Below are positions 1-32,000 of a stretch of 32,000 nt of DNA, piece by piece. The position numbers were made by a program, and so were the translations under genes. This DNA is from Pyrobaculum calidifontis JCM 11548 (GTDB taxonomy: Archaea; Thermoproteota; Thermoprotei; Thermoproteales; Thermoproteaceae). Each line of letters opens with the position of its first letter. Positions within the stretch are counted from its first letter, which is position 1. Location: contig NC_009073.1 in assembly GCF_000015805.1 (NCBI RefSeq), positions 1,650,001 to 1,682,000 on the forward strand, in the 5' to 3' direction. Under the pieces are notes generated by a model. The model searched no databases. It was not told the DNA's origin and saw only the letters and a list, made by a program, of their open reading frames with translations.

Positions 1-66
1 CAAGCCAACCGAGCATCGAGTCCACGTATATACAATCGAGGCGCAGAGGCCCCTTGTACAAACAGT

Positions 67-1917
67 CTACCACGACTTAAATATCTCCCTTATCTCCTCC
101 CAAGACAGCGGCGAGCCCTTGCCCACCTCAGACACCCTCGAGGGGCCGGGCAAGGCCGCCACTATCTCATCAACGTTGCAACCGCCCCACTTCTCCGCCA
201 ACTCCTTCGCCAGCCTACTCTTCTCAACGTTCCCAGGGGTCACCACGACGTATTTCTCCGCGAGTAAGGGAGCCGACTTAGGCGGCGCGGCGACCACTCT
301 CGCCGCCTCGCCGTCGCGTCTACAGCCCACGGCGAGTTCCAGTCTCACGTTTCTCACATACTCCCTCTTTCCATACACCATGAACGACCCCCTCGCCAAG
401 TACTGGCCGGCCGGCGGCTGCTTAGACACTTGCTCCCCCCTGGCGTAGTAGACGTCGATCGCGTGAATGCCTATCTTCCACGCCCTGCTATACGCCGCGG
501 CGAACTGGGCCACTTGGTGCACCTCAAGGGGGTCCTCTATGGGTGGCGCTATTACCACAGAGGCGCCGGGGATATCCGCGTGGAAGAACAGGTAGTGATC
601 CTTTAAGTACTTCCGGACAATGGACTCGTTCTGAGAGGCATCGCGGCCGCCCAACACCGGCCTCTTCCCAGTGGTCACAGTCCAGTGGTACTTCTCAAAC
701 CACTCCCTCTCAACCACAGCCTTGACAGACGACTTCACCTTCTCCTCCGCCTTCCTCTGCTCCTCCACCAGCTTAGCCAACTCCCCCCTCATCTTGTCTA
801 GAACTGCCTGCGCCTTGGCCGCCTTCTCCTCCAACTCCTTGGCCTTCTCAAACAAGGCAGAGATTTGGCGCCCCAACTGTACATCTCGCCTAATCTCCAC
901 CTCGTCGCCCTCTGGCAGAATTATCTTTACTCTAGTTCCGTCTACGTATACTACACGTATACTTGATTCGGAGCCAGCCAAGGCTTGCTCTACCTCGTAC
1001 TTATACACTAACAGCCTATGGGCAAGAGCTTTGAGCCTCGCCGCCTCGCCTCTGTACTCAGGAATTTTCCTCTCCAACTCCTGTATGCTCGCCTCCAGCC
1101 GCCTCCGCCTCTGCTCTAGCTCCCGCGTAGCCGACGCCTTAGCCGCCTCCAGCTCCAGTGGGCCAAAGTAGAAGTCGAGGGCAACCCAGAATGAGTCAAA
1201 CCGCCTCACCTCGTCGCACTTGGCGGCCACAGGCACAATGGGGAGGACGGTCACAGCGGCGCCGCCCCTTATGCACACAGACGGCTCAAGCCTCCCCGCC
1301 GCCACGTCGTCCACGATTTTCTTCAACGCGGCGGCTAGCGCGTGGGGGTCAACGCCGGCTCTAGCAATGAGCTCATCGGCGAACTCAGGTCCAGTCCCAA
1401 CTCGCCTAATCAAGCTACGCCTCACATCTGACGGATCTATCGCCTTTGCCACCTCCTCCACCCCGGCCCTCAAGACGTCTACAAACACAGCGGGCGGATA
1501 GGTGTAGGGAGCCCCCGCCTTGAGCTCCCTGTCCTTCCCCCTATAGCTGTGGAGAAGCCACACAACTCTGCCCTCCCTAACCGCGACAACGTTGAAAGGT
1601 TCCAATAGTTCAACTACGAGCGTCCCAGTCTCAAAGTGGAACTCCACAATGCGGTCAAACCGCGGGAGGCCAACCCACGTAAGCCGCTCGCCGCGGAAAA
1701 GCCCCCTCAAAGTCTCCGCCCCCTCATGCGTCTTCTCAGGAATTAGCCCAGTCAAAGAGACCCTATGCCTAGTGATAGTCACAAAACCCTGGCCAAACTT
1801 AAAGAGGAATCCCGCCGCCGTCCTGTAGACGTTTTCCACATGTGCTCCAACAAGCCTCGACATCTCCACAGACGAGGCCAATAAGTCAAGCGCGGTTAAT
1901 ACAGTCTTCACAACCAA
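67..1917 (-). CDS. NFACT-family protein (archaeal Rqc2/NEMF/FbpA homolog)
   Basis: Uninterrupted 616-aa ORF. It has a long charged coiled-coil centre (RRRRLEASIQELERKIPEYRGEAARLKAL...) and the C-terminal motif YLFFHADIPGASVVI, typical of the NFACT-R/DUF814 domain. Confidence 0.8.
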   Translation of the reverse strand: MVVKTVLTALDLLASSVEMSRLVGAHVENVYRTAAGFLFKFGQGFVTITRHRVSLTGLIPEKTHEGAETLRGLFRGERLTWVGLPRFDRIVEFHFETGTLVVELLEPFNVVAVREGRVVWLLHSYRGKDRELKAGAPYTYPPAVFVDVLRAGVEEVAKAIDPSDVRRSLIRRVGTGPEFADELIARAGVDPHALAAALKKIVDDVAAGRLEPSVCIRGGAAVTVLPIVPVAAKCDEVRRFDSFWVALDFYFGPLELEAAKASATRELEQRRRRLEASIQELERKIPEYRGEAARLKALAHRLLVYKYEVEQALAGSESSIRVVYVDGTRVKIILPEGDEVEIRRDVQLGRQISALFEKAKELEEKAAKAQAVLDKMRGELAKLVEEQRKAEEKVKSSVKAVVEREWFEKYHWTVTTGKRPVLGGRDASQNESIVRKYLKDHYLFFHADIPGASVVIAPPIEDPLEVHQVAQFAAAYSRAWKIGIHAIDVYYARGEQVSKQPPAGQYLARGSFMVYGKREYVRNVRLELAVGCRRDGEAARVVAAPPKSAPLLAEKYVVVTPGNVEKSRLAKELAEKWGGCNVDEIVAALPGPSRVSEVGKGSPLSWEEIREIFKSW

Positions 1918-1933
1918 ACGTCAACTCCCGGCT

Positions 1934-2761
1934 TTAAGACAGTTTAACGCCGTGGCGCTCCAACACCTCCTTCATAAACAACGCATCTTTGTCCAACAGG
2001 GGGGATTCGCAGATAAGCGTAATAGCCATGTCCCTTTCAGCCAACTGTTTTGCAAGCGGCTCAAAGGGCGGCCTCCCCACTTCAACAGGCTCGTGCTCGT
2101 CGACAAATTTCCCATTGCGATATCTAACAGACGTGAAATGTGTATGCATATGCCTCCCCGGGAACTCCCTATTCCACAAATCGAGGACAGCCCCATAGTC
2201 GATAGTTCCGTTGTTCCTCGCGTATAAGTGCCCCCAGTCTATCACGGGGGTGACAAACGTCAACTCCTTTGCGAGAGAAAACGCTTCCTCCACGCTCCCA
2301 AACTGGTTCTTCCTCGCCGTGATCTCCACGCCGATGTAAACGCCAGAGGGCTCGCCCGCCTCCCTATACGCCTTAGCCAGCTCCTCCCTCACCTTTTCAT
2401 AACACCCAGAGGGGCCGAGCTTGCCATAGTAGGCGGCGTGGACGACAACGACCCAGGCCCCCATATGATACGCCCTGTCTAACGAGTCTACAAGCCTCTG
2501 CCGAGACTTCTCCACCTTATCCGCCTCATCCGAGCACAAGTTAATAAAGTACGGCGCGTGGACAGACAACAGTACTCCGTGATCCTGAGCGGCCTTGCCA
2601 ACCTGTTTAGCGAGCTCGCGCGACATGCGGACACCCTGCACGAACTCCACTTCCATGGCGTTTAAGCCCAGCTCTCTCACCACTCTGACTGCGTCCAGCG
2701 TAGACTTCGCCTTCACCACGTACTGTGGGATGCCGGCTGGACCTAACCACACCTTCGCCAT
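1934..2761 (-). CDS. nfo: Endonuclease IV-type AP endonuclease (xylose-isomerase-like TIM barrel)
   Basis: 275-aa ORF with Endo IV-like metal-binding strings (LSVHAPYFINL, VVVVHAAYYG, GVEITA, DWGHLYA). A TATA-like box lies about 25 nt upstream on the minus strand. Confidence 0.7.
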   Translation of the reverse strand: MAKVWLGPAGIPQYVVKAKSTLDAVRVVRELGLNAMEVEFVQGVRMSRELAKQVGKAAQDHGVLLSVHAPYFINLCSDEADKVEKSRQRLVDSLDRAYHMGAWVVVVHAAYYGKLGPSGCYEKVREELAKAYREAGEPSGVYIGVEITARKNQFGSVEEAFSLAKELTFVTPVIDWGHLYARNNGTIDYGAVLDLWNREFPGRHMHTHFTSVRYRNGKFVDEHEPVEVGRPPFEPLAKQLAERDMAITLICESPLLDKDALFMKEVLERHGVKLS

Positions 2762-2770
2762 GCTCTACAT

Positions 2771-2790
2771 ATTATATTACCTAATTAAGT
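2771..2790. promoter_or_regulatory. Divergent promoter region with two TATA-like boxes (nfo-like gene and truD)
   Basis: ATTATATTA (2771-2779) lies about 26 nt upstream of the truD ATG at 2801. TTAATTAGG (2782-2790, read on the minus strand) lies about 25 nt upstream of the start at 2761. Confidence 0.45.
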
Positions 2791-2797
2791 TTCAGCC

Positions 2798-4036
2798 GTG
2801 ATGGAGGCCCCGCCATTTGACAAAAGCTTGGGGATGCAATACTACGCCACGGACACTTGCCCGGCCGGGGGCCGTATCAAGGAAAGGGTGGAGGATTTCG
2901 TCGTGGAGGAGATCCTCAAAGACGGCACTGTTGTCTCTGTCAACGGCGTTGCGCTCACGCCGAGGGTTGGGAATTGGACGTGGATTCACGTCGTGAAGAG
3001 GGGCGTGGACACTCTTAAGTTTGTGTTAAGGTTGGCCAAGGCTCTTGGGGTAAATCCACGCGACATATCTATCGGCGGCATAAAGGACACTAGGGCGGTC
3101 ACTTCGCAGATAGTGTCTGTGAGGGGAACCGTCTCCAGCCTGCCCCAGATCCCCGGGGTAGAGTTCTTAGGCATGTGGCCGATGGATAGGCCTATTACGC
3201 CGGCGGAGATATATGGGAATAGATTTACGATTGTTGTCAGAGGCGTGGATAGGGCGGACTGCGCCGCTGAGGCGCTTGCCGCTTTGGCCAAGACGCCGAT
3301 TCCCAACTACTACGGCTATCAGCGCTTCGGGACTGTGCGCCCCGTGGGCCACCTCCTCGGCCTAGCCCTCTTGAAGAAGGACGCCGAGGCGTTCTTCGAC
3401 GTCATGTTTTGTAAAATATTTCCGCGGGAGTCCGAGGCCGCCAAGAGAGCGAGGGAGTTGGCGTGTAGGGGGGAGTACGCCAAGGCGCTGGAGGCTTTTC
3501 CCAAGAGGTTTCTCGAGGAGAGGGCTTTTCTGAGGAAGCTGGTGGAGGGGGCGGACCTCTGGAACGCGGCGATGGCTATACCGGGGCAGATCCTCAAGAT
3601 CTACATAGAGGCTGCCCAGTCCTACGTCTTTAACCTCTTTCTCTCGAGGCGGATGGAGCTGGCGCCGCTGGAGCCCGTGGAGGGGGACTTAGTGGACGTG
3701 GGGGGCCAAGTGGCGTACTACGTGGAGGGCCTCGCGGGGGATCTCGTCTTGCCCGTGCCCGGCGCGGGGGTTAAGATGCCGAGGGGCAGAGTGGGCGAGG
3801 CTCTTGTAAGAGTGGTGAAGGACCTAGGCCTCGACCCAGCCCTCTTCTTGAAGATGCCGAGGGGCTTGAGGGCGTATGGTAGCTATAGGCGCGCCCGGCT
3901 GGACGTAGGCCAGCTGGAGTACAAGGTCGCCGGCGGCGAGGTGGAGATACGTATGACTCTGCCGAGGGGGAGCTACGCCACTGTGGTATTGAGGGAGGTG
4001 GTGAAGCCGGTCGACCCCGCCGCGCATGGGTTCTAA
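2798..4036 (+). CDS. truD: tRNA pseudouridine synthase D (TruD/Pus7 family)
   Basis: 412-aa ORF with the TruD signature GGIKDTRAVTSQ, which contains the catalytic Asp, and YGYQRFG. The start is GTG 2798 or the adjacent ATG 2801. Confidence 0.85.
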   Translation: MMEAPPFDKSLGMQYYATDTCPAGGRIKERVEDFVVEEILKDGTVVSVNGVALTPRVGNWTWIHVVKRGVDTLKFVLRLAKALGVNPRDISIGGIKDTRAVTSQIVSVRGTVSSLPQIPGVEFLGMWPMDRPITPAEIYGNRFTIVVRGVDRADCAAEALAALAKTPIPNYYGYQRFGTVRPVGHLLGLALLKKDAEAFFDVMFCKIFPRESEAAKRARELACRGEYAKALEAFPKRFLEERAFLRKLVEGADLWNAAMAIPGQILKIYIEAAQSYVFNLFLSRRMELAPLEPVEGDLVDVGGQVAYYVEGLAGDLVLPVPGAGVKMPRGRVGEALVRVVKDLGLDPALFLKMPRGLRAYGSYRRARLDVGQLEYKVAGGEVEIRMTLPRGSYATVVLREVVKPVDPAAHGF

Positions 4037-4065
4037 AACATTTATTTTACCGTCTAACTTGGGGC

Positions 4066-4863
4066 GTGGTAGTGGCACTGCCGGCGGACGAGAGGCCTCC
4101 GGTGCCTAAGAAGGACGCGTTGATAGTTTTGGCGGTCCACAGCTACATCCCCTCTCAGGCAAACCCCCGGGCCGAGCTCCTTGAGACAATTTTACAGATC
4201 TTGGAGGGGCGCCACGTGTCGCTTACTTTCTCGATGCCTAAGTCCTACTTTGAAAAGGCCGTGAAAGTGATGGGGCTAGACAAACTGGCGGCTAAGTACG
4301 GCGCCAAGATAGTGATGCCGCATCAAAGTGCCACATATAGGCTGGAGCTTCAGTCGCCTCTGGGCAACAAGGTCCGCGTAAGAGCCCTCGAGGCAGCCTT
4401 CGACGAGTCACTACTGAAGATAGTCGTTGCGATGCCCGTCAGCCACCCCCAGACCATTCTCTACTCCACGATGACCACCGCCGCGTTGCAGATACTGGAG
4501 CCGAAAGATTCGCAAAACCTCTACGAGGGGTTCAGGGCCTTGTACAAGTACATCGCAGACATATACAAGCTGGAGAAAAACACCCTCTGCATCGCCGACG
4601 GGAAGTACGTCATCGAGGGAGACGGCCCCATCAAGGGCTTCCAGCGCTACTGGGGGGTGCAAGTGGTGGGCGAGAACTGCGCAGAGGTGGACTACGTCGT
4701 CGCGAGGGGGCTGGGGGTAGACCCGGGGGACTTGGGCTACCTCTACTTCTACTACGATGGGGCAATACCCAAGATCGACGTTCCAGAGCTCGTCGAGAAG
4801 AACCGGCTAAATATTAAACTGACGAGCAACGTTGGCATACTGCTCAGTTGGAAGAAAGGCTGA
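4066..4863 (+). CDS. DUF362-like protein (function unknown)
   Basis: 265-aa ORF with a GTG start about 22 nt downstream of TTATTTTA. The strings CIADGKYVIEGDGPIKG and VVGENCAEVDYVVARGLGVDPGDLGYL resemble the conserved C-terminal half of DUF362 proteins. Confidence 0.55.
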   Translation: MVVALPADERPPVPKKDALIVLAVHSYIPSQANPRAELLETILQILEGRHVSLTFSMPKSYFEKAVKVMGLDKLAAKYGAKIVMPHQSATYRLELQSPLGNKVRVRALEAAFDESLLKIVVAMPVSHPQTILYSTMTTAALQILEPKDSQNLYEGFRALYKYIADIYKLEKNTLCIADGKYVIEGDGPIKGFQRYWGVQVVGENCAEVDYVVARGLGVDPGDLGYLYFYYDGAIPKIDVPELVEKNRLNIKLTSNVGILLSWKKG

Positions 4864-4916
4864 TGATGAAAGCGTTGGTGGAAGAACGGTGACTGACGAC
4901 GGACGGACTGACGGCC
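4858..4916 (+). ncRNA. C/D-box sRNA candidate overlapping the stop codon of the upstream gene
   Basis: C box ATGATGA is at 4863-4869 and D box CTGA at 4908-4911, giving a 49-nt core. The flanks GGCTG (4858-4862) and CGGCC (4912-4916) form a 5-bp terminal stem. The internal boxes are weak: D' is AAGA (4882-4885) and C' is GTGAcTGA (4889-4896). Confidence 0.5.
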
Positions 4917-4929
4917 TCCGTGGGAAAAG

Positions 4930-4937
4930 CTTATAAA
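4930..4937 (+). promoter_or_regulatory. TATA-like box for the uL14 gene
   Basis: CTTATAAA is centred about 24 nt upstream of ATG 4958, consistent with a leaderless transcript. Confidence 0.5.
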
Positions 4938-4957
4938 CTGCGGCTGTAGGGGGTGCT

Positions 4958-5392
4958 ATGGCAAAGCGTGGCGGCAAGAGAACGGTAGGCGTCCCGTATA
5001 GGTTCCACGTGACTCCTGGCATATTTATGAACAGCCTAGTCCCCGTGGCTGACAACTCTGGCGCGAAGCTGGTTAGAGTGATAGGCGTCGTTGGCCACTA
5101 CTCTAAGTCTGTGCATAGGAGAATTCCGGGCGCCGGCGTGGGTGACATGGTGGTAGTTGTGGTGAGGGAGGGGAAGCCCGAGTTGAGGAAGCAGATTTTC
5201 AGGGCGATAGTGGTTAGGCAGAGGAGGCCCTACAGGAGGCCGGACGGCACGTGGGTGGCGTTTGAGGACAACGCCGTTGTCATAGTTACGCCCGAGGGAG
5301 ACCCGAAGGGCTCTGAGATACACGGCCCCGTGGCCATGGAGGCGACGCTTAGGTGGCCCACAATTGCAAACCTAGCCTCCATAGTGGTTTAG
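4958..5392 (+). CDS. rpl14: Ribosomal protein uL14 (L14p/L23e)
   Basis: 144-aa ORF. The strings [33 protein letters not shown] and [20 protein letters not shown] match the uL14 fold pattern. Confidence 0.95.
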
Positions 5393-5459
5393 TTTCACTC
5401 CACTCTCCCCACGCACTTTGTTAAACACAGCATATTTATCTACGCAGAGTCAAAACCAC

Positions 5460-5777
5460 GTGGAAGCGGCTGTGGAGATTTTAATCCCGCGGCTTAGGAG
5501 GCTTAGCCCGGCGAAGAGGGCCGCCGCCCTGTACAAGCTGAGGGAGACACTAGACGAGGAGGACTTCAAGTACGTGGCCGCCTTGCTCGCCGTCGACTTG
5601 AGCGTCGGGGAAAACCCGAGGCGATGGGTTGCCGTAGACCCCGTCGACGTGGTAGAAGATGTGGAGGAGTTGGCCGAGGACCACTTAGAGGGCCGCGTGG
5701 AGACAATTGAAGTGGTAGAAGACGACGAGTATGTGGGAAAGAGAGTTGTGGAGAGGCTATGGAAGTCGACTATTTAA
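5460..5777 (+). CDS. Hypothetical acidic protein
   Basis: This is the ORF-track frame 5418..5777. I prefer the in-frame GTG at 5460 because CATATTTATC (5431-5440) sits about 25 nt upstream of it. No recognisable domain. Confidence 0.45.
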   Translation: MEAAVEILIPRLRRLSPAKRAAALYKLRETLDEEDFKYVAALLAVDLSVGENPRRWVAVDPVDVVEDVEELAEDHLEGRVETIEVVEDDEYVGKRVVERLWKSTI

Positions 5778-6142
5778 TTGAACGCCTCGGCAAATACTTG
5801 GGAGGCATAGACGTGGAAAAGGTCAAGGCATCCCTAGTGCAGAGCTCTGACGCCGCGTTTCGGATCTTGGGCCTAGACTCAGAGCCCGTGGACGTCTCCG
5901 CCCTAGAGTGTAGGAGGGTAGCCACTTTTCTAGAGGTTTACAAGGAGGAGGAGAAAAGGCTGAGGGCCCTCTACCGCGAGTTAAAGGCCCTCGGCATTTC
6001 TCCAAGCGACTTAGAGACGCTTAGGCGCAGGATCAAGGCCGCTAAGAGAAATGTGAAAATATACCGCGATATGGCCAAGAGATGTTCATCGCAGGTCAGT
6101 ATCTTCACAAGTCAGACCCCAGAGTTGCAATCATCAAAATAG
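5759..6142 (+). CDS. Hypothetical coiled-coil protein
   Basis: 127-aa ORF that overlaps the previous ORF by 19 nt. It has a charged helical segment (YKEEEKRLRALYRELKAL...RRRIKAAKRNVKIYR). No recognisable family. Confidence 0.45.
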   Translation: MEVDYLIERLGKYLGGIDVEKVKASLVQSSDAAFRILGLDSEPVDVSALECRRVATFLEVYKEEEKRLRALYRELKALGISPSDLETLRRRIKAAKRNVKIYRDMAKRCSSQVSIFTSQTPELQSSK

Positions 6143-6168
6143 AGAGGGGGAGGGAATTTAAATCCCAT

Positions 6169-6387
6169 CTAGCGGGTAGCTTTGAAACTTTTATCTTGAT
6201 ATGCGTATTGTGACTCATATATACCCCGCCGCCCTGTCTTCTGTACTTCTCCAACACGGGGCTTGTCCTCTGACAAGACCTCGGCCAGGCTACGGTCGGC
6301 GAATAGTTGGACCATGAAGTGATATTTGTGCCCCCTTATGCCAGCGTGGCGCGAGGGGGTCACGTCACATGAGATAGCCGAAGACAT
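6169..6387 (-). CDS. Doubtful small ORF (72 aa)
   Basis: This is the only ORF of 60 aa or more in a 335-bp gap. It has no recognisable motif, and the nearest TATA-like box is about 70 nt upstream, which is atypical for this window. Confidence 0.2.
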   Translation of the reverse strand: MSSAISCDVTPSRHAGIRGHKYHFMVQLFADRSLAEVLSEDKPRVGEVQKTGRRGIYESQYAYQDKSFKATR

Positions 6388-6477
6388 GTGTAAAGAGGAG
6401 GTCGAATTTCGACTCGCGTACGGCGGCCTGCCTCGCAGAGAGCATAGCTGGGCGGTTTTTAAAATGTGGGTACAGCG

Positions 6478-7788
6478 TTAGGTGCCGAGGGTCCAGGAGG
6501 ATAGATACTGTCTCTGTTCTTCTGTCATTTCCTCTATCTCTATGCCCATGGTCTTTAGCTTAAGTCTTGCCACTTCGCGGTCGAGCTCGTCGGGGAGCTT
6601 GTAGACGTCTGGCGCCAGCTTGTTTTTGACTAAGTACTCAGCCGCCAAGGCTTGGTTTGCAAACGACATGTCCATGACCTCGGACGGGTGGCCTTCGGCT
6701 GCCGCTAGATTTACAAGCCGCCCCTCTGCGATGAGGTACACCCTCTTGCCCCCTGGGAGAGTGTACTCGTCTAGGTAGGGCCTAATCCTCCTCTTTGCCG
6801 TTGCCACTCTCTCCAGCCCGGCTACGTCTATTTCTACGTTGAAGTGGCCCGTGTTGGCGAGCACAGCGCCGTCTCTCATCTTGAATATGTGGCCGAGGTT
6901 TATCACTCGTACGTTCCCTGTGGCGGTTATGAATATGTCGCCTACCTCAGCTGCCTTGTCCATGGGCATGACTTCAAAGCCGTCGAAGACGGCCTCAAGG
7001 GCCCTGATTGGGTCTGCCTCCACTACGATTACGCGGCGGGCGCCGAGGCCCCTTGCCCTCATTGCCACCCCCCGCCCCACCCAGCCGTAGCCAGCTACTA
7101 CGACCACTTTGCCTGCGATTAACAGATTTGTGGCCCTGAGAACTCCGTCCCAGGTGGACTGCCCAGTGCCGTATCTGTTGTCGAATAGGTATTTTGTGTA
7201 GGAGTCGTTTACGGCGATTATTGGGTATACCAACTTCCCCGCCTTTTTCAGGGCGCGTAGCCTAATGACGCCTGTCGTAGTCTCCTCAGTGCCCCCTCTG
7301 AGCCCCGCCACGAGTTTCTCTACGTCGACTCCGCCGGCTGTCTCAGCGACGTAGTTCAAGCTCTCGTCCTTGACCCCGTGCCAAAGCTTGTGTATTGTCG
7401 CAGTGAGGTCGGCGCCGTCGTCCAACGTAATTGTTGGATAGAAGGAGATTGCAAAGCCTATGGCGTTGTAGTACTCCCTCTCCGACATGCCCCGCCACGC
7501 GTACACGTGGATCCCCTCCTCTGCAAGAGCCGCCGCCACGTCGTCTTGCGTAGAGAGCGGGTTTGACGGCACTAGGACAACCCGCGCGCCGCCCGCCGCC
7601 AGCGTCCTAACCAACACGCCGGTCTCCTTTGTCACATGGAGACACGCGGCTACTGTTTGGCCCACCAGCGGCTTCTCTTTCTCAAACCTCCGCCTAATTT
7701 CCATGAGCACCGGCATATTCCGCTCAGCCCAGTAGAGTTGCTCCCTCCCTCTACTGGCCAGCGAGGGGTCTTTTACGCGCGACTCCAT
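6478..7788 (-). CDS. ahcY: S-adenosyl-L-homocysteine hydrolase
   Basis: NAD-binding motif [13 protein letters not shown] plus GHFNVEID and the SFANQALA region. I chose ATG 7788 ([11 protein letters not shown]...) because ATATTTTAA on the minus strand (7809-7817) sits about 25 nt upstream. The ORF-track extension to 7923 adds 45 non-homologous-looking residues. Confidence 0.9.
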
Positions 7789-7808
7789 AGTCTCCCATTT
7801 TGCCAGGG

Positions 7809-7817
7809 TTAAAATAT
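7809..7817 (-). promoter_or_regulatory. TATA-like box for ahcY
   Basis: The minus-strand sequence ATATTTTAA lies about 25 nt upstream of ATG 7788. Confidence 0.5.
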
Positions 7818-7953
7818 TGATACCACGGCGAATGATGACGGCGCCGACTACAAACACCTCGGTCTCTGCGTGGAAGTCGCCGTATCTAGCTCGGCGCATT
7901 TCGGTTGCATCTCCTGTTGACAAAAGTATATTAAGCTGTGTCTGGGGATTGGC

Positions 7954-8811
7954 ATGGTTCCGCGGGTTAGGACGTATGTGCCTGGCCTAGATGAAATTCT
8001 ATTTGGAGGAGTACCTGAGAGAAGCGTAGTGCTACTGAGCGGCGGCCCGGGCACTGGCAAGTCCATTCTGGGGAAGCAGTTCCTCTTTAATGGGCTTAAG
8101 AGGGATGAGCCCGGCATCTTCGTAGCCTTGGAGGAACACCCCGTGGCTGTGCGCCGGAGCTTCCGCCACTTTGGCTGGGACGTGTCTCAGTACGAGAAGG
8201 AGGGCAAGTTCGCCATTGTAGACGCGTTCACCGGCGGAGTCGGCGCCGCGGCTCAGAGGGAGAGGTATGTGGTTAAGCAAGTGGACGATGTGCACGAGCT
8301 CAGCGACGTGCTTCGACAGGCGATAAAGGAAATCGGGGCCAGGAGAGTCGTTGTAGACTCGGTGTCTACGCTTTATCTCACCAAGCCGGCGGTGGCCCGG
8401 TCCACCATAATGTTGCTAAAGCGGGTATTGGCCGGGCTCGGTTGCACTGCCTTTTTCGTGTCGCAGGTGTCCGTGGGCGAGAGGGGGTTTGGAGGACCTG
8501 GCGTAGAGCACGCGGTAGACGGCATCATAAGACTTGACTTAGACGAAGTCGATGGAAAGCTGTACCGCTCCATAATAGTCTGGAAGATGCGCGACACTAA
8601 GCACTCCATGTTGAGACACCCAATGGAGATAAAAGACACGGGGGTGGAGATCTTTTGGGACAAATACATAAGGATCTCTGGCACCTCTGTAAAAGTGGAG
8701 CAGTTGTCAAAGGAGGAGGTGGAGGCCATGCGTAGGGCCGTGGAGGAGGCCGAGCGTCAAACAAGTCAAGCAAGGCAACGAAAAGTTGAAATAGAGGTAG
8801 AGGAGGAGTAG
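7954..8811 (+). CDS. KaiC-like RecA-superfamily ATPase (single domain)
   Basis: Walker A motif [11 protein letters not shown] and Walker B-like motif RRVVVDSVS. The size and layout match archaeal KaiC/RadA-like signalling ATPases. A TATA-like box (AGTATATTAAG) lies about 26 nt upstream. Confidence 0.8.
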
Positions 8812-8813
8812 CA

Positions 8814-9236
8814 ATGTCGGAGGTGCCCCTAAAGCCGGTGGGCCGCGAAGACATTCGAAAGCTTGAGTCAGCGCTGTTGGTCATGTCGTTGTTCGACAGA
8901 GAGGTTTTAGAGGCTATTAAAAACCCCGCGGAGAGAGTGACGTGGGTAGACTCCCTTTACACGGCGGCTGCGGCGCTCGCCAGAGAAAGGGCGGGGCTTC
9001 CAGCCTCTAAAATCGCCGAGGAGCTCGGCGTAACAGAGGCTACTGTGAGACGGCATTTAAAGGGAGAGACAAAGGCTGGGCAAGTGGTCTTAAAGGTCTA
9101 CGAGAGGTTGGCCAAGGAGGGGTTTAAGGTGGAATTGCCGCCAGAGCTCGCCGGGGCCGATAAGTGCAGAGAACTTGTAGAAAAGATAAGGAAACACGTG
9201 GAGGAGATTCAAAACCTGTTGTCCTCGTGGTCGTAA
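8814..9236 (+). CDS. Putative HTH DNA-binding protein coupled to the KaiC-like ATPase
   Basis: 140-aa ORF that starts 2 nt after the kaiC-like stop. It contains a helix-turn-helix-like segment (ASKIAEELGVTEATVRRHLKG). Confidence 0.55.
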   Translation: MSEVPLKPVGREDIRKLESALLVMSLFDREVLEAIKNPAERVTWVDSLYTAAAALARERAGLPASKIAEELGVTEATVRRHLKGETKAGQVVLKVYERLAKEGFKVELPPELAGADKCRELVEKIRKHVEEIQNLLSSWS

Positions 9237-9892
9237 TAATAAATGAGGTAAGAGACACGGGGGCCTTCGTGGCGTACGACGTGGTTAAAGGAGTTGACAA
9301 TAGGGAGTACCCGCCGCCTCTAGTGGAGGAGATTCAGAGAGCGGTGGACGAGGCAAGGTCGTCGCTCTCCTTAGACACGTTGAAGGACCACCCGGTGATT
9401 AGGGCCTACCGCGACTTCTACTGGAGAGTGGTGAAGATAGATCCTACAAAACAGAGACCAGCGCAAGAGGCGCTTCTGCGCCGCGTTCTACGCGGCGAGG
9501 CGCTTCCCAGGATTAGCCCAGTCGTGGACGCGGGCAACGCCGCGTCGATAAAGTTTCTAGTTCCCATAGGCCTTTACGACTTGGCCAAGGTCAAGGGCGA
9601 GGTCTTGCGGCTGAGGTGGTCGAAGAGGGGCGAGGTGTTTTACCCCATAGGCGGCTCCCCCGTGGAGCTCGACAGCCAGATAGTGCTGGCGGCTGATGGG
9701 CAAATACTCCACTTATACCCATATAGAGACAGCGTAGAGACAAAAATCGAGCGCGATACCAGAGACGTGTTAGTAGTGGTGGCAGGGGTTCCCGGGGTGG
9801 AGCTGTCGAGGCTGATAGACGCCGCTTTATACCTGCGGAAACTCTTTTCGTTGCTAGGCGGAGTAGCAGAAGGCGAGGTGCAAATCGCCTAG
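9227..9892 (+). CDS. B3/B4 (PheRS-beta-like tRNA-binding) domain protein
   Basis: The frame is that of ORF 9164..9892. The proposed GTG start at 9227 overlaps the upstream stop by 10 nt. The strings PVIRAYRDFYWRV, PVVDAGNAASIKFLVPIGLYD and LHLYPYRDS resemble stand-alone B3/4 domain proteins. Confidence 0.5.
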   Translation: MVVIINEVRDTGAFVAYDVVKGVDNREYPPPLVEEIQRAVDEARSSLSLDTLKDHPVIRAYRDFYWRVVKIDPTKQRPAQEALLRRVLRGEALPRISPVVDAGNAASIKFLVPIGLYDLAKVKGEVLRLRWSKRGEVFYPIGGSPVELDSQIVLAADGQILHLYPYRDSVETKIERDTRDVLVVVAGVPGVELSRLIDAALYLRKLFSLLGGVAEGEVQIA

Positions 9893-11196
9893 GAAACGCC
9901 CGCTTTTTCCAGAAACGCGTCCACGAGCTCCTTCACTGAGGGCCCCTCAACCACCTTGAGGCGCCATCCAACCCTGGCAACTGGCCTATCTATTCTTATC
10001 ACCCTCTCTATCTTGGCCGGGGAGGCTATTACCACGAGGTCGACGTCCGCCCTCCTAATGGTCTCCTCCAAGTCTCTCCGCTGTTCCTCGGTGTAGCCTA
10101 GACTCGGCAAAACGGGCCCCGTGCCGTACTCTTCGTAGATCCGTCTAATTACGCCGACTGCGTACGGCCTTGGATCCACCACTACTGCGCCGTGTTTAAC
10201 TGCGGCTATGTAGCCAGCGGCGTAGGGCAGACCCCCGTGGGTCACCGTGGGCGCGTCTTCTATCACGAGGACCCTCTTCCCAGCGATGTCTCTATCCACA
10301 TACACCTCCAGATCCGCTTTGACCACCACGGCCCTTGGATTGACCTTTTTCACATTGGCCACGACCTTTGCCACGTCCTCCGCGCGGGCGTCGCTCACTT
10401 TAGTTATCACAACGGCATCTGCAAGCCTTAGGTTCACCTCGCCTGGAAATGACCCAACCTCGTGGCCGGGCCTCCGGGCATCTGTCACAGTTATCATGTA
10501 GTTCGGCCGGAAAAATGGAAAATCGTTGTTGCCGCCGTCCCACAGCACTACGTCGCCAAGCCTCTCCGCCTCCCTTAACACTCTGCCATAGTCAACGCCA
10601 GCGAGGACGGGCACGCCCATTTCCACATACTGCTCGTACTCCTCCCGCTCTTCAAAGGTGAGCTTATCCAAGTCCTCAGGCCTCTTGTACACCTCAACAA
10701 CCGCCTCCTCTAGCTCTCTGTAAGGCATTGGGTGGCGGACAACGGCGACTTTCAAGCCTCTGGCAGACAGCTCTTTAACCACTTCGCGGGATATGGTGGA
10801 CTTCCCCGCGCCAGTCCTCGTCGCCGTGACGGCTATGACCGGCCTTATTGAGTCGAGGTAGGTGTCGTTAGGCCCGTGGATCCTAAAGCTCGCCCCGCTG
10901 GCCAACACCGCGGATATTATGTGCCCCACCTCTTCATACAACAAGTCGCTGTAAGCCAACACGGCCTCGTCTACGCGCAACTCCTTCAAATACCGCGTCA
11001 GCTCTTCATAGCTCTTCCATGTGTATATCGGCACGCCGTCGGGCGTGGCGGAGAGCGGCGGCGGATATCGTCGATTGGGTATCGGTATCTGGGTCATTAA
11101 GAATGCGACAACTTTATACTCCTTGCTCCCCCTGTAGACCATGTTGTAGACGTGGAAGTCGCGCCCAGCGGCGCCTATGATTGCGACCCTTCTCAT
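9889..11196 (-). CDS. P-loop NTPase of the 'predicted GTPase'/cyclic-2,3-diphosphoglycerate-synthetase-related type
   Basis: 435-aa ORF with an N-terminal Rossmann-like motif VAIIGAAGRDFH and an internal P-loop TATRTGAGKST followed by VRHPMPY. The family assignment is from memory of COG2403-like proteins and is unverified. Confidence 0.55.
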   Translation of the reverse strand: MRRVAIIGAAGRDFHVYNMVYRGSKEYKVVAFLMTQIPIPNRRYPPPLSATPDGVPIYTWKSYEELTRYLKELRVDEAVLAYSDLLYEEVGHIISAVLASGASFRIHGPNDTYLDSIRPVIAVTATRTGAGKSTISREVVKELSARGLKVAVVRHPMPYRELEEAVVEVYKRPEDLDKLTFEEREEYEQYVEMGVPVLAGVDYGRVLREAERLGDVVLWDGGNNDFPFFRPNYMITVTDARRPGHEVGSFPGEVNLRLADAVVITKVSDARAEDVAKVVANVKKVNPRAVVVKADLEVYVDRDIAGKRVLVIEDAPTVTHGGLPYAAGYIAAVKHGAVVVDPRPYAVGVIRRIYEEYGTGPVLPSLGYTEEQRRDLEETIRRADVDLVVIASPAKIERVIRIDRPVARVGWRLKVVEGPSVKELVDAFLEKAGVS

Positions 11197-11252
11197 ATCT
11201 CTAGAGATCTATATACTATATAAGTTTTAAATAGGGCTATGCACAAAGGCCC

Positions 11253-11837
11253 GTGATAGTTTTCGGCGACGTCCACCTCGGCTCTCCACACTCCAGAGTA
11301 GAGGAGTTGAAGAAGTGCCTCGCCTCCCTCGGCCCAGAGAGAGTTGCAATAACGGGAGACCTCTTTGAAGACCAGTACAGGCTGGTGGGGAGAGAGGAGG
11401 CCATTAGGCTTATAGCAAAGGCCATGGACGTGCTCGGCCTACGCCCAGCGCAGTTATACATAGCCTTTAGCTCCTCATCCCACGACCCACAGTTGCCCGG
11501 CCCCCTGTGGGAGAAGATAAACGGCGCAGAGGTATACGCCTTCAACGGCGACATCTTTATAGAGGATTCGGAGGTGGTTGTGACACACGGCGACAGCGTC
11601 GTGAAAAGCGGCGTCGTGGCCTACTTAGTCGAGAGAGTAGACAGGGGGAGAATAGGCCGAGTCCTTAGGCGCAGGCTGAGCCTGAGAGATGGGGTGTGGA
11701 TAGCCTATGGACACAGCCACGTGCCTCACGTGGACCTTGGCCAGAGGATATTGAACCCCGGGCCTTGGAAGATCTACGGCTTTAGGAGAATTAGGGGCGG
11801 GGTGTACGAGCTCCCCTCGGCCAAGCGGCTCTGCTAG
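11253..11837 (+). CDS. Calcineurin-like metallophosphoesterase
   Basis: Motifs VFGDVHLG, ITGDLFED, THGD and YGHSH appear in the canonical order for this family. Confidence 0.75.
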   Translation: MIVFGDVHLGSPHSRVEELKKCLASLGPERVAITGDLFEDQYRLVGREEAIRLIAKAMDVLGLRPAQLYIAFSSSSHDPQLPGPLWEKINGAEVYAFNGDIFIEDSEVVVTHGDSVVKSGVVAYLVERVDRGRIGRVLRRRLSLRDGVWIAYGHSHVPHVDLGQRILNPGPWKIYGFRRIRGGVYELPSAKRLC

Positions 11838-12320
11838 CTACCTCCTGCCAACGCGCTCTGCCAGCCAAATCTCGAGTCTCTCAAGGGCCTCGGGCAGATG
11901 CCCAAGTTCTACGACATCCCTCTGCTGGGGACCCGCCTGCAAGCACTTCTCCCACATCACCCTATACTTCAGGTTTTGAAGGGCCACTCTCCGCACGTTT
12001 TCAACGCTTACCTCCTCAGGGTTAACCACGGCGCCTGGCCCAGCGTATGCCAGCCTATGTGCATAGCCCACGTACACAAGCTCGCCTGCCGCGTTGGCCA
12101 AGATTCTGCTTATAGTCTCTCTTCTACACGTGGACATGTTCAAAACCTTTGTCCTATACCCAAGCTTTGCCACCAAGGCCCCCACCACTGCGAACTGGTA
12201 AGAGGAGCCGGGGGGCGGCGGCACCACGGTGACGTCGGCAAGGGGGTTCTGCACGTCAAAGAGGAGATAGGTCCCAAGGTCTCGTAGGACGTATCTTCCA
12301 GCCGCTTCCCCCAGTATCAT
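11838..12320 (-). CDS. Hypothetical protein, translationally coupled to the upstream DsbA-like gene
   Basis: 160-aa ORF. Its ATG overlaps the upstream TGA in an ATGA arrangement (12317-12320, minus strand). No recognisable domain. Confidence 0.5.
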   Translation of the reverse strand: MILGEAAGRYVLRDLGTYLLFDVQNPLADVTVVPPPPGSSYQFAVVGALVAKLGYRTKVLNMSTCRRETISRILANAAGELVYVGYAHRLAYAGPGAVVNPEEVSVENVRRVALQNLKYRVMWEKCLQAGPQQRDVVELGHLPEALERLEIWLAERVGRR

Positions 12321-12817
12321 AGGGCATATATGGCCTCCAGCACCTGGTCAGGCGTCATGTAGCCGAAGTGTATATACCCACGGCCCTTGGAGAAGTCGTA
12401 GAAGAGCAGGGTCGGCGTCCCGTAGACTCCAACAGCCTCGGCGAGCTCTTCGCAGACCTTTAAGTCGTCTGCTGGACACTCGTCTGCTTTTACCCTTTCG
12501 CCGCTGTATATCCTTTTAACGAAGTCCAGCCTCTTTTCTGCCTCGATGCAGCGGAGGGCCCTGTGTAGAGACTCGGCGTCTTTATGGACCACGTAGTCGC
12601 ACATTGCGTATGTTATCAAGCCGTTCTTGGCCATTTCTAGCATGACCTCTTCAGTCTCCTTGAAGAGCCTTGCGCAGAAGGGGCATTTCAAGTCGAAGAA
12701 TACGACTACGGCCCTGTTCCCACTTCCCACTTTAATAGGCGCAATTTCCACAATTTTCTTAACCACCTCTGTCTTGACCACTGGGGTGAGGCTGGGCTTG
12801 CGTCTCCTGAATATCAC
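12317..12817 (-). CDS. Thioredoxin-fold thiol:disulfide oxidoreductase (DsbA-like)
   Basis: CPFC active-site motif in VVVFFDLKCPFCARL, and a cis-Pro-loop-like GTPTLLFYD. A TATA-like box (TTTTTATAC on the minus strand) lies about 25 nt upstream. Confidence 0.75.
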   Translation of the reverse strand: MIFRRRKPSLTPVVKTEVVKKIVEIAPIKVGSGNRAVVVFFDLKCPFCARLFKETEEVMLEMAKNGLITYAMCDYVVHKDAESLHRALRCIEAEKRLDFVKRIYSGERVKADECPADDLKVCEELAEAVGVYGTPTLLFYDFSKGRGYIHFGYMTPDQVLEAIYAL

Positions 12818-12853
12818 GGCGTTAGAAACATATTTCCGTATAAAAATTCAGCC

Positions 12854-12902
12854 GTGATGAAGTTGGTCTTTTCAGAGGCGTGAAGAGGGGAACGAATGCT
12901 GA
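12854..12902 (+). ncRNA. C/D-box sRNA candidate
   Basis: The layout is an exact 7+12+4+3+7+12+4 archaeal arrangement. C box GTGATGA is at 12854-12860, followed by a 12-nt guide. D' CAGA is at 12873-12876, followed by a 3-nt spacer. C' GTGAAGA is at 12880-12886, followed by a 12-nt guide. D box CTGA is at 12899-12902. No terminal stem is evident. Confidence 0.5.
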
Positions 12903-12924
12903 TCCGACCCCCTCCTCCGCCCTG

Positions 12925-13172
12925 GGTTCCCCCGTGGGCGGGTCATTGGTTCCCCGCATCTATTCGTTGCCACATCTGTCATCTGCGGGGCAGTCGGGGA
13001 GGCCTGACTACCCCCATGTCGCAAGCCCGGGGGCGATCCCCCAGGCGACAACCCATGAGCGCGCCTCCCTCACCCTAATATTTATTAAACAACGGGGATC
13101 AAAGCGATCAGTGGGAAAAAAGCGGGGGGTGCCCAACCTCTTGCAAGCCTTTTTTCAATGTTTAACAGTGCC
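12925..13172 (-). ncRNA. Omega-RNA-like / right-end structured module, copy A
   Basis: It is homologous to 17368-17610. The core 12991-13062 matches 17431-17502 at 64 of 72 positions without gaps. Helices: P1 12943-12951/13050-13058; P2 12952-12958/12984-12990; P3 12996-13001/about 13008-13015; P4 13025-13033/13038-13046. The strand is assigned from the tnpB orientation and a TATA-like box, not proven. Confidence 0.4.
13076..13089 (-). promoter_or_regulatory. TATA-like box overlapping the tnpB stop codon, upstream of module A
   Basis: The minus strand reads TTTAATAAATATTA. Its centre is about 26 nt upstream of the first nucleotide of helix P1 (13058). An equivalent box occupies the same relative position in copy B. 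Confidence 0.35.
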
Positions 13173-13393
13173 ACTACGTCTCTCCAAGCCTCGAAGCCAC
13201 ATGTTGTGCACTTCATTCTTCTGTGTCCCACTTCTTCCATTTTCCTGCAGCACTTGGTGCGCGTTGTGGACGCGCCGCTTGGGTCCACCTCGACTACCAT
13301 CACGCCGCGCTTCGCGGCTTGCCACTTGGAGAGGAGGAGAAGGGCTGAACAAAGAAGAGAAGAGAGTTGAGACACGGATTCGTCTTCTTCCAA
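13085..13393 (-). pseudogene. tnpB: TnpB (IS605 OrfB / RuvC-like RNA-guided nuclease family) C-terminal fragment
   Basis: The fragment GVMVVEVDPSGASTTRTKCCRKMEEVGHRRMKCTTCGFEAWRDVVALLNIEKR matches the TnpB C-terminal pattern: V-DP--TS--C--CG...C--CGF--RD--AA-NI. The first zinc-finger half is degraded and the N-terminal roughly 300 aa are missing. Confidence 0.75.
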
Positions 13394-13460
13394 TTTTACT
13401 CTTCTTCAATAGTTTAAGAGGAATGGAGAATGTTGATAAATCCGGGCCTTCGCCCGCTTA

Positions 13461-14198
13461 ATGATAAAGGTGGTCCTTCACCACACATGTAAGTCGTCGT
13501 ATAACCTCTACAAGGCGCTACGCGGCGTGGCAGGCGTGGAGTTTGAAATGGCCGAGGCGCCCTACTTCCACTACTTGGCCAACTACGTCTTAAGCGTGCC
13601 GGCCGTATTTCTCGACGGGAGGCTCGTGTTGCTAGACCCCGTCGAGCCAGAGGACGTGCTCGCGCTAAGAGACGGCAAGACAGAGAAGGAACTAGCTGTA
13701 GACGAGGCTGTTGAAAATTTTGTAAATGGAGTTATGGCGAGTCAAGCCATCTTATCCGCCGTTGTTTTACACAAGTCGCTTAAGCCAATTCTGTTGCCGG
13801 AGCTAGTCGCAGTGCTCTCCCGGGCCAGATACCACGGACAGGAGCACAAGACTCCGCAGATAATGGAGGCGCTGAGGGAAAGGGAGAGAGGTATCTTGGA
13901 GGAGCGCTGGGAGCGCTTAATTAAGGTGTTGACGTTCGGCATGGTTAGAGAAATGTTTTGGCTCGGCATAGACGTGGACAAGGTCGAGAAGTCCCACGTG
14001 AAAATGTGGCTACTCGCAAAAGCCACTGTGGGGAGGCTGGGCCTCCCATACCCAAGGCCAGATGTCCCAAGCGACGTGGCCGACGCAGTGTACAACGTCT
14101 TGAGAGAATCCGGAAAGAGGTACATGGAGAAGGTGGCGGAAGAGCAGGGGCAGATTTTAAACGACGCAGAGTTCCTCTCATTATACAGGAACAAATAG
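13461..14198 (+). CDS. Hypothetical protein with an N-terminal thioredoxin/glutaredoxin-like fold lacking CxxC
   Basis: 245-aa ORF. The N-terminus (KVVLHHTCKSSYNLYKAL...SVPAVFLDGRLV) resembles small redoxins but has TCKSS where CxxC is expected. The C-terminal roughly 160 aa are helical and unrecognised. A TATA-like box (GTTGATAAATCC) lies about 26 nt upstream. Confidence 0.55.
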   Translation: MIKVVLHHTCKSSYNLYKALRGVAGVEFEMAEAPYFHYLANYVLSVPAVFLDGRLVLLDPVEPEDVLALRDGKTEKELAVDEAVENFVNGVMASQAILSAVVLHKSLKPILLPELVAVLSRARYHGQEHKTPQIMEALRERERGILEERWERLIKVLTFGMVREMFWLGIDVDKVEKSHVKMWLLAKATVGRLGLPYPRPDVPSDVADAVYNVLRESGKRYMEKVAEEQGQILNDAEFLSLYRNK

Positions 14199-14267
14199 TT
14201 TCAGCTAACTCTCCCCCCGGAGAAGTTTTAACTAAAGGGAATATTAATGAATGACGAGATATAATCA

Positions 14268-16829
14268 ATGTACAGAGTCTTGAAGCTCAACGGCTCTGTG
14301 GAGCCCTTCCAGCCGGAGAAGCTGAGGCGCTCAATTGAGCGCGCGGCGCAGGACGCGGGGGTGGAGGTGGACGGGGCGGCCGACATCAAAGTGGAGAGAG
14401 ACGTCGGCTCTTGGGAGCTCGCCGATTTGGTGCACGTGGAGCTTTTGAAGAAGGCGATTGAGAGGCCGGAGCTCGCCGAGGTGGCCAAGTCGCATCTCCT
14501 CGGCAGAATATACAAGGAGATATTTGGGAGAGACTTCCTGCGCGTTAAGTCTGACGAGGAGTACCAGAGGAGGGCCCTGGCGGCCTTTGAGAAACTGGCG
14601 GGGGTGATAAAGCCCGAGGCCTTGGAGCTCTTGAGGCAGCTGAAGCTGAGGCCCGAGTTCGACCGCTCGCTGAGCTACAACGCCCTTAGGCTCTTCACCA
14701 ACGGCAACTACGCGTTGAGGAGGCTGGACTTCCAACTGGCCGAGACTCCCTCCATGGCCGCGGCCAGGGTGGCCACCGCAGTGGCGAGAGACGTGGAGAG
14801 GGCAAGGCTGTACTACGACTACATCACCTCGCTGAAGTTGATACCGGCGTCTCCCTACTGGTTCAACGCCTGGACTAGCAAGGAGATGTTTGCCTCCTGC
14901 TTCATTCTGATGATTGAGGATTGTTTGTCGTCAATCACACATCCTGGCAAGAGGTGTATCTACGATGTGTTGACCAGATCAGGTCTAATACAGCAGGCAG
15001 GAGGTGGTGTGGGCTACGACTTCTCGCTCCTAAGGCCCGAGGGAGACGTGGTGAGGGGCTCCGCGGGCGTGGCCTCCGGCCCCATATCCTTTATGAAGCT
15101 CTTTGACGCAAATGTGGAAGTCATTAAGCAGGGGGGCAAGAGGCGCGGCGCGCAGATGGGCACGCTCCACGTCTGGCACCCAGACATACGCAAGTTCATA
15201 AAGGCCAAGACGGGGGAGCTGAAGGACGTACACCTACAGAACTTCAACATCTCGGTGGTGGTGGATGACGCTTTTATGGAAAAGGCATTAGACGTAGATA
15301 AAGATCCCAACTATCCTCTTGTCAATCCAAGGATTGTTGTAGAAAAATTGGGGATTAAGCCGATAGAGGTGTTAGAGCTCACGAGAGAGGTGCAACTACC
15401 AAAAGATGCGACAGTGGGGTCAGTTAATGCCAAAGAGCTATTCAGAGAGATCGTAGAGGGCGCGTGGGACTCGGGCGACCCCGGCCTGATCTTCAAGTCG
15501 AACATGAATGCGTCGAACTCACTGTTGTATGTCAATGTAGATGGCGACAGATATGTGTGGTTTGGTACCAATCCTTGTGCCGAGGTGCCCGGCGCTGATA
15601 AAGACGTCTGCAACTTGACCCATATAAACCTTGTCAAATTTGTGAAAGAGGGGTGTAGCGGCCGCACGTTGGAGGAAAAACTGGAGTGTATAGACTGGGC
15701 AGGCTTGGCCGAGACAGCCCGCGTTGGCGTTAGATTTCTCGACGACGCCGTAGATATATCCACCACTGGGATGAAAGATGTAGATGAGACGTATCGGAAG
15801 ATCCGCAAAATTGGTCTCGGCGTCATGGGTCTCGCCGAGATGTTGATAAAGTTGGAGATCCCGTACGCCTCTTGGGATGCCGTGACGCTAGTTAACAGAG
15901 TGTTGGCGTGGATCTATCTCAACGCCCTCGACGAGTCTGCAGAGCTGGCGAGGGAGAGGGGGCCCTTTAAGTACTTCCACCAGTCCGACTACGCGAGGGG
16001 AGTGATACCCGTGCTGAAGTACCAAGACTTCGTCTGGTCTCGGTGGGAGAGGGTAAGGGCGGCGTACCCGCCGGAGTACAGAGAGCTTGGGGACAGGCTA
16101 AAGGCCATAACCTACGAGACGAGGAGGTGGCTAGACGCCATGGCCAAGAGGTTCGGCAAGCCCACCCTGGCCGAGCTCTCGGAGAAGGTTAAGGGCGGGG
16201 TGAGGAACTCCGTGGTGATGTCCGTGGCCCCCACGGGCCGCACCTCCATACTGGCGGGCACCACCAGCGGCGTAGAGCCCGTCTTCGCCCTGGCCTTCCT
16301 CCGCAACGTCACCGTCGGCACCCTGGTGGAGTACTACTGGCCTGGCGTCGAGTATCTGAGGGCGAGGGGTCTCTGGACACCTGAGGTGAGGAGGGCGGTG
16401 GAGGAGAGCGGCATGTTGAGAGACGCCCCCGTGCCAGAGGACGTGAAGCACTTGTTGGCCACGGCGATGGAGATACACTGGGCCTGGCATGTACTGATGC
16501 AAGCGTCAGCACAGCAGTGGGTGGATCAAGGCATATCGAAGACGATTAATATGCCAGCTAACGCGACCAAAGATGACGTATATTGGGCGTTTGCTCTTGC
16601 ATGGGCTCTTGGGGTCAAGGGGATAACGGTGTACCGCGACAAGTCTAAGTCTGTGCAAGTGATATACACGGGCATTAAGCAGGAGATCAAGAAGAAGCTC
16701 GCGGACACCAAGATAGTGGTAAAGCCGCTCTCCCTCGACGCCACAATCAGCGACGCGGCTGAGCAGGTCAAGCTCAAGGCGCTTGAGGAGGGCAAAGACC
16801 CCTACTGCAAGACCGGGGAGTGCGGCTAG
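14268..16829 (+). CDS. nrdJ: Class II (adenosylcobalamin-dependent) ribonucleotide reductase with N-terminal ATP-cone
   Basis: 853-aa ORF. The ATP-cone-like N-terminus is VLKLNGSVEPFQPEKLRRSIERA. The catalytic loop is GTNPCAEVPG, and SVAPTGRTSILAGTTSGVEP is also present. The C-terminal redox cysteines are CKTGEC. No intein-like insertion was seen. Confidence 0.9.
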   Translation: MYRVLKLNGSVEPFQPEKLRRSIERAAQDAGVEVDGAADIKVERDVGSWELADLVHVELLKKAIERPELAEVAKSHLLGRIYKEIFGRDFLRVKSDEEYQRRALAAFEKLAGVIKPEALELLRQLKLRPEFDRSLSYNALRLFTNGNYALRRLDFQLAETPSMAAARVATAVARDVERARLYYDYITSLKLIPASPYWFNAWTSKEMFASCFILMIEDCLSSITHPGKRCIYDVLTRSGLIQQAGGGVGYDFSLLRPEGDVVRGSAGVASGPISFMKLFDANVEVIKQGGKRRGAQMGTLHVWHPDIRKFIKAKTGELKDVHLQNFNISVVVDDAFMEKALDVDKDPNYPLVNPRIVVEKLGIKPIEVLELTREVQLPKDATVGSVNAKELFREIVEGAWDSGDPGLIFKSNMNASNSLLYVNVDGDRYVWFGTNPCAEVPGADKDVCNLTHINLVKFVKEGCSGRTLEEKLECIDWAGLAETARVGVRFLDDAVDISTTGMKDVDETYRKIRKIGLGVMGLAEMLIKLEIPYASWDAVTLVNRVLAWIYLNALDESAELARERGPFKYFHQSDYARGVIPVLKYQDFVWSRWERVRAAYPPEYRELGDRLKAITYETRRWLDAMAKRFGKPTLAELSEKVKGGVRNSVVMSVAPTGRTSILAGTTSGVEPVFALAFLRNVTVGTLVEYYWPGVEYLRARGLWTPEVRRAVEESGMLRDAPVPEDVKHLLATAMEIHWAWHVLMQASAQQWVDQGISKTINMPANATKDDVYWAFALAWALGVKGITVYRDKSKSVQVIYTGIKQEIKKKLADTKIVVKPLSLDATISDAAEQVKLKALEEGKDPYCKTGECG

Positions 16830-16870
16830 TTTTACACGTAGGGTTAATATAGCGTGGATCTCCTTGGTCT

Positions 16871-17341
16871 ATGCTGTGGATTGTTTCAAAGTCTGTTAGA
16901 ATAGGTCTCGTCTTTGTCCTCTTCAGTGTTTTGTACGTCCTCTTCAACATATGGTGGGCTGGCCTGCTCGACGTCTATCCGCTTCTCGTGGGCGTATACC
17001 TCATGACATTTGTCTCAGTTACTCCGTACATCTTCTTAAACATAATAACGGCGGTTAGAAATAGAAGCGACGGCAGGTGGATAATCACCGTGGGTCTCTC
17101 TCTTGCCTTCTTCTCCTCGCTGATAGCGGCCATGGCCAAGCTGGGGGGCCTGCGGCACGTTATATCGCCGTTTGTAATAAGCCAGCTCCGCTATGATGGG
17201 ACCCTCGCCCTGTCCCTAGCTCTGCTCGCCCTATCCGCCCTAGTCTACATAAACAGCATCTTGCCAGAGAGCCGCAGGTTAGCCAAGGCGCTATATTTTA
17301 CGGCCACAAAAGAAGAGGATAAGGAGATCGAAGTCGTCTAA
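16871..17341 (+). CDS. Hypothetical integral membrane protein (about 4 TM segments)
   Basis: 156-aa ORF that is strongly hydrophobic. A TATA-like box (GTTAATATAG) lies about 23 nt upstream. Confidence 0.55.
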   Translation: MLWIVSKSVRIGLVFVLFSVLYVLFNIWWAGLLDVYPLLVGVYLMTFVSVTPYIFLNIITAVRNRSDGRWIITVGLSLAFFSSLIAAMAKLGGLRHVISPFVISQLRYDGTLALSLALLALSALVYINSILPESRRLAKALYFTATKEEDKEIEVV

Positions 17342-17367
17342 GTTCTCACTGACTTCTTCCATCTCAA

Positions 17368-17610
17368 GTTGTTCCGGGGCGGGTCATTGGTTCCCCCCAT
17401 TGGTCGGGGTTTCATCCGTCATTTGGGGGGCGGTCGGGGAGGCCGGACTCCCCCCATGTCGCATGCCCGGGGGCGACTCCCCAGGCAACAACCCATGAAC
17501 GCAACTCCCACCCACCCTATATTGATTAAACAGAGGGAATCAAAGCCACAGGTGGGAAAAATGGGGTCTTCGCCCAGTCCTCCGTGACGTTATTCAACTT
17601 TACTTTATCT
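17368..17610 (-). ncRNA. Omega-RNA-like / right-end structured module, copy B
   Basis: Helices: P1 17384-17392/17490-17498; P2 17393-17399/17424-17430; P3 17436-17441/17448-17453; P4 17465-17473/17478-17486. The architecture is the same as in copy A. Confidence 0.4.
17518..17530 (-). promoter_or_regulatory. TATA-like box upstream of module B
   Basis: The minus strand reads TTTAATCAATATA. Its centre is about 26 nt upstream of the outer end of P1 (17498), the same spacing as in copy A. Confidence 0.35.
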
Positions 17611-18315
17611 AGAAATGGCGTATTCTGGCTTGGAGCTCCTTTCCCTTACTCCACGGCGGGCGGTGCGTCGTAGAGCGCTTCTTGGCGAGACGTTCCGCCT
17701 GTCTCCACAGCCGCACAGCCTTTCCACCGGCGTCTCCACCTTTTTCATCCACTGGGAATTGCCGTAGTAGACATACCGTTTGTTTATGTTAACAGTGATT
17801 ACGCCCCTCGGCGTGATTGGCATAGGCCTTGGAATTTCCACCGATATGTAGAGGGACAAGTTGCCGCCGCGGTAGACCAGCCTAGCCTCCCTCCATTCTC
17901 CTTCCTTGTACCTCTCCTCCATGCCCACAATTCTCGTCCTATGCCCACCCGTTACATGGAGGTAGCCGTCTTTGACGCTGTAGGCGTCTCTGCGTAGCCG
18001 CATGTGCAACTTCCTCACTACTGGCGTCTTGCCCCTAGCTCCCTTAGCTATATACGACTTCACCACGGCCAACGCCTCTCTGTAGCATTCTTGTGCAATT
18101 ACCGACGGCAGTCCCATGGCCTTCAGCGGCTCGTAGAGGGCCTTGTGCATCTCGGATAGCGTAGGCCCATGTCCCTTTGCCCTCGCCTCTTCTACGGCCC
18201 ACTTTATCGCCATGTTTAACCCGCCGCGGTACCTCTTCAGCAACTCGATCAACTCCGGCGTGGGCTCCACCTTGGCCTTCACGGTGGCTAACAGCTTGTC
18301 TTTTCCACAAGCCAT
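17605..18315 (-). pseudogene. tnpB: TnpB (IS605 OrfB family) N-terminal portion, frameshifted and truncated
   Basis: The 236-aa ORF (LKRYRGGLNMAIKWAVEEA...GLPSVIAQECYREALAVVKSY...RGVITVNINKRYVYYGN) follows the archaeal OrfB N-terminal and RuvC-I layout. The last roughly 40 codons read more OrfB-like in another frame (AVRLWRQAERLAKKRSTTHRPPWSKGKELQARIRHF*). The RuvC-II, zinc-finger and RuvC-III regions are absent. Confidence 0.8.
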
Positions 18316-18506
18316 GGTTTGCCCATCTTGTACGGTGAGTTGAACAACTTCACGCAGACCGCCAGTGCTGGCGCGGCCTCATGTCTCCTCTCTATTCGCA
18401 TCTCGTTAAGTCTTTGACGTGTCTTTGAGACTCCGGCGCTCCGTTTGTCGTCCCATGCCGGTAGCCGAGGGTTGGCCGCGGGCAAAGGCTTAAAACCTTA
18501 GCCGCT

Positions 18507-19010
18507 ATGTGGGGTATGAGAGTTTGGAGTGGCGTGGGGAGTAGGTTGCAAGAGAGAGTACGTCGCCTGTACAAAAAGGCGAGGGGCATAGTGGAGGACT
18601 TGGCGAGGAAGACGGCGGTGAAGGCTGTGGCCTTGTCTCTGGCCGTGTTGGTGGGCGTGGTGCTGTTGGTCGACGTATTGCTCCTTTTCGTCGCGGCGGC
18701 GGGCATAGACTTGCCGTCCCTCGCCTACCGCGTCCCGGGGGCCAAGGGCTTTACTTACTACTCCGAGCCCCTCCTCGTCGCTGTGCCAGCCGCCGCCCTC
18801 GCCCTACTCGCAGCCAAGACCCGCAACCCCCGCCTCATGCTCTACCTCGACGCAGCTTTGTTCACAGCCGTGTTACTGGCGATGTCAGCCACATCCTTGG
18901 CCTTCTGCACCTTCTGCGCCCAGCAGTGCCACGAGCAGGGGCTTAAGTGCGGCTACGTCGAACTCGGCACCCTCTACATGTCAATCGACCCGTGCAAGTG
19001 CAAATCTTAG
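18507..19010 (+). CDS. Hypothetical membrane protein with a Cys-rich C-terminus
   Basis: 167-aa ORF with about 3 hydrophobic segments and the C-terminal string CTFCAQQCHEQGLKCG...DPCKCKS. No recognisable family. Confidence 0.5.
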   Translation: MWGMRVWSGVGSRLQERVRRLYKKARGIVEDLARKTAVKAVALSLAVLVGVVLLVDVLLLFVAAAGIDLPSLAYRVPGAKGFTYYSEPLLVAVPAAALALLAAKTRNPRLMLYLDAALFTAVLLAMSATSLAFCTFCAQQCHEQGLKCGYVELGTLYMSIDPCKCKS

Positions 19011-19068
19011 ACTAACAGATTTGAAAATCCAAACCCAAATACCATCTCCCTTTCACCACTTTCAAGCA

Positions 19069-19346
19069 CTCACAATCCTCTTCCTGAGATTCTCAAATTA
19101 TGAACGGCGTTACGGGTAGGTAGTGGGATGTTCCAATTCTCTTCTTTGAGATTCACCCGGGAGGCAGTGTATATACAACGCATTAGCGTATTCCTTTCAA
19201 TCCTCTTCCGGAGATTCGATAAACATGGCCGCAAACGCCTCCAAGGACGACGTGTACTCTTTCAATCCTCTTCTTGAGATTCACACCCGCTTCTTGGACG
19301 ACGCCATTGACAGAAGCTGCACCTTTCAATCCTCCTCTTGAGATTC
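19069..19346 (-). CRISPR. Orphan CRISPR mini-array (5 repeats, 4 spacers)
   Basis: Repeats on the + strand are as follows. R1 19069-19092 CTCACAATCCTCTTCCTGAGATTC. R2 19130-19154 GTTCCAATTCTCTTCTTTGAGATTC (25 nt). R3 19194-19217 CTTTCAATCCTCTTCCGGAGATTC. R4 19259-19282 CTTTCAATCCTCTTCTTGAGATTC. R5 19323-19346 CTTTCAATCCTCCTCTTGAGATTC. Spacers are 37, 39, 41 and 40 nt and are unrelated to each other. The reverse complement ends in GGATTGAAAG, the 8-nt crRNA 5' handle ATTGAAAG, so transcription is on the minus strand. Confidence 0.85.
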
Positions 19347-19440
19347 TATGTTTCTTAGGTATCGTTTTTGGTTGTTTTTAAGTTTTTCTTTAGCTGTTTT
19401 GTGGAGCGATGTAGAGACTTCTCGTGATCACTTCCTTTGC
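19347..19440 (-). promoter_or_regulatory. Putative CRISPR leader
   Basis: An A/T-rich tract (+ strand TATGTTTCTTAGGTATCGTTTTTGGTTGTTTTTAAGTTTTTCTTTAGCTGTTTTG) abuts the best-conserved end of the array. Repeat degeneracy increases away from it, as expected for a leader-proximal to trailer polarity. Confidence 0.45.
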
Positions 19441-19457
19441 CTCATTGGCGACGTAGG

Positions 19458-19786
19458 GGTAGGTACAAGGCCCTCTGGAACGACATCGTAAAGCTGGCCA
19501 AGGCAGACGTGAGGAGGGTGGGCGAGCTCATTGGGAAGAGACATATTAGGGAAAAGCCGTGAAGCTGGCGGCGGGCGAATTTCGGAGAATTTTGAAGAGG
19601 CTAGTGGAGGAGGCCGGCGGCGACGCCCGAATGTTCTACTTCTTCCTCCCGCGGCTTAGGGGGCTACTCGAAAGGGCCATAGCCACAGAGGACGAGGCTA
19701 TGGTCTACACGCTTTTGAAAACAGCGGGTGAGGGAGAGGCTCTCCGCGTGGCCTGGACATGCTTCAATAGTTGCAGATGTGTGTGA
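19458..19786 (+). pseudogene. Possible frameshifted gene remnant of unknown family
   Basis: An open frame at 19458-19559 (GRYKALWNDIVKLAKADVRRVGELIGKRHIREKP*) ends at TGA 19560-19562. That stop overlaps the GTG (19559) of the 75-aa ORF 19559..19786 in the -1 frame. Neither piece has its own convincing promoter. Confidence 0.3.
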
Positions 19787-20269
19787 GAAAGCCACATGCG
19801 GAAAAGTGTGTAGAAGAGACTGGCCAAGGTGGTCCTTCCTCGCGGCGCATTGTCAATGACGGTGCTGTCTGTATTTTTGTGTTGGATGTGCACGCCGACC
19901 AGCGCCGCAGCGAGACGCTGGAGTAAGCTTAATCACAGCGAAAGTGGCGGCGCGCAAGTCGTAGCTGGCAGTGAAGGTGTGAGGCAGGAGCGTTTCGGGG
20001 TAAGGGTGCGTAGAGACTAGATAAAAAGGGCAAACGGTTCGGGCAACCCCTCTTCCCGCTCCTCTATGCTAATTCCACAGCTAGGTTACTGAACTTTACA
20101 CGCCATTCTCGTCTCGCCTAAAGTTTATTTTTGTCTGCATGGGCTAGCTCGGCCCTTTTCTGAGGTCTTCAGTGTGTCGCGAAAATAAAAAAGATGGTGC
20201 GGCATTTTATGAGGGGGAGTAAGACAAGGAAAAGGCGGGCAGGTAATTAAATCAGTTGTATATTTCATT

Positions 20270-20536
20270 GTGGAGAACGCCCTGCTGATTAGGGAGTTAG
20301 AGGAGGCGCCGTATTATGAGCTAGTGGAAATCTTCCGCTTTGAGGTTGGGCGCCGCTATGTGTATAGGCTGGTTGCCGAGAGGGAGTACTTTGTGCACGT
20401 AGTGGCCTTGAGGGAGGCCACGTACGTCGAGTTTTGGCACCCCAGCCACGCTGCTCCTCTGTTGGTTTTTAAGGTGTCGGATAGAGAGGAGCTCGCAAGA
20501 GTGCTCCTCTTGCTTAAGTCGCTGGTGAGTAGATAA
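20270..20536 (+). CDS. Hypothetical small protein (88 aa)
   Basis: GTG start about 22 nt downstream of GTAATTAAAT. No recognisable motif. Confidence 0.45.
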   Translation: MENALLIRELEEAPYYELVEIFRFEVGRRYVYRLVAEREYFVHVVALREATYVEFWHPSHAAPLLVFKVSDREELARVLLLLKSLVSR

Positions 20537-20564
20537 AATTATATACAGAGGCTTTGCTTCTCAC

Positions 20565-21929
20565 ATGTCTTATAGTGTGCTTGAGGCTCTGAGGAAGAGC
20601 CCAGAGGAGGTGAGGAAGGTCTTGCTGGCTAGGAGAGTCGACGCATCTCTCGTGGACAAGTTCCTCGCTCTGGACGCCAAGTGGCGTCAGTTGAAAAAAG
20701 AGATAGACGAGCTCCGCCACCTCTACAACCAGCTGTCTAGAGAGGGGGCCAAGGCCCCTCCTGAGCGCAGGAGAGAAATATCTGAAAAGGCTAGGGAGCT
20801 TGCCGCCAAGTTGGAGAAAGTGGAGGAGGAGGTCAAGGAGTTGGAGAGGCAGAGGGAGGAGCTACTCTACAGTTTTCCGAATCTAATACACGAGTCTGTG
20901 CCAGTGTGTCCAGAGGGCGTGGACTCCGTGCCAGTTAGGCACTGGGGCACTGTCAAAGTGAGCAATGCCGCGTTGCAGTCCCTAGACCCAGGCGTAGAGT
21001 ACGTGGTGGTGGAGAAGGAGCCTGTGGGGCACGCAGATATGGCGGAGGTGGTGTTGCAGATGGCTGACACGCTTAAGGCGGGGGAGGTGGCTGGGAGCAG
21101 GTTCTACTACCTCTTCGACGACTTGGTGTGGCTGGACTTTGCCCTCGCCATGTATGCCATGGACCAGCTAGCCCAGAAGGGGTTTAGGCCCGTCATACCG
21201 CCCTACATGCTGAAGTTTGATATAATTCGCCGCGTTTTAGACTTTGACACATTTAAGGACGCCATATACAAAATAGAGGGGGAGGACCTCTACCTAATAG
21301 CCACGGCTGAGCATGGAATAGCCGCCTACCTCTACAAGAGGGAACTCCTAGAGGAGGAGCTCCCCCAGCTCTATGTCGGGTGGTCTCCGTGCTTTAGGAA
21401 AGAGGCCGGCGCCGGGAATAGAGACCTCAAGGGCATATTCAGAGTACACATATTCCACAAGGTGGAGCAGTTCGTCTTTTCTCTCCCAGAGGAGTCGTGG
21501 AAGTGGCACGAGGAGATTACCAGAAACACTGAGGAACTCATAAGAGGCCTCGGCCTGCCCTACAGAGTGGTAAACATATGTGCCCACGACTTGGGAGCCC
21601 CCGCCGCCAAGAAATACGACATAGAGGTGTGGTACCCCGCGCAGGCCAAGTACAGGGAGTTGGCCAGCTGTTCCAATGTCACAGACTGGCAGTCGTATAG
21701 GCTGGGCATCCGCGTGACAAGAAAAGGCATGAAGAAGGAGTATGTCCACACCCTCAACTGCACGGGGTTGGCAACCACGCGCACAATAACCGCCATATTG
21801 GAAAACTTCCAACGCGACGACGGCGTAGTTGAAATACCAAAGGCGCTTAGGCCGTATCTAGAGCCCATAAAGGCCGCCCCAAAGGAGTACATATACCCCA
21901 GAAGGATCAAGCAACAGCCGCCGAGTTAA
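20565..21929 (+). CDS. serS: Seryl-tRNA synthetase
   Basis: It has an N-terminal coiled-coil tRNA-binding arm and class II motifs: SPCFRKEAGAGNRDLKGIFRVHIF (motif 2) and NCTGLATTRTITAILENFQ (motif 3). Confidence 0.95.
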   Translation: MSYSVLEALRKSPEEVRKVLLARRVDASLVDKFLALDAKWRQLKKEIDELRHLYNQLSREGAKAPPERRREISEKARELAAKLEKVEEEVKELERQREELLYSFPNLIHESVPVCPEGVDSVPVRHWGTVKVSNAALQSLDPGVEYVVVEKEPVGHADMAEVVLQMADTLKAGEVAGSRFYYLFDDLVWLDFALAMYAMDQLAQKGFRPVIPPYMLKFDIIRRVLDFDTFKDAIYKIEGEDLYLIATAEHGIAAYLYKRELLEEELPQLYVGWSPCFRKEAGAGNRDLKGIFRVHIFHKVEQFVFSLPEESWKWHEEITRNTEELIRGLGLPYRVVNICAHDLGAPAAKKYDIEVWYPAQAKYRELASCSNVTDWQSYRLGIRVTRKGMKKEYVHTLNCTGLATTRTITAILENFQRDDGVVEIPKALRPYLEPIKAAPKEYIYPRRIKQQPPS

Positions 21930-21937
21930 CCGCGTCG

Positions 21938-21985
21938 TCAGTGCTTAGGTCCTACATCATTGATCAGCTAGCCTGATCTCTTCAC
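21938..21985 (-). ncRNA. C/D-box sRNA candidate with its own TATA box
   Basis: The minus strand reads as follows. C box GTGAAGA is at 21985-21979, followed by the 11-nt guide GATCAGGCTAG. D' CTGA is at 21967-21964, followed by the spacer TCA. C' ATGATGT is at 21960-21954, followed by the 12-nt guide AGGACCTAAGCA. D box CTGA is at 21941-21938. A TTTAAAA box (22003-22011) lies about 22-26 nt upstream. Confidence 0.6.
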
Positions 21986-22002
21986 GCGTGTTACATATTG
22001 CA

Positions 22003-22011
22003 CAGTTTTAA
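22003..22011 (-). promoter_or_regulatory. TATA-like box for the C/D sRNA candidate (possibly shared with the + strand gene)
   Basis: GTTTTAAAC is nearly palindromic. It is correctly spaced for the minus-strand sRNA and for a + strand start at GTG 22032, but it is too close to GTG 22017. Confidence 0.45.
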
Positions 22012-22016
22012 ACCTA

Positions 22017-22550
22017 GTGCAACTAGAGGCCGTGGGCGCCCAGGAGGTTGTAGTAGGCATAGTGGCAGAGGCCTTTGTCAAATTTGTAACTAGGCTGTGC
22101 GAGTGCGAGAAATTAAAGAAACTGCATGAGAGAGACTTCGAGCTTGCCAAAGTCGCCGAAGAAGTTACCAAGGCCCTCTCAGACGGCCGCGAAGGGACTT
22201 TCGGCCCCGTAACCATAAAGGTGCAGAAGAAGTTCCTAGGCCGCAGAGAGGTTAAAGTGTGGCTTTACGGAAATGAGGTGGACCCCAACACCCTACTTGC
22301 CGAGCTTTCCAAGGCCAAGTCAAGGGCGGCGTGGCTTTTGTCAGACTGCTCAGACCACGCGTTAATCGAGGTATTATACCCATACGAAGACAGATATCTC
22401 ATAGAGGTGGCCCAGAGGAATATGGAGGAAATTAAGTCGCTGTGCACCGGCGCAACCCCCAAGATAGATTTCGGCGAGGCCCCCGCGCACGTGGTAGAGG
22501 GGGTTATGAAGGGCGTAGAGGCGTACCTCTCGCGCCATGCTGGTGCTTAA
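22017..22550 (+). CDS. Hypothetical protein
   Basis: 177-aa ORF that overlaps the pyrH start by 14 nt. The true start may be the in-frame GTG at 22032 (see the TATA spacing). No recognisable domain. Confidence 0.55.
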   Translation: MQLEAVGAQEVVVGIVAEAFVKFVTRLCECEKLKKLHERDFELAKVAEEVTKALSDGREGTFGPVTIKVQKKFLGRREVKVWLYGNEVDPNTLLAELSKAKSRAAWLLSDCSDHALIEVLYPYEDRYLIEVAQRNMEEIKSLCTGATPKIDFGEAPAHVVEGVMKGVEAYLSRHAGA

Positions 22551-23190
22551 GCTTACAGGCAGAATTTTCGACGAAGAAGACCTCGTGGCCAAATACGCAG
22601 CTATAATAAGGCGCATAGGCGGAAAAGTGGCCGTGGTAACTGGAGGCGGCGAAGTGGCGAGGAGGTACATAGCCATGGCGCGAAAGGGCGGCGCCTCCAA
22701 CACTTTCCAAGACCTGCTAGGGATATACGCCAGCCGGCTAAACGCCCTCCTGTTAATTTCGCTAATCGGCGACGACGCCTACCCAAAGGCCCCCTCAACA
22801 GTGGAAGAGTTCCTCGACGCGTGGAGGAGGCACCGCGTCGTGGTGGCCGGGGGCTTTCAGCCGGGGCAATCCACGGCGACTGTGGCAGCCCTCGTGGCAG
22901 AGGCGGCGGGCGCCTCTGTCCTCCTCAACGCGGCAAATATCGACGCCGTGTACGACGACGACCCCAGGAGAAACCCCAACGCTAGAAAAATACCGACGCT
23001 TACATACGACGAGCTTGAGAGAATTCTAAAAACAAGCGTCGTGCCAGGGGGCTACGAGCTCGTTGACCCTTGGAGTATATCAATACTGCGGAGGAACTGC
23101 GTGACTACATACATATTCGACGGAAGGAGGCCGGAATATGTCGAAGAAATACTGCGGGGTGGGAACCCCGGTAGCAAAATAACGTGTTGA
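22537..23190 (+). CDS. pyrH: Uridylate (UMP) kinase, archaeal type
   Basis: 217-aa amino-acid-kinase fold with LKLTGRIF, AVVTGGGEVARRYI, VVAGGFQPGQSTATVAAL and LLNAANIDAVYDDDP. Confidence 0.9.
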   Translation: MLVLKLTGRIFDEEDLVAKYAAIIRRIGGKVAVVTGGGEVARRYIAMARKGGASNTFQDLLGIYASRLNALLLISLIGDDAYPKAPSTVEEFLDAWRRHRVVVAGGFQPGQSTATVAALVAEAAGASVLLNAANIDAVYDDDPRRNPNARKIPTLTYDELERILKTSVVPGGYELVDPWSISILRRNCVTTYIFDGRRPEYVEEILRGGNPGSKITC

Positions 23191-23255
23191 CCCCGCGGCA
23201 GGGGGCTCGCTCATAGGGGCCGCGTCGGGCCTCTTTAAGCCCCCCACCCGCGGGA
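23191..23255 (+). other. Nested GC-rich hairpin directly after the pyrH stop codon
   Basis: Three coaxial stems: 23192-23198/23248-23254 (CCCGCGG/CCGCGGG), 23201-23207/23238-23244 (GGGGGCT/AGCCCCC) and 23216-23221/23228-23233 (GGGGCC/GGCCTC). T-rich tracts follow (TGTTTT, GTTTTCTTTCC). Confidence 0.45.
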
Positions 23256-23297
23256 CTTCTACAACTGTTTTAAAATAGTTTTCTTTCCTCGGGGCCG

Positions 23298-23723
23298 ATG
23301 GATTGTATCTTCTGCAAGATTGTCCGCGGGGAGGCGCCAGCGTGGAAAGTGTACGAGGATGACAAATTCGTAGTGATTCTAGACAAGTATCCGGCCTCCT
23401 TTGGCCACCTCCTGGTGGTGCCCAAGAGCCACTATGTGAATGTGGTAGATGCGCCGCTTGATGTGGCGACGCGCGGCTTTGAAATCGCCGCAAAGCTTGC
23501 CAAGGCCTGGGCCGAGCTGGGGGCAAAGGGGGTCAATATTGTGACAAACGCAGGGCGAGAGGCTGGGCAAGTGGTCTTCCACTTCCATATACATGTGATC
23601 CCCAGGTGGGGCGGCTCGCTTGTCTGGCATGGACGCGACGAGATCAAGGAGAGCGAGGCGAGGGAGGTGGTGGAAAAGCTTTCCAAAGTATTACCCAAGT
23701 ATTTTGGGCGTCCAATTTATTAA
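23298..23723 (+). CDS. HIT (histidine triad) family hydrolase
   Basis: Histidine-triad motif HFHIHVIP. The N-terminus is CIFCKIVRGE. A TATA-like box (TTTTAAAATAG) lies about 25 nt upstream. Confidence 0.9.
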   Translation: MDCIFCKIVRGEAPAWKVYEDDKFVVILDKYPASFGHLLVVPKSHYVNVVDAPLDVATRGFEIAAKLAKAWAELGAKGVNIVTNAGREAGQVVFHFHIHVIPRWGGSLVWHGRDEIKESEAREVVEKLSKVLPKYFGRPIY

Positions 23724-23734
23724 GGCGCGGCGCA

Positions 23735-24202
23735 ATGTACGTGAAGCTCACTGACACGGAGAGGAGAGTGGCGGAGCTGTACTCCAAGGGGCTTAGGCCA
23801 AGGGAGATCGCGGAGGCGCTGGGGATCTCCATAAACACGGTTTACAAGGCCTTGTCAAAGGCCCGCAGGGCTTACTCCGTAGCCGAGGAAGCGCCTGCCT
23901 CACTTCCGCTCTCTGCCTCCTTCTCTGTAAACGTGTACCTCTACCCACCAGCCTCTTTTCAGCCCGTGGCCGTGTCTTCCAGCGGCGCCGTGGCCATATA
24001 CGACGCTTATGACGCCATAATGAAAAAGCTTGAGAAGATTCTGTCTCTCCTAGAGGGGCGGCAAGAGGCGCCGCGCCGGTGGCCGGTGCGCGAGGAGCCT
24101 CGTCCACAGCGCGAAGAGGTCCGCCTCGGCGGAGACGGCCACATGCCGGAGCCTCTTAGGCGAAACGTGTGGATTTCCATTATTAGAAACAAGGCTACTT
24201 AG
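23735..24202 (+). CDS. Putative HTH regulator (LuxR/GerE or sigma-70 region 4-like) with a low-complexity C-terminus
   Basis: I prefer ATG 23735 (MYVKLTDTERRVAELYSKGLRPREIAEALGISINTVYKALSKARR) to the ORF-track start at 23606, which overlaps the HIT gene by 118 nt. Confidence 0.6.
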   Translation: MYVKLTDTERRVAELYSKGLRPREIAEALGISINTVYKALSKARRAYSVAEEAPASLPLSASFSVNVYLYPPASFQPVAVSSSGAVAIYDAYDAIMKKLEKILSLLEGRQEAPRRWPVREEPRPQREEVRLGGDGHMPEPLRRNVWISIIRNKAT

Positions 24203-25400
24203 CCAAGATTTTCAGCACAAGGCCGTGGCTCACCGGCTCGTCCGCGGCTAGCCTTTTCCCAGTCCTAACGTCGATGGCGGCTATAAACCTCTCGCCCAGC
24301 TCCGTGTGGATTGCATAGGCCACGTCTCTGGCTGTGTAGCTGTGTGGAACTAGGAGGAGGTCCGGGAGCACGTTGCCCGCCTTGTCGCTCATCCTCCTCT
24401 CGTCTTCCACGGGGTAGACGGCCACGTATTTGAGCGCGTTGAAAACTGCTGCGTTTATTGCCTGCACAACGCCGGTGCCGCCCCACTTCTTCATGACTTC
24501 TGCAATTTTCTCAAGGGCGGCCCTCTGCTGAGGCGTCAACGTCCCGACTACCTCGAAGTGGGGGTCGCCCGGCTTATATTTCACAAGGCCGCGCTCCGCG
24601 GCCTTTCGCAGGGCCAACTCAGCCTCGGCGGAGGCCGGGACTATTATGCGGTTTAGGTAAACCTCTCTCAACCTCTTGTACCCCTCCTCCCCCTCTGGGA
24701 GGTCCACCTTGTTAGCCACAATTACTATGGGCTTGCTCAGGGAGCGGGCGAGGCGGCTGAAGTTGTAGAAGTCCTCCTCGGCCCACTTGCTAGGCGGCTT
24801 TTTGGCCAAACCGGCCCCCTCCAGCGCCTTCTCCACTTCCACGCGTCCAATGCCCAGGCCGCCCAACCTCTCCGACAAGACCTCCGCTATGTTCTTCTTG
24901 CTGAATTCCACAAGTCTCACAGTCTTGTCCCAATCCCTCTTGACGATAGAGGCGATCCACATGTCGACCTCCCTCTCTAGAAACTCCACGTCTCTGACTG
25001 GGTCGTGGCTCCCAGGCTTAACTACTCTGCCCTCCTCATCGGTGGAGCCTGAGGCGTCTACTATGTGTAAGAGCACGGGGGCCCTCCTCAAGTGGTCTAA
25101 AAACTGGTTTCCAAGCCCCCTGCCCTGCCAAGCGCCCGGAACCAGGCCTGCGACGTCTATGAGCTCTACAGGGGCGTAGCACACGCCGTCGATGACCATG
25201 TAGCTCCTCGGGTTGCACTTGATTTTTGCACAGGGACAGTCGTCGACGCGCGCGTAGCCGATGCCCACGTTGGGGTCGATAGTGGTAAAGGGCACAGGCG
25301 AGATTTTGACGTCTTTCAGAGTCGCCGCGGCGAAGAACGTCGACTTGCCAGCGTTTGGCTTTCCCACGATTCCCACTTGAACGCGTGTCTGCGTGACCAC
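24195..25400 (-). CDS. Obg-like GTPase (YchF/Ygr210-related) with C-terminal TGS domain
   Basis: G1 motif GKPNAGKST, G3 motif DVAGLV and G4 motif NKVD. The C-terminus is TGS-like (ARDVAYAIHTELGERFIAAIDVRTGKRL). The true start may be the in-frame GTG at 25376, because the only TATA-like box (25403-25410) is just 3-10 nt from GTG 25400. Confidence 0.85.
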   Translation of the reverse strand: MVTQTRVQVGIVGKPNAGKSTFFAAATLKDVKISPVPFTTIDPNVGIGYARVDDCPCAKIKCNPRSYMVIDGVCYAPVELIDVAGLVPGAWQGRGLGNQFLDHLRRAPVLLHIVDASGSTDEEGRVVKPGSHDPVRDVEFLEREVDMWIASIVKRDWDKTVRLVEFSKKNIAEVLSERLGGLGIGRVEVEKALEGAGLAKKPPSKWAEEDFYNFSRLARSLSKPIVIVANKVDLPEGEEGYKRLREVYLNRIIVPASAEAELALRKAAERGLVKYKPGDPHFEVVGTLTPQQRAALEKIAEVMKKWGGTGVVQAINAAVFNALKYVAVYPVEDERRMSDKAGNVLPDLLLVPHSYTARDVAYAIHTELGERFIAAIDVRTGKRLAADEPVSHGLVLKILAK

Positions 25401-25402
25401 GT

Positions 25403-25410
25403 ATTAAATA
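25403..25410. promoter_or_regulatory. Single near-palindromic TATA-like box between divergent genes
   Basis: ATTAAATA/TATTTAAT is centred about 23 nt from ATG 25429 on the + strand and about 30 nt from GTG 25376 on the minus strand. Confidence 0.4.
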
Positions 25411-25428
25411 CTCGACTTGTTTTTAACC

Positions 25429-26634
25429 ATGAGGCGCCTCGTAGCTCTGTTGTTGATAGCGGCTATATTCGTGGCCAGTCCGCCGCTGGGCGTCGCCGCG
25501 GCGCTTCTGTACTTAGTGCGGAGGCACGTGGCCGTCTACGCAGTTCTGTGGATCCGCTACGCCAAATGCGACGTGTTGACCGCGTCAGCATCGCTTCTCG
25601 CCTTAGCTCTGTCCCTAACCGCGGCAGGCACTGCAAAGATTCCACTGGCGGCGCTGTCGCTGGCCTCTGCGTATTTAACTCCGCTCAAGCCGGGGGTATC
25701 GCGTTTGTTGTCCACGGCGGCCATCGCTTTGTCGCTTATACGCCCTGGGCTCCTAGCGCTTGCCGTGGGCGTGCCTGCGGCGGCGTACTTCGCCTATAGA
25801 GTAGAGGCCTGCGGCTTCATATGCCAAAAGGCTGACGTGAGGGGGCTCGACGAGGTGGGCTTCGTGCCCTCCCTTGGCGTTGCCTGTTTTTTCGTGAGAG
25901 GAGGCCGCGGCGTCGGCAACGTGTACATACGGTTGGGGAGCCTCTACGGGCACTGCCAGCACGTGTTCTGCACCGCGCTGAGCAGAGAGGAATTCGGCAG
26001 GCGCGTAGGCCCCTTCTACCGCTACCTCCCCCCGCCGCCTCGCGAGGCCTTTGACGGAGTCATCCGCGCCTCGGCCAGCCCGCGTGCGTTGGTGAATGCG
26101 CTAAGGCGGTATTTCAGCGACATTGTGGTAGTTATGGAGTCAGACGACGTGCCTAAGGCGCGGCTAATCTCGCTTTCAAGAGTGGACCCAGCCGCCGCGG
26201 CGGCAGTATTAGAGGCAGTATTCGAGCTAGACGCTGGCGACGCCGCGTTGCTAAAGGAGCTTTTAACGCGTGGCAGAGACGAAGTGGCGAGCTGGACTCT
26301 CCGCCATCCGTGGCTTCTCGCCGTGCTAGAGCTCTGGGAAGGCGGGGAGGAACCTAGGGGGGCGGTGGCGAGCTCGCTCAGGGGGAGACTGGGCGTAGCC
26401 GACTCGCTGGTATATGCGTATGTGAGAAAAATCCCCATTGTCACAGACAGAGAGGAGGTGGCCGCCTATGCAAAACGCTTAGGTATTACCACGTTTCTCA
26501 TAACGGACAAGCTCTACGGAGACTTCCTCGTTGTGGGTCCCAGGACCGTGGAGACTAGTTTTGGGACATTTGACGTAGAACATGGGATACTGCTGGCGCA
26601 TCTCGGGGGAGAGTTTTATGCAGATGAAATTTAA
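25429..26634 (+). CDS. Hypothetical protein with an N-terminal membrane region and an unknown soluble domain
   Basis: I prefer ATG 25429 (MRRLVALLLIAAIF...) to the TTG at 25417. It has about 4-5 hydrophobic segments followed by a roughly 250-aa unrecognised domain. Confidence 0.55.
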   Translation: MRRLVALLLIAAIFVASPPLGVAAALLYLVRRHVAVYAVLWIRYAKCDVLTASASLLALALSLTAAGTAKIPLAALSLASAYLTPLKPGVSRLLSTAAIALSLIRPGLLALAVGVPAAAYFAYRVEACGFICQKADVRGLDEVGFVPSLGVACFFVRGGRGVGNVYIRLGSLYGHCQHVFCTALSREEFGRRVGPFYRYLPPPPREAFDGVIRASASPRALVNALRRYFSDIVVVMESDDVPKARLISLSRVDPAAAAAVLEAVFELDAGDAALLKELLTRGRDEVASWTLRHPWLLAVLELWEGGEEPRGAVASSLRGRLGVADSLVYAYVRKIPIVTDREEVAAYAKRLGITTFLITDKLYGDFLVVGPRTVETSFGTFDVEHGILLAHLGGEFYADEI

Positions 26635-26657
26635 TAAGGAGGAGCGTTTTATAACAT

Positions 26658-28625
26658 GTGTTAACTAGGGAGGAGTTGGAAAAACTTGCCGAGAAGAGGG
26701 TCCCTCAGTTTGTTAGAGATGTTGTGGAACACCCGCCGTTTAGAGTTACTGTGAACACCACGCTTGAGACGCTTGCAGCGTATCTAAGGAAATTCCCCGT
26801 GGACGTGGTCCCGGTGTTCAAGTCCGTGTTCTCCGACGAGGTCGCAGGGGTTGTGTATCCACACACGGCGCTTCTTCTTAAGAGCAAGAAGCTCGACGCC
26901 AAGGTGGGGGAGTTTTTGAATCAGCCGCTTGTGGTTAAGGAGAGCTGGAGAATTGAGAACGTGGCCGAGATGTTGATAAGCGAGAGCAAGTGGGGCGCCG
27001 TCGTAGTAGACGAAGAGGGGAAGTTCGTGGGCGTGGTGTCGCTGAGAGGCCTACTCTCAGCCTTACTTCTGAGGGAGCCGAAGGCCAAGTCCGTCGCCGC
27101 GGTATACACGTCGATCGACGAGAAAAAGCCGAGAGTAGGCTTTGTTAAAGCGATAGAGAAGGTGTCTAAGATCTTCCACAAGCTTGTGGGCGGGGAAGTG
27201 GACGGCTATGTGGTGTTGAACAGGGAGGGGGGAGCCGCTGGAATATTGACGGTGTGGAATTTCTTGAAGAGTCGGAGGTGGTTTAGGGGATCTGGGGAGC
27301 CGCGCGCCATCTTTGGCACGCGGGTTACGAGGGGCGAGAGCAAGCCCAGGGGGGTGGCCAGAGTCTGGAGAATTATGTCCAGGGGGGTCGCCGTGGCGAA
27401 CCCCGATACTCCCATCACCGACGTGGCCAGGTACATGGCCACCTTCGGAATATACGTAGTGCCCGTCGTAGATAGAAATGGCAAAGTCATAGGCGCGGTC
27501 ACCGCGTGGGACGTCCTCCACGCGTACCTATACGGCCCCAAGGAGGGGCGCGAAGACGTAGAGGTGAAGACAGCTGTGGAAGTCCCCGTGAGTAAGCCAA
27601 GCATGGAGGCCGTCATTAGGTTAAAGCCTGTGAAACACGTGACTGGGCTTAGGGCGCGCGACGTCATGTTGAGCGACGTGCCGATGGTAAACGTGAGAGA
27701 CCCCCTGTCGAGTATTAGGAAGGCGTTCCTAAGGTCGAAGAGCGGGATCCTCGCGGTAGTGGACGACAGCGGGAAAGTGGTTGGGTTTATAACTAGGAGA
27801 GACTTTATGTCGTACATCGCAGAGAAGTCCTTGGGGTACTGGAGGAGGCAGAAGGGAAAACTCCTAGTTCTCAGGGAAGAGGCTCTGCCAGGCGAGCAGG
27901 CCAAGTTGGCGGTTGAGGAGGGCACAGCTGGCGACTTGGCCAAGTCTGAGTACCCCACGGTTTCTGAGAGCGCGACGCTGGAGGAGGTGGCGTATAAGAT
28001 GTTGGCCGCTGGGACAGACTACGTAGTTGTTATAGATAGCGCTGGGCAGCCCATCGGCGTTGTTACAAAAGACGAGCTAGTAAAGGCTTATAAGGAGCGT
28101 GGGAGAAGCGTCAAGGTAGGGGAGCTCATGACACCCGCCGACGTGGCGGCGGTAAACCCATTCTCAAGCCTCATGTCAACAACTAGGAAGATAAACGCCT
28201 TTGAGCTCGACGGAGTTGTAGTCGTCGAAGGCGGCAACATAATGGGGGTAGTCACGGTGGACGACTTGGCCTTGAGGCCCGTGGAGGAGACTTTGAGAGG
28301 AGAGAGGGTAGTGTATTTCACAAAGTCGGGAGTTCTGCGAAAAGCAACAACCGGCCTGTCTAGGCTTAGGTACTCTAAGGTGGGCACCTTAACCGCGCTC
28401 GACGTGTCTAGGCCAGTGGATCACGTCGCCAATGTCAATGCAGATGTGAAAGAGGTCCTCGACAAACTCGTGGAGCAGGGCGTTGTCCCAGTGGTAGACG
28501 AGCAAGGCCGGCTAGTCGGCGTGTTGAATAAGATGGACATAGTGAAAGACTTGGCCAGGGTGTATGTGACATACGCGATGCCCGAGAAGCTGGCCGAAGT
28601 CAAGCAAGTAGAGGAGCGGGCCTAG
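26658..28625 (+). CDS. Protein made almost entirely of CBS domains (eight CBS repeats, four Bateman pairs)
   Basis: Eight recurring CBS hallmark strings: VVPVFKS...VAGVVY, GAVVVDEEGKFVGVVSLRGLL, GYVVLNREGGAAGILTVWNFL, VVPVVDRNGKVIGAVTAWDVL, ILAVVDDSGKVVGFITRRDFM, YVVVIDSAGQPIGVVTKDELV, GVVVVEGGNIMGVVTVDDL and VVPVVDEQGRLVGVLNKMDIV. Confidence 0.8.
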   Translation: MLTREELEKLAEKRVPQFVRDVVEHPPFRVTVNTTLETLAAYLRKFPVDVVPVFKSVFSDEVAGVVYPHTALLLKSKKLDAKVGEFLNQPLVVKESWRIENVAEMLISESKWGAVVVDEEGKFVGVVSLRGLLSALLLREPKAKSVAAVYTSIDEKKPRVGFVKAIEKVSKIFHKLVGGEVDGYVVLNREGGAAGILTVWNFLKSRRWFRGSGEPRAIFGTRVTRGESKPRGVARVWRIMSRGVAVANPDTPITDVARYMATFGIYVVPVVDRNGKVIGAVTAWDVLHAYLYGPKEGREDVEVKTAVEVPVSKPSMEAVIRLKPVKHVTGLRARDVMLSDVPMVNVRDPLSSIRKAFLRSKSGILAVVDDSGKVVGFITRRDFMSYIAEKSLGYWRRQKGKLLVLREEALPGEQAKLAVEEGTAGDLAKSEYPTVSESATLEEVAYKMLAAGTDYVVVIDSAGQPIGVVTKDELVKAYKERGRSVKVGELMTPADVAAVNPFSSLMSTTRKINAFELDGVVVVEGGNIMGVVTVDDLALRPVEETLRGERVVYFTKSGVLRKATTGLSRLRYSKVGTLTALDVSRPVDHVANVNADVKEVLDKLVEQGVVPVVDEQGRLVGVLNKMDIVKDLARVYVTYAMPEKLAEVKQVEERA

Positions 28626-28626
28626 A

Positions 28627-28637
28627 TTTTTATATCC
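28627..28637 (+). promoter_or_regulatory. TATA-like box for cdc48
   Basis: TTTTATATCCA is centred about 23 nt upstream of ATG 28654. Confidence 0.45.
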
Positions 28638-28653
28638 ATAGGTGGACCGAGTC

Positions 28654-30864
28654 ATGTCTAGCGAGGTCATTCTAAAGGTAGCTGAGGCTAGGTCACGCGA
28701 CGTTGGCCGAAGCATTGTGAGACTCCCCGTGAGAATAATGAGGAAGCTGGGGGTAGAGCCCGGGGACTACGTGGAGGTTATTGGGAGGAAGTCGGCCTAT
28801 GCGCAAGTGTGGCCCGCCTACCCCGAGGACGAGGATAAGGAGATTATACGCATGGACGGCATCATTAGGCAAAACGCAGGCGTTGGCATAGGCGACACGG
28901 TGAAGGTGCGTAAGGTGCAGTTAAAGCCAGCCCAGAGGGTCGTCCTAGCGCCAACAGAGCCTGTGAGAGTAGACCCCGAGTACCTAAAGAAGCAAGTGCT
29001 ACTTGGGAAACCAATAGCGCGGGGCCAAGCCATCGATGTGCCCTTCTACGGCGGTGCCATAAGATTTGTAGTTGTGCAGGTACAGCCGGGGCCAGCCGCT
29101 TACGTCTCCATAGACACAGAGGTTACGGTGAGAGAGGAGCCTGTAAAAGAGGCCGAGCTCACAATACCCAAGGTCACTTGGGAGGATATTGGTGATTTGG
29201 AGGATGCTAAGCAGAAGATTAGGGAGCTTGTGGAGCTTCCTCTTCGGCATCCTGAGCTTTTTAAGCACTTGGGGATTGAGCCGCCTAAGGGCATTCTGCT
29301 GATTGGGCCTCCTGGCACTGGGAAGACGCTTTTGGCCAAGGCCGTGGCCAACGAGGCTAACGCCTACTTCGTGGCCATTAACGGGCCTGAGATTATGTCC
29401 AAATACTACGGCGAGTCTGAGGCTAGGCTGAGAGAGATCTTCGAAGAGGCTAAGAAGAACGCCCCCGCAATCATCTTCATAGACGAGATCGACGCCATAG
29501 CGCCCAAGAGAGAGGAGGTGACCGGCGAAGTGGAGAAGAGAGTAGTGGCACAGCTCCTCACCCTAATGGACGGACTACAAGAAAGAGGACAGGTAATAGT
29601 CATAGGAGCCACAAACCGCCCAGACGCAGTAGACCCAGCGTTGAGAAGACCGGGAAGATTCGACAGAGAGATCCACATACCTATGCCGGACAAGAGGGCT
29701 AGGAGGGAGATATTGGCGGTGCACACTAGGAATATGCCTCTCTGTACCAAGGCCGATGTAGAAAGCGGCGTGTGCAAGCCCGGCGACGAGGTGGATTTAG
29801 ATAAAATAGCCGAGATGACGCACGGCTACACTGGCGCAGATATAGCGGCGTTGGCAAAGGAGGCGGCCATGAGCGCGTTGAGGAGGGCTATTGAAAACCG
29901 CTTGATAAACGTGGACCAAGACGTAATTCCACAGGAGACGCTCAGCAAGCTGAAGGTGGGAATGTCGGACTTCTTAAACGCCATGAAGTACGTGCACCCG
30001 ACGGTGCTGAGAGAGGTGATAATCGAAGTGCCAGAGGTCCACTGGGACGACATAGGGGGATACGACTCAATTAAGCAGGAGCTCAGGGAGATAGTGGAGT
30101 GGCCCATGAAGTATAGACACTACTTCGACGAGCTGGGCGTAGAGCCCCCCAAGGGCATACTGTTGTTCGGCCCACCCGGCGTTGGAAAAACCCTATTCGC
30201 CAAGGCGGTGGCTACCGAGTCTGGGGCCAACTTCATAGCGGTGAGGGGGCCAGAGCTGTTGTCCAAGTGGGTCGGCGAGTCGGAGAAGGCCGTCCGCGAG
30301 GTGTTTAAAAAGGCCAGGATGGCCGCGCCTTGCGTCATCTTCTTCGACGAGATAGACTCAATAGCGCCTGCCAGAGGCACGCGCCTCGGCGACTCTGGCG
30401 TGACGGACAGGATCGTAAACCAGCTCCTCGCCGAGATGGACGGCATAGGCACTCTGAAAAACGTGGTAGTCATGGCGGCCACCAATAGGCCCGACATATT
30501 AGACCCCGCGTTGCTGAGGCCCGGCAGATTTGACAGAGTGATATACGTCCCGCCGCCCGACTTCAAGGCCAGGGTAGAGATCTTCAAGGTTCACACGAAG
30601 AAGATAAAGCTGGCCGACGACGTCAACATAGAGGAGCTCGCCAAGAGGACTGAGGGCTACACTGGCGCAGACATAGCGGCGTTAGTGAGAGAGGCGGCCA
30701 TGCTCGCCCTCCGGGAAGTCATCAGAGAGGGCAAAGTGAAGCCCGTCTCAATGAGGCACTTTGAGGAGGCCCTAAAGCGGGTGCCGCCGTCTCTCACACC
30801 TGAGGACATAAGGCGGTACGAGGAAATGGCAAAGAGAGTTAGGAGAACAATCGCCGGCCTCTAG
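28654..30864 (+). CDS. cdc48: CDC48/VCP-type AAA+ ATPase (two AAA modules)
   Basis: It has an N-domain and two Walker A motifs ([15 protein letters not shown] and [15 protein letters not shown]). The Walker B motifs are IIFIDEID and VIFFDEID, and both modules have SRH regions. I prefer ATG 28654 to GTG 28642 on TATA spacing. Confidence 0.95.
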
Positions 30865-30898
30865 AGTAAGTTTAAATAGGGACATCTAACTCGTCCAC

Positions 30899-31429
30899 AT
30901 GTCAATTTTCGACGAGTTTGAGAGATTTATGAGGAGGTGGCAGAAGTTCTTCGAGGAAATAGAGAGACAGATTGAGGAAGACTTCCGGAGGCTTACAGCG
31001 GAGCCGGCCACAAGGGGCGCGGGGAGGCCTAGGTACTACTACTACGGCTTTGAAATTACGATGGGCCCCGATGGGAGGCCCGTGGTAAGAGAATTTGGGA
31101 ACGTCAGGAGGAGAGCCGACGCCGAGAAGATAGAGGTTGTAGACGAGATAGACCCCCTCACCGACATAGTTGAGGAAGACGACAAGATAAAAGTGGTGGT
31201 CGACATGCCCGGCGTGGAGAAGGAGGACATAAAGCTGTACATAAGCGAAGACGGGAAAACGCTAACCATAGACGCGAAAGGCAAAGACAGGAAGTACCAC
31301 AAGGAGATTAGGCTACCCGCCGCAGTTGACCCCAACAAGGCAAAAGCCACCTATAAAAACGGCGTGCTGTCCGTGGAGCTGGAGAAGACCGAGAAGAGAA
31401 AAAAGGGATTTGAGATTAAGATAGAGTAG
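30899..31429 (+). CDS. Small heat-shock protein (Hsp20/alpha-crystallin family)
   Basis: Alpha-crystallin domain: DIVEEDDKIKVVVDMPGVEKEDIKLYISEDGKTLTIDAK...YHKEIRLPAAVDPNKAKATYKNGVLSVELEK. Confidence 0.9.
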   Translation: MSIFDEFERFMRRWQKFFEEIERQIEEDFRRLTAEPATRGAGRPRYYYYGFEITMGPDGRPVVREFGNVRRRADAEKIEVVDEIDPLTDIVEEDDKIKVVVDMPGVEKEDIKLYISEDGKTLTIDAKGKDRKYHKEIRLPAAVDPNKAKATYKNGVLSVELEKTEKRKKGFEIKIE

Positions 31430-31871
31430 AAAGCTCCTTAAGCAAGTTCTCAATTTTTTGTTTAACCTCGGCGAATTTTTCCTCGCACTCCTTTACCCTC
31501 TTCTCCACCTCCGTGTGTGGCACAAACCACTCGATCTTTGGCTCGCCGAAGATTAGCCTGCCCCCCTCGACGCTGGCCTCCACAGATATGCGGACAATGT
31601 CGAGCTTGCCCACCCCCATGGAGACGAGGCGCTCGTAGATCTTCTTATTGAGCTCAGAAGTGGCTCTCACAATCTCCTCCTTGGGAACAACGCCGCCGAA
31701 TACCGCGAAGGCAGTCCTCCTAAGCTTGTCGGCGAACCTCGCCGCTATGACCACGCCCGTCCTAATCTCGTACCTATTGGGGGCCTTTAAGAGGTGGCCG
31801 CCGTACAGCTCCACGCTCTCCTGAGCCTTCTCAATGTCACGCTGTACGTTCTCTTCGAGCTTCCACGCCAT
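31416..31871 (-). CDS. Conserved-looking hypothetical protein (151 aa)
   Basis: Clean ORF convergent with hsp20, with a 14-nt overlap of the 3' ends. It has a C-terminal coiled coil. The family is not recognised with confidence. Confidence 0.5.
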   Translation of the reverse strand: MAWKLEENVQRDIEKAQESVELYGGHLLKAPNRYEIRTGVVIAARFADKLRRTAFAVFGGVVPKEEIVRATSELNKKIYERLVSMGVGKLDIVRISVEASVEGGRLIFGEPKIEWFVPHTEVEKRVKECEEKFAEVKQKIENLLKELSTLS

Positions 31872-31910
31872 GTCAAATAGTACAAGTTATTTATAATAGT
31901 TACTTAGGCC

Positions 31911-32000
31911 GTGGACCTAATAATTAAGACAAGGAGAGGATTTGAGAAACTGGCGGCGTCATACATAAAAGAGCTGGTAGGCGAGGGTGCTGAGGTGTTG
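31911..32000 (+). CDS. 5' end of an ORF running off the window (partial)
   Basis: GTG 31911 opens a frame (VDLIIKTRRGFEKLAASYIKELVGEGAEVL...) that stays open to the window edge. TTTATAAT lies about 18 nt upstream. Confidence 0.3.
   Translation, partial: MDLIIKTRRGFEKLAASYIKELVGEGAEVL

Follow-up and report, generated by a model that had tools for sequence, protein, structure and literature searches.

Two related stretches of the 32,000-nt DNA analysed here (the window), hereafter copies A and B, are very probably the right ends of two dead elements of the TnpB-only (IS1341-type) IS200/IS605 kind, each coding for a guide-RNA scaffold. Each is found on the minus strand, where a decayed tnpB gene has its 3′ end. 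Comparison with intact relatives and with distant archaeal homologues yields a covariation-backed guide-RNA architecture for a TnpB clade with a wide distribution among hyperthermophilic archaea, comprising a helix P3 with a pseudoknot-forming loop, helices P2 and P5, and a pseudoknot tail. Retention of A and B in the genome needs no selection, and there is no sign of a new purpose. Recognition of such modules is of use for annotation, gene callers putting spurious plus-strand ORFs across them, and for the mining of thermostable pairs of TnpB and guide RNA; no new class of system is involved.

Two copies of the module in the window

An initial annotation of this DNA had reported a direct repeat. 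Its core match was reproduced, positions 12991-13062 and 17431-17502 being identical at 64 of 72 positions without gaps, and all its motifs are at the places given for them, TCATTGGTT at 12943 and 17384, AACCCATGA at 13050 and 17490, CCCCGCA at 12952 and TGCGGGG at 12984. Clear homology between A and B covers about 12936-13125 and 17378-17570, and similarity is weaker further out. The 3′ boundary that had been set at 12925 and 17368 has to be moved. The module extends about 30 nt more, through a hairpin, P5, and a tail, and its right end falls sharply at position 12904 for A and 17349 for B. This limit was set where the flanks of more than 80 loci begin to diverge; because flanks are unrelated past the tail, the two elements are taken to end at these positions.

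A covariance model, R1, built from 28 diverse cores, matches exactly two places in the window, the scaffold cores of Table 1. Intact close relatives score 90.7-118 bits with this model, and copy B scores below every one of them. Searching the two copies against Rfam matched no family, and an exact scan for the module 20-mer GGGGAACCAATGACCCGCCC found it neither in 185,579 species genomes nor in viral contigs. The DNA comes from a Pyrobaculum-like archaeon; elsewhere in the window, Rfam recognizes the Pyrobaculum H/ACA sRNA PyrR207 at 23185-23249. The same 22.5 kb was found at 100% identity in several hot-spring metagenome assemblies.

Table 1. Features of copies A and B and of the adjoining tnpB remnants (positions in the window; nucleotides of RNA strands refer to the minus strand).
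Feature	Position	Strand	Evidence or remark
Copy A, tnpB C-terminal remnant, 102-aa ORF	13085-13393	-	Pfam PF07282, E 3.2e-11
Copy A, A/T box, TTTAATAAATATTA on the minus strand, overlapping the tnpB stop	13076-13089	-	Conserved in 9/9 intact relatives
Copy A, UCAUGGGUU, start of the conserved block, 5′ strand of P1 in the initial annotation	13050-13058	-	P1 pairing with 12943-12951 unsupported
Copy A, P4 hairpin, GCCUGGGGG-AUCG-CCCCCGGGC, close-family 5′ extension	13025-13046	-	99% paired, 11 copies
Copy A, putative guide-RNA scaffold core, 113 nt	12904-13016	-	R1 107.1 bits, E 8e-22
Copy A, P3	13011-13014 with 12996-12999	-	Covariation
Copy A, pseudoknot	5′ strand 13001-13006; 3′ strand GGUCGG and tail 12904-12909	-	Covariation
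Copy A, P2	12984-12990 with 12952-12958	-	Covariation; 25-nt conserved loop between the strands
Copy A, linker AACCAAUGA	12943-12951	-	
Copy A, P5	12936-12941 with 12917-12922	-	Covariation
Copy A, flank in would-be guide position	12884-12903	-	Directly past the right end
Copy B, tnpB N-terminal remnant	17605-18315	-	128 homologues, best 82% identity
Copy B, A/T box, TTTAATCAATATA on the minus strand	17518-17530	-	Conserved box
Copy B, P4 hairpin	17465-17486	-	One private G-to-A change breaks the apical pair
Copy B, putative scaffold core	17349-17456	-	R1 77.8 bits; P3 and P2 intact
Inverted tnpB fragment, about residues 225-255	18537-18629	+	tblastn 55-76% identity, E to 7e-11, small search space

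The decay of tnpB at both copies, already noticed in the initial annotation, takes the form of a truncation in A and of an internal deletion in B. Copy A lacks its left end and the first, N-terminal three quarters of tnpB; no left-end similarity was found upstream. The C-terminal remnant ends with a TAA stop codon at 13085-13087, has substituted zinc-finger cysteines, gives a partial match to NCBIfam guided_TnpB and aligns by tblastn with residues 301-374 of the close-family TnpB P0037. The RNA gene of copy A, from the A/T box through the right end, is nearly intact; a residual function in trans is conceivable. The flank that occupies its would-be guide position is antisense to the 3′ half of an adjoining C/D box sRNA, and perfectly so to the D box and the D-guide.

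In copy B, residues 1-216 of TnpB are encoded in frame; a frameshift (near residue 200-216) follows, and the similarity runs onward to about residue 235. Residues 236-362 or so are removed by the internal deletion, and the last 17 codons or so survive in a different frame at about 17533-17585. The inverted tnpB fragment of Table 1 sits inside a 167-aa ORF (18507-19010), and represents a third remnant, or else a part of copy B that was rearranged.

The module in intact relatives

Intact relatives encode TnpBs of 379-388 amino acids and are abundant in hot-spring metagenomes. They reach 112.3 bits with NCBIfam guided_TnpB (curated cut-off, 100 bits) and keep the RuvC D/E/D motifs. They are known only from other metagenome contigs, and no cognate intact TnpB was found in the window, where both tnpB genes are truncated or deleted. 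The contigs with intact relatives also carry PaREP1 and PyrR209.

Nine intact close relatives have complete 3′ flanks (L067-L070, L072 and L142-L145), and all nine carry the same module with its parts in the same order. The tnpB stop is followed by the A/T box, a hypervariable spacer of about 20 nt, CAUGGGUUG and P4, then by P3, P2, the linker AACCAAUGA, P5 (CCGCCC...GGGCGG) and a purine-rich tail. The module ends with GGUCGG, and the flanks beyond are unrelated. Together with the tnpB remnants that adjoin A and B, this presence in nine out of nine intact relatives upholds the earlier assignment of the repeat to the right-end omega RNA region of a TnpB element, on the tnpB strand. In this close family, P5 has a short CCGCCC/GGGCGG stem and a 13-nt loop, and about 70 nt separate the end of the tnpB frame from P3; distant relatives have a tnpB frame that continues across the scaffold. 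The upstream regions of the intact copies fall into several unrelated subgroups, and a left-end CCGCUUAGCGG hairpin is only loosely similar to P5. In one further close relative, L071, decay has taken the opposite course: tnpB is intact, and P3 through P5 are gone by an internal deletion.

A structure shared by distant archaeal lineages

The scaffold core, that is the 3′ 113 nt or so from P3 to the right end, is 75-85% identical beside TnpBs that share 41-49% of their amino acids. A degenerate pattern search located it at 64 loci of species-representative genomes, distributed among Desulfurococcales, Sulfolobales, Archaeoglobales, Thermoproteaceae, Methanomethylicota and Korarchaeia. In 83 distinct sequences from six archaeal lineages, 92% of the cells of the proposed structure are paired, as compared with 43-59% in slid controls. 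Fifteen pairs are changed on both sides, against 6.9 in shuffles, and none of 500 shuffles reaches 15; the alignment of this large test was fitted to a model with P2, P3 and P5, and the pseudoknot lies outside that model. The hairpins of the initial annotation are sustained by covariation: P2, P3 and the added P5 each show several compensatory pairs among the 83 sequences, and P4, which is specific to the close family, contains one pair that is seen as U-G, C-G and U-A among 11 copies. G-U pairs are frequent. On the plus strand they would be C-A mismatches, so that the structure can be attributed to the tnpB strand.

The pseudoknot pairs the P3 loop with the last 6 nt of the element before the guide and is 96.7% paired. 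Its strands are CUGACC/GGUCAG in most lineages and CCGGCC/GGUCGG in the close family. One pair shows a double change, being U-A in 60 sequences as against C-G in 9; this compensation counts as essentially a single event in evolution, which sets the close family apart from the others. A nested helix, CGAC/GUCG, proposed by RNAalifold is 71% paired, no better than in shuffles, and the pseudoknot was therefore preferred. Past GGUCRG, the sequences are unrelated at all loci, directly after the scaffold where a variable guide would stand. The variable guide that the initial annotation proposed to look for beyond the module is consistent with these flanks, though it would lie just past 12904 and 17349 rather than past 12925 and 17368. 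Single sequences, which are GC-rich, do not fold better than shuffled ones (z -1.4 to 0.0), and the support for the putative structure is comparative only.

The original four-helix model stands in part. P2, P3 and P4 pair in all 11 close-family copies, but the helix P1 that was thought to enclose them fails. Its cells are paired at 77.8%, one position never pairs, no compensation is seen and RNAalifold does not predict it. The 5′ strand varies among intact copies (ACAUGCGUU, AUAUGCGUU) in ways that break the pairs. The 3′ strand is conserved in lineages where the 5′ partner does not exist, and is partly absent from Archaeoglobales copies.

Two further points concern P2. Its loop had been described as having drifted between the two copies. 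Across distant lineages, few stretches are as well conserved as the consensus of this loop, GAUGACAGAUGUAAACCCGAAUAGA, and the two versions are those of two groups of intact elements: L072 and L142-L145 have a near-identical A-type loop, L067-L070 a near-identical B-type loop. The same partition is seen for the stem. The exchange between CCCCGCA/UGCGGGG and CCCCCCA/UGGGGGG is genuine covariation, but gives no evidence of selection acting on A and B themselves: the A-type stem is common to L072 and L142-L145, the B-type stem to L067-L070, and, as both types occur in intact subfamilies, the swap predates both insertions and did not arise after decay. Copies A and B descend from two different subfamilies, and not from a local duplication.

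The A/T box and a candidate promoter

The initial annotation had placed an A/T-rich box over the tnpB stop region of both copies. Its coordinates are confirmed, and all intact copies have the box, as TTAATCAATATAA or a variant of it. The spacer behind it consists of at least four unrelated sequences. In L145 the box is conserved though it is coding there, whereas elsewhere it is post-stop sequence. The A of CAUGG (CAUGGGUUG), at 13056 in copy A and 17496 in copy B, follows 19-20 nt after the 3′ edge of the box. Among the genes of the window, host TATA-like boxes (TTTAAATAG, TTAATATAG, TTTAATAAG) end 16-20 nt before leaderless start codons. A census of A/T-rich octamers (236 clusters) was too permissive for statistics and served for spacing only.

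A similar box precedes tnpB itself, at the same distance from ATGGCTTGT, and the presumed promoter and start of the module, TTAATCAAT...ATGGGTTGT, resemble those of tnpB, TTGATCAAT...ATGGCTTGT. The likeness between the two upstream regions is confined to the type of box, the spacing and ATGG(C/G)TTG; taken as a whole, the regions match at 17-22 of 60 positions, which is not significant (control fraction 0.02-0.29).

Because the box is conserved, the spacer hypervariable, and the distance from box to conserved block the same as from host TATA box to start, it is plausible that the close-family guide RNA has a dedicated promoter. Such a promoter would be a property of the whole family; at the level of sequence it is a candidate whose chances may be put at about even. 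From the spacing of the box, transcription of copy A is predicted to start near 13056. That the tnpB frame is closed and followed by box, spacer and P4 before the scaffold suggests separate transcription of the guide RNA, and not processing of the tnpB mRNA. Confirmation of such a promoter would extend, to a modest degree, the knowledge of how archaeal guide RNAs of this sort are produced.

Relics or maintained genes

Intact copies are 84-93% identical to one another in the module; compared with them, A reaches 81-91% and B 77-86%. The coding identity of tnpB between intact copies is only 74-82%; even in active elements, no part evolved more slowly than the module. At 114 columns that are otherwise invariant, intact copies have 0-3 private changes, copy A has 2 and copy B has 10. 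Those of copy A are a G to U at 13010, which closes P3, and a C to A at 13005, in the pseudoknot. In copy B they consist of 9 G-to-A or C-to-T transitions and 1 deletion. Nine of the ten are in P5 and the tail (17349-17377), a part degraded by 8 such transitions and the deletion. Within the close family, pseudoknot mismatches are found only in A and B, which, together with the private changes, points to relaxed constraint and not to maintenance.

The preferred account would run as follows. In intact relatives, the tnpB strand would give a scaffold of about 113 nt containing P3, P2 with its 25-nt loop, and P5. The pseudoknot would form between the P3 loop and the final 6 nt of the element, and the DNA past the right end would be read as guide. 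By analogy, the complex of TnpB and RNA would cut the empty donor site and recombination would restore the element. The extras that the close family has before the scaffold, namely A/T box, variable spacer and P4, would probably provide an archaeal promoter of their own. Copy A would have lost its left end and three quarters of tnpB with the RNA gene left nearly whole, and copy B would have undergone the internal deletion in tnpB and mutation of the 3′ part of the scaffold. The likeness of A and B would then reflect strong constraint while the elements were active and limited time since their inactivation, and not selection on the two loci.

Another way of reading the data would make the module an autonomous RNA gene with its own TATA promoter, selected after decay of the nuclease and working in trans with a TnpB located elsewhere, or exapted, for instance as an antisense to the C/D box sRNA. 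The box kept even where it is coding, the hypervariable spacer behind it and the host-like spacing are what such a gene would display, as is the region upstream of tnpB with its similar box and similar ATGGCTTGT start. Copy A has just two private changes, and a TnpB of S. islandicus accepts a guide RNA that is expressed at another locus (PMC11043419). Furthermore, among genomic cores of the wider family, the TnpB body is lacking upstream in 23 of the 49 that could be evaluated, ordinary host genes being found there instead, and these cores score as well as linked ones. Survival of the module after nuclease decay, regarded at first as unusual, is not shown to be so: modules with no nuclease beside them are common in related genomes, and intact elements carry the module anyway. 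The promoter-like box is a feature of intact elements and not of orphans. Moreover, the P5 and tail of copy B are wrecked, the two changes of copy A hit precisely P3 and the pseudoknot, and the pseudoknot-breaking changes of A and B occur in no intact copy. There is no intact close-family tnpB in the window, and the module 20-mer is absent from the 185,579 species genomes. The available host strains offer no polymorphism from which to gauge selection: four host contigs are 100% identical to the window, an apparent 21-nt difference in one of them (L139) being a run of N. A canonical homing role is moot in any case, since neither copy can excise, A having no left end and B being rearranged. Selection of A and B as autonomous genes is therefore judged unlikely. 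The same low probability is given to the broader proposal that the clade's guide RNA would be a separate gene, with its own TATA promoter after the tnpB stop and expressible after loss of the nuclease, of which copy A would be a still-expressed orphan whose antisense guide would be used by a TnpB in trans or as an antisense RNA.

It may also be asked whether the conserved stretch acts as an RNA at all. The hairpins could be DNA-level subterminal palindromes, recognized on single-stranded DNA by a Y1 TnpA, with no functional RNA involved. P5 does occupy the position of an IS200/IS605 right-end palindrome, 7 nt before the 6-nt pseudoknot strand and 13 nt before the right end. The UUCA 'RE-like tetraloop' of the distant family was read as a retained DNA hairpin by Gomes-Filho et al. 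(PMC4615843), and some TnpB-less copies have a second, similar UUCA hairpin upstream, as if both ends shared one. This would leave unexplained why conservation extends over 113 nt, why P2 and P3 covary, why the 25-nt loop of P2 is invariant and why there is a long-range pseudoknot with the 6 nt next to the guide. The frequent G-U pairs suit RNA more than DNA, the architecture fits that of the solved omega RNA, and relatives match the expressed RNA family HgcC. A purely DNA-level role is accordingly held to be very improbable, a dual role being possible for P5 alone. That the conservation would be protein-coding is scarcely credible. In distant relatives the tnpB frame does span the scaffold and the right end (tail ...PTAPQMTDVNPNRCGEPMN...GGEEV), and in the close family the ATG of CATGGGTTG, from which a small leaderless ORF might be read, stands at the predicted start site. 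Yet the close-family tnpB stops well short of P3, the A/T box is kept both as codons (L145) and as post-stop sequence, and compensatory changes and the pseudoknot are RNA-level signals. Intact copies also differ within the module by 1-nt indels (L143 has one extra G, L145 one C fewer), so that they have no common reading frame there, and both the TnpB-tail and the small-ORF explanation were ruled out on this account.

Comparison with known systems

The omega RNA of ISDra2 has a 116-nt scaffold in which nt -5 to -3 form a pseudoknot with nt -103 to -105 (PMC10097598). The close-family module resembles it (PMC8612924, PMC10097598) in sharing the strand of tnpB, whose 3′ end it occupies, and in ending exactly at the right end with the flank as guide. 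Size and architecture also correspond, with about 113-116 nt, several stems and a pseudoknot linking the few nucleotides next to the guide with a stretch some 100 nt upstream. On the other hand, similarity in sequence is not detectable, the close-family tnpB frame ends before the scaffold, with A/T box, spacer and P4 in between, and the nuclease genes of the window are dead. Another case is the reRNA of an IS605-type TnpB of S. islandicus, which spans the coding end and the right end and works from a different locus (PMC11043419). It is, like the present module, a crenarchaeal guide RNA at the coding end and right end of its element, but it belongs to a different clade and its right end reads …TTCAC. 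In the same study, IS1341-type tnpB genes gave no such transcript (PMC11043419).

RNAs that overlap the 3′ end of archaeal IS1341-type tnpB genes in sense orientation have been described, as have HgcC, intergenic Pyrococcus copies and expressed PATE-derived RNAs (PMC4615843). Distant members of the present superfamily match the Rfam HgcC model (RF00062) over its full length, from P3 to just past the right end, with 28-41.9 bits; L023 has 41.9 bits (E 1.7e-6), below the gathering threshold of 50. The window copies and the close family give no match to HgcC even at E 10. The distant members share with HgcC and sotRNAs the UUCA 'RE-like tetraloop', a sense-overlapping or 3′-adjacent position relative to tnpB, and the occurrence of stand-alone intergenic copies. 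The corresponding hairpin, CCCUCGCCC-UUCA-GGGCGGGG, is found in most distant-family cores but in none of the close-family copies, A and B included. The haloarchaeal sotRNAs showed no BRE-TATA promoter (PMC4615843), whereas the close family has its conserved TATA-like box. These similarities link the clade's guide RNA to the old orphan RNA family HgcC.

Among the TnpB-less cores, many are preceded by a clear TATA-like box and one type has a second UUCA hairpin; they resemble fusions of left and right ends. PATEs, whose omega RNAs require TnpB in trans (PMC10055086), are likewise guide-RNA modules without an adjoining functional TnpB (PMC10055086, PMC4615843). Copies A and B differ from them in not being left-end/right-end fusions, A keeping 102 tnpB codons and B about 235. 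They are decaying full-length elements and not mobile miniature derivatives. The module itself is a Thermoproteaceae-type omega RNA or reRNA, an archaeal sotRNA or HgcC-like RNA, and hence of a known sort, the nuclease-less modules having already been described as HgcC, sotRNA and PATE.

Surroundings of the two window copies

The right end of copy A, one of the two minus-strand omega RNA modules left by decayed tnpB elements, is directly adjoined by the 3′ end of a textbook C/D box sRNA gene, identified by its box motifs. In this gene, the C box is followed by a 12-nt guide and a D′ box (CAGA), and the C′ box by a second 12-nt guide preceding the D box. Comparison with Rfam returned sub-threshold matches only (sR44, 20.5 bits). 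Because the two ends meet, the stretch that the omega RNA of copy A would use as its guide is perfectly antisense to the D-guide and D box of the sRNA. A 193-aa plus-strand ORF runs antisense to module A and to the tnpB remnant. The metagenome annotation of locus L138 (8613-9194) lists this ORF as a gene; it is almost certainly spurious.

In copy B, the private changes of P5 and the tail consist of G-to-A/C-to-T transitions and one deletion. They are tightly clustered in the final ~30 nt, the 100 nt upstream being 96% identical to the intact relative L069. Deamination-type damage would be one possible origin of such a cluster; a patch from a diverged donor would be another. A hydrophobic 167-aa ORF just past the N-terminus of copy B contains a tnpB fragment of ~30 codons in inverted orientation (residues ~225-255; at most 76% identity to the TnpB homologue P0006). 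A simple inversion fails to explain this fragment, because its residue range overlaps that still present in copy B. It is either derived from copy B by rearrangement or a third tnpB remnant.

Elsewhere in the window, a degenerate mini CRISPR array has repeats spaced 125, 65, and 64 nt apart; they match Rfam CRISPR-DR45, one of them at threshold. PyrR207, a Pyrobaculum H/ACA-like sRNA, is also present (76.8 bits) and points to a host within Thermoproteaceae.

Coordinates of the features in the window
Feature	Position	Strand	Remarks
C/D box sRNA gene	12850-12905	+
C box	12854-12860	+	GUGAUGA
C′ box	12880-12886	+	GUGAAGA
D box	12899-12902	+	CUGA
Copy A would-be guide	12903 down to 12884	-
193-aa ORF	12880-13461	+
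Copy B P5 and tail	17349-17377	-
167-aa ORF	18507-19010
Inverted tnpB fragment	18537-18629	+
Mini CRISPR array	19068-19349	+	4 repeats of ~24-28 nt, CTTTCAATCCTCTTCYKGAGATTC
PyrR207	23185-23249	-

Nuclease and scaffold in related elements

In the close relatives L067-L145, a presumptive tnpB promoter box is located ~20-35 nt 5′ of the tnpB start codon. Box and start (TTGATCAAT / TTGTTCAATATAAACC ... ATGGCTTGT) are similar to those of the guide-RNA block (TTAATCAATATAAACC ... ATGGGTTGT); the overall identity between the two upstream regions is non-significant. The two boxes may represent a duplicated presumptive promoter module. The element in L071 (~4140-4260) has an intact 379-aa tnpB, but an internal deletion has removed its guide-RNA module from immediately after P4 to the 3′ strand of P5. 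With a nuclease and no scaffold, it mirrors the situation of copies A and B.

In the distant relatives L011-L053 and at many genome loci (for instance L023, 2436-2600), the whole scaffold lies within the tnpB frame, which crosses the transposon right end and yields a tail ...PTAPQMTDVNPNRCGEPMNPLKGTLALQGGEEV followed by flank-encoded residues. Since the frame runs on into flanking DNA, the TnpB C-terminus differs at each insertion site. The conserved "protein motif" of this tail probably reflects an RNA-level constraint.

Scaffold copies without TnpB

Desulfurococcales and related MAGs contain scaffold copies devoid of TnpB, which fall into two types by the architecture of their upstream region. 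In the first type (L097, L109, L134, L074, L107, L121), a second UUCA hairpin, CCUCGCCC-UUCA-GGGCGGGG, precedes the boxes ATTTATAAGCC and TTTAATCTTTAT, themselves followed by a 22-nt hairpin immediately 5′ of P3. The second type (L080, L081, L085, L075, L087, L120, L122, L131, L132) carries a palindromic box, AAAGCTTATAAGCTTT, and a long stem, GUGGUUGC...GCAACCAC. Both types resemble PATEs or independent RNA genes, with putative promoters of their own.
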